A stretch of DNA of 64,000 nucleotides from an uncultured delta proteobacterium. Lineage in GTDB: Bacteria; Myxococcota; Myxococcia; Myxococcales; Myxococcaceae. The position numbers were made by a program, and so were the translations under genes. This document shows positions 1 to 64,000 of the stretch, piece by piece. The notes under the pieces were generated by a model. It saw nothing but the letters and a program-made list of their open reading frames with translations, was not told the origin of the DNA and did no database searches. The DNA lies in the NCBI GenBank assembly GCA_963796055.1, contig CAWCKH010000004.1:32001-96000 (forward strand). Direction: 5' to 3'. The number at the start of each line of letters is the position of its first letter. Position 1 is the stretch's first letter.

Positions 1-4
1 CGGG

Positions 5-1573
5 GTGGTACGGGTCGTCGACGGCATGCCCGTCCGCACCCGCTGGCCGGACCTCGCCCGCATGGTGGAGGGCGTGGAGGGCAAGGTCCGGATGCGGATG
101 GAGCTGGTCATCCGCTTCGACTACGGCTCCATCGTCCCCTGGGTGCGCAAGGGCCGGGAGAACGCGCTCCTGGCCATCGGAGGCCCGGACGCCCTCGAGG
201 TCCTCTCCCCCGTCCCCACCCGCGGCGAGGGGTTGACCACCGTCGCCCGCTTCGACGTCTCCCCGGGCGAGCGCGTCCCGTTCCTGCTCACCTGGCATCC
301 GAGCCATGAGGACCCGCCCCTCTCCACCGACCCGGTGCACGCGCTGGCGGAGACCGAGCGGTACTGGCAGCGCTGGTCGGACCGGTGCAGCTACAAGGGA
401 CCCTGGCGCGAGGCGGTGGTCCGGTCGCTGCTGACCTTGAAGGCCCTCATCTACGCGCCCACCGGCGGCATCGTGGCCGCGGCCACCACCTCCCTGCCCG
501 AGCAGATCGGCGGAGTGCGCAACTGGGACTACCGCTACTGCTGGGTGCGCGACGCCACCTTGTGCCTCTATGCGCTGCTGCAAGGCGGCTACATCGAGGA
601 GGCGCGGGCCTGGCGCGACTGGCTCCTGCGGAGCGTGGCCGGAAGCCCCGATGATCTCCGCACGCTCTATGGCGTGCGGGGAGAGCGGCGCCTCACCGAG
701 CTCGAGCTCCCGTGGCTGCCGGGCTACGAGCAGAGCCGTCCGGTGCGGGTGGGGAACGCCGCCGTCGACCAGCTCCAGCTCGACGTCTACGGCGAGCTGA
801 TGGACGCGCTCTACACCGCGCGCCGGGTGGGCCTCTCCCACAGCGAGAATGCCTGGCGGGTGCAGTGCAAGCTGATGGAGTGGCTGGAGCGCAACTGGTC
901 CCAGCCCGATGAGGGCATCTGGGAGGTCCGGGGGCCCCGGCAGCAGTTCACCCACTCCAAGGTCATGTGCTGGGTGGCACTCGACCGGGCGGTGAAGATG
1001 GCCGAGCGATTCGGGCATCACGGTCCCGTCGACCGCTGGCGCGCGACGCGGGACCGGATCCACGCCGAGGTCTGCGAGAAGGGCTGGAACGCCGCGCGCG
1101 GCAGCTTCACCCAGTCCTACGGCAGCGACGCGCTGGACGCGAGCCTGCTCCTCATCCCCCAGGTGGGCTTCCTCCCGGCGTCGGACCCGAGGGTGGTGAA
1201 GACGGTGGAGGCGATCCAGCGCGAGCTGGTCGACGACGGCTTTGTTCTCCGCTACCGGACCTCGGCCTCGGTCGACGGGCTCCCTCCCGGGGAAGGCGCC
1301 TTCCTTCCCTGCAGCTTCTGGCTCGTGGACGCGCTCGCCATTCTGGGGCGGCAGGACGAGGCCAGCGCACTCTTCGAACGGCTGCTGGCGGTGCGGAACG
1401 ACGTGGGGCTGCTGAGCGAGGAGTACGACCCCCGGGCCCGGAGGCTGGTGGGCAACTTCCCCCAGGCGTTCAGCCACATCACCCTGGTCGACACCGCCTC
1501 CAACCTGGCGCGCCTGCCGTCCGCGCCGGGACAGCACCGCGGCGACGGAGGGGGCCGAGCAGGTTCGGAGTGA
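5..1573 (+). CDS. Glycoside hydrolase family 15 (glucoamylase/trehalase-like), probably 5'-truncated by the window edge
   Basis: Motifs GGIVAAATTSLPE, NWDYRYCWVRD, QLDVYGE, PDEGIWE, GLLSEEY and GNFPQAFSH are typical of GH15. Confidence 0.93.
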   Translation: MVRVVDGMPVRTRWPDLARMVEGVEGKVRMRMELVIRFDYGSIVPWVRKGRENALLAIGGPDALEVLSPVPTRGEGLTTVARFDVSPGERVPFLLTWHPSHEDPPLSTDPVHALAETERYWQRWSDRCSYKGPWREAVVRSLLTLKALIYAPTGGIVAAATTSLPEQIGGVRNWDYRYCWVRDATLCLYALLQGGYIEEARAWRDWLLRSVAGSPDDLRTLYGVRGERRLTELELPWLPGYEQSRPVRVGNAAVDQLQLDVYGELMDALYTARRVGLSHSENAWRVQCKLMEWLERNWSQPDEGIWEVRGPRQQFTHSKVMCWVALDRAVKMAERFGHHGPVDRWRATRDRIHAEVCEKGWNAARGSFTQSYGSDALDASLLLIPQVGFLPASDPRVVKTVEAIQRELVDDGFVLRYRTSASVDGLPPGEGAFLPCSFWLVDALAILGRQDEASALFERLLAVRNDVGLLSEEYDPRARRLVGNFPQAFSHITLVDTASNLARLPSAPGQHRGDGGGRAGSE

Positions 1574-1616
1574 TGGATCGCGCGGTGTCGTGACAAGCTA
1601 GGGCACTGATCCGCTG

Positions 1617-2894
1617 GTGACGACCCCGTCCTCCGCCCCGCGCCTCGCCGCGCTCGTCCTGGCGCTCGCCGCCACGCCCGCGGGCGCGCGGGTCGCCGTG
1701 CTCCCGCTCAGCGGACCCAGGAACCACACCCTGGAGCGCCAGCTGGCCTCCTCCATCTGCGCGAAGATGGGCTGCGTCCCCGCCTCCAACGTGATGAGCG
1801 GCAAGAAGGTGGACTGGGACAAGGTCCGGCGGGCTCGCCTCGAGGGCGTGGTGGTCGGCGGCCTGTCCAAGGCCACCCGGCCCCAGGTGCTCGAGGTCAG
1901 CTTCCTCACCCCCGACGGGCAACGGGCCTGGCGTCAGCGCTACACCATCGTCAACGGACGCATCTCCTCCACCAACCTGGTGCAGATCCGCGACGGCATC
2001 CTGGCCACAGCAAGGCCCGCTCCGGCCGCCGCACCCGCCCCCCAGCCTCCGCCGAGGGCCGCTCCCCCCGCCGCCGCGGGAACCGCGGCCGCGCCGCCCG
2101 CGCCTCCGCCCGGGGAGATCGCCCCTCCGCCCGCAGGCACGGACATCTCGGCCGCGGGCACCGCCGCCGACCTCGGCGGACCTCCCAAGCCGGACCTGTT
2201 CGAGCTGGAGATCGCCGCCCAGGTCCTCCACCGCAGCTGGAGCTACTCGGACTACGACCCCGCCGGCGGGCTGCGCACCTACAGCCTCTCGCTCTACACC
2301 CAGCCCCGGGCGCGGCTCGGCGTGTACCCATTGCGCTCTGCCGAGGGATTGTTCGCCGCGGCCGGGGTGGAGCTGTCCGGGGCGGTGGCAATCGGAACGG
2401 TGCTCGCCGGGAATGACCCGGCAGCTCCGAGGTTCCCGCTGAGCCTGTGGTGGATGGACGCGGGCCTGCGGGTCCGCCTTCGTCTGGGGAGCTGGACGCT
2501 CGGACCCGGGGCCGGTTTTCATCTGTCACATCAATCCGTCAACCCGAACTCCCAGGGGGCCCGGCTCGACGGGGTCCCCACCGTGGACGCCAAGGCCCTC
2601 CGGGTCGGGCTCGAATTCGGTGGCCCCATCGCCGGCGCGTTCGGGCTCACCGGAGAATTCAACTACCTCCTGGTGCTCTCCACGGGGGTGGATACCGCCG
2701 AATTCCCCGACCAGAGTGCGGGACCCGCGTTCGAGGGGCGGCTGGGCGCGACCTGGCAGGTCTCTCGCGTGCTCCGGTTGTTCCTGGCCGGCACCTACTT
2801 CCAGGAGAACTACAACCTCAACGCCCCGGGACGCGCTGACAGTGCGCAAGCCGCCGTCTTCGGTGGGGAGCTGGGCTTCCGGCTGGGTCTCTGA
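1617..2894 (+). CDS. Secreted protein: N-terminal domain, Pro/Ala linker, C-terminal outer-membrane beta-barrel-like region (paralog of 5434-6852)
   Basis: Signal peptide (LAALVLALAATPAGA), PAPAAAPAP linker, alternating amphipathic strands ending GGELGFRLGL. Confidence 0.7.
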   Translation: MTTPSSAPRLAALVLALAATPAGARVAVLPLSGPRNHTLERQLASSICAKMGCVPASNVMSGKKVDWDKVRRARLEGVVVGGLSKATRPQVLEVSFLTPDGQRAWRQRYTIVNGRISSTNLVQIRDGILATARPAPAAAPAPQPPPRAAPPAAAGTAAAPPAPPPGEIAPPPAGTDISAAGTAADLGGPPKPDLFELEIAAQVLHRSWSYSDYDPAGGLRTYSLSLYTQPRARLGVYPLRSAEGLFAAAGVELSGAVAIGTVLAGNDPAAPRFPLSLWWMDAGLRVRLRLGSWTLGPGAGFHLSHQSVNPNSQGARLDGVPTVDAKALRVGLEFGGPIAGAFGLTGEFNYLLVLSTGVDTAEFPDQSAGPAFEGRLGATWQVSRVLRLFLAGTYFQENYNLNAPGRADSAQAAVFGGELGFRLGL

Positions 2895-2959
2895 CGGAAG
2901 GCACCCGGTTCCGGCAATGACAGAGGTCCCTCTCCGAACCCTCCGCGCTAGAGTCGCCC

Positions 2960-3511
2960 ATGGTCATGACCAAGATGAACCGTCTTCTTTCGCTCCTCCT
3001 GCTGGTCGCGCTTCCCGCCGCGGCCACCGCGGCCCTCAAGGCGCGCCCGCCCTCCCAGGTCACGTTCGTCGCAGTGGGTCCCGCCGGACTGCGCATCGAG
3101 GGAAAGTCCACCGACCTCCAGGTCACCGACCGGCCCGACGCGCTGGTGGTCACCGTGCCCCTCGCCAGGCTCGAGACCGGCATCTCGCTCCGCGATCAGC
3201 ACATGAAGGAGAAGTACCTCGAGGCCCAGAAGTACCCCAACGCCCAGCTCGCCGTGTCGCGCACCGCGATCAAGTTCCCTCACGACGGCCAGACCACCGA
3301 GGGCACCGTGCCGGCGACGCTCGCCCTGCACGGGAAGTCCAAGACCGTCCCCGTGCACTACCGGGCGACTCGGCAGGGCCGCTCCTACGACGTCAAGGGC
3401 GATCTGAAGGTCGACTTCCGAGAGTTCGGCATCGAGATCCCCAATTACCTCGGCGCCACCGTGAAGCCGCCGGTGGACGTCAACGTCGCCTTCGTCGTGG
3501 ATGAGACGTAG
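2960..3511 (+). CDS. YceI family polyisoprenoid-binding periplasmic protein
   Basis: Signal peptide; L-x-TG-x-x-LRD-x-H, YP, LALHG and FGI motifs of YceI; alternative starts at 2966 and 2975. Confidence 0.88.
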   Translation: MVMTKMNRLLSLLLLVALPAAATAALKARPPSQVTFVAVGPAGLRIEGKSTDLQVTDRPDALVVTVPLARLETGISLRDQHMKEKYLEAQKYPNAQLAVSRTAIKFPHDGQTTEGTVPATLALHGKSKTVPVHYRATRQGRSYDVKGDLKVDFREFGIEIPNYLGATVKPPVDVNVAFVVDET

Positions 3512-4715
3512 CGGCCGCCGCGGTCCGCTCTTGCTGACGGCCGCCGTGCTCCTCATCCCGGGCGCGGCGCGCGCATATCCGTGGATGATTCGCCACGGCT
3601 ACAGCGGCTGCGGCGTCTGCCACATCGACCCCTCCGGTGCCGGACTCCTCACCGACTACGGGCGGGCCCAGTCGGACCTCCTGATGGCCACCCGGTGGAC
3701 GCCGGAGAAGTCCGAGGAGGCGAGCCCCACCGCCGACTTCGGATTCGGTCTCTTCAAGCTCCCCGACTGGCTGTTCCTCGGAATCACCTACCGCGGGGGC
3801 GAGCTGTTCGCCCGTTCCACCACCAGCGACGACTCCGGGTTGCAGCAGAGCACCGCCACCGACCATCGGTGGCTCCACATGCTGGCGGACTTCCGTGCCG
3901 GCCTGCGCATCGGCCGGTTCCGGGCCTCCGGTGCCATTGGCTGGCTCCAGATCCCGGCCTCGGCGATCAGCGTGACCTCCAAGCCCCAGAACAACATCGT
4001 CGCCCGCGAGTTCTGGGCCGGCTGGGAGCTCGGCGAGGAGGCGGGGCTGGTCCGCGGCGGGCGCATCAACCTTCCCTTCGGCCTGAGGAACGTCGAGCAC
4101 ACCGCCTGGGTGCGCTCGGCCACCCGCACCGACATCAACGAGGACCAGCAGTACGGAGTGTCGCTGCTCCTCGCGGGTGAGACGGTGCGCGGGGAGATCA
4201 TGGCCATCGCCGGCAACTACCAGGTGAAGCCCGACGAGTACCGGGAACGCGGCTATTCCGGGTACGTCGAGGCCATGGTGGCGCCCTCGGTGGCCCTGGG
4301 GCTGAGCAGCCTCGTCACCCGCGCCGAGGCCGGGCTGTCCACCAAGATGCCCACGCTGCGGCAGGCGCACGGCGCATTCCTGCGCTGGGGCATCCTCCCG
4401 GAGCTGGGACTCCTCGCCGAGGCCGACGTCCTCTTGCAGCAACGGCTGGGGAGCGGGGTACTCGAGGCCGGCTCGACCACCTGGAGCCAGCTCGATTGGG
4501 AGCCCATCCAGGGGCTCCACCTGATGCCGGCGTTCGAGACCTGGAAGCAGTACGGGGACGTGAGCGGGGTCTCGACCGGCGAGTGGATCACCGTGGACTG
4601 GTTTCCCTGGAGCCACCTCGAGCTGCGGATCGACCTGTTCTTCCGGCAGCAACCGCAGACCGGCGGCTCCACCGACAGCGTCGGGGCCCTCTTCCAGGTG
4701 CACGTGCTGCTGTGA
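3501..4715 (+). CDS. Cyc2-like fused monoheme cytochrome c / outer-membrane porin
   Basis: Signal peptide ending AARA, then YPWMIRHGYSGCGVCH...LLTDYGR, then beta-strand-rich body (VRGGRINLPFG, LLAEAD, ELRIDLF) ending LFQVHVLL. Confidence 0.72.
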   Translation: MRRSGRRGPLLLTAAVLLIPGAARAYPWMIRHGYSGCGVCHIDPSGAGLLTDYGRAQSDLLMATRWTPEKSEEASPTADFGFGLFKLPDWLFLGITYRGGELFARSTTSDDSGLQQSTATDHRWLHMLADFRAGLRIGRFRASGAIGWLQIPASAISVTSKPQNNIVAREFWAGWELGEEAGLVRGGRINLPFGLRNVEHTAWVRSATRTDINEDQQYGVSLLLAGETVRGEIMAIAGNYQVKPDEYRERGYSGYVEAMVAPSVALGLSSLVTRAEAGLSTKMPTLRQAHGAFLRWGILPELGLLAEADVLLQQRLGSGVLEAGSTTWSQLDWEPIQGLHLMPAFETWKQYGDVSGVSTGEWITVDWFPWSHLELRIDLFFRQQPQTGGSTDSVGALFQVHVLL

Positions 4716-4716
4716 G

Positions 4717-5430
4717 ATGCCTCGGCCCTGGATGGGGCGCGGGACCGAGCACGGGCAGGTGAGCGGGCCACCGCCCGCGGCGGCCGGTAGGCTGAAGCCG
4801 CTCCTTCGCCGCGCCCTGTGGGTCCTGGGGACGGGAGCCGCCTTCCTGCTCCTGGCGGTGCTGGGCCTCGGTCTGGCAAGCCTGCTCTCTCCCGGCGAGT
4901 CGTTCCGGCCGGACCCCGAGCCGGTCCCCGTCGCGCGCCCGGCACCGCGTCCCCAGCCGCCCGAGCCGGTCCCCCCGCCCCCGCCGGCTGCGCTGCACGA
5001 GCCACCCCGCCCGCCTCCCGTCGCCGTGGAGCCCGAACCGCCGCGTCCGCTCCTCCCCGCCACGACCCTCACCCTTCCTACCCGCCTCCGCCTCCGGCGG
5101 GAGCTGATTCACGGCCTGGCAGAGCTCAAGGACGAGCTGGGGCGCTGTCCCGCCGACCCGGTCGCGCCGCCACCCGGCCGGCGCGCCGCGCTGGTGCTGG
5201 ACACGGTGACCGAGGCCGAGGCGGTGCGGGTGGTGGGCAGCAGGCTGGAGGCGGACGGCCCGGTCAACGATGGCTTCGTCTCCTGCGCTCGCTCGGTGCT
5301 CGAGGGAAAGCGGCTCCCCACCCCCGGAGCCGCCGCCGGGGCGCGGTTGCGCCTCGTCCTCCCGATCGGTCCGAAGGGGAACTCGCTCTCGATCTCGGCG
5401 GCGTCGCTCTCCGAGGCCGAACGGCCATGA
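4717..5430 (+). CDS. Single-TM, Pro-rich protein with small C-terminal alpha/beta domain (TonB-/AgmX-C-like architecture)
   Basis: TM helix (AAFLLLAVLGLGLASLL), PEP/PPP spacer, C-terminal domain with two Cys (ELGRC...FVSCARSVL). Confidence 0.55.
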   Translation: MPRPWMGRGTEHGQVSGPPPAAAGRLKPLLRRALWVLGTGAAFLLLAVLGLGLASLLSPGESFRPDPEPVPVARPAPRPQPPEPVPPPPPAALHEPPRPPPVAVEPEPPRPLLPATTLTLPTRLRLRRELIHGLAELKDELGRCPADPVAPPPGRRAALVLDTVTEAEAVRVVGSRLEADGPVNDGFVSCARSVLEGKRLPTPGAAAGARLRLVLPIGPKGNSLSISAASLSEAERP

Positions 5431-5433
5431 GCG

Positions 5434-6852
5434 CTACAGCCGCCAGGCCAGCCAGAGACCGCCGCTGAGGTACGTGTCCGTCGCCCCACCGGCCACGTGC
5501 GAGTCGCCGGGCTCGGGGTTGAAGGTGAACCCGTAGCGCTGCACCGCGCCCATCAGCCGGATCTCGAACGAGCGCCCGAGCTCGATCCCGAAGCCGACGT
5601 TGGCGTCCAGGCCCATCGACGACTGCCGCGGGAACCACGCCGCGCTGCCGATCTCCCCGACCGCGAACAGGTGGCGGTACGCCGCGCCGCCCAGGAACGA
5701 CACCGGCCCGAAGAGCGAGAAGCGGAAATCCACCCCGGCGGCCAGGGCCGAGTAGCCCACGTCGGGGATGTCCGGCCTGGGACTAGAGGCGGTCCCGGAG
5801 ATGGTGAACGTCTGGCGCTCGAAGCGCGCCTCGAGCCCCAGGTGCGACTTCTCGCCGATGAGGAAGCGGTAGCCCAGCCCGGCCCCCCAGACCAGCGCCT
5901 TCGTGGGGTAGCTCGTCCCGTCCTGGGCCTGGGACTGCAGCCCGACCGACATCGCGATGTGGCCGGTGAAGTAGACGCGGCCGCCGAAGAGCGGCGCCCA
6001 GGTGAGCTCCACCGCCGGAGCCACCGCGGCGCCCAGCGAGTAGCCCTGGAGCGACTGGTTCAGGTCGTCTTTGTAGGTGAAGTTCCGGGTGAAGAGCGCC
6101 GCGCCGGCGGCGATGTCCAGCGCCGGGCGCTGCGAGTCGCGCGGCGAGGCGGCCTCGGCGCTGACCGTTCCCCCGACGATGCCCGGGTCGCCCGGCGGGG
6201 CGGACGCCGCCGCGGCAGCGGTCGGGAGCGGCGGTGCGGCGCCCGTGGGAAGGGCCGGCTCTCCGGGCGGAGGAGCTGCCCCTGCGGCGAGCGTGGGGCC
6301 CTGGGCTGGCGCTGCAGCGGCAGGGGCCGCAGCCACCGCGGCCACGCCTCCCACCGGGACGGGCTGGAGCGACCCGGGCCGGGGCGCCTTGGTGCCGCCC
6401 AGCGAGCGCTGGAAGCGCGGCTTCAGCTGCTTGGAGAGCACCTGTCCCAGGGCCTTGACGCTGGGCGCCTTCCAGGTCGCGTCGTCCACGATGGAGCCGG
6501 TCGCACCGTCGCGGACCTGGACCACGGCGAGCTGGCTGCTCCCCTTGTCCAGGGTGGTGACCCGGACAACCGCGTCGAGCTTCATCCCCAGCGCCAGCGC
6601 CTGGTACGCCCCGTCGGTGCCGAGCGTCTGACCGTACTTCTGGGCCTCGTCCTGGAGCCGGTTGTCGGGGACGGTCACGCCCTTCAGCGCGCCCAGCGCA
6701 GCCTTTCCCGCCACTGGCGCGCCCGGGCCGGTGGCCAGCACCCCGTAGCGGCGGGCGCTCTTCGACGCCGGGGCCTTGGCCTTCTTCGACGCGGCGAGGG
6801 CGGGGCTCGTCACCAGCGCGGCGAGGAACAGCAGCAGGGCGGAGGTCCTCAT
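5434..6852 (-). CDS. Secreted protein: N-terminal domain, Ala/Pro linker, C-terminal beta-barrel-like region (paralog of 1617-2894)
   Basis: ATG at 6852 overlaps upstream TGA (ATGA); signal MRTSALLLFLAALVTSPALA; C-terminal strand GGLWLAWRL. Confidence 0.72.
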   Translation of the reverse strand: MRTSALLLFLAALVTSPALAASKKAKAPASKSARRYGVLATGPGAPVAGKAALGALKGVTVPDNRLQDEAQKYGQTLGTDGAYQALALGMKLDAVVRVTTLDKGSSQLAVVQVRDGATGSIVDDATWKAPSVKALGQVLSKQLKPRFQRSLGGTKAPRPGSLQPVPVGGVAAVAAAPAAAAPAQGPTLAAGAAPPPGEPALPTGAAPPLPTAAAAASAPPGDPGIVGGTVSAEAASPRDSQRPALDIAAGAALFTRNFTYKDDLNQSLQGYSLGAAVAPAVELTWAPLFGGRVYFTGHIAMSVGLQSQAQDGTSYPTKALVWGAGLGYRFLIGEKSHLGLEARFERQTFTISGTASSPRPDIPDVGYSALAAGVDFRFSLFGPVSFLGGAAYRHLFAVGEIGSAAWFPRQSSMGLDANVGFGIELGRSFEIRLMGAVQRYGFTFNPEPGDSHVAGGATDTYLSGGLWLAWRL

Positions 6853-7286
6853 TCCTCGCCCCCTGCAGCGAGGTTCCGCGTCCACTCGGCGATGCAGGTG
6901 ATCTCCCCGTTGGTGAGCCCGCCCCCGGGCGGCATCGACGAGGTGCAGGTCGGGTTCACCTGGCTGATCAGCTCCTGCAGCGTCCCGCCGTCGAGGTGGT
7001 CCACCCGAACACGGGGCGGACAGGCGTTGGTGCTGACGTCCACCAGCCGCGCACCGGCGTTCGCTGACTCGAGGTCCAGCCCGTTCTGGTGCACCGCGGC
7101 CGAGTGACAGCCGGAGACGCATTTCTTGAGGATGACCTCGGCCTTGGCCGGCTTGCCCAGGCTGGGGCAGACGAATCCGCTGACGTTCGAGCCTCCGTCT
7201 CCGAAGCGGTCCGGGTTGTCCAGGGAGCCCGCGCACCCTGCCAGCATCCACAGGCAGGTGAGGACCAACACACGTCGATGGAGCAC
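6849..7286 (-). CDS. Lipoprotein monoheme c-type cytochrome with CX3CH motif
   Basis: Lipobox LAGC; CVSGCH; GLDL; distal MPP; C-terminal EI..IAEW helix typical of class I/planctomycete-type cytochrome c domains. Confidence 0.7.
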   Translation of the reverse strand: MLHRRVLVLTCLWMLAGCAGSLDNPDRFGDGGSNVSGFVCPSLGKPAKAEVILKKCVSGCHSAAVHQNGLDLESANAGARLVDVSTNACPPRVRVDHLDGGTLQELISQVNPTCTSSMPPGGGLTNGEITCIAEWTRNLAAGGEE

Positions 7287-7356
7287 GACTGGAACGGTAA
7301 ACGAGCGTCAGGTGAGCGGACAATGTGCTCGACGCGCCCACCCGCGGGATTCGGCT

Positions 7357-8724
7357 TCAGGGCCGGGCGCGCGGGGGTTCGATGGCGGGCGGAACCAGCG
7401 CGCCGGGCGCGTCGGCCAGAGCCCAGGTCAGCCAGGCGGTCGCCGCCGACGTCTGGGCAAGCGCCACCGGGTCGATCTTGTCCAGGGTGTCCGCCGCCGA
7501 GTGGTGAACGTCGAAGTAGTGCGTGGGCTCCTGCCACAGGTGAACCGTTGGGAGCCCACGCTTTCTCGCCAGGGGCCCGAGGTCCGCCCCGTGGAGCGTG
7601 CCTGTCCTCGGCTGTGGGTCGAGGCCCACCACCGTCAGGGGCTTGAGCAGCGGGGCGAGGAAGGACTCGGCGCCCTCCCCGCCGCGGAGGATGACCCAGA
7701 GCGGGCGGCTGGCGCCGGCGTCCAGCTCCAGGGCAGCAGCGTGTCGCTCGGCTCCATGGGTCTCGGCGTAGGCCTCTGCTCCGAGCTCCCCGACCTCCTC
7801 GGACATGAAGAGGACGAAGCGGACGGTCCTCCGGGGCGCCGGCCGCATGCGGGCGATGAGTCGCGCCGACTCCAGCACCATCGCCACCCCGGTCCCGTCG
7901 TCCTGCGCTCCCACCGCGAGGTCCCAGGAGTCCAGGTGCGCGCCGAGCAGGACGACCTCCGCCGGCTTCTCCCGCCCACGGATCTCCCCCACCACGTTCG
8001 CCGAGCGAACGTCGGCCTCGGTCCGGCAGCCGAGCACCAGGCGCACCCGCACCGGTCCGGCCGCGAGCCAGCGGTGGAGCGCCTCGGCGTCCTCGGTGGC
8101 CAGGGCCACCGCCGGGATGGCCCGGTGGCCGTGCTCGAACAGGACCACCCCGGTGTGAGGCGAGCGGAGCGAGGCGCTCGCCGCGGAGCGCACCATCGTC
8201 GCCACCGCGCCCCGCTCCGCCGCCTTCGCTGGCCCGAAGGTCCGCAGCGCCGAGGCCTGGCCATATCCCTCGTGGGTCGACATGCCGTGGTGGAAGTAGA
8301 CGATCCGGCCCTGGACGCTGGCCGTGGCCAGCGCCTCCAGGCTGGTGACCTCCACCACCTCCGCCTCCACGCCTCCCGGTGGCGTGGGCGCGCTGCCGCC
8401 GAGGGCGGTGAGCGCCAGCGGCCAGGCACGCCTTCCCGGGCCGGCCAGCACCTCTCCGCGCTCCTCACCCCGGATCCAGTGCGGCACGGCGACCGGCTCG
8501 GTGCGCACCGGCACCCCTGCCGCCTGGAACTGCTCCACGGCCCAGCGCACGGCGTCCGCGGCGCCCTGCGACCCGCTGAGACGGGGGCCGATCCGGTCGG
8601 TGAGGTCGGTGACGGTGGCGAGCGTGGCGCCGTCGGTCAGCGCACGGCCGGCGATGCTCTCGAAGGCGGACGGAGCGGAGGAGGGAGCGGCTGCGAGGAG
8701 GGTGAGCGCGAGCGAACCGAGCAT
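7357..8724 (-). CDS. M28 family metallopeptidase (carboxypeptidase Q-like) with PA domain
   Basis: IGPRLSGS, GAHLDSWD, GAQDDGTG, SEEVG and HHSAADTLDK motifs; signal peptide from ATG 8724. Confidence 0.92.
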   Translation of the reverse strand: MLGSLALTLLAAAPSSAPSAFESIAGRALTDGATLATVTDLTDRIGPRLSGSQGAADAVRWAVEQFQAAGVPVRTEPVAVPHWIRGEERGEVLAGPGRRAWPLALTALGGSAPTPPGGVEAEVVEVTSLEALATASVQGRIVYFHHGMSTHEGYGQASALRTFGPAKAAERGAVATMVRSAASASLRSPHTGVVLFEHGHRAIPAVALATEDAEALHRWLAAGPVRVRLVLGCRTEADVRSANVVGEIRGREKPAEVVLLGAHLDSWDLAVGAQDDGTGVAMVLESARLIARMRPAPRRTVRFVLFMSEEVGELGAEAYAETHGAERHAAALELDAGASRPLWVILRGGEGAESFLAPLLKPLTVVGLDPQPRTGTLHGADLGPLARKRGLPTVHLWQEPTHYFDVHHSAADTLDKIDPVALAQTSAATAWLTWALADAPGALVPPAIEPPRARP

Positions 8725-8758
8725 GGAGCGGTGTGCATGCCATAGACTGACCGGCACA

Positions 8759-10222
8759 GTGAGCGTTTCCGCCTTGCTCGCCTCGGTCGCCCTCGCCGCG
8801 GCTCCGTCCGAGCTCCGCTGGGGCGCGGACGCCGAGGGGGGCGCTCCGTACGTCTTCGAGCAGCCCCCCGGGCGCCTTCGCGGGTTCGAGGCCGAGCTGG
8901 CCGAGCTGCTGGCCGCGCGGCTCGGGCGCACCGCGCGTCACGTCCAGGGCCCCTTCGCGCAGCTGCTGCCACTGCTCGAGCGCGGCGACGTGGACGTGGT
9001 CATCAACGGGATCGAGGCCACCGAGGAACGCGCGCGGGCCTATGCGCTGACCCGGCCCTACTGGGCGGGCCCCGAGCGGCTGACCATCCGCCGCAACGAC
9101 CCGCACGCGCCGGCGGACCTGACCGATGTCCGCGGACGGCGAGTGGGGACGTTGCCCGGCACCCTGGCCGAGCGGATGCTCCGCGCCGCGGGCGCCGACG
9201 TCCACACCTACGATGGAGGGCAGGAGGATCCCTACCGGGACCTGGCGCTCGGCCGCACCGACGCGGTGCTGCTCGATGCGCCGATCGCGCTCTACTACGG
9301 GGACCGCCCGGAGCTGACCACCCTCCCCTCGGGGTTCGGTGAGCTCCGGTACGTGGTGGTGGCCCGGGCGAGCGACCCGCGCCTGGGGGATGCGCTGGAC
9401 GCGGCGCTCGCCTCGCTCACCGCCGACGGGACGCTCCCCGCCGTGCTCCAGCGCTGGGGTCTGTGGACCGAGGAGACAGCCCGGGTGCTCGGGGTGGAGA
9501 GAGCACCGTCCGGCCCGGCCACCGAGCTGGAGGCCTGGCGCGCCCGCCGGACCGAGGGCGTTTGGGGCGTGGGCGTGAGGCCGGTGCTGACGGCGCTCGG
9601 ACGCGGTGCCGCGGTCACCTTGTTCCTCTCCGTCGCGGCGATGGCCCTGGCGATGGTTCTCGGCGCGGCGCTGGCCCTGGCCCGGATCTACGGACCGGGA
9701 CCACTCTCGGCGCTCGCCCTGGGGTACGTGGAGCTGTTCCGCGGGACGCCACTGCTCCTGCAGCTCATCGTCGTCTACTACGGGCTTCCCGAGCTCGGCG
9801 TGCGCCTGAGCCCGCTGCTCGCGGGCTGGCTCGCCCTGGGGCTGAACTACGCCGCCGCGGAGGCGGAGAACGATCGGGCGGGGCTGCTCGCCGTGCCGCG
9901 CACCCAGATGGATGCGGCCCGGGTGCTGGGGCTCGGCCGCTGGCAGGCGGTCCGGCACGTGATCGCCCCCCAGGCAATGCGGGTGGCGCTGCCGCCGGTG
10001 ACCAACGACTTCATCGCCCTGCTCAAGGACAGCTCGCTGGTCTCGGTGGTGACGGTGACCGAGCTGACCAAGACCTACGGGACGCTGGCCGCGGCGACGC
10101 GGGACCACCTCGGGCTCGGGCTCCTGGTGGGAGTGATCTACTTGCTGCTCGGGCTGCCGTTCGCCCGGCTCTCCCGGTGGCTGGAGCGGCGCCTGGCGGC
10201 ACACCTGGAGGTGGCGCGTTGA
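8759..10222 (+). CDS. Amino-acid ABC transporter, fused substrate-binding protein + permease
   Basis: SBP_bac_3 N-terminus (WGADAEGGAPY, GFEAEL) fused to HisM-type permease (FRGTPLLLQL, LLKDSSL); start codon approximate. Confidence 0.88.
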   Translation: MSVSALLASVALAAAPSELRWGADAEGGAPYVFEQPPGRLRGFEAELAELLAARLGRTARHVQGPFAQLLPLLERGDVDVVINGIEATEERARAYALTRPYWAGPERLTIRRNDPHAPADLTDVRGRRVGTLPGTLAERMLRAAGADVHTYDGGQEDPYRDLALGRTDAVLLDAPIALYYGDRPELTTLPSGFGELRYVVVARASDPRLGDALDAALASLTADGTLPAVLQRWGLWTEETARVLGVERAPSGPATELEAWRARRTEGVWGVGVRPVLTALGRGAAVTLFLSVAAMALAMVLGAALALARIYGPGPLSALALGYVELFRGTPLLLQLIVVYYGLPELGVRLSPLLAGWLALGLNYAAAEAENDRAGLLAVPRTQMDAARVLGLGRWQAVRHVIAPQAMRVALPPVTNDFIALLKDSSLVSVVTVTELTKTYGTLAAATRDHLGLGLLVGVIYLLLGLPFARLSRWLERRLAAHLEVAR

Positions 10223-10884
10223 GCGCGCTGGTGGTGGAGGGGCTCGTGCGGCGGGTGGGTGCCGAGCGGCGGGCGGTGCTCGACGGCGTGAGCCTGCGGG
10301 TGGAGCCCGGGCGGGTGGCGGTGGTGCTCGGCCCCAGCGGCTCGGGAAAATCCACCCTGCTCCGCTGTCTCGCGGGGCTGGAGACGTTCGACGCCGGCCG
10401 GGTGTCACTGGGCGGACTGGAGGTGCAGCCGGCGCAGCACGCCGCACTGCTCGGCCGGGTAGGCCTGGTGTTCCAGTCGATGGAGCTCTTTCCGCACCTC
10501 CGGGTGCTGGAGAACTGCACCCTGGCCCCGCGTCTCCGGGGAGATCCGCAGCCCGAGCGCGAGGCACGGACCTGGCTCGAGCGGCTGGGCCTGGCGGATC
10601 GTGCCGACGCCTGGCCGCAAGCGCTGTCCGGAGGGGAGCGTCAGCGGGTCGCGATCGCCCGCGCCCTGTCGTGCCGGCCGGCGGCGTTGCTCTGGGATGA
10701 GCCCACGAGCGCGCTCGACCCCGAGCGCAAGCGCGAGGTCGCGGCGCACGTGGCGGCGGTCCGCGCCTGGAACATTCCCCAGGTCGTGGTCACCCACGAT
10801 GCCGAGCTCTCCGCGGCACTGTTGGCCGAGCGCTACCGGCTCGATGACGCACGGCTCACCCCGCTCACGACCGGGACGGGCTGA
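10219..10884 (+). CDS. Amino-acid ABC transporter ATP-binding protein
   Basis: Walker A GPSGSGKS, signature LSGGERQR, LLWDEP, VTHD; TTG start overlapping the upstream TGA. Confidence 0.9.
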   Translation: MSALVVEGLVRRVGAERRAVLDGVSLRVEPGRVAVVLGPSGSGKSTLLRCLAGLETFDAGRVSLGGLEVQPAQHAALLGRVGLVFQSMELFPHLRVLENCTLAPRLRGDPQPEREARTWLERLGLADRADAWPQALSGGERQRVAIARALSCRPAALLWDEPTSALDPERKREVAAHVAAVRAWNIPQVVVTHDAELSAALLAERYRLDDARLTPLTTGTG

Positions 10885-10979
10885 CCTGCCTCGGCCAGGT
10901 CGGAATGCCCCTCGCCAATCGCCACGAAGGGTTAGGTTCCCCCGCGGGCATGGTCGGACGGGGAGGTTCCGGGGCAGGC

Positions 10980-11459
10980 GTGAGATTGCAGCTCGGAGTC
11001 CTGGTGACCGGGCTGCTGCTCTCCCGGCTGTCGGGGGCGGAGCCGGCACGCTTCGCCCTGCAGGGCGGTCAGTGGGGACTCGGGGGAACCGCGGAGCACG
11101 CCCTGGCGGTGCAGCTCGAGCTCCGTCCGGGCGTGCACTGGCGGTGGGTGCGCCCCACCGGGGGCCTCCTGCAGTCCACCGACGGAACCCAGTTCGTCTT
11201 CGCCGGCGTGCTGATCGACATCCCGCTGGCCTGGGGCCTGACGCTCTCGCCGGGGCTCGCGCCGGGGATCCGCACCGTGGACGGCACGCGGAACTTCGGC
11301 TCGCACCTGCTGTTCAAATCGTCGGTCGAGCTCGGGTTCCCGCTCTTCCCCGGGCTGCGTGGCCTGGTGAGCTTCGCTCACATCTCCAACGGGAAGCTGG
11401 CGACGCCCAACCCCGGAATCGAGGTTCTGAACTTCGGCTTCGAGGTCGCGCTGGAGTGA
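10980..11459 (+). CDS. PagL-like lipid A 3-O-deacylase / acyloxyacyl hydrolase family beta-barrel
   Basis: FAHISNG...NPGIE matches the PagL catalytic HxSN..NPG motif; start uncertain (10905-10980). Confidence 0.78.
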   Translation: MRLQLGVLVTGLLLSRLSGAEPARFALQGGQWGLGGTAEHALAVQLELRPGVHWRWVRPTGGLLQSTDGTQFVFAGVLIDIPLAWGLTLSPGLAPGIRTVDGTRNFGSHLLFKSSVELGFPLFPGLRGLVSFAHISNGKLATPNPGIEVLNFGFEVALE

Positions 11460-11605
11460 CCGCCAGGGTCAGTCGAAGTGCAGCTGATCGAACGGCACCG
11501 GCACCGCGTTCCAGCTCGTCTGGCACCCGCCGGGGGCGCCGCTTTCCCGAGCGGTTCCGACCGCGGTGCCCTGTGCGACGTGGTGCGCGGCGCCGCGCCC
11601 ACCAG

Positions 11606-11679
11606 CGACCCCGGCGTGACTCGAACACGCAACCATCGGCTTAGAAGGCCGACGCTCTATCCAGTTGAGCTACGGGGCC
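11606..11679 (-). tRNA. tRNA-Arg(TCT), no encoded CCA
   Basis: Reverse complement GGCCCCG-TAGCTCAACTGGATAGAGC-GTCGGC-CTTCTAA-GCCGA...GTTCGAGTC...CGGGGTC-G folds as a cloverleaf. Confidence 0.95.
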
Positions 11680-11753
11680 GGTTGCTCGTGAGGCTCCGCA
11701 GTCCTAAGCCGGGCCCGCGCTCTCCCGCAAGTTCCCGGAGCGTCGCACCCGGG

Positions 11754-12332
11754 TCAGTGCGAGATCTTCGTCCCCAGCACGCCGAGGAACTTGCCGATCC
11801 AGTCCGCGTTCGCGGGCCAGGCGGGCGCGGTCACCAGATTTCCGTCGACCACCGCCCGGTCGATGGGTCCGTCCATGTACTCGCCCCCGGCGAGCCGCAC
11901 GTCCGGCGCGCAGGCCGGGTAGGCCGAGACCTTTCGGCCCCGGATGACGTCGGCCGCGGCCAGAATCTGTGCGGCGTGGCAAATGGCGGCGATGGGCTTC
12001 TTGCTCTCGGCGAAGTGGCGCACCGTGGCCAGCACCGTCCGGTCCAGCCGGAGGTACTCGGGGGCCCGGCCGCCGGGGATGACCAGCCCGTCGTAGTCGT
12101 GCGGCTTCACCTCGGCGTAGGTGGCGTTGAGCGTGAAGTCGTGTCCGCGCTTCTCGGTGTACGTCTGGTCGCCCTCGAAGTCGTGCACCGCGGTGCGGAT
12201 CTTCTCCCCGGCCAACTTGCCCGGGCAGGCCGCGTGCACGGTGTGCCCCACCGCCTGAAGCGCCTGGAAAGGGACCATCACCTCGTAGTCCTCACCGAAG
12301 TCGCCGACCAGCATCAGGATCTTCTTCCCCAT
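11754..12332 (-). CDS. DJ-1/PfpI family protein
   Basis: [24 protein letters not shown] nucleophile, [10 protein letters not shown]. Confidence 0.93.
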
Positions 12333-15300
12333 CGCGGTGCCTCCTCGCGGGCCGGGGCAGCCTCCTCCCCGTTCACCACCGACTCTATGTCATGGAGACT
12401 CACCGGCTTGACCAGGTGCCGGGAGAACCCGGCCCGGAGCGCGGCTGCCCGGTCGGCCTCCTGTCCGTATCCACTCACCGCCACCATCCGGAGGTCGGGG
12501 TGCTCGGACCGGAGACGCTGGGCGAGCTCGTACCCGTCGATGACCGGAAGGCCGATGTCGAGCAGCGCCAGATCGGGCACGTTCTCCCGGGCCATCCGCA
12601 GCGCTTCGAGCCCGTCGTGGGCCACACGGACCCGGTTGCCGAGCAGCTCCAGTGCCTCGGCGATGCTCTCCGCCGCGTCCACGTTGTCGTCGACCACCAG
12701 GATGTGCAGCCCCCGGTCCGGCGCGCCACGGATTGCCGGTTCCACCCGCGCCCCCGAGCCGTCGGAGAGACCCGTGGCGACCGCCAGCGGAAGGCGCACG
12801 CTGAAGGTGCTTCCCTTGCCTGGACCCGGGCTCTCCACCTGCACCGTCCCTCCGTGCAGCTCGGTGAGGCTCTTCACCAGCGCCAGACCCAGCCCGAGGC
12901 CGCCCTTCGCCCGGTCGCGGTCCTGGCGGGCCTGGAAGAAGGTGTCGAACACCCTCGGCCCCAGCTCGGGCGGAATGCCGACCCCGTCGTCGCGGACCGA
13001 GATGCCCACCTGCCCTTCCTCCCGGTGCGCGGTCACCAGGATGTTTCCCCCTGGATCGGTGTACTTCGCCGCGTTGTGCAGGAGATTGAAGAGCACCTGG
13101 GCCAGCCGGGCAGGATCGACGACCACCTTGAGCCCGGTTCTGGGCACCGTCAGCCGCAGATGGTGTCCACGCTCCTCCAGCAAGGGGCTGACCTGTTCCA
13201 CCGCCGCCGAGATCACCGCTGCCAGCTCCACCGTCTCACGCTTGAGCTCGATCTTCCCCTGAGCGATGCGCGACACGTCGAGCAGATCGTCCACCAGGCG
13301 GGCCATGTGCTGCACCTGCCGCTCGAGGATCCCGCGTTCCCGCTCGAGCACCTGCGGCGCCCGGAGGCGCATCAGCTCCAGGGTGGTGAGCATCGGGGAA
13401 AGCGGATTTCGTAGCTCGTGGCCGAGCATGGCCAGGAACTCGTCCTTGGTCCGGTTCGCCGTCTCCGCCGCCTGGCGTGCCCGCACCAGCTCGGTCACGT
13501 CGGTGGCGACCACGGCGATCGCGTCCACGCTGCCCTCTTCGTTCTTCAGCGGCTCGTAGACCAGATTGAAGAAGCATTCCTCCAGCTCGGAACCAGCGTG
13601 GCGCCCGAGCATCACCCGCATCGCGGGCTCGATGAACGGACGTCCCGCCTCCAGCACGCCCCGGAGGTTGGCGAAGACCGTCTGTCCGTGCAGCTCCGGC
13701 AAGGCGGTGAGGAGCGGCTTGCCCAGCACCTCGCGGCCGCCGACCAGGGCGCGGTAGAAGGGGTTGGCGAAGTCGTAGACCAGGTCCGGACCTCGAAGGA
13801 TCGCGATCGCCACCGGCGCGTTCTCGAAGACCGAGGCCAGCTGCCGGGCGCTCTGCCGCTCCAGCCGGCGGAGCATCCGCCGTGCGAGGTGCGCGTCGAT
13901 GCGGGCCAGGAGCTCGCGGGCGGAGAACGGCTTGACCAGGTAGTCGTCCGCTCCAGCCTCGAGCCCCTCGCTCTGCGCCTCCTCGCCCGCGCGCGCGGAG
14001 AGCATCAGCACCGGGGTGTCCTCGAGCTGGGGGTGGGCGCGGATCGCCGCCACCAGCCCGAACCCGTCCAGCTCCGGCATCATCACGTCGGTGAGCACCA
14101 GGTCGGGCCGGCCTCTCTTCGCCGCCGCCAGCGCCTCGGTGCCGGTGCGCACCGCCTCGACCTCGAACCGGCCCTCCAGCAGCCGGACCAGATAGTCGCG
14201 CATGTCCGCGTTGTCGTCGGCCAGCAGCACCCGCGGCAGCTCGGTCGGGCTGCGCGTCTGCCGGAGGCGAGGGCGCGCCGGTGTCGGGAAGCCAGCGGAG
14301 CGCCTCCTCCACGTACGCCTCTGCCTGCCGGAGCTGGGTCTGGCCCTCGCCGTGCTCGACCCGGGCCGGTTCCAGGTGCGCGTGGCCGAGCGGGAGGCGG
14401 ATCTCGAACTCGCTCCCCTCGTCCAGCCGACTCCGGGCGCCGATGCTACCTCCGTGCAGCCGGACCAGATCGCTGACCAGCGCCAGCCCGATGCCCGAGC
14501 CCTCCTGGGTCCGGGCCCGGGCGCCCACCACGCGGTGGAACCGCTCGAAGACCCGCGGCAGCTCGGCCTCGGGGATGCCGGTCCCGGTGTCCCGGACGCG
14601 GAGCACCGCCTGCCGTCCCTCGATCCGCAGCGAGACCGCCACCTTCCCCTCGAAGGTGAACTTCAGCGCGTTGGAGAGGAGGTTGAGGACGATCCGCTCC
14701 CACATCTCGCTGTCGACGTAGACCGGCGTGCCGAGGTCCGGGGTCTCGACCTCGAGCTCGCACACCGGCGCGTTCGAACGCCGCCCGGAAGCTGCCAGCC
14801 AGGTCCCGGGTGTGCCGGGCGAGGTCGATGGGGCGGAAGACCGCGTTCGCCCGGCCCGCCTCGAGCCTGGAGAACTCGAGCAGCGCGTTCACCAGCCGCT
14901 GCAGTCGGAGCACGTTCCGGCGCATGACATCCAGCTGGCCGGCGAGCTCGTCTGGAAGTGTCCGCGAACTGCGCAGCTCGTCCAGCGGTCCCAGGAGAAG
15001 GGTGAGCGGGGTCCGGAACTCGTGGCTGATGTTGTTGAAGAAGGTGGTCTTGGCCCGATCGAGCTCCGCCAGCGCCTCGGCACGGCGCTTCTCCTCCTCG
15101 AAGGCCCGTGCGGTCTCGAGCGACGAGGCGAGGGCGGCGCCGACGAGCTCGAAGAAGGTCCGGTACGCCTCGTCGAAGGCCAGCATCGGGCTCCGGCCGA
15201 GGACCAGAACCCCGCTCAGGCCGGAGCCAGCCTTCGCGATGGGGAGCACCCACCCTCGGGGGCCAGCGCTCTCCCGGGTGGCCGAGGGAAGCGGCAGCGG

Positions 15301-16053
15301 GCTCCTGCTGACCCTGAGCCGCTCGACGTAGTCTCCGAGCACGCCAGAGAGTGCCTCCTCCTCGGCCTTCTCCAGTCCCACGGTGACGCTGCGCTCGGGT
15401 CCCCGCTCGCCCAGCTCCCGGTAGACGGCCCACGGAACGTCGGCGGCACTCTCGCGCAAGGCCTCGATCGCCAGTACCAGAGCGCTGGCTTCGGTGCGCC
15501 CCACCGCGGCGATCTCCGCCAGCCGGCGCAGCGTCCGGGTGCGGCGCCCGGCGAGCACCTGGCTGGTCGTCTCGACCACCGAGCAGAACACCCCGGCCAC
15601 CCCGCCTTCCTCGTGGCGGATGGGGCTGTAGGAGAAGGTGAAGTAGCACTCCTCGGGAAACCCGTTGCGTTCCAGGGGAAGCATCAGGTTCTCGGAGAAG
15701 GTGGATTCTGCGCGGGACATCACCGCTTCGAGCATCGGGCCGATGACGTGCCAGATCTCCGCCCAGCACTCCCGGGCTCGTTGCCCCAGGGACCGGGGAT
15801 GCTTGGCGCCGAGCATCTGCCGGTAGGCGTCGTTGTACAGCATGATCAGCTCGGGACCCCACCAGACGAAGACCGGCATCCGCGAGTTGAGGCAGATGCT
15901 GACCGCTGTCTTGAGGCTCTGCGGCCAGTCCCGGGTATCTCCCAGTGGAGTGACGGCCCAGTCCTTGCGGCGCATCTCGCTCCCGAGCGCACCTCCGCCG
16001 GCGAGAAAGTCGAGGGCGCCGTCGTCGATGGGTTTCCGAATGCCGCTGATCAT
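12314..16053 (-). pseudogene. Hybrid sensor kinase (PAS-GAF-HisKA-HATPase-REC-PAS-HisKA-HATPase-REC) interrupted by two frameshifts (~14762 and ~14245); pseudogene or sequencing error
   Basis: Three consecutive ORF-track frames join into one protein: SHEFRTP, NLLSNALKF, GSGIGL, LLADDN..LTDVMMP, GHELRNP, LLDIGLP. Confidence 0.8.
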
Positions 16054-16239
16054 TCCCCGCCGCTCTCGGTCGGGACAGTGGGTGCGACTCCCGGTCGAGA
16101 GCCGGATACTTGCCACGGCCCGGGTGCTGGGGACCGGCCGAGGGAGGCGGTCGTTCACCACCAAACGGGGGACCGGCCACTTCCAGCCGTGCTATCCCGG
16201 TGATGAACGCCGCCTGGAGCTTCCCCGGAGGTCGGGACG

Positions 16240-17901
16240 ATGACTGCCTTGCTGCTGTCCGTCGTGCTCGCGGCGAGCCCCTCGCCAAGTTACGGGGTAC
16301 TGGACTTTCCCATCAGCGGGAACGCCGAGTGCCGGCGCCTCTTCGTGCGGGGGATGCTCCAGCTGCACTCCTTCCAGTACGACGACGCGCACGAGAGCTT
16401 CCAGTCCGCGGCGAAGGCGGATCCGCGCTGCGCGATGGCGCACTGGGGCGACGCCATGGCCTATAGCCACCCGATCTGGGGTGAGGAGCAGGTCCAGTCG
16501 GCCCGGGCCGCGCTGTCCCTGGTGAAGAACGAGGGGGAGCTCAAGCCCACCGAGCGCGCGCACCTCGCGGCGGCCCGGGCGCTGTACGGGCCGGGCGACA
16601 TCCAGGAGCGCCACCGCGCCTGGCTGGAGGAAACGGAGCGCGCGCACCGGGCGTTCCCGGGGGACGACGAGCTGGCCCTGCAGCATGCGCTCGCCCTCAT
16701 GGCCAACGCCGAGAATTTCCGGAACACCGGTCGGCTGATGAAGGCCGCGGCCATCGCCATGGACGTGTTCCGGCGCAAGCCCAACCACCCCGGCGCGGCG
16801 CACTACCTCATTCACGCCTGCGATACGCCGGACCACGCGGTGCTCGCGCTGCCCGCGGCCCGCAAGTACGCGCGGATCGCGCCGGCCTCGTCGCATGCCC
16901 GGCACATGCCCTCGCACATCTTCGTCCAGCTCGGGATGTGGTCGGATTCGGCGGCCTCCAACGAGGACGCCTGGGCCGCCTCGGAGCAGCGGGCCACGAG
17001 CCGGAAGCTGGGGCAGGCCGACCGCGACTACCACACCTACTCCTGGCTCGGGGCCTCGTACCTCGAGCTGGGGCGCTTCACCCGGGCGCGGGCCGTCCTC
17101 GACGACATCGCCTCGCGGATGAAGGAGGAGGACGGAGCGGACATCCGGTTCAATTACGCCCAGCTCGCCCGGAAGTATCTCGCCGACACCGGCCGCTGGT
17201 CCGAGGCGAAGGCGCTGTTCGCGCTGATGGAGACGCCGTACGTGGAGAAGGGGGAGCCCGAGGGCAGTCTGGGGTGTGCGCTGCACAGCCCGACCAGCGG
17301 GGCCGACGAGGTCCGTGTCCCGGTCGGGCTCTTCGCCCGGGATGGGATGCAAGCCGCGCTCGCCGACGCAGCGATGCGCGCCGGCGACGAGTCCGGAGTC
17401 AAGGCGCAGCTCGCGGCCATGGATCGGACGCACGAGGCGATGGAGCCCTGGGCAAAGATGCTCCCCCCGGACCGCGCGGAGCGGGCGAAGCTGCAGGCCG
17501 CGGCGTACCTCGCCGGGGCGCGTGCGTTCCGCGAGCCAACCCCGGAGAGCTGGAGCGCCGCGGCCGAGTCGATGACCCGCTATGCGGACGCCATCGAGAA
17601 GCGACCGCCCTCCGGGCCCGCCTTCGGGCCGCCGGCGCGGCTCCTGGTGGCGGACTTCCTGCTCGAGGCCAACCGGACGAAGGAGGCGCTGGCGGCCTAC
17701 GACACCACCCTGCTCCGCTTCCCGAATCTCTCTCGCGCCCTGCTCGGCTCGGCGCGCGCAGCGCAACGGGGCGGCGATGCGGTGACCGCCCGCGAGCGGT
17801 ACGCGACGCTCGCCGCGCAGTGGAAGAATGCCGACCCCGGCGTCCCCGAGCTGGACGAGGTGCGGACCGGGGCACGGGCCCAGCGCACCAGCCGGCGCTG
17901 A
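16240..17901 (+). CDS. Secreted TPR-repeat protein
   Basis: Signal peptide; helical repeats; motifs CAMAHWG, HPGAAHYLIH and HARHMPSHIF. Confidence 0.8.
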   Translation: MTALLLSVVLAASPSPSYGVLDFPISGNAECRRLFVRGMLQLHSFQYDDAHESFQSAAKADPRCAMAHWGDAMAYSHPIWGEEQVQSARAALSLVKNEGELKPTERAHLAAARALYGPGDIQERHRAWLEETERAHRAFPGDDELALQHALALMANAENFRNTGRLMKAAAIAMDVFRRKPNHPGAAHYLIHACDTPDHAVLALPAARKYARIAPASSHARHMPSHIFVQLGMWSDSAASNEDAWAASEQRATSRKLGQADRDYHTYSWLGASYLELGRFTRARAVLDDIASRMKEEDGADIRFNYAQLARKYLADTGRWSEAKALFALMETPYVEKGEPEGSLGCALHSPTSGADEVRVPVGLFARDGMQAALADAAMRAGDESGVKAQLAAMDRTHEAMEPWAKMLPPDRAERAKLQAAAYLAGARAFREPTPESWSAAAESMTRYADAIEKRPPSGPAFGPPARLLVADFLLEANRTKEALAAYDTTLLRFPNLSRALLGSARAAQRGGDAVTARERYATLAAQWKNADPGVPELDEVRTGARAQRTSRR

Positions 17902-18996
17902 TCAGCCGGCGGCCCGAAGGGGCGACAGCCGGGAGAAGAAGTCCCGGGTCACCTCGCGTCCAGCGTTCATGTAACCCGGCCACCGCCGGCGATCGACGAA
18001 GGTCTGGTAGAACTTGCCCCCGCGCACCGCCTCGTAGGCCACGGGGTGCAGGAGCGTGAGCCGGTCTCCGGCCAGGAGCGCCTGCTCGCGGGCCAGCGCC
18101 ACCATCCCGGACCAGCGGAGCTGACCGCTCGCCCGGAGAATGGCGAACGAGCGCTGGCGCCAGCCGGTGACGTCCTCGCCCTCGAAGCCCACCGGCAGGT
18201 AGCAGTTGAGCCCCAGCACCCGGTCGGGCTTGACCTCCAGCACCGGGCGCACCGGAAAGATGTCGATGATCCCCCCGTCCCCGTAGACGTGGGCGCCGAT
18301 CTGCACCGGCTCCACGAAGATGGGGATCGCGACGGAGGTGCGGGCTGCCACCGCCACCGGCAGATCGGGCGTGGTGCGGGTGCCGAACATCTCCACCCGG
18401 TTCCGGTCGATGTTCCAGGCCGGCATGGAGAACGGGATGCGCGTCTCGCCCAGCCGGCGATCGCCGACCAACCCGCGGAGGGAACGCTCCAGCGCCTCCC
18501 CCCGGAGAAGCCCGGCCCAGCCCCCCATCGCCCGTCGGGCCGAGCGGGCCAGGGCGCCCCAGTCCACGTCCACGTAGTCAGCGCGGCGGAGACCGAGCCA
18601 GAACCGGGCGATGGCGGCCGAGTCCAGGCCGCACGCCCAGAGCACGGCGAAGAGCACCGACCCCGAGGCCGCGGAGAGGGCGGCGGGCTCGAGACCCGCC
18701 TCCTCGAACGCGCGCTGAACCCCGACACAGGCGCTGGTCGCCCCGCTTCCACCGGAGACCACGACCGCCAGCTTCTCGCCCCGGAGTGCCGGGACCTCCT
18801 CCGGCTCGAACGGCGGAAAGGGATCCGGGTCGATGACCGGCTCACGATCCGTCGGCAGCGGCAGGAGCGTGCGCCGCAGCACGGCGAGGAACTCGGGGTC
18901 CTCGCGCATGGCCCTCCAGCCGTCCTGGCCGGCCGAGACCGCGTCGAAGAACGGCCGGAGGTTGTTCGGGTCCAGCAGTCGGACCAGGCGGCTCAT
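17902..18996 (-). CDS. Patatin-like phospholipase
   Basis: Gly-rich SGGSG, nucleophile motif variant ASGS, AIPIFVEP, catalytic DGG. Confidence 0.85.
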   Translation of the reverse strand: MSRLVRLLDPNNLRPFFDAVSAGQDGWRAMREDPEFLAVLRRTLLPLPTDREPVIDPDPFPPFEPEEVPALRGEKLAVVVSGGSGATSACVGVQRAFEEAGLEPAALSAASGSVLFAVLWACGLDSAAIARFWLGLRRADYVDVDWGALARSARRAMGGWAGLLRGEALERSLRGLVGDRRLGETRIPFSMPAWNIDRNRVEMFGTRTTPDLPVAVAARTSVAIPIFVEPVQIGAHVYGDGGIIDIFPVRPVLEVKPDRVLGLNCYLPVGFEGEDVTGWRQRSFAILRASGQLRWSGMVALAREQALLAGDRLTLLHPVAYEAVRGGKFYQTFVDRRRWPGYMNAGREVTRDFFSRLSPLRAAG

Positions 18997-18999
18997 GGC

Positions 19000-19473
19000 T
19001 CAGGCCTGGGCGTGGCCCGAGGAAACCGCCCGTGGGCTGCTGATCGCGGCGAGCGTCCCCGCGATCTCCGCCGGTTCGACGCCCTCCAGGGCCTTCATCG
19101 TCCGGAGGTGGTGCACCAGGTCGTTCAGCGTCACCATCCCCTTGAGGAACCCGAGCGTGTCCACCACCGGGATGCGATGCACCTGCTCCGAGCGCATCCG
19201 GTCCTCTGCCACCCGGAGCCCGTCCGTGGGCTGCACCGTCACCAGCCGGTGCGACATGGCCGCCGAGACCTTGATCTCCCCCAGCGTCTTGCCCTGGAGG
19301 TAGGCGGCCATCGCGATGTCCCTGTCGGTGATGACCGAGGTCACGCGACCGTCCGCTCCCAGCACCGGGAGGCACCCGATGTCGTACTCCCACATCTTCC
19401 GCGCGGCGACCCACAGCGATTCATCTGCCCCGCAGGTCTCCAGTTGCTTGGTCATGATGTCCTCGACGCGCAT
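19000..19473 (-). CDS. CBS-domain protein
   Basis: MRVEDIMT, IGCLPV, ITDRDI, VHRIPVV; RBS-like GGAGG upstream. Confidence 0.92.
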   Translation of the reverse strand: MRVEDIMTKQLETCGADESLWVAARKMWEYDIGCLPVLGADGRVTSVITDRDIAMAAYLQGKTLGEIKVSAAMSHRLVTVQPTDGLRVAEDRMRSEQVHRIPVVDTLGFLKGMVTLNDLVHHLRTMKALEGVEPAEIAGTLAAISSPRAVSSGHAQA

Positions 19474-19686
19474 GACTGACCTCCTTCCTCGGAGAGGAGT
19501 CGTGCATCGGTCGAGCCACGGATTGGCCCCGGGCATGCAGCCTCCGCAGTTCAGCCCCGGAGAGGCACCAGGGCGCGCAGCGGGTGCGGCTGCGCGCGGG
19601 TGCCGGCGCAACCATTGCGGGGCTCGCCACGGCCAGAGTGCCAGCCGTTCACCTACCAGTTCGTCGGCACCAAGTGAGCCCGGGGT

Positions 19687-20535
19687 TCAGCGCCGGGTGA
19701 CCACGACCTCCAGGTACTTGGAGGGAACCACCATCGTGCCGTCGTGGGCGCGGTTGAACCGGCCGATGAGGTCGGTCAGCTCGGCGGTGAAGGCCCGGGC
19801 CTTCTCCTCGGGAAGCGCGGCGTAGAGCTTGTGGATCGGTCCGTAGAACGTCCGGAACACGTCGATGAAGTGCTCGGCCGACAGGTAACGGAAGCTGAAC
19901 TCGCGGTGCACCGAGTGGATGGAGGCCGCGGCGCCCTCGAAGAGCTGCTCGCAGTGCGGCACGGTGCCCCAGAGCGCGGGGCCCTTGAGGCCGGCGGGCG
20001 GTGGGGCGGTGCGGCCCACCAGCGCGAACACCTGGCCGATGAAGCCGTCGGGCGTCCAGCTGGCGAGGCCGATCTTCCCGCCCGGACGCACCACCCGGGC
20101 CAGCTCGCGGGCTGCCCGGCCGTGGTCCGGGGTGAACATGACCCCGAAGGTGGAGATCGCCGCGTCGAACTCTCCACCGTCGAAGGGCAGCGCCTCGGCG
20201 TCGCCCTCGACGAAGGCGATGTCCAGCCGTTCGGCCCGGGCGCGCTCCTCGCCCCGGGCCAGCAAGGCTGGCACGTAGTCCAGACCGGTGACCTTGCAGT
20301 AGCGACGGGCGGCAGCGAGCGTCGCGGTGCCGTTGCCGCAGGCCACGTCCAGCACGGCCTGGCCGGAGTGCAGGTCGGCCGCCTCGCACAGCGACTCGGC
20401 GACGAGGTTGAGGGTGGTGCCGACGACGGCGTAGTCGCCGCTGGCCCAGGTGGCCTGCTGGCGTGCGTTGATGGCCGCGAGGTCCGGGGCGGGAGGGGTG
20501 CTGGGGGTGCTGTGGGTCGCTGAAACGGTGGTCAC
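19687..20535 (-). CDS. Class I SAM-dependent methyltransferase
   Basis: VLDVACGNG, GDAEALPF, STFGVMF, RVVRPGG; GTG start with AGGAG RBS. Confidence 0.9.
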   Translation of the reverse strand: MTTVSATHSTPSTPPAPDLAAINARQQATWASGDYAVVGTTLNLVAESLCEAADLHSGQAVLDVACGNGTATLAAARRYCKVTGLDYVPALLARGEERARAERLDIAFVEGDAEALPFDGGEFDAAISTFGVMFTPDHGRAARELARVVRPGGKIGLASWTPDGFIGQVFALVGRTAPPPAGLKGPALWGTVPHCEQLFEGAAASIHSVHREFSFRYLSAEHFIDVFRTFYGPIHKLYAALPEEKARAFTAELTDLIGRFNRAHDGTMVVPSKYLEVVVTRR

Positions 20536-20644
20536 GAATCGAGCTCCTGGGGTAAGGGGGACGTGCTGCACGGCTCTGGATGCGTCCCTGGCCCGAGGCG
20601 CGCTTGACTGGGACTCCGCATCTCTTGCTCTTCCGTCCGCGGCG

Positions 20645-21655
20645 ATGAGCACCGACGTCCTCTCCGACGTTCTCCGGGCGGTGCGGCTGAGCGGCGCGGT
20701 CTACTTCCTGGTGGATGCGTCCGCCCCGTTTGCCGCCGAGGCGCTCCCGGCGCGCGACGTGGCGCCGCACGCGATGCCCGGCGCCGAGCACCTGATGGAG
20801 TATCACCTGGTGACCCGGGGTACCTGCTGGGGGGGCATCGTGGGCGAGGAGCCGATGCTGCTCCACGAGGGCGACATCATCGTCTTCCCCCAGGGTGACC
20901 CGCACGTGATGTCGAGCAGCCCCGGCCTGCGCGGACGGGTGTCGGTCGACGCGTACCGCCGGCCGCCTGGGAGTCAGCTCCCGTTCACGCTCCGCGAGGA
21001 GGGCGGCGGGGCCCGTACCCAGCTGGTCTGCGGCTTCGTCGGCTGCGACGTGCGCCCCTTCAACCCGCTGCTCGCCACGCTTCCCCGGACGCTGCGGGTG
21101 AGCACCCGCGAAGGAGGCGGCTGGCTCGAATCGCTGGCCAGGCTCGCGGTGACCGAATCCGGCGGTGGCCGGACCGGCGGCGAGACCGTGCTGGCGCGCG
21201 CGAGCGAGCTGATGTTCGTGGAGGTCATCCGACGCTACCTCGCTTCGCTTCCACCGGAGCAGACCGGGTGGCTGGCTGGGGTCCGGGACCCCTTCGTCGG
21301 CCGGGCGCTGGCGACGCTACACGACCGGCCCGCCAAGCCGTGGACGGTGGAGTCGCTGGCGAAGGCGGCGGCACTGTCGCGCTCGGCGCTGGCGGAGCGC
21401 TTCACGCACCTGGTCGGCGAGGCACCGATGCAGTACCTGACGCGCTGGAGGATGCAGCTCGCCGCGACGCTGCTGCGCTCACGAGACGTCAGCGTCTTCG
21501 AGGTGGCGATGGACGTTGGCTACGCTTCCGAAGCCGCGTTCAGCCGGGCATTCAAGAAGGTGGTGGGGGTTCCTCCTGCCGCCTGGCGCGAAGGGCAGCG
21601 GGAGCAGGAAACCCCGCGCACCGGCGCAACCCGTCGAGCCGCGACCAGGGCCTAG
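20645..21655 (+). CDS. AraC family regulator with cupin_6 domain
   Basis: DVLSDVL N-terminus; LSRSALAERF and VGYASEAAFSRAFK helix-turn-helix motifs. Confidence 0.93.
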   Translation: MSTDVLSDVLRAVRLSGAVYFLVDASAPFAAEALPARDVAPHAMPGAEHLMEYHLVTRGTCWGGIVGEEPMLLHEGDIIVFPQGDPHVMSSSPGLRGRVSVDAYRRPPGSQLPFTLREEGGGARTQLVCGFVGCDVRPFNPLLATLPRTLRVSTREGGGWLESLARLAVTESGGGRTGGETVLARASELMFVEVIRRYLASLPPEQTGWLAGVRDPFVGRALATLHDRPAKPWTVESLAKAAALSRSALAERFTHLVGEAPMQYLTRWRMQLAATLLRSRDVSVFEVAMDVGYASEAAFSRAFKKVVGVPPAAWREGQREQETPRTGATRRAATRA

Positions 21656-21743
21656 AGCTCATCGGAGGTCCACCCCGCGGCGGCACTTGCGCGGACCGGT
21701 CGCCCTCTTGGGCGGGACGACCGGCGCGCGGCGGGATACAGGG

Positions 21744-21819
<76 letters not shown>

Positions 21820-21909
21820 AGTCGGTCTGCTTAGAGAACACGACGGATTGGGGCCCGTCAAGGTTCGCGCCGATGGCCTGGACTGTGCTGGCGAGGAACC
21901 TCCGCGGCG

Positions 21910-22443
21910 ATGGACCCTGTCCGGGTCATGATCCGCGACGCCACCGAGGCCGACCTCCCGGGCATCCTCGCCATCTACAACGACGTGCTCATCACCTCGA
22001 CCGCCATCTTCTCGGAGAGGCCGACGACGCTGGAGGACCGGGTGCAGTGGTTCCGGGCCCGGCGCGAGCTCGGCTATCCGGTGCTGGTCGCGGTGGACGA
22101 CACGGGGGTGCTCGGGTTCGCCAGCTTCGGCGACTTCCGGAGCTGGCCGGGGTACCGGCACAGCGTGGAGCACAGCGTCCACGTCCGGGCAGACGTCCGG
22201 GGGAGAGGCATCGGCGGCGCCTTGATGCGGGTGCTCCTCTTCCGCGCGGCCACCCTGGGAAAGCACGTGATGGTGGCCGGCGTGGACGCGGACAACGCCG
22301 GCTCCATCCGACTGCACGAGCGCCTCGGCTTCCAGCGCGCCGGGACGCTTCACCAGGTGGGCTGCAAGTTCGGCCGCTGGCTCGACCTCACCTTCCTGGA
22401 GCGGGTCCTCGACGAGCGCGCCACGCCCGAGGGGACCGGCTGA
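21910..22443 (+). CDS. GNAT N-acetyltransferase (YncA/Pat family)
   Basis: IRDAT..D..I.AIYN, VEHSVHV, RGRGIG, N.GSIRLHERLGF, KFGRWLD. Confidence 0.92.
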   Translation: MDPVRVMIRDATEADLPGILAIYNDVLITSTAIFSERPTTLEDRVQWFRARRELGYPVLVAVDDTGVLGFASFGDFRSWPGYRHSVEHSVHVRADVRGRGIGGALMRVLLFRAATLGKHVMVAGVDADNAGSIRLHERLGFQRAGTLHQVGCKFGRWLDLTFLERVLDERATPEGTG

Positions 22444-22455
22444 AGCTCACGGGAC

Positions 22456-22656
22456 TCAGGCCCGCTCGCGGCCGGGCCGCCACGGCGCCTCGACCAGTCC
22501 GCGCGACGCACCGCCCTCCGGCAGCTGCCCGACCTGGGTCTTCAGGGCCCGCACTTCCTCCTCCAGCTCGGACACGCGGCGCAGCAGCTGTGGATCGCTC
22601 GCCCCGCGCGCAGTCCGGTACTCGACCAGGGCCCGCATCGTGGGCTTCACCGCCAC
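22456..22656 (-). CDS. Small hypothetical protein with coiled coil; true start may lie further upstream across a possible frameshift near 22680
   Basis: GC3-biased codons; RRVSELEEEVRALK coiled coil; upstream ATG at ~22691 is in another frame. Confidence 0.4.
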   Translation of the reverse strand: MAVKPTMRALVEYRTARGASDPQLLRRVSELEEEVRALKTQVGQLPEGGASRGLVEAPWRPGRERA

Positions 22657-22764
22657 GCGCCAGGCGATGGCCGCGCCGGATCGAAGGGCATGGAGAGCTC
22701 CCGGAGGGCCGTCTCGAACCGGTACGTGCCCCGCGCCGGTCGATTGCCGGTCGGCCGGGATGGT

Positions 22765-23361
22765 CTAGCGGGACAGAGGCGTGCGCTCCAGGGTCGCGAG
22801 CTCGGGCTGCAGTGCGTCGAGCGCACGGGCCCGGTGGGAGATGCGTCCCTTCTCCTCCAGGGTGAGCTCGGCCATGGTCCGCCCGAGCTCCGGGACCAGG
22901 AACACCGGGTCGTACCCGAATCCCCCGCTCCCGCGCGGGAAACGGAGGATGGTCCCCCGGCACTCCCCGCGGGCGAGCCGCACCTCGCCCTGCGGCGAGG
23001 CGAGCGCCAGGACGCAGCGGAACGCCGCGCCACGCTCGGCGTCGGGCACCCGCTGCAGCTCCCGAAGCAGCTTCTGGATGCGGACGGCGTCCGGTCCGGG
23101 CGCATACCGGGCCGACCGGACGCCGGGGGCGCCCCCCAGCGCATCGACGAAGAGCCCCGAGTCGTCCGCCACGCTCCACAGCCCGGTGCCCCGCGCAGCG
23201 GCCAGCGCCTTCAGCCGCGCGTTGCCCTCCAGGGTTTCCTCGGTCTCCTCCACCTCGGGCATCGGCGGGACGTCGTCGAGCGACAGGACGTCCAGCCCCT
23301 GCACCCGCGACTGCACCTCCCGGAGCTTTCCCGGGTTGCGGGTGGCGACCAGCAGCTTCAT
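22765..23361 (-). CDS. rdgB: Non-canonical purine NTP pyrophosphatase (RdgB/HAM1)
   Basis: [35 protein letters not shown]. Confidence 0.95.
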
Positions 23362-24074
23362 GCGCCCAGAGCGCGGCGCTGCGTCTCGACCAGCCGGGCC
23401 ACCCCGGCCAGCCCGGCGTCGATCAGCGCGTCCAGCTCGGCCCGGGCGAAGGACCCCTTCTCCGCCGTGCCCTGCACCTCCACCAGCTTGCCCTCGCCGG
23501 TGGCGATCACGTTCATGTCCACCTCGGCCGCGCTGTCCTCCTCGTAATCGAGGTCGGTCACCACCGTCCCCTTCACGATGCCCACCGAGACCGCGGCCAC
23601 CGGCACCATCTTCGGGACGCTGGACAGGACCTTCCGGCCCTGGAGGTTGCGCACCGCCTGGGCCAGGGCCACGTAGGCCGCGGTGATGGAGGCGCAGCGC
23701 GTGCCCCCGTCCGCCTCGATGACGTCGCAGTCCAGGGTGAAGGTCCGCGGCCCGAGCTGGGTCAGGTCGACGGAGGCCCGGAGCGCGCGCCCGATGAGGC
23801 GCTGGATCTCCTGGGTCCGCCCGCTCTGCTTTCCCCGGGCCGCCTCGCGCGCGGTGCGGGTGTTGGTGCTCCGGGGCAGCATCCCGTACTCGGCGGTCAC
23901 CCAGCCGCTGTTCTTGCCGATCAGGTGTGGAGGAACGCGCTCCTCCACCGAGCAGGTCACCCGGACCCAGGTGTGGCCGAGGCGGACCTCGGCCGAACCC
24001 TCGGCATGCCGGGAGACGCCGGGGGTGATGGTCAGCGGACGGAGATCGAGCGGGCCACGGTCGAAGGAACGCAT
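23358..24074 (-). CDS. rph: Ribonuclease PH
   Basis: [43 protein letters not shown]; overlaps rdgB. Confidence 0.96.
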
Positions 24075-24102
24075 GCGGGTCCGCCGACTTATCAGGCCCG
24101 GC

Positions 24103-25113
24103 TCAGCCGAGCCACTGGGGGTTCTGCACCGTCCCGTCGTACTGGTGGGTGACCTTGAACGGCTCGTACTTCCCATCGGCCGCGGCGCCAGCGGCTCGCT
24201 TCCGGATGTCGTCCAGCGCGGCCTCGCCGAGCGGACGGAAGGTCTGCGCCGCCCGGACCGCCTGATCGAGGATCTCCATCCGCTCACAGCCGGTGATCAC
24301 CACCGAGGTCGGCATCGACAGGGCGTAGTGGAGGGACTCCACCGCGGTCACCGCACCCGACTTCAGCGCGTGCCCGTCGGCCATGGGCTTCATCCCCAGG
24401 ACCGCGATGCCGTCCTTCACCAGCTCGGGCACCACCCGGCGCGAGAAGCTACGGAAGCTCCAGTCCAGCGGGTTGATCGGCATCTGCACTGCGTCGAAGC
24501 GGACGCCGTGGGCCCTGGCGACCTCGAGCATGTGGAGATGGATGTCCGGGCTCTTGTGCCCGGTGAAGCCGATGAAGCGGATCTTCCCCGCTTTCCGGGC
24601 AGCGTCCATCGCCTCCCAGGAACCTCCGGGGGCGAAGATCTTCTCCGGATCATCGGGGCGGATCACCTCGTGGAACTGCATCAGGTCCAGGTGATCGGTC
24701 TTGAACCGCTTCAGGGACTCGTCGATCTGGCGGGCCGCGGCGGCGCGGGTGTGCCCGTCGATCTTCGACATCACGAACGCCCGCTGGCGGTAGCCATCCT
24801 GGAGCGCCAGCCCCGCCCGCCGCTCGCTCTCACCGTCGTGGTAGTCCCAGCAGTTGTCGAGGAAGTTGATGCCCCGGTCGATGGCGCTGCGGATCAGCCG
24901 GACCCCCTCCTGGGGGTCGGCCGGGTTGCCGATGTGGTAGCCGCCCAGCCCGATGCAGCTCACCTCCACGCCCGTGCGCCCAAGCTTCCGGCGTGGAACG
25001 CCATCCCGGCCAGGCCCGGCATCGGCGGCGCGAGCGCCGGGGCCGATGCCCAGCGCGGCGAGCGCCCAGCCCAGGGTGGAGAGGAATCCGCGGCGGCTGT
25101 TCGAGCTCGACAT
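24103..25113 (-). CDS. Aldo/keto reductase with Tat-like signal
   Basis: SRRGFL leader; [33 protein letters not shown]. Confidence 0.9.
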
Positions 25114-25209
25114 GCCCCGTTCTCTGAATCTGCTCCTGGGCCGCTGTCGCGCCCGCCTCTGGAGGCGGCGCCGGAACTGGACAGAACGTTCCTCCCCTGG
25201 CCCGCGACC

Positions 25210-25998
25210 TCAAGGCGGCGTGGTCGAGGCCACCGGGCGCCGATCCCGCGCTGCCACCTGCGCCAGGAAGGCCTTCAGCCCGTCGGCGATCGCCTGCGCG
25301 ATGCGGTCCCGGTACTCGGCGCGGGCCAGCTTCCGGCTCTCCTCGGGATGGGAGATGAACCCGAACTCCACCAGCACCGCCGGCGCCTCCACCCCGGTGA
25401 GGACGTAGAACGGCGCCTGCTGCACCCCGTGGTCGCTCCCGCCCGAGGCCGCCACCAGCCGGGAATGGATGGCGTAGGCGAGCCGCGCGCTGTCTGCGTG
25501 GGCCTCGCTCCGCCGCAGGTCGGAGAGGATGAAGGACAGGGTGTCGGTCGGCTCGGGCGCACCCGCCCCCGCCGAGTCCGCGTTCTCCAGCTCCGCCACC
25601 CGGCGTGCGTCCTCGCCGGAGGCGCTGGCGGAGAGGAAGAAGGTCTGCACCCCCTCCAGCTTCGCCCGGAGCCTGCGGGTGGGCATCGAGTTCAGGTGCA
25701 AGGAGACGAAGACGTCAGGCCGGGCCTGGTTGGCGAAGGTGACCCGATCGGCGAGCGCCAGCAGCACGTCCTGCTCGCGGGTGAGGAGTACCTCCACGCC
25801 CTGCTGCTCCAGCGCGGCCTTGAGCCGGCGAGCGACGTCCAGCGACACCGCCTTCTCCAGCTGCCCGTCGGGGCCGATGGCCCCCTCCTGCGCGCCACCG
25901 TGGCCCGGATCGAGCACCACCCGCGGCCGTGGGGCGGGCGCGGCGGCGACGAGCAGCGCGGTGCAGAGCGCCAGGGCGGAGGACATCCGCCCCGGCAT
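25210..25998 (-). CDS. N-acetylmuramoyl-L-alanine amidase (Amidase_3)
   Basis: VVLDPGHGG, LEK, FVSLHLNS, FYVL..PAVLVEFGFISH. Confidence 0.93.
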   Translation of the reverse strand: MPGRMSSALALCTALLVAAAPAPRPRVVLDPGHGGAQEGAIGPDGQLEKAVSLDVARRLKAALEQQGVEVLLTREQDVLLALADRVTFANQARPDVFVSLHLNSMPTRRLRAKLEGVQTFFLSASASGEDARRVAELENADSAGAGAPEPTDTLSFILSDLRRSEAHADSARLAYAIHSRLVAASGGSDHGVQQAPFYVLTGVEAPAVLVEFGFISHPEESRKLARAEYRDRIAQAIADGLKAFLAQVAARDRRPVASTTPP

Positions 25999-26021
25999 GT
26001 TACTGCAACCTTGGCCCCGGA

Positions 26022-26151
26022 CTACTTGACGGGGCTGGTCGTCCCGTCGGGATTCGTCTTCTCGTGCTTCACCACGTTGCCGTGGCCCCGGGGCGTCGTG
26101 CTTCGACTTCCGCTTCACCGAGCTGGTCCCGTCGTCGTTCTGCTTGACGGT
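26022..26151 (-). pseudogene. Start-less, frameshifted remnant of a small K/T/S/D-rich protein gene
   Basis: Reads TVKQNDDGTSSVKRKSKHDAPG, then shifts frame to HGNVVKHEKTNPDGTTSPVK-TAG; coding-like codon bias. Confidence 0.4.
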
Positions 26152-26183
26152 GCCCGGCGTGTTACTCCGACACCGACGCCGGC

Positions 26184-26459
26184 CTACTTGGCGGGAGCAG
26201 CCTGGGTGTCGGGAGGGGTCTTCTCGTCAGCCTTCGGAGCGGTCTTCTTCTCCGTCGAGTACGTGCTCGTGTCCGAGGTGGACCCGCCAGTTCCCTTCTC
26301 CTCGGTCGTCGACTTCTTCTCCGTCTTGGAGCTGGTACCCTCGCCGCTCTTCTTCGTCGTGCTCTTGCTCTCGGTGGTGGCCTTCGTGTCATCGGCTCGC
26401 GCGGTGCCGACCACCGCCAGCGCCAGCGCTGCGGTGAGGCCGGTGATGAGTCGCTTCAT
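26184..26459 (-). CDS. Small secreted low-complexity (T/K/E/S-rich) protein
   Basis: AAGGAGG RBS; signal MKRLITGLTAALALAVVGTARA; hydrophilic mature part. Confidence 0.8.
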   Translation of the reverse strand: MKRLITGLTAALALAVVGTARADDTKATTESKSTTKKSGEGTSSKTEKKSTTEEKGTGGSTSDTSTYSTEKKTAPKADEKTPPDTQAAPAK

Positions 26460-26520
26460 GGACAGCCTCCTTGCTCAGCAGCACAACCTGGTCATCGATC
26501 CGAGGAGCGCAAGGTGCGGT

Positions 26521-27570
26521 TCACCCCACGTCGATGCGCGGGCGGCCACGAGTCAGCTCTCCGACAACAGCTGCCTCGACCCCTGCCCGAGCGAGCGCTC
26601 GCTCGGCCTTCGGGAGAGCGGAGCGGGGCACCGCAGCGAGGAGCCCACCGTTGGTCTGCGCATCGGCAAGCACCCACCGAACCGGGTCGGGCAAGCCGTC
26701 GGGGAAGCGCACGTGCGCGCCGAAGTGCTCGAGGTTGGCGGTGGTCCCGCCCGGCACCACGCCCTGCTCCGCCAGCGCGGGGACTCCGGCGAGGATGGGG
26801 ATCTGCTCGAGAAAGAGCCTCGCCCGCAGCTTCGCCCCCAGCGCCATCTCGGTGAGGTGTCCCAGAAGCCCGAAGCCGGTGACGTCGGTCAGCGCGTGCA
26901 CCGGGAAGCGTCCCGAGGCGAAGACCTCGCCCGCGGCGCGGTTCAGGGTGGACATGAGGGCGACGACCGCCCGCTCCAGCTCGGGCGTGGCGAGGCCGCG
27001 CTTGATGGCGGTGGTGGCGATGCCCGAGCCGAGGGGCTTGGTGAGCAGGAGCACGTCCCCGGGGCGGCCTCCGGCGTTGGTGAGGATGCGCCGCGGGTGA
27101 ACGACACCGGTCACCGCCATCCCGTACTTGGGCTCCGGATCGTCGACGGAATGCCCGCCGAGGATGGGAATGCCTGCCTCGTCCGCCTTGCTCTGCCCGC
27201 CCTCGAGGATGCGGGCCAGGATCTGCATCGGCAGGGCCTGGGTGGGGAAGGCCACGAGGTTCAGCGCGAACAGGGGCCGGGCGCCCATGGCCCAGACGTC
27301 CGAGAGGGCGTTGGCGGCGGCGATCTGCCCGAAGGCGAAGGGGTCGTCGACCACCGGGGGGAAGAAGTCCACGGTGGAGACCACCGCCTGGGTGGCGGAC
27401 AGACGGTACACCGCGGCGTCGTCGTGCGTGGCGAAGCCCACCAGCGCCCGCGGGTCCTTTCTGGTCTTCAGGCGGCGCAGGACCTGCGCCAGTTGCGCCG
27501 GTCGGAGCTTGGCGGCTCAACCGGCGCAGTGACTGAACTGGGTCAGTCGCCGCAGCGTCTCGGGGCTCAT
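26521..27570 (-). CDS. selD: Selenide, water dikinase (selenophosphate synthetase), selenocysteine at codon 18 (TGA 27517-27519)
   Basis: MSPETLRRLTQFSHCAG-TGA-AAKL continues in frame into DDAAVY, TVDFF, ANALSD, GGHS, TKPLGSG, TDVTGFGLLGH, DAQTNGGLL. Confidence 0.93.
27481..27503 (-). promoter_or_regulatory. Candidate bacterial SECIS hairpin in selD mRNA
   Basis: 13 nt after UGA: GACC-G-GCGC-AACUG-GCGC-A-GGUC can form a stem-loop; alternative CCGG-CGCAA-CUGG stem. Confidence 0.5.
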
Positions 27571-27590
27571 GGGGCTGTTTTGCCCGGGAA

Positions 27591-28535
27591 TCAGCCGGGG
27601 CGCACGTAATCCTTGCGGATGAGCTCCACGATGGCCTCGGCGATGGTCACGTCGTCGCCCTCCGAGTGGTCCATCACCGCGCGGAGCGTGCCGTGGTTGT
27701 GCACCAGCTGCAGCAGATCCAGCTGCTCGGGGGTGAGGTCGCGGAGTCTGGGCACCAGCGGACGGCGCACCACCAGCGGGGCCTCGGGCAGCGGAAGCTG
27801 CGCCTCGATGCGCTTGTACTCGTCCAGCAACCGGAGCGCGTCCATCAGCAGCGCCTCGGTGGACCGGTCCAGCTCGACCATGAACTCCTGGCCGTCCGGG
27901 GGCTGCAGCTCGAAGTCCCCTTCTTCCCAGGTGATGATCCGGTTGAAGCTCTTCTGCGGACCGAGCGCGTGGTCGCCGTCGACCACCGCGTAATACACCC
28001 GGCCCTGGCGCAGGTAGATGCGGCCCTCGTGGGCGCCGGTCACAACCAGCACGCCGTTCTTCTTCGAGGTGTGGAACAGCTGGAGCAGGTCGGGGAGCGG
28101 GATGTCCTCGATCTTTCCGGTCATCGAGGAGGTCTTGTTGGTCTTGGCCGCCTGGACCTGCGCCGCCTCCTCCAGCCGTTCTCGCATCTCGGCGTCCGAG
28201 AGGTCGGTCTGGGCCCCCGCCTCGCGCTGGACCAGCTTGAGGATCGAGGTGCCGATGAGGATCCGGTCCCCCTCCTTCAGCCGGGCCTGGCGGATCTTCT
28301 CCCCGTTGACGAAGGTGCCGTTGGTGCTCCCCAGGTCCTCGATCAGCACCTTGCCGGGGCCGACGGTGATCTTCGCGTGCTTGCGGCTGACCATGTCCTC
28401 GACCAGGACCATGTCCAGCTCGCTCGAGCGGCCGATGGTGACCTGACGGCTCATCTTCAGGGGGAACTCGCCCCCCTGGTACTTGCCGGAGATGAACCGG
28501 AGGGCCCAGGCCGTGTCGCCGCTCGACGCTGCCAT
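27591..28535 (-). CDS. FHA domain + DUF4388 protein
   Basis: IGRS, VSRKHA, DLGSTNGTFVNG (FHA); GKIEDIPLPDLLQ..K.G.L and W..GDF (DUF4388). Confidence 0.9.
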   Translation of the reverse strand: MAASSGDTAWALRFISGKYQGGEFPLKMSRQVTIGRSSELDMVLVEDMVSRKHAKITVGPGKVLIEDLGSTNGTFVNGEKIRQARLKEGDRILIGTSILKLVQREAGAQTDLSDAEMRERLEEAAQVQAAKTNKTSSMTGKIEDIPLPDLLQLFHTSKKNGVLVVTGAHEGRIYLRQGRVYYAVVDGDHALGPQKSFNRIITWEEGDFELQPPDGQEFMVELDRSTEALLMDALRLLDEYKRIEAQLPLPEAPLVVRRPLVPRLRDLTPEQLDLLQLVHNHGTLRAVMDHSEGDDVTIAEAIVELIRKDYVRPG

Positions 28536-28550
28536 CTTCGTCAGACCACC

Positions 28551-29252
28551 CTACAGCAACGTCCCGGCGAAGACGAAAACTCCAGCATCGCCGGAGGGCA
28601 GGAGCCGGAGCCGACCGGTCCGGGGCTCGGGGTCCCGGGACGAGGAAGTCAGGACTGCCTCCTCGGTCACCAGCACCTCCTCCCGCTCGGACCGGAGATA
28701 CCAGGCGCGTGGCTCCCACCGGTGCCCCGGAAGGCGCAGCACGGGGTCGATCCGCGCATCGGCCAGCGAGCGCTGGCGGTCGGTGGGGGTGACCAGCACG
28801 CCGAGCGCCTCCGCCGAGGTCGCCGAGAGGAGGGTCGCCCGCTGCCACAGGACCCCCAGCGCCCCGGCCAGCGCCGGGGCGAGCGGGCCCTCCGGCTCCC
28901 ACCGTCCGTTCCGTCGCAGGAACCGGACCCGCTCCCGTCCCAGCGACGAGACCTGCACCCCGCCCGAGGTGCCGGCGGCATCGAGCGTGGCCACCACCGC
29001 CGCCCGGTCGGCATCCACGGTGATGCTGAAGCGGTCGTAGCGCAGGCCGCGCGGCTCGAAGGCCGGCCCACCCGGAACGGGGATGGGCGCCCGGGCCAGC
29101 TCCGCCGAGCGGAGGGCGGCGATCAGCTCGGGTTCCGGCCCGCCCACGGCGCCGAGCATCCGCGGCAGCAGGGCCCACACCGCGCCGGCCAGGGTGGCCA
29201 GGCCGAGGAGGACCGCGACCGCCCGTATGCCGCGACGGCCGTCCTCGTTCAC
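28551..29252 (-). CDS. Hypothetical membrane-anchored protein
   Basis: GTG start overlapping the bamD stop (GTGA); N-terminal TM segment. Confidence 0.6.
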   Translation of the reverse strand: MNEDGRRGIRAVAVLLGLATLAGAVWALLPRMLGAVGGPEPELIAALRSAELARAPIPVPGGPAFEPRGLRYDRFSITVDADRAAVVATLDAAGTSGGVQVSSLGRERVRFLRRNGRWEPEGPLAPALAGALGVLWQRATLLSATSAEALGVLVTPTDRQRSLADARIDPVLRLPGHRWEPRAWYLRSEREEVLVTEEAVLTSSSRDPEPRTGRLRLLPSGDAGVFVFAGTLL

Positions 29253-30025
29253 GAGCCGAGCATCTTCTGCGCCTTCTCGGCCGCAGGGGTGCCCGGCACG
29301 CGGGTGATGATCCGCTGGAGAGCATCGCGCGCCTTGTTCTGATCCTTGAGGCGCGAGTACAGGTCGTGCAGCCGGAAGAGGTACTTCTCGTCGTCCGGGC
29401 CGGGGTACTTCTGCAGCACCGTCTCCAGCCGCCTGGCGGCCGCCGAGGGGCGGTCGCGCTTCTCGTAGAAGTCGGCCACGTAGACCTCGTGGCGCACCAG
29501 GCGCTCGCGGATCTCCGACTGCTTCTTCCTCGCGTCCTCGATGTACTGGGACTGCGGGAAGGTCCGGGTGAAGTCGTTCAGCGCCTCCCAGGCGGCGCGG
29601 ACCTGGGTCTGGTCCTTCTCGCTGGAGGGCGGGAGCATGAACCAGTCGCTCGGGATGTCGCGGTAGTGGGCCAGGGCCGCGCGGTAGGCGGCGTAGTCCA
29701 CCTTGGGGTGGGTGGGGTGGAGCTTCACGAAGCCGGTGTAGCGGTCCGCGGCCTCGGTCCACAGCTCGCGCTCGAAGGACACGTCTGCCAGCCGGAGCTC
29801 GGCCTGGCGCGAGGCCTCGAGGAACGGGAACTTGGTCTTGACGTACTCGAAGTATTTCTCGGCCAGCTGGTACTGGCTGCTGTCCAGCGCCTCGTCGCCG
29901 CGCTTGAGGTTGGTGCTCGCCTCGCTCGCGTAATCGGGCTCGCCGAAGTCGCCGTTGTTGGAGAACAGTCCACAGGCGGGCGCCAGGGCCAGGGCAGCGA
30001 GCGGGAGGAGGCGGTGCAGGCGCAT
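29249..30025 (-). CDS. bamD: Outer membrane protein assembly factor BamD
   Basis: Lipobox APAC; TPR helices; FPF..AELRLAD, HPTHPKVDYA, DQT, HEVYVADFY. Confidence 0.9.
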   Translation of the reverse strand: MRLHRLLPLAALALAPACGLFSNNGDFGEPDYASEASTNLKRGDEALDSSQYQLAEKYFEYVKTKFPFLEASRQAELRLADVSFERELWTEAADRYTGFVKLHPTHPKVDYAAYRAALAHYRDIPSDWFMLPPSSEKDQTQVRAAWEALNDFTRTFPQSQYIEDARKKQSEIRERLVRHEVYVADFYEKRDRPSAAARRLETVLQKYPGPDDEKYLFRLHDLYSRLKDQNKARDALQRIITRVPGTPAAEKAQKMLGS

Positions 30026-30041
30026 CGAGGGGGCAAGTACC

Positions 30042-30509
30042 CTAGCCTCCTTCGTCCATCCCTTCCACCCCGGGCAGCAGCTCCCGCACCAGAGCGGCGT
30101 CGAAGCCGCGGGCCAGGAGCCGGCGCGCGGACCGCCGGGGCGGCTCGCCCCGGACGATGAGTCGGGCAGCGGCGCTCCGGGCGTCCCAGCCCTCGTCCCG
30201 GATGGCCTCGCTCAGCGCCTCCTCGGCGAGGGCCGCCGCGTACCCCTGCTGAATCAGGCGGGCGCGCATCGCCTCGAGGGCCCAGCCGCCCCGGAGGACC
30301 AGGGTCCGGGCACGGACGCCGGCAGAGCGCCGGTCGTCGAGCGCGCCGAGCCGGATGGCCGCCTGCAGCTCGGCCTCGACCTCCTCGTCCGCCAGGCCGG
30401 AACGACGCAGCGCTTCCCGGAGCGTTGCCTCGGACACCTCCCGCCGAGCAAGCGTGCGCAGTGCACGAAGACCCGTTCCCCCGGCGGCTCCAGCGGTGTT
30501 ACGCCTCAC
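30042..30509 (-). CDS. recX: RecX family regulatory protein (start uncertain)
   Basis: ALRTLARRE.S..LR.AL, G.LDDRR, L..G, RRLLARGF. Confidence 0.72.
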   Translation of the reverse strand: MRRNTAGAAGGTGLRALRTLARREVSEATLREALRRSGLADEEVEAELQAAIRLGALDDRRSAGVRARTLVLRGGWALEAMRARLIQQGYAAALAEEALSEAIRDEGWDARSAAARLIVRGEPPRRSARRLLARGFDAALVRELLPGVEGMDEGG

Positions 30510-30514
30510 GGTGC

Positions 30515-31225
30515 ATGCACCCCGCCCTGGGACGGTACATGGATTTTCAGACCGCGTGGGGCGTCTGGCAGCGCCGGAACGGTTGCGCACCGGACGAGCC
30601 GACGGACGAGGCGTTCGTCTCGGCCGCGCGGGCCCGGCCGGACCTCTGGTGCGCGGTGGAGCGGGCGGCGGGGAGGGCGCACCCGCCCGAGGACGCGCAG
30701 AACGCGCTGCTGGTGCTCGCCGCGCAGACCGCGACCACGGTCCTCGTCGACGACGACCGGCTGACCGGGCCGCTGGAGCGGGCCTGGAGCGCGCTGCGGG
30801 CCGAGGGGGCCACCGAGGATCAGATCGACGCGCTGATCGGGGCGGTGCTGCTCGAGGAGGCCTTCGGCGACGACATGCCGGCCGACGGGTTCGACGCGGC
30901 GTTCGTCGCCGAGTCGCTGGAGACGCTGGCGGAGCTGGCCACCGTCACCCCGGACCGGGCGACGGCGCTGGAGATCGCCTTCGCCGGCGGACCCGACGGG
31001 CCCGAGCGGCGGGCACGGCGCATCGCGGCCCAGGCGCTCTGCGGGGTGGCCTGGGCGGAGGGGCCGGACCTCATCAGCCGCGAGCATCTGGAGGCGGCCG
31101 CCACCCGGCTCGAGCCGGACCAGCGGCGGGCGCTGGAAGAGTTCGTGGACCACCTGGCGGAGATGAGGCTCGTCGGGCCGCTGCGGCGGGCGCGGCTGCG
31201 GCGGGTGCTGTCCGAGCTGATCTGA
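30515..31225 (+). CDS. Hypothetical helical protein
   Basis: Strong GC3 bias; MHPALGRY..., acidic LLEEAFG region. Confidence 0.65.
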   Translation: MHPALGRYMDFQTAWGVWQRRNGCAPDEPTDEAFVSAARARPDLWCAVERAAGRAHPPEDAQNALLVLAAQTATTVLVDDDRLTGPLERAWSALRAEGATEDQIDALIGAVLLEEAFGDDMPADGFDAAFVAESLETLAELATVTPDRATALEIAFAGGPDGPERRARRIAAQALCGVAWAEGPDLISREHLEAAATRLEPDQRRALEEFVDHLAEMRLVGPLRRARLRRVLSELI

Positions 31226-31237
31226 TCTGCAGGCTGC

Positions 31238-32590
31238 TCAGAACCGCTCGATGTGAAAGTCGTCGTCCGCAGCCGGCAGCCCGGTCGAGCCGCCTGCCGG
31301 CTTCGCCGCGGGCTGTGCGCCGGGGCGCGAGGTGGTGGGGTTGATGCGTCCGACCGGCGTGCCCGCCCCGGGGGTGGGCGGACGCGGGACCGCCCCGGCC
31401 GGAGCAGGCGCGCCGGGAGGGACCGCGGGAGCGCCACGCTGGGCGAAGGCGACGCTCCCCGGCGCCGAGTTCCCATCCGGAGAGGAGCCTTCGAAGTCGT
31501 CCCAGCGCGCGTCGCTGGTGGCGCTGATGCCGCTGAACCGGAGCGCGAAGTCGTCCGGGTTCGTCGCCTGCCGGTGCGCCTCCTCGTAGGTGATGATGTT
31601 CTGGCGCACCAGGCTCATCAGCGACTGGTCGAAGGTCTGCGTCCCGTAGCTCTGGTGGCCCTGGGCGATGGCGTCGGGAATCTCCTTGGTCCGGTCCTTG
31701 TCCTCCACCAGCTCGCGGACCCGAGCGGTGGCCTTCAGCACCTCGACCGCGGCGACGCGGCCCTTCCCGTCGGCGCGGGGAACCAGCCGCTGGGAGATGA
31801 CCGCCTTGAGCACGCTCGCCAGCTGCAGGCGCACCTGCTTCTGCTGGTAGGGCGGGAAGACCGAGACGATGCGGTTGATGGTCTCGGTCGCATCCAGGGT
31901 GTGGAGGGTGGACATGACGAGATGCCCGGTCTCGGCGGCGGTGAGCGCCGTCTCGATGGTCTCGAGGTCTCGCATTTCGCCCACCAGGATGACGTCCGGG
32001 TCCTGGCGGAGCGCGCTCTTCAGCGCCTGGCTGAAGGAGATCGTATCCACCCCGACCTCGCGCTGGTTCACGATCGACCGCTTGTCGCGGATGAGGAACT
32101 CGATCGGATCCTCGATGGTCATGATGTGGTCGGTCTCGTTGGCGTTGATGTGATCGATCATCGCCGCCAGGGTGGTGCTCTTGCCCGAGCCGGTGGTGCC
32201 GGTCACCAGGATCAGCCCACGCTCCTCCAGGGCGATGGACTCGAGCACCGGGGGCAACAGGAGGTCCCGGATGGTCATCACCTTGAAGGGGATGACGCGG
32301 AGCACGGCGCCCAGGGTGCCGCGCTGCTGGAACACGTTGACCCGGAAGCGGCCCAGGCCCGGGACGCCGTAGGCGAGATCCACCTCGTTTGAATTCTTGA
32401 ACTTGTCCCGCTGGTACTCGTTCATGATCCCGAAGGCCATGCGCGCCACCTCCTCGGGGGGGAGGCGCTTGCCGTCCTTCAGCGGGACCAGCGAGCCGTC
32501 CACCCGGAACATGGGGGGCAGACCGGCCTTGAGATGGATGTCGCTCGCGCCGCCGCGCAGCGCAACCTGGAGGATCTCGTTGAGTTCCAC
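31238..32590 (-). CDS. pilT: PilT-family type IV pilus ATPase with Pro/Ala-rich C-terminal tail
   Basis: ASDIHL, GTTGSGKST, TIEDPIEF, ALRQDPDVILVGEMRD, TGHLVMSTLH. Confidence 0.93.
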   Translation of the reverse strand: MELNEILQVALRGGASDIHLKAGLPPMFRVDGSLVPLKDGKRLPPEEVARMAFGIMNEYQRDKFKNSNEVDLAYGVPGLGRFRVNVFQQRGTLGAVLRVIPFKVMTIRDLLLPPVLESIALEERGLILVTGTTGSGKSTTLAAMIDHINANETDHIMTIEDPIEFLIRDKRSIVNQREVGVDTISFSQALKSALRQDPDVILVGEMRDLETIETALTAAETGHLVMSTLHTLDATETINRIVSVFPPYQQKQVRLQLASVLKAVISQRLVPRADGKGRVAAVEVLKATARVRELVEDKDRTKEIPDAIAQGHQSYGTQTFDQSLMSLVRQNIITYEEAHRQATNPDDFALRFSGISATSDARWDDFEGSSPDGNSAPGSVAFAQRGAPAVPPGAPAPAGAVPRPPTPGAGTPVGRINPTTSRPGAQPAAKPAGGSTGLPAADDDFHIERF

Positions 32591-32653
32591 GCGCCTCGGA
32601 GCCTAGCACCCGACCGAGCGAGCCCGTCTATGCGGACGGGGCCTACATGCCCG

Positions 32654-33055
32654 TTACCGCTTGCTGAACTGGAACCGGCGGCGAGCGCCAGGCTGGCCGT
32701 ACTTCTTTCGCTCCACCACGCGTGCATCGCGGGTGAGGAAGCCAGCCTTCTTCAGCGGGGTGCGGAACTCGGGATTGAGCAGGCACAGCGCGCGGCTGAG
32801 CCCGTGGCGGATGGCGCCGGCCTGTCCGGAGAGTCCGCCGCCGACCACGTTCACCGTCACGTTGACCTTGCCCACCTGCTCGAGGATCTGCAGCGGCTGG
32901 TTGAGGATCATCTTCGACGTCTCGCGCCCGAAGTACTCGTCGAGCGGACGGCCGTTGACGACGATGGTCCCGTTTCCTTCCTTCACCCACACCCGGGCCG
33001 TGGACTCCTTGCGGCGGCCGGTGGCGTAGAACCCGTTCTCGGTCTGGATCGGCAT
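32654..33055 (-). CDS. rpsI: 30S ribosomal protein S9
   Basis: [34 protein letters not shown]. Confidence 0.98.
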
Positions 33056-33060
33056 GTTCC

Positions 33061-33507
33061 TCAGGCCTCCACCTGGCGCGGCTCGGGCTTCTGCGCGGCA
33101 TGGGGATGCTGCTCGCCCGGGTACACCTTGAGCTTGGTCATCATCTTCCGGCCCAGCGCGTTGCGCGGGAGCATGCGGCGGACGGCGTTGATGACGATGT
33201 CCTCGGGGTGCCGGGCACGGAGGTCCGCCAGATTGGTGGTCTTCAGCGCACCGGGAAAGCCTGCCCGCGGGTGCCGGTGGTAGAGCTTGTTGGTCTCCTT
33301 GGAGCCAGTGACCTTCACCTTCGCCGCGTTGATCACGATGACGTGGTCACCGGTGTCCATCGACGGCGTGTAGATGGGCTTGAGCTTGCCCTTGAGAATC
33401 GAGGCAATCTGGCTCGCTGCACGACCGAGCACCTTGTCGCTCACGTCGATGACGAGCCATGCCCGCTTCACGTCCGCGGGCTTCGCGCTGTACGTCCTGT
33501 TCGACAT
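33061..33507 (-). CDS. rplM: 50S ribosomal protein L13
   Basis: LGRAAS, GK.KP.YTP..DTGD.V.VINA, RMLP, LKVY.G..HPHAAQ. Confidence 0.98.
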
Positions 33508-33554
33508 CTGGAGACACTCCGCCACCGGAGGGGTGCCCCCCGGAAAAGACGGGC

Positions 33555-33583
33555 GATGTAGAGGTCTTGCCGCCTCAAGTCAA
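33555..33583 (-). promoter_or_regulatory. Possible sigma70-type promoter of rplM-rpsI
   Basis: TTGACT-17 nt-TACATC upstream of rplM; -10 box is weak. Confidence 0.35.
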
Positions 33584-35543
33584 GCAGACGGAGGAGGCGA
33601 GCCCCCCTGGAGCCTGGCCTTGAGGCTCCGGAAGAAGCCCTGCTCCGCCTCGCTCGGCGGCCCCGGGGGTGGGACCGTGGTGTCTGGGACCGTGGTGTCA
33701 GACACCTCCAGCACCGCCTCCGGGATGTCGCCGAGGAAGCGGGAGGGCGTCCGGGGCACCTCCCTGCCCCGCCGCAGCCGGGTGGCCGCCCGGGTGAGAA
33801 TCAGCTCTTCCCGGGCCCGGGTGATGCCCACGTAGCAGAGCCGGCGTTCCTCCTCGAGGTTCGGAGGCTCACCCTGCATCCCCCCGTGGGGGAGAAGGCC
33901 CTCCTCCATCCCCACGAGGAAAACCGTCCGGAATTCCAGCCCCTTGGCACCATGCAAGGTCAGCAGGGTGACCCTGGCCGGGGTACGTCCGGAGGTCGGA
34001 CCTGGGCCCTTCCCGGCGCTCGAACTGCTCCAGGGAGGCGAGGATGCCCTCCACGCCCTTCAGCTTCCGGTCCACCGCGGCCGCCGATGGGGTGCTGGCG
34101 CGGGCGGCGGCCTCGAAGCCGATGTCCCGGAGGAGCGCCCGGGTGACGACCGAGAGCGGCTCGGCCCGGAGCCGGGCCCGCGTCCTGTGGATCAGCTCGG
34201 AGAACTCCTGGACCGCCCGCGCGGCGCCAGGGGTCAGCTGGGGGACCGAGCCGGCAGGGGCGAGCACGTCGGACAGCGGCAGGCCGCGGCCCCGCGCGTG
34301 GGCGACCAGGTGCTCCACCGTGACGTCCCCGATTCCGCGGGCGGGCACGTTGACGATGCGCAGCAGCGAGACCTCGTCCGTGGGGTTGGCCAGGACCTTG
34401 AGGTAGGCGAGCACGTCGCGCACCTCGCGCCGGTCGAAGAACTCGGTCCCCCCCACCACCTCGTACCCGACGCCCCGGGCGCGGAGCGCCTCCTCGAACG
34501 GGCGAGACTGGCCGTTGGTGCGGTAGAGGACCGCGACGTCGTCGGGCCGCACCCCGCGGGCGAGCCGCGCCTCGATGCCGCGCGCGACGTACACTGCCTC
34601 CTCGTCCTCGCCAGGGAGGACCACCAGCTGGACCCTGGGCCCACCCACCGTGGCGGTCCACAGCTTCTTCGCCCGCCGCTCCGGGAGCTGCGCCACGATC
34701 CCGTGCGCGGCCTCCAGCACGGTCGGGACGCTGCGGTAGTTCTGCTCCACCCGGACCTCGGTGGCACCAGGGAACGCCTCCTCGAAGCGGAGGATGTTCC
34801 GCACCTCGGCGCCTCGCCAGCCGTAGATGCACTGGTCGTCGTCGCCCACCGCGCACACGTTCCGGCGCTCGGCGGCCAGAAGCCGCACCAGCTCGAGCTG
34901 CGCGCCGTTGGTGTCCGCGCCGGACGTAGCCGCCGAGCACCTCGGGGTGCTCGCGGAACAGCCGGAGCGGCAGGAGCAGCAGATCGTCGAAGTCGACCGC
35001 GCCCTGCGCCTTGAGCGCCCGCTGGTAGAGGGGGAAGACCTCGGCGGCGGCGATCTCCCGGTCGCTCGGGGCATCGCCGGTGAGGCTCGGCGCGCGGTCG
35101 GCGTTCTTCGCCCGGCTGATGGCGGTGAGGATCCGGCGGGGGTCGAGGTCGGACCGGCCGTCGATGGGACGCTCGCGCAGCGCCCGCTGCACCAGGGAGA
35201 TCTGATCCGACGTGTCGGCGATGGCGAACTTCCTGGGCCAGCCGAGCCGATGCACGTGCTGCCGGAGCACCTCCGCACCGAAGGCGTGGAAGGTACAGAC
35301 GGTGAGCGCCTGTGCGCCCTGCCCCACCAGCCGCACCACCCGTTCCTTCATCTCGGCGGCGGCCTTGTTGGTGAACGTGACCGCGAGGATGGCGCGGGCC
35401 GGCACGCGCTGCGCGAGCAGCCAGGCGATGCGGTGGGTGATGACCCGTGTCTTCCCGCTCCCGGCTCCGGCGAGCACGAGGAGGGGGCCCTCGGTGGTGG
35501 TGACGGCAAGGCGCTGGGGAGGGTTCAGTCCGGAGAGGTCCAC
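33580..35543 (-). pseudogene. UvrD/Rep/PcrA helicase with two frameshifting deletions (~34916, ~33979)
   Basis: [55 protein letters not shown] and EEERRL.YVGITRA are spread over three frames; Walker B VDE.Q is absent. Confidence 0.85.
33670..33699. repeat. 15-bp in-frame tandem duplication (DTTVP x2) in the helicase tail
   Basis: tgggaccgtggtgtc repeated twice. Confidence 0.8.
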
Positions 35544-35603
35544 GCAGGACGGACGCGTATAGCCTCGGGGGCCGACGGCGCTGCTAGAGTCCTCGGTCGA
35601 CCG

Positions 35604-36113
35604 ATGGCCGCCTCCCCCGCGCGCGTTCCCGTCCAGCCGTCCACCGCCGAGCTCGACAACCAGGCCCGGGAGGCGCGCGCCGCCGTGGCCCGGCTCGGCC
35701 GCCGCGAGTTCCTCGACCAGCTGGCCGCGCTCGGCCGCGCCTTCGCCGCCGACCCGGGCAACCCGGGCAGCTACGCCTGCAAGGACTGCGAGCGCTGCGC
35801 CAACTGCATGTTCTGCCGGGACTGCGTGGGCTGCTACCAGTGTACCCACTGCGTGGGCTGCGACGGCTGCAGCAACTGCAGCCACTGCGTGGAGAGCAAG
35901 GGCTGCCAGTCCTCGGCCTATCTCCTCCAGTCCGAGTCCTGTACCCACTCGGCATATCTCGTGATGTGCCGGACTCTCTCCGACTGCAACTACTGCTTCG
36001 GCTGCGTGGGCCTCAGCAAGAAGGACTTCCACATCCTCAACGTGGCCTTCCCCCGGAAGGAATACTTCGAGATCACCGCCCGCCTGCGGAAGGAGCTCGG
36101 ACTGCCGAGCTGA
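35604..36113 (+). CDS. Cysteine-rich (Cxx)n repeat protein
   Basis: 13 Cys at exact 3-residue spacing, 19 Cys in total; ends CFGCVGL..K.FHILN. Confidence 0.85.
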   Translation: MAASPARVPVQPSTAELDNQAREARAAVARLGRREFLDQLAALGRAFAADPGNPGSYACKDCERCANCMFCRDCVGCYQCTHCVGCDGCSNCSHCVESKGCQSSAYLLQSESCTHSAYLVMCRTLSDCNYCFGCVGLSKKDFHILNVAFPRKEYFEITARLRKELGLPS

Positions 36114-36181
36114 GCGTTGTCTGTTGCCTGAGCGGCTCCGGCCTGCCAGCGTGAGGCCGCTGGCACGACCGGAGGGCCGTC

Positions 36182-36643
36182 ATGGCGCGCGTCTCGGGAG
36201 AGGTCACCTCGTCGACCCCGGCGGACGTCGTCCTCGGAGCGCTGACCGACTTCAGCCCCCGCCGGCCCGAGCTGTGGCCGAACCTGTCGCCGAAGCTCTA
36301 CCAGGTGCACTCGGTGGGGCAGACCGAGGCCGAGGTCACCGAGGGGTCGGCGGTGCTCGGCGGCGTCTGGGAACGCGCGCGGTACGACTGGAGCGAGCCA
36401 GGGGTGGTGCTGATCGAGGTCGAGGACTCCAACGCCTTCGCCGCGGGGAGCTGGTGGCGGTACCAGGTGGAGCCGGTGGGCAGCGGCAGCCGGGTGCGGT
36501 TCCAGTTCGACCGGCGGCCGAAGAACTTGAAGGGTCGCATCGTCGCGCTCCTTCTCGGGCTGGGTGGGAAGCGGATATTCACCCGCTCGCTCGAGGAGAC
36601 GCTCCGGCGGCTCGGGGCTCCCGCGGGGGCGGCGGCCGGATGA
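36182..36643 (+). CDS. SRPBCC/polyketide cyclase-like protein
   Basis: ALTDFS..RPELWPN, WERARYDWS; GGAGG RBS. Confidence 0.8.
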   Translation: MARVSGEVTSSTPADVVLGALTDFSPRRPELWPNLSPKLYQVHSVGQTEAEVTEGSAVLGGVWERARYDWSEPGVVLIEVEDSNAFAAGSWWRYQVEPVGSGSRVRFQFDRRPKNLKGRIVALLLGLGGKRIFTRSLEETLRRLGAPAGAAAG

Positions 36644-36682
36644 GGGCAGCGGTCGCGGGAGTCACGGCGACAGGCCGCGGTT

Positions 36683-37168
36683 TCAGGAACCGCGCGCTGC
36701 GGCCTCGATGCGCGGGAGATCGATCTTCTTCATGTCCATGACCGCGGTCATCACCCGGTCCGCCTTCTTTTGATCCGGGCCGCTCACCGCACGGATCAGC
36801 GCCGACGGGACGACCTGCCAGGAGACCCCCCAGCGGTCCTTGAGCCAGCCGCACATGCCCTCCTGGCCACCGTTGGAGGTGAGCGCCTTCCAGAGCCGGT
36901 CGACCTCCTGCTGGGTCTCGCACTCAATCGCCAGGGAGATGGCCTCGCTGAACTTGAACTGCGGACCGCCGTTGAGCGCCACGAATTCCTGGTCGCCGAG
37001 GCGGAAGCTCACCGTCATCACCGAGCCCTTCGGCCCGGGGCCCACCTCCCCGTAGCGGGTCACCTCGAGGATCTTCGAGTTGGAAAAGAGCGAGACGTAG
37101 AACTTCGCCGCCTCCTCCGCCTGCCCGTCGAACCACAGCATCGGCCGGATCTTCTGCGTCTCCGCCAT
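36683..37168 (-). CDS. VOC family protein (3-demethylubiquinone-9 3-methyltransferase-like/PhnB)
   Basis: LWFDGQAEEAAKFY, LNGGP, CGWLKDRWGVSWQ, MKKID. Confidence 0.92.
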   Translation of the reverse strand: MAETQKIRPMLWFDGQAEEAAKFYVSLFSNSKILEVTRYGEVGPGPKGSVMTVSFRLGDQEFVALNGGPQFKFSEAISLAIECETQQEVDRLWKALTSNGGQEGMCGWLKDRWGVSWQVVPSALIRAVSGPDQKKADRVMTAVMDMKKIDLPRIEAAARGS

Positions 37169-37333
37169 CGGGTCGTCTCCGTGAGAGGCTCTCCGGGAAA
37201 CGGAGAGCGGGTCCTGGGATGAGACGCCGGTGGCCCGCGAAAATCATCGGCTGGGCCGGCGGAAGGGGGTGCATGCCCGGGGAGCGAGGAACCGGGCTCA
37301 ACCGACCCGCTGCGAAGGGCCGGGAGTCACAGG

Positions 37334-38521
37334 TCAGAGCGGCCGGACGAAGAACGCCTTGAGGTACTCCGTCTCCGGCAATCCGCCGAGCGCGGGGTGG
37401 TCCACCGCCGGGCCCCGGCGCTCGAGGATCTGCACCGGCCGCCGCACGTCGTCCGCCGCTCCGAGCAGCATCTCCTCGAAGTCCGGTGGCTTGACCTTGC
37501 CGGAGCAGGAGCAGGTCACCAGCAGGCCGCCCGGCCGGAGAAGCCGCAGCGCCCGCACGTTCAGCTCGCGGTAGGCGCGCAGCGCCGTCCGAGCTCCTTC
37601 CTTCCGCTTCGCCAGGCCCGGCGGATCGAGCACCACCGTATCGAACCGCTCCCCGTCCCGGTCCATCTGGTGGAGCACGTCGAAGGCATTCGCCTCCCGG
37701 GCCTCGACGTTCGACAGGCCGTTGCGGCGCACGTTCTCCACGAGTCGGGCCGCCGCCGCCGGGTCCTGCTCCAGCGCCAGCACCGAGGTGCACCGCCCCG
37801 CCAGCGCCAGGGCGAAGCCCCCGTGGTAGCTGAAGGCGTCCAGCGCCCGCCCGCGGCACAGCTCGGCGGCGCGGAGGTGATTCTCCGCCTGGTCGAGGAA
37901 GGCCCCGGTCTTCATGTCGTGCAGGAGGTCGGTGCGGAGGACCGCTTGCCCCTCGCGCCACTCCACCATCGCCTCGGGCGGACCGAGCAGGACCCGGGAC
38001 TCCCGGGGGAGCTGCTCGAAGGCGCGCCCCGAGCCATCGTCCCGCGCCAGGACCTGAACTGCCCCGGTGAGCGTCACCAGCGCGGCGGCGAGCGACTCCT
38101 TCCGCGCATCCATTCCCTCGGCCAGGGTCTGCAGCACCAGCCGGTCGCGGTAGCGGTCGACGAACAGGCCCGGCAGCCCGTCCGCCTCGCCGTGCACCAG
38201 CCGCAGGGCCTCGCGGCCCAGCGACGAGCGCCGGGCGATCGATGCCTCGAGCCGTGCCCGGAACCACCCGTCGTCCACACGCTCCTCCGCCGGGGCCCGC
38301 CGGGTGAGCAACCGCAGCGCGAGCGGGCTGCGGGCCGCCCACAGCGCCTGGCCTGCCGGCTGGCCCCGGGGGTCCACCACCGCCACCACCGCGCCACCGG
38401 GCGCATCGGGCGGCTCGAGCACGTCCTTGCGCCACACCCAGGGCCGCAGGTGCCGGAGCGCCCGCGCGCCGTCGGCCGACACGCGCACCGTCGGCGGAGG
38501 ACCGCGCTGAGTGCTGCTCAT
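37334..38521 (-). CDS. RlmI-like class I SAM-dependent rRNA methyltransferase
   Basis: PUA-like N-terminus, GEADGLPGL, KTGAFLDQ, LDAFSYHGGF, VVLDPP, TCSCS, ETEYLK. Confidence 0.9.
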   Translation of the reverse strand: MSSTQRGPPPTVRVSADGARALRHLRPWVWRKDVLEPPDAPGGAVVAVVDPRGQPAGQALWAARSPLALRLLTRRAPAEERVDDGWFRARLEASIARRSSLGREALRLVHGEADGLPGLFVDRYRDRLVLQTLAEGMDARKESLAAALVTLTGAVQVLARDDGSGRAFEQLPRESRVLLGPPEAMVEWREGQAVLRTDLLHDMKTGAFLDQAENHLRAAELCRGRALDAFSYHGGFALALAGRCTSVLALEQDPAAAARLVENVRRNGLSNVEAREANAFDVLHQMDRDGERFDTVVLDPPGLAKRKEGARTALRAYRELNVRALRLLRPGGLLVTCSCSGKVKPPDFEEMLLGAADDVRRPVQILERRGPAVDHPALGGLPETEYLKAFFVRPL

Positions 38522-39726
38522 TCGAGCCCGCGGGCCGCCAGCTCGAGGTCGTCCTCGCCCCGGAGGTGTCCGATCTCGTGGAGCAAGGTCACGCGGATCT
38601 GCTCCAGCAGCTCCTCCCGGGAGGTCACCGCCCGGGCCAGGTTCTTCCGGTACAGCACCACCGAGCGGCACACCGGGCCGTCCTCGGCGCTGCACGCCTC
38701 GCCGATGGGTGGGCCGCGGAAGAGCCCGAGGATGGTGGGCGACAGCGGCGGGTCACCCTCGAGAAGGTCCTCCGACCGGGGGATGTCCTCCACCGTCACC
38801 GGAACCCCGCCGAGGTCCTTCCGCATGTCGGCGGGGAGCGCGGCCACCGCCCGGTCCACCTCGCGCCGGAATTCCTTCTCCGACAGCAGCTGCGGCGGCG
38901 GAAAGTCGTCCGGGGACAGCTCGTGCGCCTTGCGGAAGTGCATCTCGGCCTCGGGCAGCTTCCCGGTCCGCTCGAGCAGCAGTCCGAGGTGGTGGTGCGC
39001 ATGCGCCCCGTGCTCGTCATCCGAGAGGAGCCGGCTGAACGCCTCCTGCGCCTCCTTGAACCGGCAGAGCTCGAAGAGGGCCACTGCACGCTCGTAGGCC
39101 GCGTCGGGGTCGGTGCCCCGCTCCTCGGCGGCCTCCTCGCTGCGCTCGAGCGCGACCTGCGCCTCCCCGAGGTCGTTGGCCGCCATCGCCCCGAGCAGCG
39201 CGAACTGCGAGGCCAGCTCGCCGTCACCCGCCTCCCGTGCCAGCTTCCTTCCGCGCTCGGCGTAGACGAAGGCCAGCTCGTCGTGGTCGCGGTTGCTGGG
39301 CAGGCTCACCCCGTAGAGGTGCGCAGCCCCGAGCAGCGAATCGAGGTGCTCGGGGTCCAGCGCCAGCGCCCGGGCGTAGGCCAGCTTGGCCTCGTCGAAG
39401 CGCCCCAGCGCCGACAGCGCGGCGCCGCGCTCGCTGTGGGCATCCGGCTCGTCCGGCGCCCGGGCCGACGCCTCGGCGGCGCACGACAGCGCCCGGTCGT
39501 ATTCCCGGGCGTCGTAGGCCGCCCGGGCCGCGTCCAGCGGATCCAGCCCCCGCGCGTCGCACACCGCCAGCGGCTCCACCGGTGGTGGCCGCGAGGGATG
39601 GTGGCTGGGGGCGGTGGGGAGCCCGGGGCTGGTGGCCGCGCTCTTCGGCGGCGGGTCGGCCGGCGTCGCCCGGTGACAGGCGGATACGACGCAGAGGCAG
39701 CACAGAAGACCCAGCCGGCGGAGCAT
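38518..39726 (-). CDS. Lipoprotein with TPR repeats and C-terminal zincin-like metallopeptidase
   Basis: Lipobox VSAC; TPRs; ILGLF.G, LYRKN, HEIGH..G.D. Confidence 0.85.
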   Translation of the reverse strand: MLRRLGLLCCLCVVSACHRATPADPPPKSAATSPGLPTAPSHHPSRPPPVEPLAVCDARGLDPLDAARAAYDAREYDRALSCAAEASARAPDEPDAHSERGAALSALGRFDEAKLAYARALALDPEHLDSLLGAAHLYGVSLPSNRDHDELAFVYAERGRKLAREAGDGELASQFALLGAMAANDLGEAQVALERSEEAAEERGTDPDAAYERAVALFELCRFKEAQEAFSRLLSDDEHGAHAHHHLGLLLERTGKLPEAEMHFRKAHELSPDDFPPPQLLSEKEFRREVDRAVAALPADMRKDLGGVPVTVEDIPRSEDLLEGDPPLSPTILGLFRGPPIGEACSAEDGPVCRSVVLYRKNLARAVTSREELLEQIRVTLLHEIGHLRGEDDLELAARGLE

Positions 39727-39743
39727 GGGGTCAATCTAACAGA

Positions 39744-39765
39744 CGGCCCGACCGCGTCGGGGCCG
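39744..39765. terminator. GC-rich hairpin downstream of the minor-pilin cluster
   Basis: CGGCCCGAC-CGC-GTCGGGGCCG stem with one bulge; no U-tract. Confidence 0.3.
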
Positions 39766-39782
39766 GCACACGCCTCCGGGAC

Positions 39783-40370
39783 TCAGTTGCAACCGGCGTC
39801 GCCCGCGCCGCAGGACAGCAGTCTCGGCTGCCCGCTCAGCGGCTCCAGGAGCAGCTGACGGTCGTCCTGGTGCGCGATCGCCGCGCGGAGGGTGAGGACC
39901 CCCGCGGGCGGTGCGGCCAGACAGTCGCCCACCCCCGCCACCCGGGGGACGGCCTGTCCCGTCCCACCCCGGAAGCACAGCCCGGCCCAGGAGCTGAGGT
40001 CGACGGTGGCGGGCACCGTCATCCAGGCCCCGCTTTCCCGGCAGGGGCAAGAGCCGGTCCCGCACATGTCGGTGGTGGCGCATCCGGCCGAGGGGCAGCC
40101 GATCCCGAACACCTCGTTGTCACAGGGGAGCCGCTCCCACCGCGCCTGCGCCACTCCGCCGTCCACCACCATCGCCAGACGAACCGGCTGGTTGGCGGTG
40201 CGGGCCAGCTTCCGGGCGGTGAGCAGCTGCCCGTAGACGCCGGTCACCGCGTCGCTGGCGCGGGCCCGGGCGATGGCCGCGGTCCAGCTGTCGACCGCCA
40301 GGGCGGTGAGGACGGTGATGACCGCGCAGGTGGTCATCGCCTCGAGCAGGGTGATGCCTCGCCGGGCCAT
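39783..40370 (-). CDS. fimU: FimU/FimT-like minor pilin
   Basis: Prepilin RRG|ITLLE; ..L..ARKLA...NQPV; Cys-rich; last gene of the cluster. Confidence 0.8.
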   Translation of the reverse strand: MARRGITLLEAMTTCAVITVLTALAVDSWTAAIARARASDAVTGVYGQLLTARKLARTANQPVRLAMVVDGGVAQARWERLPCDNEVFGIGCPSAGCATTDMCGTGSCPCRESGAWMTVPATVDLSSWAGLCFRGGTGQAVPRVAGVGDCLAAPPAGVLTLRAAIAHQDDRQLLLEPLSGQPRLLSCGAGDAGCN

Positions 40371-41542
40371 CAGAAGCTCCCCGCCAGCTGGTAGTTCCGG
40401 GGCGCGAGCGTCAGCACCAGCGTGCGCCGGACCAGGCCGTCGTCAGGATTGCCCTCCTCGTCGCGGGCGAAGCCCCCGCCGTCGGAGGCCGCGACGCCGG
40501 GCCGCTCTCGCCGGGTCGAGCGAGCGACGAGGCGAACCTCCACCGCGCGCACCCGCCGCATGAGGGCGTCCCAGGCGGTGGGATCCAGTGCCAGAGGCCC
40601 CATGCCACCCGGAACGGCGCAGTCGCCACTCGGGCTCATCCCGGCGCACTGGTCGATGGAGACTCCGCCGTCCGCACCCGGGAACCAGGTGAGCGGCACG
40701 CCGGCATCGGTGGTCAGGTCCCGGACCCCGAAGGCCACGGTCATCTGTTCCACGTCACGGCTGACCTCGGTCCAGGTGTCGGAAGGAAGCGGCGGAGCGC
40801 GGGTGGTGTACTCGAGCACCGGCGCGCCGCTCGCCCAGTTGACCCGCAGGGTGACGCCTCCGGCGGGCATCACCACCGTGCGCTGGGTGGCGAACAGCGA
40901 GCCTCCCATCGCACAGCCGTCTCCAGCCGGTGCGTCGTTGGAGTTCGGATAGGGCGTGGTCGGCAGGGTCGCGGCGTGCACACCCGGCGTCCCGGCGCCC
41001 GCCAGCCCGGTGACGATCTGCGAGCAGGCCTCGGGCAGGTCCGGGTTGACGACGAACACCGGCGTCCCGGCGTCGAAGGTGGTGGCCGCGGTCGGGGTGC
41101 ACAGCCCCGCGCTCTCGCGGGAGAAGCCGCCGGTGCCCCCGTCGGCGCCGGAGAGGGCACAGGAGGCCAGCGGCACCAGCGCGGTGGGGTCGCCCCAGCG
41201 AAGCTGCAGCGAGTCGGAGATGCGGTCGGCGTAGATCGGCGGCGGCGGCGCGAAGTTCGGGAATCCGGTGAAGGGGTCCGCGGTGGTCACCTGGATGGCG
41301 TAGGCGAAGGTGGTCCCGCCGAGGTTGATGCGGGCGTTACCCATCCCCTCCCCCGCCCGCTGCAGCATCGGTCCGAAGAAGTCGGTCACCGCCTGCGTCC
41401 CGCCCTGGATCAACGAGCTCTGCTGCTCGATGAACGCCTTGCGCTGGAACTGCAGACCGACGCTGAGGGTCGCGGTGAGCACCACCAGTCCCATGGCGCT
41501 GGCCAGCATGGCCTCCATCAAGGTGTAGCCGCGCCGGGTCAT
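40370..41542 (-). CDS. pilW: PilW-like minor pilin
   Basis: Prepilin MTRRG|YTLME; VEQM.VAFG, VRAVEVRLVAR, PRN terminus. Confidence 0.82.
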   Translation of the reverse strand: MTRRGYTLMEAMLASAMGLVVLTATLSVGLQFQRKAFIEQQSSLIQGGTQAVTDFFGPMLQRAGEGMGNARINLGGTTFAYAIQVTTADPFTGFPNFAPPPPIYADRISDSLQLRWGDPTALVPLASCALSGADGGTGGFSRESAGLCTPTAATTFDAGTPVFVVNPDLPEACSQIVTGLAGAGTPGVHAATLPTTPYPNSNDAPAGDGCAMGGSLFATQRTVVMPAGGVTLRVNWASGAPVLEYTTRAPPLPSDTWTEVSRDVEQMTVAFGVRDLTTDAGVPLTWFPGADGGVSIDQCAGMSPSGDCAVPGGMGPLALDPTAWDALMRRVRAVEVRLVARSTRRERPGVAASDGGGFARDEEGNPDDGLVRRTLVLTLAPRNYQLAGSF

Positions 41543-42060
41543 GGGGCCACCCGCGTCTGGAGGGCGACCGACTGCCGCGCCCGGTCGCGTTCCAGCCAGC
41601 TCACCGTCACCCGGACGTTGAGCACGTGCGGCGCGGGCTGGCCCGGCACCAGGGCCCTGGCGAGCAGCGGCGCGCCGGTCTCGTTGCCCTCGAAGCAGGG
41701 GGCACCGCCGTTGCAGGTCCCGGGGCCGTCCACGTCGACGTCCACGTGGTACGAACGGGTGGATCCGGTGGGGGCGCTCCCCAGCATCGTCGAGGCGCCC
41801 CAGCTCACGTCGTAACCCGTGCGGTCCAGGGCGCGGACGTTGTCGCAGAAGGCCGTGTCCGAGCCTCCGTTGCTGCAGCCCAGCGCCAGCACGCGCTCCA
41901 GCTCGCGCTGGGCGATGGCCTCGGCCTGGGCGTTGGCGAGCGTGCGCCGGTTCTGCGCCGTGGCGGAGAGCACCAGCGAGCCGACGGCGGCGATGCCCAT
42001 GGCCATCACCCCCATCGCCATCACCACCTCGAGCAGCGTGGTGCCTCGGCGCGTCCTCAC
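41539..42060 (-). CDS. pilV: PilV-like minor pilin
   Basis: Prepilin RRG|TTLLEVV; A..IA..ELE; VRVTVSW; GTGA overlap with pilY1. Confidence 0.82.
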   Translation of the reverse strand: MRTRRGTTLLEVVMAMGVMAMGIAAVGSLVLSATAQNRRTLANAQAEAIAQRELERVLALGCSNGGSDTAFCDNVRALDRTGYDVSWGASTMLGSAPTGSTRSYHVDVDVDGPGTCNGGAPCFEGNETGAPLLARALVPGQPAPHVLNVRVTVSWLERDRARQSVALQTRVAP

Positions 42061-45000
42061 TTGGGGAGCTGCGACTGTGTCGAGACGTCCCACAGGATGA
42101 CCCTCGGCGCCGTGGCCGGCGTGAAGTTGGTCCGGTTGTTCCATGCCGCGTCACCGTAGGCCGTGGCCTGTCCGGTGACGCTGACGCTGAGCACGTGGCC
42201 GTCGTAGATGACCGGGGAGTTGAGGGAGTGACCGCCGAGGTCCTTGCCGCTGCCCGACTGGGCCGAGCCGTCACCCTGGCCGAAGCTGTAGTACTTGCCG
42301 CTGGTGTCGTTGCTCAGGTTGCATGCGTCGGCGGCGTTGCCGACCGCGGTGGTGACGTAGACGAAGTTGGCGTCCAGCGACACGCCACCCCACACCCGCT
42401 GGCCCGGGTCCAGCGCGTTGCTCCAGGTGGGCGCCACCGGAGCGGGCGGGCAGGTGCCCAGCGGATCGGGGTCGGTGTATCCGAAGACGTAGTACCGCGA
42501 GGCGGTGGCATCGTAGGGGTCGTCCGGGCTGTCCGCCGTGCCGAAGAAGAACATCACCGTGTTCTTCCCGTCGGTGATCGGGCCTGGACGGGAGACCAGG
42601 CCGGAGTGGATCTCCTGGTAGGGCCCGTCGCTGCCTCCCACCGCCAGCGGCGCGCTGGCGATGAGACACTTGGGAACCCGGGAACCGAGCGTCAGGGACT
42701 CGTCCCGCTTGCTCAGGTTCAGGCGGTACACCCGCCCGCTGGTCGAGGGGACGTAGAGCACGTCCGAGGTTCCGTCCCCGGGGGTGGCGTCTCCGTAGGT
42801 GGGCTCCCCGCCGATGCCCTCACCCTGCTCGATGGGCACCACACCCACCTGCTTGCCGTTGACCACCACCGGCAGCCCGGTGGCGAGGTCGATGAGGTAG
42901 ATGGCCCCGGCGTAGCCGGAGGCGGGGACGTAGTCGCTGGCCACCGCGGCGATCCACTTGCGGCAGCTCCCCTGGCCGCCCCCGCAGTCCGCGGTGGCGC
43001 TGGTGCCGAAGTCCACCCGGGCGATGACCGGGGCGTGGCGGGTGCCGTTGGTGTCCGGGAGCAGGATGCTGGGGTTGCCCAGCCGCGCGGTGGCGAACGC
43101 GCCGCTCACCGAGCTCATGTCGAACTCCCACTGGAAGATGGGGTAGGTGTCGAGGTCGGGCTGGGTGATGTCCAGCGCGAAGACGCTGCTCTGCCCGCGG
43201 CCCGCCGCCGAGACCAGCATCGTCTTCGCCCCCAGGCCCACCTTGTTGCTGATGGTCCAGGGGAGCACGGTGCTCCCCAGCCCTCCCAGGTCCACGTCGC
43301 CGACCGCGGGCGAGGCGTCCAGCGACGCCGCCGGCGCGCCGGTGATGGTCGGCCCCACGTAGCTGTTGACGTACCGTCCCAGCAGGCGGCGGGGGAGGAA
43401 GGCGAAGCGCTCGGCGCCGTTGCCGTAGTTGCGGGCGTTGATGCCCGGTGGGGTCACGCAGGCGCCGGTGGGCTGGAAGAAGCCCCGGTACAAGGTCTGC
43501 CCCATCTGGCCGAGGCAGGGGTCCGAGGTGGAGGGCGAGTAGTGGCCGGCGGCGAACGCATGCAGCATCCCGCTGCTGGTGTTCACGTACGTATAGGTGT
43601 TGCGCGCCGAGAGCGGGCTGCCATTCAGGATGCCGCTCATGAAACGGGTCTGGAACGAGGTCTGCTCGTCGCCGGTGGTGTTGTAGTACCAGGACGGGAA
43701 GGTGGGCGGCCCCACGACCGCCGGGGTGGAGAGGTTCACTCCCCCCATCGGCCAGGCGCGGCGCACGTTGCTCGGCGCCGGATTCTGGTTGTCCTCCCAG
43801 CCGTAGAGCCAGTCCTTGAGGAAGTCTCGATCGGTCGAGGTGCAGACCCCGTCCTGGTTCAGGTCGAAGACGTACTTGCCGCCGTTGACCCGGCAGAGCT
43901 GGGTGGCCGGGAGCAGCAGATCCTCGGCGGAGTTCACCGTGGAGAGCGCGGCGATCTTCCCGGTCGAGTCCACGGTGAGCAACCGCCGGGTCGACGGTGA
44001 GCCGGCGGTGAGGTCGGTCACCATCTTCCCGCCCGAGTCCCAGCGCTGCACGCCGTGGGTCACGGTGGGCTGCTCCGGATCGTAGATGGACTTGAGGTAG
44101 AGGTGACCGCGGATCGCGAGGTCCCGCTTGGCGTCGTAGTTCCGGGTGGAGGGCGCCGGAGGGCTCGAGGGCCAGGGTCCGGTCCAGCTCTGGCCGGGGG
44201 TCTCGTAGGTGCCGTAGACGAAGGCGTTGCCCACGGTGGAGAGGCTGGAGCGGGAGTAGGAGCCGGCGCGCACCGCCTGGTAACCCACCGAGATGCTCTT
44301 GATGGTGGGCTGGCAGTACTGGTTGGGGCTGGAGAGCCGGGCCTGCCAGCAGAGCTGCGAGCCGGTGAACCCCAGGTCCAGCACGTTGAAGGTGACCTCG
44401 GACGGGTTGCCTGACGGCAGCGGCACCCGGGTCCAGGAGGGGTCGGGGTTGGTGGTGCAGATCCCGCTCGCGCAGAGGTTGCAGTCCACCGCCACGTAGT
44501 AGTCGATGCTCGCCTTGGGCGGCCCGTTGCAGGCGTTGGCCGGGCCGGAGGCCTGGAAGGCGGTGTCGTCGTCCTTGCGGAAGCGGATGTTGGTGATGGT
44601 GAGGTCCGCGACATCGGTGGGGCTGATGTCGCTGGAGACCAGGCCCGAGGTCGCCGTCCCCCCGTTGCTCTTGTTGATCTGGAACACCACGTCGTTGAAG
44701 TCGCGGTCACCACCGCCGCTGAGGTCCTCGAAGCCCAGGATCCAGCGGAACGGGTCGGTGCTCGGCGCGCCCACGATGACGTGCGGCATGCGGTTGGTGG
44801 TGGAGCGAGGAACGCTCACCACCTCGTGAGGCATGGTCAGGTTGTAGCCCCCGTCGGGCGAGGCCAGGCGGGTCAGGGTGGCCTGGTCGAGCCAGCCGGT
44901 GTACGTGCCGCCGTCCACGTTGCACGTGTTCGGGTAGCCGCATCCGATGTCCACCTGGGCCGCAGGGTTGGTCATGTTCAGGTTCTCGTCCATGTTCAGG

Positions 45001-46055
45001 TCGGTGCGGCTGAAGTGGACGACGATCGGGGTGTTGAGCCAGAGCTTGCATACCCCGCCGATCCGGCCGAGGCAGCCCGCCTGCGGCTGGCCGGTGTAGA
45101 AGGTGACCAGGTAGAAGATGATCTCCCGGTTGCCTGGCAGCGTGCCGAGGTTGAGCGTCCGGTCGTAGAGCGACACGCCCGGATCGGGATTGCTGCCCGC
45201 CGGTAGGAGCCGGCCGTTCCCGTCGTAGGCGCTCACGTCGTAGTCCGGCACGCCGTCCGCCTTGCTGGAGATGTCCTTCACCGGGACCAGCGCCTTGGTG
45301 GTGGTGTCGGTGTCGTCGTCGGCGTTGAGGAAGACCAGGTGCCCGAGGCCCAGGCCACCGTTCGCCGGGTCCGCGGGCTCGAGGAGGTTGGGGACGCGGG
45401 CGTAGAGGCCGTTGTCGGTGTACTCGAGGTTCGGGGTGGTGGGCGTGCTGCCATTGGCCTTCCCCACCTGCCAGCCCGAGACCGAGCCCATCCCGCCGTC
45501 GGCGAGGAAGGCGGTCTTGCTGGTGGTCCCGTACGTCGTGCCGCAGGCGTCGGTGGCGATCTCCGGCTCCACCAGCTTCACCCCGTTCCAGGTGAAGGTG
45601 GGCGGGGTCGCGCCACACTTGCGGAACTTCCCGATGTAGCGGTTCTGGGAGAGGTTGTAGATGTCCTCGTGGAGGTCGGGGATGCCGTCCGCATCGGAGT
45701 CGAGCAGGTTCCCGCTCGCGTCCATGTACCCCCGCTTCACCAGGTCGTCGGCGTACAGCCAGCCCAGCGCCCAGCCGGCGCCGCCGGCGTTGTAGACGTA
45801 GCTGATGCTCACGTTCTGGTCGAACGGGAGCTGGATCTTCTGCGGGTTCAGCACGTCGAGGTTGGTGTTCAGCCGGAGCACCGCCGGATTGCCCACCACC
45901 TGGACGGTCTTCAGGCTCTGGAAGCCTCCGTCGGCGAAGTCCGGCTGGCGATTTTGTGCGAGGTCGTCCTTGCAGAGCGCGGCCAGGTTGCCGCCCTGCG
46001 CCACCAGTGCCCAGCAACAGACGAGCACCGCCAGTGCCGTTGCCAGCCGCTTCAT
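42057..46055 (-). CDS. pilY1: PilY1 adhesin with DUF4114-type Ca-binding motif and C-terminal beta-propeller
   Basis: Signal peptide; GFEDLSGGGDRDFNDVVF; GMLHAF..G.ERFAFLP; ALDIT; IYLIDLATG; 1332 aa. Confidence 0.88.
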   Translation of the reverse strand: MKRLATALAVLVCCWALVAQGGNLAALCKDDLAQNRQPDFADGGFQSLKTVQVVGNPAVLRLNTNLDVLNPQKIQLPFDQNVSISYVYNAGGAGWALGWLYADDLVKRGYMDASGNLLDSDADGIPDLHEDIYNLSQNRYIGKFRKCGATPPTFTWNGVKLVEPEIATDACGTTYGTTSKTAFLADGGMGSVSGWQVGKANGSTPTTPNLEYTDNGLYARVPNLLEPADPANGGLGLGHLVFLNADDDTDTTTKALVPVKDISSKADGVPDYDVSAYDGNGRLLPAGSNPDPGVSLYDRTLNLGTLPGNREIIFYLVTFYTGQPQAGCLGRIGGVCKLWLNTPIVVHFSRTDLNMDENLNMTNPAAQVDIGCGYPNTCNVDGGTYTGWLDQATLTRLASPDGGYNLTMPHEVVSVPRSTTNRMPHVIVGAPSTDPFRWILGFEDLSGGGDRDFNDVVFQINKSNGGTATSGLVSSDISPTDVADLTITNIRFRKDDDTAFQASGPANACNGPPKASIDYYVAVDCNLCASGICTTNPDPSWTRVPLPSGNPSEVTFNVLDLGFTGSQLCWQARLSSPNQYCQPTIKSISVGYQAVRAGSYSRSSLSTVGNAFVYGTYETPGQSWTGPWPSSPPAPSTRNYDAKRDLAIRGHLYLKSIYDPEQPTVTHGVQRWDSGGKMVTDLTAGSPSTRRLLTVDSTGKIAALSTVNSAEDLLLPATQLCRVNGGKYVFDLNQDGVCTSTDRDFLKDWLYGWEDNQNPAPSNVRRAWPMGGVNLSTPAVVGPPTFPSWYYNTTGDEQTSFQTRFMSGILNGSPLSARNTYTYVNTSSGMLHAFAAGHYSPSTSDPCLGQMGQTLYRGFFQPTGACVTPPGINARNYGNGAERFAFLPRRLLGRYVNSYVGPTITGAPAASLDASPAVGDVDLGGLGSTVLPWTISNKVGLGAKTMLVSAAGRGQSSVFALDITQPDLDTYPIFQWEFDMSSVSGAFATARLGNPSILLPDTNGTRHAPVIARVDFGTSATADCGGGQGSCRKWIAAVASDYVPASGYAGAIYLIDLATGLPVVVNGKQVGVVPIEQGEGIGGEPTYGDATPGDGTSDVLYVPSTSGRVYRLNLSKRDESLTLGSRVPKCLIASAPLAVGGSDGPYQEIHSGLVSRPGPITDGKNTVMFFFGTADSPDDPYDATASRYYVFGYTDPDPLGTCPPAPVAPTWSNALDPGQRVWGGVSLDANFVYVTTAVGNAADACNLSNDTSGKYYSFGQGDGSAQSGSGKDLGGHSLNSPVIYDGHVLSVSVTGQATAYGDAAWNNRTNFTPATAPRVILWDVSTQSQLPK

Positions 46056-46504
46056 GGCCGCTTCCCTCCTCGCCTCGCCCGGGCGGTGGGGACGCCGGCC
46101 TTCGCGGCCCGCGCCTGATCCTGGGCCAGCGACTGGCGGAGGCGCTCCTTGCGCGGAGGCGCCTCGGGCACCACCCGGGACATCAGGAAGGCCATGACGT
46201 CGTCCAGCTGCGCCGCCGGCAGCTGCCGCGTGTCACAGCTCGTGTCGCGCCGTACCGCGACCGGGTTCTGGATCCACGCCCGAGCCGGATCGTAGCCCTT
46301 GGACAGGAGCGCCTCGGTCAAATCCGGGCCGGCGCCGGGGCGGGCGTTTCGCCGGTCGGCGTGTGGCTCCCGCTCCCCGGCGGGGACCTGGCTCGCCGCG
46401 TGGCACCGGGCGCAGGCGGAGGCGAACGCACTGGCGCCCACGTCGGGGTCGGCCGCCAGGGCGGGCAAGGAGAGCAGCAGGGCGATGGAGACAAGGCGAG
46501 GCAC
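46052..46504 (-). CDS. tfcP: TfcP-like non-canonical cytochrome c (probable His/Cys ligation)
   Basis: Signal peptide; C31ARC34H35; GPDL; W..NP....DTSC90 in place of the distal Met; located between pilX and pilY1. Confidence 0.8.
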   Translation of the reverse strand: MPRLVSIALLLSLPALAADPDVGASAFASACARCHAASQVPAGEREPHADRRNARPGAGPDLTEALLSKGYDPARAWIQNPVAVRRDTSCDTRQLPAAQLDDVMAFLMSRVVPEAPPRKERLRQSLAQDQARAAKAGVPTARARRGGKRP

Positions 46505-46514
46505 GTCTGTCCTC

Positions 46515-47249
46515 TCAGAGGCTGGTGGTCTGGTTGGCGTTGATGGGGGCGTTCTCGTTCAGGTGAACGGGATCCCGAATCTTGTCGGAGTAGCTGTACC
46601 CGGTGCCGACTGCGCCGGTGCCCGGGCGCACCAGCGCGCGCACCACCGCCTGCACCGGGACACCGGCGCCGACCTGCACCTGCCCCACCGCGACCAGCCA
46701 CACCGTGCCGTTGGTATCGACGGTGAGGTCGCCATCCCCGTCGTCGTCGTCGCGAAGGAAGACGCGGTAGGCGACACGCGAGGCGTCCGGGTAGCTGGTG
46801 TAGGGGGCGCCGTCCGAGGCGACGAGCTCCAGGCCGGCGGTGGTGACGTCCGAGTCCAGGGCCTGCGCCCCGCTGGCGTCGGGCGCCCGCGACAGCACGT
46901 ACCCCACCCAGGCCTCCGGCGTGCTGCCCAGCGGGACCTGGTACCAGGGGTCGCCGGCGACGCCCACGTCCGCCGCGGGGGCGAGCGCGGCGAGGATGGC
47001 GTTGGTCGGCTGCGGTGAGGGGATCGCCGCGGTCTGCAGCCGGAGCCACTCGCGCGCCTCGGCCAGGCCTGCCTCGGCGGCGAAGAACGCCTCCTTCGCC
47101 CGGCGATCCTGCCCCGCCGGATCCGACTGCGCGGTGATGAGGTTGAGCGTGGTGATGGCGCCGAGGGTGAGAAAGGTCACCACCCCCAGCGACAGCAGCA
47201 GCGTCGCACCGCGCGGGTGTCTCGCTCTCGCTCTGGGTCGGCGGCTCAT
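46515..47249 (-). CDS. pilX: PilX-like minor pilin
   Basis: PRG|ATLLL (no E5); AFFAAEAGLAEA PilX N-terminal motif; acidic DDDDGDGD loop. Confidence 0.85.
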   Translation of the reverse strand: MSRRPRARARHPRGATLLLSLGVVTFLTLGAITTLNLITAQSDPAGQDRRAKEAFFAAEAGLAEAREWLRLQTAAIPSPQPTNAILAALAPAADVGVAGDPWYQVPLGSTPEAWVGYVLSRAPDASGAQALDSDVTTAGLELVASDGAPYTSYPDASRVAYRVFLRDDDDGDGDLTVDTNGTVWLVAVGQVQVGAGVPVQAVVRALVRPGTGAVGTGYSYSDKIRDPVHLNENAPINANQTTSL

Positions 47250-47400
47250 TGCGCCGGCCCAACAGTGCAAGCCCTTGTCCCAGCACCAAGAGCCCGAGTT
47301 CCGGGGACTCGTCCCGTGGACGGGGTGGGTCATCACCGGCCCGGTGGGTCGGCAAAGCTTGCGGCAGCCCCGGCGACGATGTGAGACAGCGGCCCCGACC

Positions 47401-47967
47401 ATGCGATTGCTTCTCGCCTCGACCTCGCCGGCGCGCCGGGCGCTGCTCGACGCGCTGGGGGTGCCCTACTCCGCCGAGGCGCCCGGCGTGGACGAGGAGG
47501 TGCCCGAGGGAACTCCGGTGGAGGACGCGGTCCGGATGCTCGCGCTGCGGAAGGCGCGGGCGGTCTCCGCGCGGCATGCCGATGCGCTGGTGCTCGGCGC
47601 CGACCAGCTCGCCGAGGTGGACGGCCGGGTGCTCGGAAAGCCGGAGTCGCGGGAGGCGGCGGGCGCGCAGCTCGGGTCATTGCTCGGACGGAGCCACCGG
47701 CTGCTGACCGCCGTGGCGCTGGTGGGCGGCGGCGACGAGCAGCTCGCGCTGGACGTGGTCACCCTGCGCTTCCACCCGTTGGCTCCCGAGGAGCTGGAGC
47801 GCTACCTCGACACCGGGGAGTGGCGGGGGTGCGCCGGCGGCTACCGCATCGAGGGCCGCGGACAGGCGCTGGTGGCCGCGCTCGACGGGGACCGCACCTC
47901 GGTCCAGGGGCTGCCGATGCTCCCCGTGGTCCGGATGCTCCGCGCCCGCGGCTTCCCGCTTCTGTAA
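47401..47967 (+). CDS. maf: Maf family nucleotide pyrophosphatase
   Basis: LLLASTSPARR, VLGADQ, LGKP, CAGGYRIEG, VQGLP. Confidence 0.93.
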   Translation: MRLLLASTSPARRALLDALGVPYSAEAPGVDEEVPEGTPVEDAVRMLALRKARAVSARHADALVLGADQLAEVDGRVLGKPESREAAGAQLGSLLGRSHRLLTAVALVGGGDEQLALDVVTLRFHPLAPEELERYLDTGEWRGCAGGYRIEGRGQALVAALDGDRTSVQGLPMLPVVRMLRARGFPLL

Positions 47968-47968
47968 G

Positions 47969-48063
47969 TCAGGGCGGTCGCGCCCGACGGCCTGGTCGAA
48001 GACTCTCAGGCCCGCAGTCATCGAGATCAGGGCGGCCGCGGCACGGTCGTCAGGGCGGCCGCG
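47969..48063. repeat. Three imperfect 14-bp direct repeats TCAGGGCGGYCGCG in a convergent intergenic region
   Basis: Copies at 47969-47982, 48027-48040 and 48050-48063. Confidence 0.55.
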
Positions 48064-48080
48064 TCCGAGCTCCCCCGGGC

Positions 48081-49058
48081 TCAGGCCGAGGCGGTCACCG
48101 GCTCCCTGCGCAGCTCCTCGGCGATGGAACGGGCCGCCTCGCGCGCCCGGGGAAGCTCGTCGGGCCTGAAGCTCATCGCCGCCACCACCGGGTGCCCGCC
48201 GCCGCCCCAGCGCTCGGCGATGGCCGACAGGTCGTGGCGCCGCAGCTCCGGCCGCCAGGGGTTGCTGCCGATGGAGACCTTGGACCGCTTCGCTCCGCGG
48301 CCCACCCAGACCACGTAGCGGGCGTCGGGGAAGAGATCGTAGGCGATGAACTTGTTCATCGCGTCCAGCCCCTCGTCCGCGACGTCGAAGAAGACCACCC
48401 CGCGGTCGATGGCCGCCTTCCTCCGCACCACCTCGCGGTTGTGCTGGTGGCGCTCGAGGAGCGGACGGAACGGCTCCTGGATCATCGGCCGCGATGCCAC
48501 CTCGGAGAGCGTGTGGCGGTGCAGAAGCCGGATGACCTCCGGGATGAGCTCCGGGTCGTGGTTGGCCTCGAGCACCGTCATCAGCTGGAGCGCGGGCTCG
48601 CGGAGCCCCACTGCCATCTGGGGGCTGGGGAACTGCGCCCCGTCGATGATCTCCGCCCACTCCAGCAGCTCGGTCATCGGCCCGGGATCGAACCCGAAGC
48701 GGGCCCGGGCCACGTCCGCCAGGTACACCGTGCAGCTCTTCCGCCGGGCATCGTGGAACTTTCGTCCCGAGGCGTCGGCCAGGAAGTGGGCCGCGTCCCC
48801 GTCGTTCTGGAAGGCCGAGGCATGGTGGTCGAACCACCAGGTCAGCTTCGGAGACTGGCTGTACCGGAAGTCGACGATGGCGTTCTCGTCCCCCTGGAAC
48901 GCCGAGTCGGGCAGCGCGGCGCCGCCCGCCTGGTGTGACACACCTTGATACGTGAGTGTGGCACCCGGACGGATCCGCTCCAGATAGAAGCGCGAGAAGA
49001 CTGCGGCGCTCGCCGCGCCATCGAAGCAATTGTCGTGGAAGAGCACGTGCATCCGCAT
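48081..49058 (-). CDS. DHH family phosphoesterase
   Basis: FHDNCFDG, IVDF, WFDHH, GGGHP. Confidence 0.88.
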   Translation of the reverse strand: MRMHVLFHDNCFDGAASAAVFSRFYLERIRPGATLTYQGVSHQAGGAALPDSAFQGDENAIVDFRYSQSPKLTWWFDHHASAFQNDGDAAHFLADASGRKFHDARRKSCTVYLADVARARFGFDPGPMTELLEWAEIIDGAQFPSPQMAVGLREPALQLMTVLEANHDPELIPEVIRLLHRHTLSEVASRPMIQEPFRPLLERHQHNREVVRRKAAIDRGVVFFDVADEGLDAMNKFIAYDLFPDARYVVWVGRGAKRSKVSIGSNPWRPELRRHDLSAIAERWGGGGHPVVAAMSFRPDELPRAREAARSIAEELRREPVTASA

Positions 49059-49252
49059 CTTGGTAGGACGGACTACCACCCCACCCCGTCGCTGCGGGAG
49101 AGGGAATTCGCCCCCTTCGCTCGACGCCCCGGGGACGCTCCACCTCCGACCTGCCGCCCTCGAGCCTGAAAGAACGACAGCCCGTCGGCTTCCCGACAGG
49201 GGCCGTGTCACGGACTCCCTGGAAGAACACACGTTCTCCCCCGGTCCCCGCA

Positions 49253-49268
49253 CGGCACGGTGCCTGCT
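49253..49268 (+). promoter_or_regulatory. Sigma54-type -24/-12 promoter candidate
   Basis: CGGCACGGTGCCTGCT = GG-N10-GC with GGCAC core, ~55 bp upstream of the 49321 ORF. Confidence 0.55.
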
Positions 49269-49320
49269 ACGGACCTCCACCAGATTCGCCGGACATCGCT
49301 CCGGCTCCCACGGAGGGAAC

Positions 49321-49530
49321 ATGCGAAAGTCGTCGGGGAAGAAGAACACGCGGTTGCAGCGGCTGAAGCAGCGGGCCAGGGCGCACCACCAGGCCGTGCA
49401 GACCACCCTCGGTGAGCTCATTGCCGCTGCCTTCGACACCGTGGGCAACGAGGTGAAGGACGTGGCCCGCCTGCTGTCCTCCCGGGAGATCGGCCGGGCG
49501 GCGCACGCGCGCATCGTCCTGGTCCAGTAG
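49321..49530 (+). CDS. Small basic hypothetical protein (69 aa)
   Basis: GGAGGG RBS; MRKSSGKK...TTLGELIAAAFDTVG; GC3 bias. Confidence 0.7.
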   Translation: MRKSSGKKNTRLQRLKQRARAHHQAVQTTLGELIAAAFDTVGNEVKDVARLLSSREIGRAAHARIVLVQ

Positions 49531-49575
49531 CTCCCGGCCGGCCTAGCCTCGACTGCTCCCCACGAGGTTGGCCGG

Positions 49576-50388
49576 CTGATCGACACCCATTGCCACCTGG
49601 ACGTCCCCCGGTTCGACCCGGACCGTGACGCGGTGCTCGCGCGCGCGTGGGCGGCAGGGGTGAAAGGCATCCTGGTTCCGGCCATCGGACCGGATGCCTG
49701 GGAGGGGCTGCTCGGCCTGCCCCGGAGCGACCCGAGGCTGGAGGTGGCGCTGGGCATTCACCCCCAGTTGCTCCCCACACTTCCGGAAAGCCAGGACGGG
49801 CCCTCGCTCGAGCGGCTCGATGCGCTCCTCGGCTCGGGCGCTGCGATCGCGGTCGGCGAATGCGGGCTGGATGGCCCCAGTGTCCCCGGCGCCCCGATGG
49901 AGCGTCAGCTCCGGGTGCTCGACGCGCATGCGCGGCTCGCCCGGAAGCACCAGCTCCCGCTGCTCGTGCACTGCCAGCGGGCACACCCCGCGCTGGAGGA
50001 GTGGCTGGCACGCGCGCAGCTGCCCGACGCCGGGGTGGTGCTCCACAGCTACAGCGGTGGGCCGGGCCGGGTCGGGGCGTACGTGGCCCGCGGCTGTCAC
50101 CTGAGCTTCGCCGGACCGGTGAGCTGGCCCGAGGCCCGGAAGCCGCTGGAGGCGCTCCGGCTCACCCCCCGCGAGCGGCTGCTGGTCGAGACCGACGCGC
50201 CCGACCAGGCGCCCGCCCCGCACCGGGGAGGACGGAACGAGCCGGCGTTCCTGGTGCAGGTGGTCGAGGCGACGGCGGCGGCCCTCGGGGAGCCGGTCGA
50301 GGCCACCGGTGCGCTGGTGGCGGAGAACGCCCGGCGGCTCTTCCCGGCGTTCCGCGGTCCCCGCGCGCCGGCGAGCGGGACGCGCTAG
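49576..50388 (+). CDS. tatD: TatD family hydrolase, probable CTG start
   Basis: (C)IDTHCHLD, GIHP, VGECGLD, VLHSYSG, LLVETDAP, RNEP. Confidence 0.9.
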   Translation: MIDTHCHLDVPRFDPDRDAVLARAWAAGVKGILVPAIGPDAWEGLLGLPRSDPRLEVALGIHPQLLPTLPESQDGPSLERLDALLGSGAAIAVGECGLDGPSVPGAPMERQLRVLDAHARLARKHQLPLLVHCQRAHPALEEWLARAQLPDAGVVLHSYSGGPGRVGAYVARGCHLSFAGPVSWPEARKPLEALRLTPRERLLVETDAPDQAPAPHRGGRNEPAFLVQVVEATAAALGEPVEATGALVAENARRLFPAFRGPRAPASGTR

Positions 50389-50401
50389 AGAAGGGCCGCC
50401 C

Positions 50402-51226
50402 ATGACCGCTCCCTCGCAGACCGCCCGCGCCTTCCGGCTGTCGCGACGGTGGGACCGCACCGGCCGCCTGCTCGGGGACGCCGCCATGGAGCGGCTCGCC
50501 CGCGCACGGGTCATCGTCTTCGGCCTCGGCGGCGTGGGCAGCTACGCGGTGGAGGGGCTGGTCCGGAGCGGCGTGGGCCACCTCACCCTGGTGGACTTCG
50601 ACGAGGTCTGCGTCACCAACCTGAATCGCCAGCTGCATGCGACGGTGCGCACCGTGGGCAAGAGCAAGGCGGAGCTGATGGCCCAGCGCTGCCGCGAGGT
50701 GAACCCCGACTGCACCGTGGAGGCGGTGCCCGAGTTCTACCGGGCCGAGACCTCCGAGCAGCTGCTCCAGCCCCGCTGGGACTTCGTGGTGGACGCCATC
50801 GACAACGTGAAGGCCAAGCTCCATCTGCTGTCCCGCTGCATCCAGCTCGGGCTCCCGGTGGTGAGCAGCATGGGCGCAGCGGGTCGCCTCGACCCGACGG
50901 CCATCCGGGTCGATGACCTCTGCGAGACCATCATGGACCCCTTCGCCAAGGACATCCGCAAGCTCCTCAGGCGCAAGTACGGGGTGGAGACCGACCGGCG
51001 CACCGGCATCACCGCGGTGTACTCGGTCGAGCCACCCCGGACGCCGGTGCCGCTCAGCTACGACGCGGCGACCGAGGGGTTCCTCTGCGTGTGCCCCAGC
51101 CGCGAGAACGACTTCCACACCTGCGACCACCGCACCCAGGTGAACGGCAGCGTGGGCTTCGTCACCAGCGTGTTCGGGATGAACGCCGCCGGCGTGGTGG
51201 TCCGCCGCATCGCCCACGGCCGCTGA
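50402..51226 (+). CDS. tcdA: tRNA threonylcarbamoyladenosine dehydratase (ThiF family)
   Basis: GLGGVGS, TNLNRQLHA, VVDAID, SSMGAAGRLDPT, VYSVE. Confidence 0.88.
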   Translation: MTAPSQTARAFRLSRRWDRTGRLLGDAAMERLARARVIVFGLGGVGSYAVEGLVRSGVGHLTLVDFDEVCVTNLNRQLHATVRTVGKSKAELMAQRCREVNPDCTVEAVPEFYRAETSEQLLQPRWDFVVDAIDNVKAKLHLLSRCIQLGLPVVSSMGAAGRLDPTAIRVDDLCETIMDPFAKDIRKLLRRKYGVETDRRTGITAVYSVEPPRTPVPLSYDAATEGFLCVCPSRENDFHTCDHRTQVNGSVGFVTSVFGMNAAGVVVRRIAHGR

Positions 51227-51255
51227 GCCCCCGGGCCGCCGGGCCGGCCTCATTA

Positions 51256-52254
51256 TCAGGCCGCGGATGCGCTCGGGCCATCCGGCTGCGGCGTCCGCGG
51301 TGGGAGCGAGGCGAACGTCACCCCTTCCCGGCCACAGGCCCGCCGGAACGGGCAGCGGGCGCACTGCGACAGCTCCTCGGTCATGGGGAACTGGGCCGCG
51401 TCGAGCGGGGTGTTCGCCGCGGCGTTCACCAGCAGCTCGCGCATCCGCTGCACGGACTGCCGGAAGTGTACCGAGAAGTGCTGCACCGTCTGGGCGTCGA
51501 TCGGGACCTCGACCTCCTGCCCGGCGTTGAGGAACACCAGCCGGCAGCGGATCTGCTGCGGCTCCACCCGGTGGCGGTGGGCGAGGTACAGCGCGTAGCC
51601 CACCACCTGGTCCTCGTAGCCGGTGTGCGGCGCGCCGGTCTTCCAGTCCACCACGGTGATGTGGCCGTCGTGATCGCGGAAGGCGAAGTCCGGGATGGCG
51701 AACATCTTCACCCCGTCCATCTCGAACCAGCTGTGATCGGCGCCCTCGTCCACCTCCAGCCACTGCTGTGGCTGCAGCGCCCGCGCCCGCTCGAGCCACG
51801 GCGAGTGGAAGAACCAGCTCAGCGCCCCCTCCGCCCCGTCCCAGGTGCGCTTCCACTCGGCGTCCGGCAACGGCTCGCCGTACTCGTGCTCCATGAGCCC
51901 CATGAACTCGAGCCGGCGACGCTCCTTCCAGTAGGCCCGGGCGCGGGAATGCTTGTAGTCCTCGCGCATGATCGCCCGCGCCCGGATGATGGCCCTCGCC
52001 CCGTCCGGCCGGCGCCCGGCCCGGACCTCGAGCAGGGCATCCTTGATGACTGCGTGGACCACGCTGCCTGCCCAGTTGAAGCGGTTGGCGAGCTTCTTCA
52101 GAATCCACAGCTGGCGGAGCTCGGGGTGCGCCTCGTCCTCCCAGCCGCCCCAGCTGCCGTAGTAATGGAGGTAGTAGGCCCGCCGGCAGTCCTGGAACTT
52201 CTCGTGGCGGCTCTTCGACCAGCTGAAATCGTTGCTGAGGACGTTCTGGCCCAT
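51256..52254 (-). CDS. PD-(D/E)XK nuclease (RecB/AddB/Cas4-like) with probable Fe-S Cys set
   Basis: FSWS..FQDC, GSVVH, E..IPD..VVDWKTG, Q...YAL, CARCPFRRAC. Confidence 0.85.
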   Translation of the reverse strand: MGQNVLSNDFSWSKSRHEKFQDCRRAYYLHYYGSWGGWEDEAHPELRQLWILKKLANRFNWAGSVVHAVIKDALLEVRAGRRPDGARAIIRARAIMREDYKHSRARAYWKERRRLEFMGLMEHEYGEPLPDAEWKRTWDGAEGALSWFFHSPWLERARALQPQQWLEVDEGADHSWFEMDGVKMFAIPDFAFRDHDGHITVVDWKTGAPHTGYEDQVVGYALYLAHRHRVEPQQIRCRLVFLNAGQEVEVPIDAQTVQHFSVHFRQSVQRMRELLVNAAANTPLDAAQFPMTEELSQCARCPFRRACGREGVTFASLPPRTPQPDGPSASAA

Positions 52255-52305
52255 TCCGGTTCGACGAGGACTGTAGCCCGCGGCCCTGTCACCGGGGGCC
52301 CGAAG

Positions 52306-53427
52306 GTGAAGCGACGGGGAGCGCGCCCGCCCGCCGTGCCTGCCGGCTCCGAGCTCCGCGGCGCGCTGCTCCGCTGGTACGGGACCCAGGCCCGCGATCT
52401 CCCGTGGCGGCGCACCCGGGACCCCTACGCCATCTGGGTGAGCGAGGTGATGCTCCAGCAGACCCAGGTGCCAGTGGTCCTGCCCTACTGGACGGCGTTC
52501 CTGGCGCGGTTTCCGGACGTGCGCGCGCTTGCCCGGGCGAGCCTGGACGAGGTGCTCGCCGCGTGGCGTGGCCTCGGCTACTACGCGCGGGCACGGAACC
52601 TTCACCGCGCAGCCCAGGTGGTGCTCGAGCACCACGCCGGTCGCCTCCCCGACGACGTCGAAGCGCTGCGCGCCCTGCCCGGCTTCGGACGGTACACGGT
52701 GGGAGCGGTGGCCTCGATCGCCTTCGGGCGTCCGGTCGCGCTGGTGGATGGCAACGTCGCCCGGGTGCTCGCGCGGCTGTTCGCCATCGCGGGGGCGACG
52801 GGGGACCCCGCGCGGGAAACGCGGCTGTGGTCGCTCGCCGAGGTGCTGGTCCAGGGCGAGCGCCCGGGGGACTGGAACCAGGGGCTGATGGAGCTCGGGG
52901 CGACGGTGTGCCGGCCCGAGCAGCCCACCTGTCTGCTCTGCCCGGTGCGCGCCCACTGCGCCGCCCTCACCGCGGGACGGGTGGAGGCGATTCCCGAGCC
53001 CAAGGTCCGCACCGCGCGGCGGCCGCTCCACCTGGCGGTTGCGGCGGTGCGGATGGGGGACGCGGTGCTGCTCGTCCGCCGCGACTGGACCGGGCTCTTC
53101 GGCGGGCTGTGGGAGCTCCCCGGGGTGGAGTGCGCGCCGGGCGGCGAGGTCGAGGCGCTCCGTGCGCGCTGGCCGGAGATCGGCGAGACGCTGCGTCCAC
53201 TGGGGAAGGTGGAGCGGACGCTCACCCACCGTGCGCTGACGATCGAGGTCTACGCGGTGGAAGCCCTCGCGCCGCCCGAGGGTGCACGGTGGGCGACCGC
53301 CCAGCAGATCGAATCGCTGGGCGTATCCGCCGCCATGCAGGCGGTGCTCCGGCGAGTATTCGGCGCAGAGGCGCCTGGAGGAGGCAAGGCATGGAGGAGC
53401 TCTCGCTCACCACGCTCGCGCGGATGA
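52306..53427 (+). CDS. mutY: A/G-specific adenine glycosylase
   Basis: RDLPWR, WVSEVMLQQT, GLGYYARARN, LPGFGRYT, VDGNV, CRPEQPTCLLCPVRAHC, GLWELP; start approximate. Confidence 0.93.
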   Translation: MKRRGARPPAVPAGSELRGALLRWYGTQARDLPWRRTRDPYAIWVSEVMLQQTQVPVVLPYWTAFLARFPDVRALARASLDEVLAAWRGLGYYARARNLHRAAQVVLEHHAGRLPDDVEALRALPGFGRYTVGAVASIAFGRPVALVDGNVARVLARLFAIAGATGDPARETRLWSLAEVLVQGERPGDWNQGLMELGATVCRPEQPTCLLCPVRAHCAALTAGRVEAIPEPKVRTARRPLHLAVAAVRMGDAVLLVRRDWTGLFGGLWELPGVECAPGGEVEALRARWPEIGETLRPLGKVERTLTHRALTIEVYAVEALAPPEGARWATAQQIESLGVSAAMQAVLRRVFGAEAPGGGKAWRSSRSPRSRG

Positions 53428-53690
53428 TCGCCGCCGACCTGCTCCGGGCACATCCGGCGGTCGGGACGGCTGGAGGGGAGGAGATCGCCCACCGGCTGGA
53501 GACCGGGCTGCGGACCGCCGTGCGTCAGGAACGGCTGGCCTGCGTGGGCGAGTGCGAGCGCCGGCGGGACCTCTGGACGGCCACCGAGGAGCGCGCGGGC
53601 ACCCCACCCTCGCTGCGGACCGAGGCGCGCTTCCGGGCGAACGAGGCGGCAGTGCTCGCCGACGCCCTGCGCGCCCGGTCGACTGGCTGA
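53391..53690 (+). CDS. Hypothetical protein
   Basis: ATG with GGAGG RBS overlapping the mutY tail; helical (ERLAC..EC, RANEA..LADALR). Confidence 0.55.
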   Translation: MEELSLTTLARMIAADLLRAHPAVGTAGGEEIAHRLETGLRTAVRQERLACVGECERRRDLWTATEERAGTPPSLRTEARFRANEAAVLADALRARSTG

Positions 53691-53703
53691 GAGGAGTTCC
53701 CCG

Positions 53704-54933
53704 ATGGCCGACGCCACCGGCAAGCTTCGCCCCTTCGAGCTGGCCCGCTGGCAGCTCGAGCGCGACCAGGAACGGATGCGCCGCAGGCCCGAGGTGCTCG
53801 CGCGCAAGCAGGCGCGGATGGCGGCCTCGCCGTTCGCCTTCCTCCGCGGCTCGGCCCCGCTCTTCTACCGCCTGCTCCGCAACGCACCGCGCCTGGCGCG
53901 TGGGCCGGAGGAGGAGGGGCTGCTCTACGGCGACCTCCATCTCGAGAACTTCGGCGTCTATCGACCCGACCGCCCGTCGCGGGGCGGCGATCGCGTCGCC
54001 TTCGACCTGAACGATGCGGACGAGGCGTTCATCGGCCACCTCCACCTGGACGTGCTCCGGGTGCTCACCAGCGTGCTGCTCGCCGCGCGGGGCTGGGGCG
54101 CCACCACCGACGGTGCGCTCGGCCTCGCCGGCGAGCTACTGGACGGGTACAGCCGGGCGCGCGGCTCGGGACGGCTCCCGCCCGTCCCCGAACCGGTGTC
54201 GGCCCTGCTGGCGGAGGTCGCAGCCCGGAAGCGTCGCACGCTGCTCGACCGCTTCACGCGGGTCTCGGGGCACCATCGCCGCTTCATCCTGGGCGAGAAC
54301 CTCCTGCCGCTCCCCCGCGGGGTGAAGGCCGCCTGCGCGCGCGCCTTCACCCGGTTCGCGCAGCAGGACTTGAAGCAGGCCGGACATCCTCCCGAGCGTT
54401 TCGGGATCCTCGACGTCGCGTTTCGCCTCGCCGGTACCGGCAGCCTGGGTACCTTCCGGGTCGCGGTGCTCGCCGAGGGTCACGGCGCTCGCGACGGGGC
54501 GTGGATGTTCGACATGAAGGCCATGGGTGAGCCGGCAGGAGCGGCGCTCGCCGCGCGGGCTCCGGAGTTCGGGCCGGAGCGGGTGGTGCACGCGCTGCGG
54601 ACGCTGCTTCGCCAGCCGCCGGCGATGCTGGGGACGGTGCGCGTGCTCCGGCACGGGCTCCTGGTCCGCCGCCTCACGCCTCAGGACGACCGGCTCGACT
54701 GGAAGACGCTCCCCGCCGCGCAGCGCGGCCCGACGCTGGCCTTCCTCGGGGCGCTCACCGGGGTGGCGCATCGCCGGGGAGCTCGGCGGAAGCTCCCCCC
54801 GCTCGACGAGGCCCACGCGCGACGGCTCCTGCGGAACGCGGTCGAGCTGGCCGGGGTGCACGAGGCGGCGGCACTCGCCTATGTCGCCGAGGCCCGTCGA
54901 GGGCGCGAGGCGCTGGCGCCGCGACTCGCCTAG
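53704..54933 (+). CDS. DUF2252 family protein (kinase-like fold)
   Basis: RMAASPFAFLRG, GDLHLENFG, FDLND.DE, GTGSLG. Confidence 0.88.
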   Translation: MADATGKLRPFELARWQLERDQERMRRRPEVLARKQARMAASPFAFLRGSAPLFYRLLRNAPRLARGPEEEGLLYGDLHLENFGVYRPDRPSRGGDRVAFDLNDADEAFIGHLHLDVLRVLTSVLLAARGWGATTDGALGLAGELLDGYSRARGSGRLPPVPEPVSALLAEVAARKRRTLLDRFTRVSGHHRRFILGENLLPLPRGVKAACARAFTRFAQQDLKQAGHPPERFGILDVAFRLAGTGSLGTFRVAVLAEGHGARDGAWMFDMKAMGEPAGAALAARAPEFGPERVVHALRTLLRQPPAMLGTVRVLRHGLLVRRLTPQDDRLDWKTLPAAQRGPTLAFLGALTGVAHRRGARRKLPPLDEAHARRLLRNAVELAGVHEAAALAYVAEARRGREALAPRLA

Positions 54934-54947
54934 GCTCCCGGCCGGAA

Positions 54948-55721
54948 ATGGAGACCGCCGCCGAGATCCTCTGGAGGCACTGGCGACAGGGAACGCAGCT
55001 CGATGCGCTCCCCGAGAGCGTGCGTCCGCGCACGCGGGCCGAGGGCTACGCCATCCAGCGCGAGGTACAGGCCTGCGCGGGGCAGGGGCTCGCCGGGTGG
55101 AAGATCGCCGCCACCAGCATTCCGGGCCAGCGCCACATCGGCGTCGATGGGCCGATGGCCGGCAGACTAGTGGCGGAACGCGCCTTCCCCGGCGGCAGCG
55201 AGGTGTCGCTGGCCGGCAACATCATGCGGGTGGCCGAGCCCGAGTTCGCGTTCGCCTTTGGCCGCGACCTCGCACCGCGCGAGGCGCGCCACGCCGTCGG
55301 CGAGGTCCTGGACGCGGTGGCCAGCCTGCACCCGGCGATCGAGGTTCCGGACTCGCGCTACGCCGACTTCGTGCGTGCCGGGGAGGCTCAGCTGATCGCC
55401 GACAACGCCTGCGCGAGCTACCTCGTCCTCGGGCCTGCGACGCGGTTCCCGTGGCGGAGCCTGGACCTCGTCACCCACCGGGTGAGCGCCGAGGTGGTGG
55501 GCAGGTACGTGCGCGGGGGAAGCGGCGCCGCCGTCCTCGGCGATCCCCGCGTGGCCCTCACCTGGCTGGTCAACGAGCTGTCGGCGATCGGCGAGACGCT
55601 ACGGGCCGGTCAGGTGGTCATCACCGGAACCTGCATGGCCCCGCTGGAGATCCAGGAGGGGGACGAGGTGCGTGCCGACTTCGGGGTGCTCGGCTCGGTG
55701 GAAGCACGATTTCGCGGGTGA
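54948..55721 (+). CDS. 2-keto-4-pentenoate hydratase-like (FAH family)
   Basis: GYAIQ, GWKIA.T, AEPEFAF, PAIEVPDSR, IADNA, GQVVITG. Confidence 0.9.
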   Translation: METAAEILWRHWRQGTQLDALPESVRPRTRAEGYAIQREVQACAGQGLAGWKIAATSIPGQRHIGVDGPMAGRLVAERAFPGGSEVSLAGNIMRVAEPEFAFAFGRDLAPREARHAVGEVLDAVASLHPAIEVPDSRYADFVRAGEAQLIADNACASYLVLGPATRFPWRSLDLVTHRVSAEVVGRYVRGGSGAAVLGDPRVALTWLVNELSAIGETLRAGQVVITGTCMAPLEIQEGDEVRADFGVLGSVEARFRG

Positions 55722-55742
55722 GCACGCCCAGATCCCTCCGGG

Positions 55743-56336
55743 TCAGCGGGCAAGGGCGATGGCCGCCACCAGCCCCAGCGGAAGCAGGAGCAGCACCGCC
55801 AGCAGCACCCAGGCGGCGGGCCGGGCGAAGTTGAACGTCCAGCCGACTCCCCAGCGCTTGGGAACCACCAGCCTGGGGTCCGAGGGGTTGACGTAGAACA
55901 GCCCGCCGCGCGAGCCCTCGGTGCTCGCCGGGGCCAGGCGCGGAGCCCGTGCGATCTGGACCACCACCACCAGGACCATCGCTCCGGCGCCGACCAGCAC
56001 GGGAGTCGGTCCCCACAGGGGAACGAAGGCGGACGGGGTCGCCATGAGCCCGATCATCCAGCGGATCGGCGCCAGCAACCGGCGGACGCCCTCGGTCATC
56101 GCCGGCGGACCCACCCGTGCCCCGCTGGCCACGATGCCGTCGAGGAAGAGGAGGAGCCCGCCCAGGAAGAGGATGGGGAAGGCCATCGCCAGCGGCGTCC
56201 GGGGAAAGAAGCCGTTGGGTCGACCGGCGAGGTCCCAGTGCACCGGCATGGGCGAGGGGAATCGGTCGGCGAAGAGGACCAGTGCCACCGCGGGCGGCAC
56301 GAGCAAGAGGTAGGGGCCGACGGTGCGAAACTTCAT
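55743..56336 (-). CDS. Membrane protein DUF1648/DUF5808 (SdpI-like N-terminus)
   Basis: [39 protein letters not shown]. Confidence 0.85.
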
Positions 56337-56401
56337 CGATGTCCTCCGCGTACCGAGTGAGTCTGGCACGCCCCCGGGGCGGGCCTTAGAAAGTGGACGC
56401 C

Positions 56402-57061
<660 letters not shown>

Positions 57062-57074
57062 GGCCGCCCCGGGC

Positions 57075-59513
57075 TCAGGGCACGGAGGGTTCCGGGGAAA
57101 CCAACCCGCCGCTCGTAGCCCGCGGCATTCTCCGGTGTCCCCGTCCCGCCACGGTCGACAGCACCGCCGCGACGGCGTACGCCGCGCCGGCGAGGACCAG
57201 GAGAACCCGGGAGCCCCGCTCCAGCGAGACCAGTGCCGAAAGCGGGGCGGCCGCGACCGAGGCGAAGCCGTTCGAGGCCCAGGCCCAGGCCAGGGTCCCA
57301 CCCCTCGGGGCGAGCTGACGGAGGCCGAGCGGGAAGGGGCGCCCCATCAGGTAAGCGAGCGGCCCGAGGCAGACCAGCATCGCCACCGCGCGAAGCGGCC
57401 AGGGCGCCGGCACGAGGGCGTGCACCACCCGGAGCAGCACCAGCGCGGCAATCCAGAGGAGGAGGGCCAGCACCCCGCAGGTCGGGCGGGCACGCGAGAC
57501 GGCGACCCTATCCGACCGGACGCTCCCCACCCCGGAAAGGGTCAGGAAAATCACCAGCACCGCCGCCACGGCGTAGACCGGATGGCCGAAGAGGAGCCCC
57601 AGCTGCTGGATGGCGGCGATCTCGGCCGCCATGTAGCCGCAGCCGAGGGCGCCGAAGTACCCGAGCACGGCCCACCGCGGGGCGATCCACCGCGCCCGGT
57701 GGCCCCGGAGCGCGACCGGGACGAGCAGCAGCAGCGCGGCGACGAGAACCGTCTGTACCAGGGTGGCGAGCAGCGCGATCGGCCCCCACTCGGCAAAGGG
57801 AAGCCAGGAACCGTGGGCGCCTCGCAACAGCGCGGGAAGGCTCCTCAGCCGCAGGAAGTGGTGCGGGTACGGCCGCGCGTCGTCCACCGGCGCCACGTCG
57901 AAGGGGTACCGCGCCGCGAAGCGGGCAACCTCCTCCGGAGAGCGGGTGGCAACGGCCGCCGCTTCCCGGAGCGAAGAGTCCTCGAGCACGTTGAAGGGAG
58001 CCGCAGAGGCGGATTCGTCCAGGGGCCAGTCGAGATCGAGCCCCCGGGCACGGGCGAGCTCCCGGACCTGCTCGAGCTCCGCGGCGCTGAAGGCGACCGG
58101 CCGGGCCAGGACGGTGACCGTCCCCCAGCTCCGTAGCACGAGCATGGTGAGCGACGGGGAGTGGCCGAGCCGCCGCAGTGCCGCGCCGGCGGTGAGAATG
58201 GTCCGCACGCTCTCGCGTGGCGGCGTCGAGAGCCAGGTGGTGACCGAGAGAACCCCCTCCGGCTCGAGGTGGCTCAGGAAGAGCTCGTATGCGTCGATGG
58301 TGTGGAGAAAGTCCTGGTCCAAGGCTCGAACCCCGCCCACCGAGGCCCCGTGGCCCGTGGCAGGCGCCAGCGAGATGAGATCGAAGGTCTCCCGTCCCCG
58401 GGCCAGAACTGCTCGGGCCTGCCCGACCCGGTCGTCGAGCAGTGCCGACTGCCAGAACTTGAGCTGTCCGAGCTGGCGCGCGAGGCGGAGCACATCCGGG
58501 TCTGGCTCCACCGTCACCACCCGCTCGGCGTCGGCTTCGAGCGCCGCCTCGAGGTCGAGCCCGTCCCCCACCCCGACCAGGAGGACGCGACGGCGCTTGG
58601 CCAGCGCGTATGGCACCGAGGTCGGGAGCGCGGCGGCCAGCGCCGCCACCCCGGGATCGGTCAGGTCGGTCGCTGCCCCGACGACGTCACCGTCGACGAG
58701 CAGCGCGGTCTGCCTAGGGAAGCTCCCGAAGAACGTCAGGGACAGGCCCGGCGCGAGGTGGAACGACGGCGCTTCCATTGCCAGGACCCATCCCAGGGGA
58801 CTGAAGCGCTCGGCGACGCGGTGCGCGCCGGGGAGCGCCGACAGCTGGGGCAGGCTCTTGTAGGGGGTGAGCTGAGCGTCCCATCCCGGTCCGAGAAAGA
58901 GTCCCGCCCCGAGGAACCCGCCGGCCGTCGCCACCCACCCGGCCCGGCTCCGCCATCCCAGCGCCAGCGCCCCGATGGCGGCGAGCACCGGCGGGAGGAC
59001 GAGCGCCCTCGCGGGCGGAAGGACGAAGAGGACGAGCAGCGCCAGCGCGACCCCCAGCGCACCCCCGGCGAAGCTCGCCCCGTAGAGGCGGCCGGTGCGC
59101 CCAGGCGCGAGCACGAAGCCGGTCAGGGTGGCGAGCCCGCCGGCGAGGAACGGCAAAGCGAGCACCGCGACCAGCACCGCCAGCCGGAGCCACTGGCCAC
59201 GCTCGAAGGGCAGCTGCGTCGGCTCCACGTTCACCCGGTGGGAGAGCCAGGGCGAGGCGACCAGCGCCAGCGCGGTCGCCGTCGCGGTCGTGCGCAGCCG
59301 TCGGCCCGCGGATGCCGCGTCGGCCGGGGGGCGGAGCGCGCCCAGCGTTCCACTGGCGCCGAGGCCCAGCAGCGCCACCCCGATGGCCATCGTGGCGAAG
59401 TGATGGAACTGCTCCACCCCGAACAGGCGGACCAGGAGAATCTCGTACCCGGTGGTCGAGGCCGAGAGCAGCGCGACTGCCGGCGCGAGCCCGCGCTGCT
59501 CCGGTCCGGTCAC
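57075..59513 (-). CDS. Multi-TM spermidine-synthase-like SAM-binding membrane protein
   Basis: N-terminal TM block ([16 protein letters not shown]), central [12 protein letters not shown] fold, DDARPY, C-terminal TM block (MG.PFP.G, WAW..NG). Confidence 0.8.
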
Positions 59514-60220
59514 CGGAGCCCGCTCAGCATCGGCACGAAGGCCACCGGGAGCAGGATGCGGGTCCGCACCACGCCGGCGGCGTCCTTGTCCACCTGCAGC
59601 AGATTCTGCGCGCCGAACATGCTTCCCACCGGGATGACCATCCTCCCACCGGGTTTGAGCTGCTCGATCAGCGCCGGCGGGACGTGCGACGACGCGGCGG
59701 TCACCACGATGGCGTCGAACGGCGCCTCCTCGGGCCAGCCCAGGTTCCCGTCGCCGTGGCGCACGGTGGCGCGGTAGCCCAGCCGCTCCAGGCGCTGCCT
59801 GGCGCTGGTGGCCAGCTCGGCGAAGATCTCCATGGTGTAGACCCGGGCTCCGGCGGCGGCGAGCACCGCGGCCTGGTAGCCCGAACCGGTCCCGACCTCG
59901 AGGATCTTCATGCCCTCGCGGGGCCGCACGACCTCGGTCTGATAGGCCACGATGTACGGCTGGGAGATGGTCTGGCCGAGGCCGATCGGCAGCGGGCGGT
60001 TCTCGTAGGCCGCGGACGACAGCCCCGGAGGCACGAACTCGTGCCGGGGCACGGTTCGCATGGCTTGCAGCGTGGCCGGATCACGGATCCCCTCGGACAC
60101 CAGGTACCGCTGGACCATGTCCAGCCGCTCGGCGGCGCGGGAGTCCGGGGCCCGCCCGGCGTCGGGAGCGTCGGCCAGGGCCAGACTTTCCAGGACGAAG
60201 ACCGCGATCAGAGAGCGCAC
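59510..60220 (-). CDS. pcm: Protein-L-isoaspartate O-methyltransferase with N-terminal hydrophobic leader
   Basis: VPRHEF, GQTISQP, LEVGTGSGYQAA, GDG..GW, PFDAI.VTAA, QLKPGG, FVPM. Confidence 0.95.
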   Translation of the reverse strand: MRSLIAVFVLESLALADAPDAGRAPDSRAAERLDMVQRYLVSEGIRDPATLQAMRTVPRHEFVPPGLSSAAYENRPLPIGLGQTISQPYIVAYQTEVVRPREGMKILEVGTGSGYQAAVLAAAGARVYTMEIFAELATSARQRLERLGYRATVRHGDGNLGWPEEAPFDAIVVTAASSHVPPALIEQLKPGGRMVIPVGSMFGAQNLLQVDKDAAGVVRTRILLPVAFVPMLSGLR

Positions 60221-60314
60221 GGTGCCTCCTCCGCTCGTTCTCCCGGGAGTCTAGGACACCCGTGGAGGCCCGGGGACGTCGGAAGGTGAATCCTTCCTCG
60301 AGACCTCGCGTCGG

Positions 60315-60713
60315 GTGAGGATGCGCACCCCCGGAGAGCTCATGCACCGTTGCGCGGTCGGGTGGATGCTCGTTTCCGCACTGGGAACCGCCTGCACCGG
60401 CGCGGCCTCGGCTGTGCCCGCTCCACTCGATGCCGGTAGCGACCCTGGAGCTCGGGCGATCTCGCCGCACCCGGTACAGGCGGAGCGGAGCTCCGGGTTC
60501 CGGGCGTCGCCCTCGACCGACGGCCCAGATGCGGGTGTTCCCATCGGGCTTCGGCGCCCGTCCGCCCCGATTCCCACGCTGGACGAGCACCGCCGGGTGA
60601 AGCCGCCGCCCCTGGATCCGCGACGGACTCCGCCTCCCGGCCCGATCTTCCTTCCCCGCCCTTCCGAGGCGTCGCCCGGAACGGGCGATGATGCCGGTCC
60701 CCTGAAGCAGTGA
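60315..60713 (+). CDS. Putative Pro-rich lipoprotein
   Basis: Lipobox-like LGTAC, DAG motifs, Pro-rich; weak codon bias. Confidence 0.4.
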   Translation: MRMRTPGELMHRCAVGWMLVSALGTACTGAASAVPAPLDAGSDPGARAISPHPVQAERSSGFRASPSTDGPDAGVPIGLRRPSAPIPTLDEHRRVKPPPLDPRRTPPPGPIFLPRPSEASPGTGDDAGPLKQ

Positions 60714-60807
60714 CCGGTGGCGCGGCCGAGCGTCGCCGCCCGACCTGCACTGCAGGGGTTCACGGCCCCGGCGACCGCACACGCCGCCGTGGCCGTCGTG
60801 CCCCTCC

Positions 60808-63800
60808 CTACGCCCGCCGCCGCCGAAGCAGCGCGAAGGCCGCCACGACGAGGAGGGCGACCGCGGAGCTCGGAGCGCCCGTGCTGGAGCAGCCGCCCGA
60901 ATCCTGGGGAGGCTTCGAGATGGTCAGGTTCTTCGTCGCGGTGGAGGTGAGCCCGGTCGTATCGGTCACCTTCAGCGAGATCACCACGGTGCCCGCGGTG
61001 GTCGCGGTGAAGGTGACGTGGGCTGCGGTCGCCGAGCTGAAGGTCCCCGCCGGTCCCGAGGCCTGACTCCAGGCGTAGGTGAGAGTCTGGCCGTCCGGAT
61101 CGGTCGACGCGTTGCCGTCCAGCTGAACCGCTTGACCCGTCTTCGCGCTGCTCGGACCGTTGATCCGCGCCACGGGTGGACTGCCGAGGTCGTGGACCGT
61201 GACGTGGGTATCCGACGTCCGCGTCCCGTTCTGGCCGGTGGCGGTCAGCCGGAAGGTGAGCACCGTGTCCTGATCGACCATGGGCGCGGTGAAGGTCGTG
61301 GTCAGGGCCACGGGGCTCAGGGTGACAGCTGGACCTCCGATCTGGCTCCACGCGGTGGACACCTCGCCGCCGCTCAGGTCGGGCGCCGAGCCGGTGAGGG
61401 TCGCGGTGGCGCCCTCGTTCACCGTCTGGTCAGGCCCGGCATCGGCGATCGGGATGCAGACGTGGCGATCGGCGACGTCCTCGAGGAACGGAGTGTTCGC
61501 CGCGTTGCTCACCGCGAAGTCGTCCAGCTCGTACAGGAAGATGGTGTTGAAATCGTCGAACCCGCCGCCGTAGCGGAACCGTACCCGGACCGATTTCCCC
61601 GCGAGGCTGGCATGGAAGTTGGCGGTGGTGGTGAGGAAGCCCGGCGCGCTCGCGTCGGCGGCGGTGAACGCCATCCGCCCGGCGAGCGGGCTCTGGTACT
61701 GCGGAATGGCGCCGGCGCGGCTCGCGACCTCGTGGTTGTACCCGTTGGTGATGGTCGCTCCGAACACCGGGTCGGTCATGTCCGTCCAGGTCGTCCCGTC
61801 GTCGGTCGAGACCTCCACCACCACGCCACCCAGGTAGGGGATGGCCGTCACCGCGCCGTTGGCGAAGATCGCGGCGATGCTCGACCAGGAGAGGATGAAA
61901 TCACCCGCCGCACCGACCTGGATCGGCGGCGAGATGAGCGACTCGTCCGCCTGAATGTTGTTGGCGACGTCCCAGCTGATTGAACCGCTGTCCAGTTCCC
62001 CCCGGAACCAGCTGCTGAGTGCGGGAGAGCTCTGGCCGTGCGGCGGGTACTCGATCGCCCAGTTGGAGTTGATCGCCTCGAACCCGTCGGTGGTGGCTGT
62101 CGCCACGTCGTCGAAGTTGGTCGGCGCCCCCCCGTTGTCCCCGTTCTGGGGTGTGGTGGCCAGGGTCGAGCCCTCCACCGTCGCGGTGACCGTCACCGAA
62201 CCCGGGGTGGTGACTCCGTTGAGCGCGATCTTCGCGGTGGCCACGCCGGTCGCGCCGGGGGCGATGGCCGGGAAGGTCAGCGACGGCCCGTCGGGGAAGG
62301 TGATCCCGGGGTCGGTGCTGGACACGGTCCCGGTGACGCCGGTGACGGTGTCCTTGCCCACGTTCCGGAGGGTCACCGAGACCAGGGCGACCTCGCCGCT
62401 GTCGAGGATGCCGTCCCCGTCGCAGTTGGACGGCCCATCCACGACGGCCACGCTCTCCAGCCGGACGTTGGTGCCCCAGGTGAAGTCCTCGACCAGGCCG
62501 GCGTGATCCGCGCTCGCCCGGTCGGGCGCGACCGCGGCCACTCCCAGTCCGCGCCGGGCGAAGGCTTTCCCGAACGCCTGGTAATCGGCATCACTGCTCG
62601 CCGCCGCGACCTGGAGCAGCGCATCACGCGCCTCGACGAAGGTCGGATACGCCGGCGTCACCTTGTAGGCGGCGACCAGGTAGTCCTTCATCCGCTGCTG
62701 CGCCTCGGTGAACGAGTAGGCGTTGAGCAGCGAGGCGTAGCAGTCCCAGAGCATGGTGGCCCAGATCTCGCCGGTGTTGTGGACCTCCGCGGGGTTGTCC
62801 GCAGCCGAGCCACCCCAGGGGAAGGTGACGCTGCCCGGGGCGAAGGCGGTGTTGATGAACTTGAAGGTGGTGCCGTTCTTCGCCAGGTCCGTGGAGTAGG
62901 TGACCCGGCGAATGCCGAACCAGATCGGATCGGAGATGAGCCCGGCGGTGGCGTAGGTCGCCGCACCGTAGGCTCCCTGCCACTGGTCGTTTCCGGGGAC
63001 CGTGCTGTCCTCCTCACGCACCAGCATCAGGAGCGCGTGGAAGTCGGACCAGCCCTCGCCCATTCCGCGACCCTGACAGCTGTCGCAGAGGTCCAGGGCT
63101 CCGCCGGCGATCAGCCGGTGAGCGATGAAGTGCCCCCACTCGTGGGCGACGATCCCGCTGTCGATCGCTCCATCGAGGTCGGGCTTGGTGACCCGCTTCA
63201 TGTGAACGTTGAGCCCCGCGCCATTCGCCGCGGCGATGAGCGTCAGCCCGTCGGCGTTGGACACCAGGTATGCGGGGAGGTCGAACCCGAGGCTCACGTT
63301 CGTCGCGCCGTTGGTGGCATTGCGGAAGATCACGCCGATCGCCCCCGCCGCCTGCACCGCGGCCGCCTTGGCGGCAAAGCTGCACGTGCCGCGATCCACC
63401 AGGGCGATCTTCCCGGCCAGGGCCGCGCCGTTGGTCACCGCGGTGCACGCCAGCGCAGGGTTCGCCTGGACCACGTTCTGGGTGATGTCGAAGCTCGTCG
63501 GCGAGTTGCTCATGACGACCACCGGCACGTCGCCGTTCGGGAAGCCCAGGGTGTCGTTCCCGTTCACGTGCAGCGTGGGGATGGTCTGACCGTCGAACAC
63601 GTACATCTGCATCCGCGGAGACGCGCCGTCCGCGGGGGTCCACATGTTCGCGTTGTCCCGCCCGCTGAAGTCGAACGCCTCGGCGAAGAGCGGGTCCTGG
63701 TCGCCGCCCGAGGGGCCGCGGCCGTAATTGTCGCTCTGCGCGTTCCCCGAGGCCTCGCTGAATCCCGAGTCGTAGTACCAGTCGTGGAACCAGTTGTTCA

Positions 63801-64000
63801 GGAAGAAGAGGTGGACGATTGCCGCCTTGTTGCTCGACGTGTCGGTGCCGGCGGGCACGAGGTCGGTCCAGAGGTACTTGAAGGCGCGCGTCCCGGTCAG
63901 CTGGGCCCGGTAGTCCGGCCCGTTGGGGTCCGGCGTGTAGCCGTCCTCGCCGCCCAGGTCCGCGTAGGCGTCGACGTTGTTCCCCACCGTCTCGGTGGCG
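60808..64000 (-). CDS. M36 (fungalysin) metallopeptidase with PA and PKD-like domains and MYXO-CTERM sorting signal; 5' end lies beyond the window
   Basis: GNNVDAY, NANM.TP.DG, HEWGH, GMGEGWSD, EVH..GE.W; C-terminus GGCSSTG-TM-RRRR. Confidence 0.93.
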   Translation of the reverse strand, partial: ATETVGNNVDAYADLGGEDGYTPDPNGPDYRAQLTGTRAFKYLWTDLVPAGTDTSSNKAAIVHLFFLNNWFHDWYYDSGFSEASGNAQSDNYGRGPSGGDQDPLFAEAFDFSGRDNANMWTPADGASPRMQMYVFDGQTIPTLHVNGNDTLGFPNGDVPVVVMSNSPTSFDITQNVVQANPALACTAVTNGAALAGKIALVDRGTCSFAAKAAAVQAAGAIGVIFRNATNGATNVSLGFDLPAYLVSNADGLTLIAAANGAGLNVHMKRVTKPDLDGAIDSGIVAHEWGHFIAHRLIAGGALDLCDSCQGRGMGEGWSDFHALLMLVREEDSTVPGNDQWQGAYGAATYATAGLISDPIWFGIRRVTYSTDLAKNGTTFKFINTAFAPGSVTFPWGGSAADNPAEVHNTGEIWATMLWDCYASLLNAYSFTEAQQRMKDYLVAAYKVTPAYPTFVEARDALLQVAAASSDADYQAFGKAFARRGLGVAAVAPDRASADHAGLVEDFTWGTNVRLESVAVVDGPSNCDGDGILDSGEVALVSVTLRNVGKDTVTGVTGTVSSTDPGITFPDGPSLTFPAIAPGATGVATAKIALNGVTTPGSVTVTATVEGSTLATTPQNGDNGGAPTNFDDVATATTDGFEAINSNWAIEYPPHGQSSPALSSWFRGELDSGSISWDVANNIQADESLISPPIQVGAAGDFILSWSSIAAIFANGAVTAIPYLGGVVVEVSTDDGTTWTDMTDPVFGATITNGYNHEVASRAGAIPQYQSPLAGRMAFTAADASAPGFLTTTANFHASLAGKSVRVRFRYGGGFDDFNTIFLYELDDFAVSNAANTPFLEDVADRHVCIPIADAGPDQTVNEGATATLTGSAPDLSGGEVSTAWSQIGGPAVTLSPVALTTTFTAPMVDQDTVLTFRLTATGQNGTRTSDTHVTVHDLGSPPVARINGPSSAKTGQAVQLDGNASTDPDGQTLTYAWSQASGPAGTFSSATAAHVTFTATTAGTVVISLKVTDTTGLTSTATKNLTISKPPQDSGGCSSTGAPSSAVALLVVAAFALLRRRRA

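Follow-up and report, generated by a model that had tools for sequence, protein, structure and literature searches.

Two envelope gene pairs with heme c motifs, candidate parts of an outer-membrane electron relay, in a Myxococcaceae gene block

The question raised by this locus is whether six adjacent genes for envelope proteins, arranged as two convergent operons, constitute a single trans-envelope electron-transfer or redox-sensing unit, as the initial annotation supposed, or bring together modules that lead separate lives elsewhere. The window, i.e., the whole 64,000-nt stretch of Myxococcaceae DNA that was analysed, contains all six ORFs (within 1617..7286), whose frames were also the six picked by a codon model that had been trained on this genome (Table 1). 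Signal peptides and the lipobox of lipoprotein E were read by eye rather than by a predictor, and all neighbourhood counts given below come from six-frame HMM searches.

Table 1. Positions of the genes and heme-related residues of the six-gene block in the window.
Feature	Position	Strand	Description
Barrel protein A	1617..2894	+	425 aa; paralogue of B
YceI-family protein	2960..3511	+	183 aa; PF04264
Monoheme cytochrome-porin	3501..4715	+	404 aa; predicted 16-strand barrel
Porin CxxCH heme-c attachment motif	3609..3623	+	C37, C40, H41
Porin Met127; His200; His401	3879-3881; 4098..4100; 4701-4703	+	Candidate distal heme ligand or metal site
Protein D	4717..5430	+	237 aa; TM helix, Pro-rich linker, two-Cys C-terminal domain
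Barrel protein B	5434..6852	-	472 aa; predicted TolB-N/PelC-like domain and 10-strand barrel
Lipoprotein E	6849..7286	-	145 aa; likely monoheme cytochrome c, CX3CH and Met118
E CX3CH heme motif	7104..7121	-	C56, C60, H61; invariant in alignments A3 and A5

The coordinates of the six genes were confirmed, as were the two tight junctions given for the forward operon: the porin ATG at 3501 overlaps the end of yceI at 3511 by 11 nt, and the porin stop ends at 4715, directly before the start of D at 4717. The junction of A and yceI is not tight, with an intergenic gap of 65 nt. The operons do approach each other to within 3 nt, between the end of D at 5430 and the B stop codon at 5434–5436, and the E and B genes are translationally coupled through an ATGA at 6849–6852 that is common to the E stop and the B start, both as annotated. 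Because a GH15 glucoamylase gene lies 43 nt ahead of A and an M28 peptidase gene 70 nt ahead of E, the six genes need not be whole operons, and their convergence leaves the two operons free to be regulated separately. Scans of the locus returned 0 promoters and 2 terminator-like sites vs. 1.9 expected. The view that all six products are exported or membrane-anchored held up, with D anchored through an N-terminal TM segment (by inspection) rather than exported, and the two heme-c motifs, CGVCH in the porin and CVSGCH in E, proved to be strongly conserved.

The porin motif occupies residues 37–41, and C37, C40 and H41 are invariant in 89 of 89 sequences; CxxCH is present in 95 of the 96 full-length representatives of clusters at 50% identity. 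Met127, His200 and His401, conserved in 94, 94 and 87 of these 96, respectively, are candidates for a distal heme ligand or a metal site, and no comparable conserved His or Met occurs in 30 canonical-motif Cyc2 sequences. The genome encodes CcmE and cytochrome c assembly proteins. The AlphaFold2 model (mean pLDDT 85.8) contains 16 strands and describes the heme-plug region poorly (residues 19–36, pLDDT <50). Its best fold match was OprP (Z 25.6, rmsd 2.7, 301 aligned), on a par with PorB (Z 24.9), and no Cyc2 structure was found among the fold-search matches. The protein is predicted on this basis to be an OprP/PorB-like 16-strand barrel with an N-terminal heme-c plug. No Pfam or NCBIfam model matches the family, and PDB sequence searches with the porin and its profile gave chance matches only. 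A search with the family profile matched 1801 clusters (50% identity), including 374 with E values no higher than 1e-30. The module can be tested because it has cultured hosts, viz., Archangium minus, Cystobacter fuscus, Chondromyces apiculatus and Labilithrix luteola.

In profile comparisons with hhalign, an intermediate family of only 4 sequences aligned both with the porin family (99.6% over 341 columns) and with 30 motif-bearing Cyc2 proteins (98.3% over 337 columns); a direct barrel-only alignment of the porin family with canonical Cyc2 was not significant (1.0%). These alignments suggest that the porin is a remote homologue of Cyc2 by way of the intermediate family. A quick tree, with long branches, placed the porin family outside 9 motif-bearing Cyc2 proteins of Myxococcota. 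The same genome has a separate, canonical Cyc2-oxidase operon, in which diheme cytochromes and a heme-copper oxidase accompany a motif-bearing Cyc2, and no oxidase gene flanks the six-gene locus among the ORFs of the window.

The protein encoded just upstream of the porin matches the YceI family (PF04264; 60.5 bits, cut-off 23.7, E 3e-16) as well as PDB entry 3q34 (E 1e-4), and by analogy it is likely to be a periplasmic isoprenoid/quinone carrier; structures of the family contain isoprenoids or ubiquinone-8 (PMC9113575). A yceI gene adjoins the porin gene in 8 of 8 orthologous loci, is found upstream of it in 39 of 68 other loci, and is kept in 7 of 7 loci of a distant sister porin subfamily with ~25% profile identity. 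Since it is missing beside 27 of the 68 non-orthologous porins, YceI is not an obligatory partner. At one paralogous locus, a rubrerythrin/ferritin-like gene (weak match, E 3e-4) lies upstream of yceI. Downstream of the porin, a small monoheme protein is encoded in 53 of 66 non-orthologous loci, and at 63 of the 66 that could be assessed, the porin has a yceI gene no more than 1.5 kb upstream or is directly followed by the small protein. A Cys, a TM segment and an Arg-rich tail are visible in the small protein, and 4 of 7 that were tested against TIGR03901 (MYXO-CTERM) gave sub-threshold matches (best, 19.7 bits vs. 20); the protein is likely surface-tagged. The window locus has no such gene, and D takes its position. 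A di- or triheme cytochrome is also present in 15 of 68 non-orthologous loci. Genes annotated by inspection as ECF-like and kinase-like lie near several porin relatives; regulator genes are not conserved across the family, whereas the extra cytochromes are.

The annotation of A and B as paralogues is borne out through a third paralogue on contig C5, which both match (E 8e-11 and 8e-10); direct BLASTP between the two is weak (E 6e-4, 24% over 279 aa). B was modelled by AlphaFold2 (pLDDT 85.5) as a predicted TolB-N/PelC-like domain (33–153), a Pro/Ala linker and a 10-strand barrel (244–472). The barrel aligned with pOmpT (VIA-align: Z 21.3, rmsd 2.9, 210 aligned), and B matched OpcA, TolB and PelC at Z 19.6, 9.8 and 9.4, respectively. 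The architecture of A, taken over from the model of B, would comprise a signal peptide, a small periplasmic alpha/beta domain, a Pro-rich linker and a C-terminal barrel, and no Pfam or NCBIfam family matched A over cut-off. Searches of PDB sequences with the barrel profile found weak LpoB/TolB matches only (E 0.03–0.1). The barrel family was found in 90 of 201 Myxococcota genomes, and an A-type barrel gene lies upstream of the porin in the sister clade (L030, L032, L036, L038 and L039).

Omptin proteases have conserved catalytic His and Asp residues. No column of the 77-row barrel alignment contains His in at least 30% of rows, nor does B have a conserved His or Met, and an omptin protease site in B is unlikely because of this lack of a conserved His; the protease reading of A and B was rejected. 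Assignment to the gliding machinery, with A and B as GltA/B/C and D as a GltG/J-like protein, was dropped after it yielded only low-complexity GltJ matches. The 77 barrel members had no Glt match among the models of NCBIfam, which may lack GltA/B/H.

Lipoprotein E has its lipobox at LAGC (Cys18, by eye) and its CX3CH motif at residues 56–61. The C, C, H, M and P positions of the family are invariant in 44 of 44 homologues, in which the spacing of the heme motif varies (CX2CH in 12, CX3CH in 19, CX4CH in 13), and E is likely, judging from its sequence, to be a class I (PSCyt1-like) monoheme cytochrome c with Met118 as distal ligand. No Pfam PSCyt1 or Cytochrom_C match to E exceeded cut-off; single-domain homologues gave sub-threshold matches to these models of at most 21.2 bits vs. 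22. Class I cytochromes encoded next to distant porin subfamilies, at six loci (L141–L146), are homologues of E by hhalign (90.8% and 97.5%). Homology of E to the N-terminal heme domain found in the triheme partner was rejected (2.3%). Of the 63 barrel loci from other genera, 27 have E beside the B-type barrel, in most cases with no porin. A heme-c gene lies within 2.5 kb in 37 of the 63, as compared with 395 of 4713 genes (8.4%) in the genome, a ratio in which related loci are not independent; the other 26 have no heme neighbour. Prediction of a B–E–heme complex scored 0.00 in two runs, which is evidence neither way.

Protein D, in which a TonB/TolA-like layout is visible by inspection, is genus-restricted by homology search: all 4 genomes of the genus have it, and the 81 genomes of the family gave one further, marginal match (E 6e-4). 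It aligned with the C-terminal, TonB-C-like domains of AgmX/PglI at 19.6% (hhalign, E 0.0012), does not figure in the genome's 11 matches to NF033768, and is likely an accessory or passenger gene.

The comparison does not bear out the six genes as one conserved unit. The complete block was seen in one Myxococcaceae genus only, and it is a mosaic of two modules that occur separately elsewhere, the YceI-porin and E-B pairs each being widespread without the other. Genus g13, for example, has the barrel in 16 of 16 genomes and the porin in 0 of 16, and several genomes carry both modules on different contigs. Two further lineages bring the modules together: in G214, both are in one cluster (L199), and a cluster of A. 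minus (L044) encodes an E-like domain, YceI, the porin, a small cytochrome and a convergent B-type barrel. Co-occurrence of the six families was not seen for the full block outside that one genus, and survives in part as E-type cytochromes and A- or B-type barrels beside porins (L044, L199, L141–L146). The envelope location, the conserved heme motifs and the Cyc2-like architecture were borne out, and a trans-envelope redox role is likely.

The reading that we favor, at slightly short of an even chance, is that the two independently conserved pairs form a low-capacity, quinone-linked electron relay across the outer membrane. The Ccm system would attach heme c to the N-terminal plug of the porin. 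As has been put forward for Cyc2, this plug would lie where the barrel opens to the periplasm, and Met127, His200 or His401 would be the sixth heme ligand. YceI would ferry quinone/quinol between the inner-membrane pool and the porin heme, replacing the periplasmic cytochrome chain that serves Cyc2, and the electron would then be handed to a second monoheme carrier, an interchangeable one. In most relatives, this carrier would be the small MYXO-CTERM-like protein whose gene directly follows that of the porin; at this locus, its place is probably taken by lipoprotein E, which barrel B likely holds or displays. Electrons most likely flow outward, with quinol as the donor and, e.g., a metal chelate or humic quinone as the extracellular acceptor, because there is no oxidase gene at the locus and a separate Cyc2-oxidase operon exists in the genome, i.e., on the basis of gene context.

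The strongest challenge to this relay comes from the possibility, doubtful but substantial, that the operons are unrelated neighbours, in which YceI and the porin serve redox functions and E-B and D another envelope task, e.g., adhesion or lipoprotein display, brought alongside by rearrangement. Convergent orientation, the restriction of the complete block to one genus, the wide distribution of E-B without the porin and the resemblance of B to the adhesin OpcA all fit this explanation, against which stand the A-type barrel that precedes the porin in the sister clade, the renewed meeting of the modules in L199 and L044, and the E-class cytochromes that flank distant porin subfamilies. A Cyc2-like role of the porin in oxidising Fe(II) or Mn(II), in which electrons from dissolved metal would pass to E or, via YceI, to the quinone pool, is improbable. 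Its Cyc2-like architecture and remote homology, the conserved Asp, Glu and His residues inside its barrel and the midpoint potential of -130 mV given for one Cyc2 in PMC13692758 would suit such an enzyme; the absence of either Cyc2 motif from all 96 porins, the lack of a flanking oxidase gene and the separate Cyc2, diheme cytochromes and heme-copper oxidase of the genome argue otherwise, and PMC8406198 warns against carrying Cyc2 function over to distant homologues.

Little probability is likewise given to envelope protection, in which YceI-bound quinol would quench lipid peroxyl radicals or oxidants at the outer membrane and be re-reduced or re-oxidised by the heme porin, by analogy with the YceI-family protein BcnA and the cytochrome b561 LcoA, which guard against lipid peroxidation (PMC9113575). 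The rubrerythrin/ferritin-like gene noted above is in keeping with it, but an outer-membrane heme would have no obvious reductant source, and the commonest partner, the likely surface-tagged cytochrome (53 of 66 loci), better fits external electron exchange. Only a small chance, too, attaches to a heme-gated uptake channel or redox sensor, whose porin would pass a lipophilic or anionic molecule to YceI while the plug gates transport or signals redox state to D or nearby ECF sigma systems. The predicted OprP/PorB-type barrel, the layout of D and the ECF-like and kinase-like genes near relatives point this way; D, however, is genus-restricted with a TonB-C-like match at 19.6%, and it is the extra cytochromes, not the regulators, that the family conserves.

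Beyond the relay at this locus, it is conceivable, although we consider it unlikely, that myxobacteria possess a mix-and-match outer-membrane electron kit consisting of a soluble YceI as periplasmic quinol shuttle, a Cyc2-sister heme porin that it serves, and monoheme CX2-4CH lipoproteins that a new class of 10-strand barrel displays or wires. If so, it would represent extracellular electron transfer by a quinone carrier without a periplasmic cytochrome chain, and the smallest barrel-cytochrome pair so far. Should YceI carry quinol to the porin, YceI proteins would gain a concrete role. The E-B pair, a cytochrome-barrel couple that lacks annotation, is distributed across Myxococcota, and its heme motifs vary in spacing and so escape CxxCH scans. 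In searches of the open-access literature, neither the YceI-heme-porin module nor the E-B pair was found described, and nothing was found that joins Cyc2 with YceI.

Among known systems, Cyc2 is the closest to the porin. The proteins compared were A. ferrooxidans Cyc2, Cyc2PV-1 and Cyt572 (PMC8406198, PMC13741234 and PMC13692758), and the features listed for Cyc2 are a signal peptide, an N-terminal CXXCH, a length of at least 365 aa, a 16-strand OprO/OprP-like porin, for which OprP is the reported template, and two motifs (PMC8406198). The window porin shares the single N-terminal CXXCH behind a signal peptide (by eye), the length and, as predicted from its model, the barrel, and a P-x3-R-x5-CxxCH register is found in 67 of 89 and 59 of 96 porin sequences. 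The motifs differ: AXPXFAR[Q/K][T/Y] upstream of the heme occurs in 0 of 89 and 0 of 96 porins vs. 20 of 30 motif-bearing Cyc2, the window porin having AYPWMIRHG in this register, and PXL downstream of CXXCH in 0 of 89 and 0 of 96 vs. 24 of 30. Other differences of the porin family are a DPSG insert behind the motif and the conserved Met127, His200 and His401, and its partners are YceI and small monoheme proteins instead of Cyc1, rusticyanin or an oxidase. The comparison with Cyc2 made in the annotation therefore stands for the cytochrome-porin architecture and fails for both published motifs, which matters because Cyc2 is a marker of iron oxidation.

The BcnA/LcoA system resembles the forward module in the tight coupling of a YceI-family gene to a heme-protein gene and in its proposed quinone-mediated periplasmic redox cycle, and differs in its partner, an inner-membrane b-type cytochrome rather than a predicted outer-membrane c-type heme porin (PMC9113575). 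According to that account, a cytochrome b561 gene usually accompanies a YceI gene; none lies beside yceI in the window, where its neighbours are A and the porin. The C-terminal domain of B shares a predicted 10-strand fold with omptin and OpcA (PDB 7xw0 and 2vdf), from which it differs in its 10% identity, extra N-terminal domain and Pro-rich linker, and the B model is unlike GltC, described as a TPR protein in PMC11761067. Finally, the coupling of a cytochrome gene to an outer-membrane barrel gene, as in the porin-cytochrome complexes MtrAB/MtoAB/PioAB and PCC3/PCC4 (PMC8406198 and PMC5566968), suggests by analogy that E-B is a conduit or display pair. Those complexes combine 26-strand barrels with multiheme cytochromes, decaheme in MtrAB/MtoAB, whereas the window barrels are predicted to have 16 and 10 strands with single heme motifs, B adding a periplasmic TolB-N-like domain to its 10-strand barrel and E bringing one heme motif.

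The six genes include two modules: a yceI gene paired with that of a monoheme cytochrome-porin, and a likely heme lipoprotein (E) paired with a predicted outer-membrane barrel protein (B). Neither is described in the literature searched, within the coverage of that literature. The source genome (5.5 Mb, 98.5% complete), which carries the window on its contig C4, has Myxococcaceae MAGs as its nearest named relatives. All six open reading frames and their junctions match the description in the initial annotation. Its tight plus-strand operon is as claimed at the other junctions, but 65 nt separate the gene for the first barrel protein (A) from yceI, and both proposed operons may be longer than described, continuing outward as far as a GH15 gene in one case and an M28 peptidase gene in the other. 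Among the six proteins, YceI alone has a family annotation over the cut-off. Protein D, encoded on the plus strand, was present in 4/4 genomes of the genus and gave one marginal match when 81 genomes were searched; it has a TonB-C-like look by inspection, and its profile comparison is weak.

The window porin (P0003) has 619 homologues from 7999 candidates scored; its profile matched 1801 clusters at 50% identity, and in the ESM Atlas it falls among unnamed Myxococcota clusters. The CxxCH motif is invariant in 89 of 89 aligned sequences; among the representatives listed, 95 of the 96 that are full-length have it. Of the 201 Myxococcota genomes sampled, 42 match the profile, a count that takes in one unpublished genome as well as weak matches to other subfamilies; profile search found no porin in genus g13 (16 genomes) or genus g35 (17 genomes). 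Among the variant porins are a subfamily with two CxxCH motifs and members whose heme plug and barrel are separated by an acidic insert, up to ~190 aa long (L150-L152; P0262, P0265, P0283, P0284, P0296).

Porin neighbourhoods were compared at the best 79 of 295 confirmed stretches in the genome scan, 11 of them orthologues of the window locus (at least 72% identity) and 68 other loci. YceI adjoins the porin in 8/8 assessable orthologous loci and in 39/68 others (41/68 within 1.5 kb), and it lies 5' of the porin in all seven loci of a distant subfamily. Contigs permitting, the orthologous loci also hold an A/B-type barrel (11/11), D (9/11) and E (6/11). At the other loci, the small cytochrome, a monoheme protein of ~155 aa that ends in a Cys-TM-Arg tail, lies directly 3' in 53/66. 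Less frequent there are a di- or triheme cytochrome (15/68), an A/B barrel (6/68) and an E-like domain (1/68, L044); D was found at none of these 68, and the small cytochrome at none of 10 orthologous loci. In a quick tree, the sister of the window clade consists of loci with an A-type barrel, multiheme cytochromes, YceI, porin and small cytochrome, which suggests that the window locus has lost its cytochromes. The source genome has three yceI-porin pairs, with the small cytochrome beside one.

The tail of the small cytochrome is MYXO-CTERM-like but scores below the cut-off; the available text of one study states that MYXO-CTERM tags send proteins to the cell surface (PMC11980579). Its heme segment (L031-L099) resembles the heme plugs of the porin family and of Cyc2, the iron-oxidising fused cytochrome-porin (hhalign 91% and 94%, 24-30 columns), with weak matches to NF041762 diheme_GEGP, and the protein is possibly a Cyc2-type heme domain that stands alone.

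B is predicted to fold into a TolB-N/PelC-like domain, which a disordered Pro/Ala linker joins to a 10-strand omptin/OpcA-like barrel; its family alignment contains no conserved His or Met. The family matches 90/201 genomes, among them all 16 from g13 and 16 of the 17 from g35. Outside the genus, 63 distinct barrel loci were assembled from 27 of the 30 best hits, taken with 1.5-kb flanks, and 40 regions picked to span families, less four duplicates. An E-type lipoprotein adjoins the barrel in 27, always on the barrel's own strand (23 upstream, 4 downstream); a DUF1592/1588 cytochrome does so in 8 and a multiheme cytochrome in 4. Any listed heme neighbour is present at 37 loci and absent from 26, against a background in the source genome of 8.4% (395/4713), a comparison that counts non-independent, related genomes and uses profiles built in part from the same loci. 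The 44 E-family sequences share invariant Cys, Cys, His, Met and Pro residues but differ in heme-motif spacing (CX2CH in 12, CX3CH in 19, CX4CH in 13), a pattern consistent with E being a His/Met class I cytochrome c. It is also homologous to cytochromes adjoining distant porin subfamilies (hhalign 90.8% and 97.5%). At the g35 loci L187-L192, a DUF1592/1588 cytochrome gene lies 3' of the B-type barrel in 6/6, in place of E, and in the four displayed a DUF1552-like gene comes next.

The expectation that the six genes would occur together in other genomes was borne out only in part. The modules are mostly separate, and eight E-B loci belong to g13, a genus in which the search found no porin. The modules do meet in three lineages, namely the window genus, Archangium minus (L044) and genome G214 (L199), the last with YceI, porin, small cytochrome, DUF1592, DUF1552, E and B in one cluster. 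That the two modules are adjacent by chance is quite possible, and a redox role for the yceI-porin pair is compatible with that reading.

For the pair and its partners, we tentatively propose, at somewhat under even confidence, a relay in which the quinone pool would pass electrons to YceI, YceI would pass them to the porin heme, and the porin heme would pass them to a swappable monoheme carrier, likely E with B at the window locus. The available text of PMC9113575 reports that YceI structures typically contain octaprenyl compounds or ubiquinone-8 and that the usual gene linkage of YceI is to cytochrome b561. The genome has the genes for CcmE and for cytochrome c assembly, which makes heme attachment feasible. 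Of the possible directions of electron flow, outward is the likeliest, because no oxidase gene flanks the window locus and a Cyc2-diheme-oxidase operon lies separately on contig C3. It is unlikely that the porin oxidises metal in the manner of Cyc2. A role of the module in envelope antioxidant defence is likewise improbable, and we give little credence to the porin acting as a heme-gated channel or sensor.

Features of the window and of related loci in the source genome (G000)
Feature	Location	Positions	Strand	Remarks
PagL lipid A deacylase gene	window	10986-11459	+	
tRNA-Arg gene	window	11605-11679		
tRNA-Pro gene	window	21745-21819		
tRNA-Leu gene	window	36651-36738		
Monoheme cytochrome c gene	window	46052-46504	-	PF00034 over cut-off; within pilin-like cluster (by inspection); directly 5' of gene for 1332-aa secreted DUF4114 protein
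Second yceI-porin pair (L101)	G000:C4	541000-543900		Small Cys-TM-Arg-tailed monoheme protein 3'; Lipoprotein_15 repeat protein 5'
Third yceI-porin pair (L102)	G000:C4	1737000-1744000		Ferritin/rubrerythrin-like gene 5'; in relatives (L061, L062, L064, L072, L075, L081, L089), small barrel-like protein, secreted protein, Ser/Thr kinase and ECF-like gene 3' of pair (by inspection)
Triheme and small monoheme partners	G000:C5	112691-114014		Paired without porin
Triheme protein	G000:C1	303921-304955		Borders multiheme island
Third A/B-type barrel (L104, also L202)	L104 (G000:C5)	1495-4140		Adjoins UbiA-family gene, likely heme O synthase
Motif-bearing Cyc2 operon (L100)	G000:C3	633454-642258		Two cytochromes, each with two CxxCH; heme-copper oxidase subunits (by inspection)
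Cyc2 of the source genome	G000:C3	639490-640824		Used to collect the Cyc2 reference set

AlphaFold2 models the porin as a 16-strand barrel and resolves its N-terminal segment poorly. OprP is the top fold match (Z 25.6, rmsd 2.7, 301 aligned), with PorB tied, and the available text of PMC8406198 names OprO/OprP as templates for Cyc2. Against a reference set of 30 proteins from Myxococcota that carry a Cyc2-type motif, direct profile comparison gave 92.7% over 61 N-terminal columns with the signal peptide included, 66.9% for mature proteins, and no significant similarity (1.0%) for the porin barrel alone. A bridging family of four sequences links the porin family and the Cyc2 set at full length (99.6% and 98.3%) and by the barrel alone (98.8% and 95.2%). 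The published motifs PxFAR[QK][TY] and PxL, present in 20/30 and 24/30 of the Cyc2 set, were each found in 0/96 of the porin family. Judged from these comparisons, the porin family is a remote relative of Cyc2 with the same build; because both published motifs are missing, it stands outside Cyc2 by the published definition, and it conserves Met127, His200 and His401 instead.
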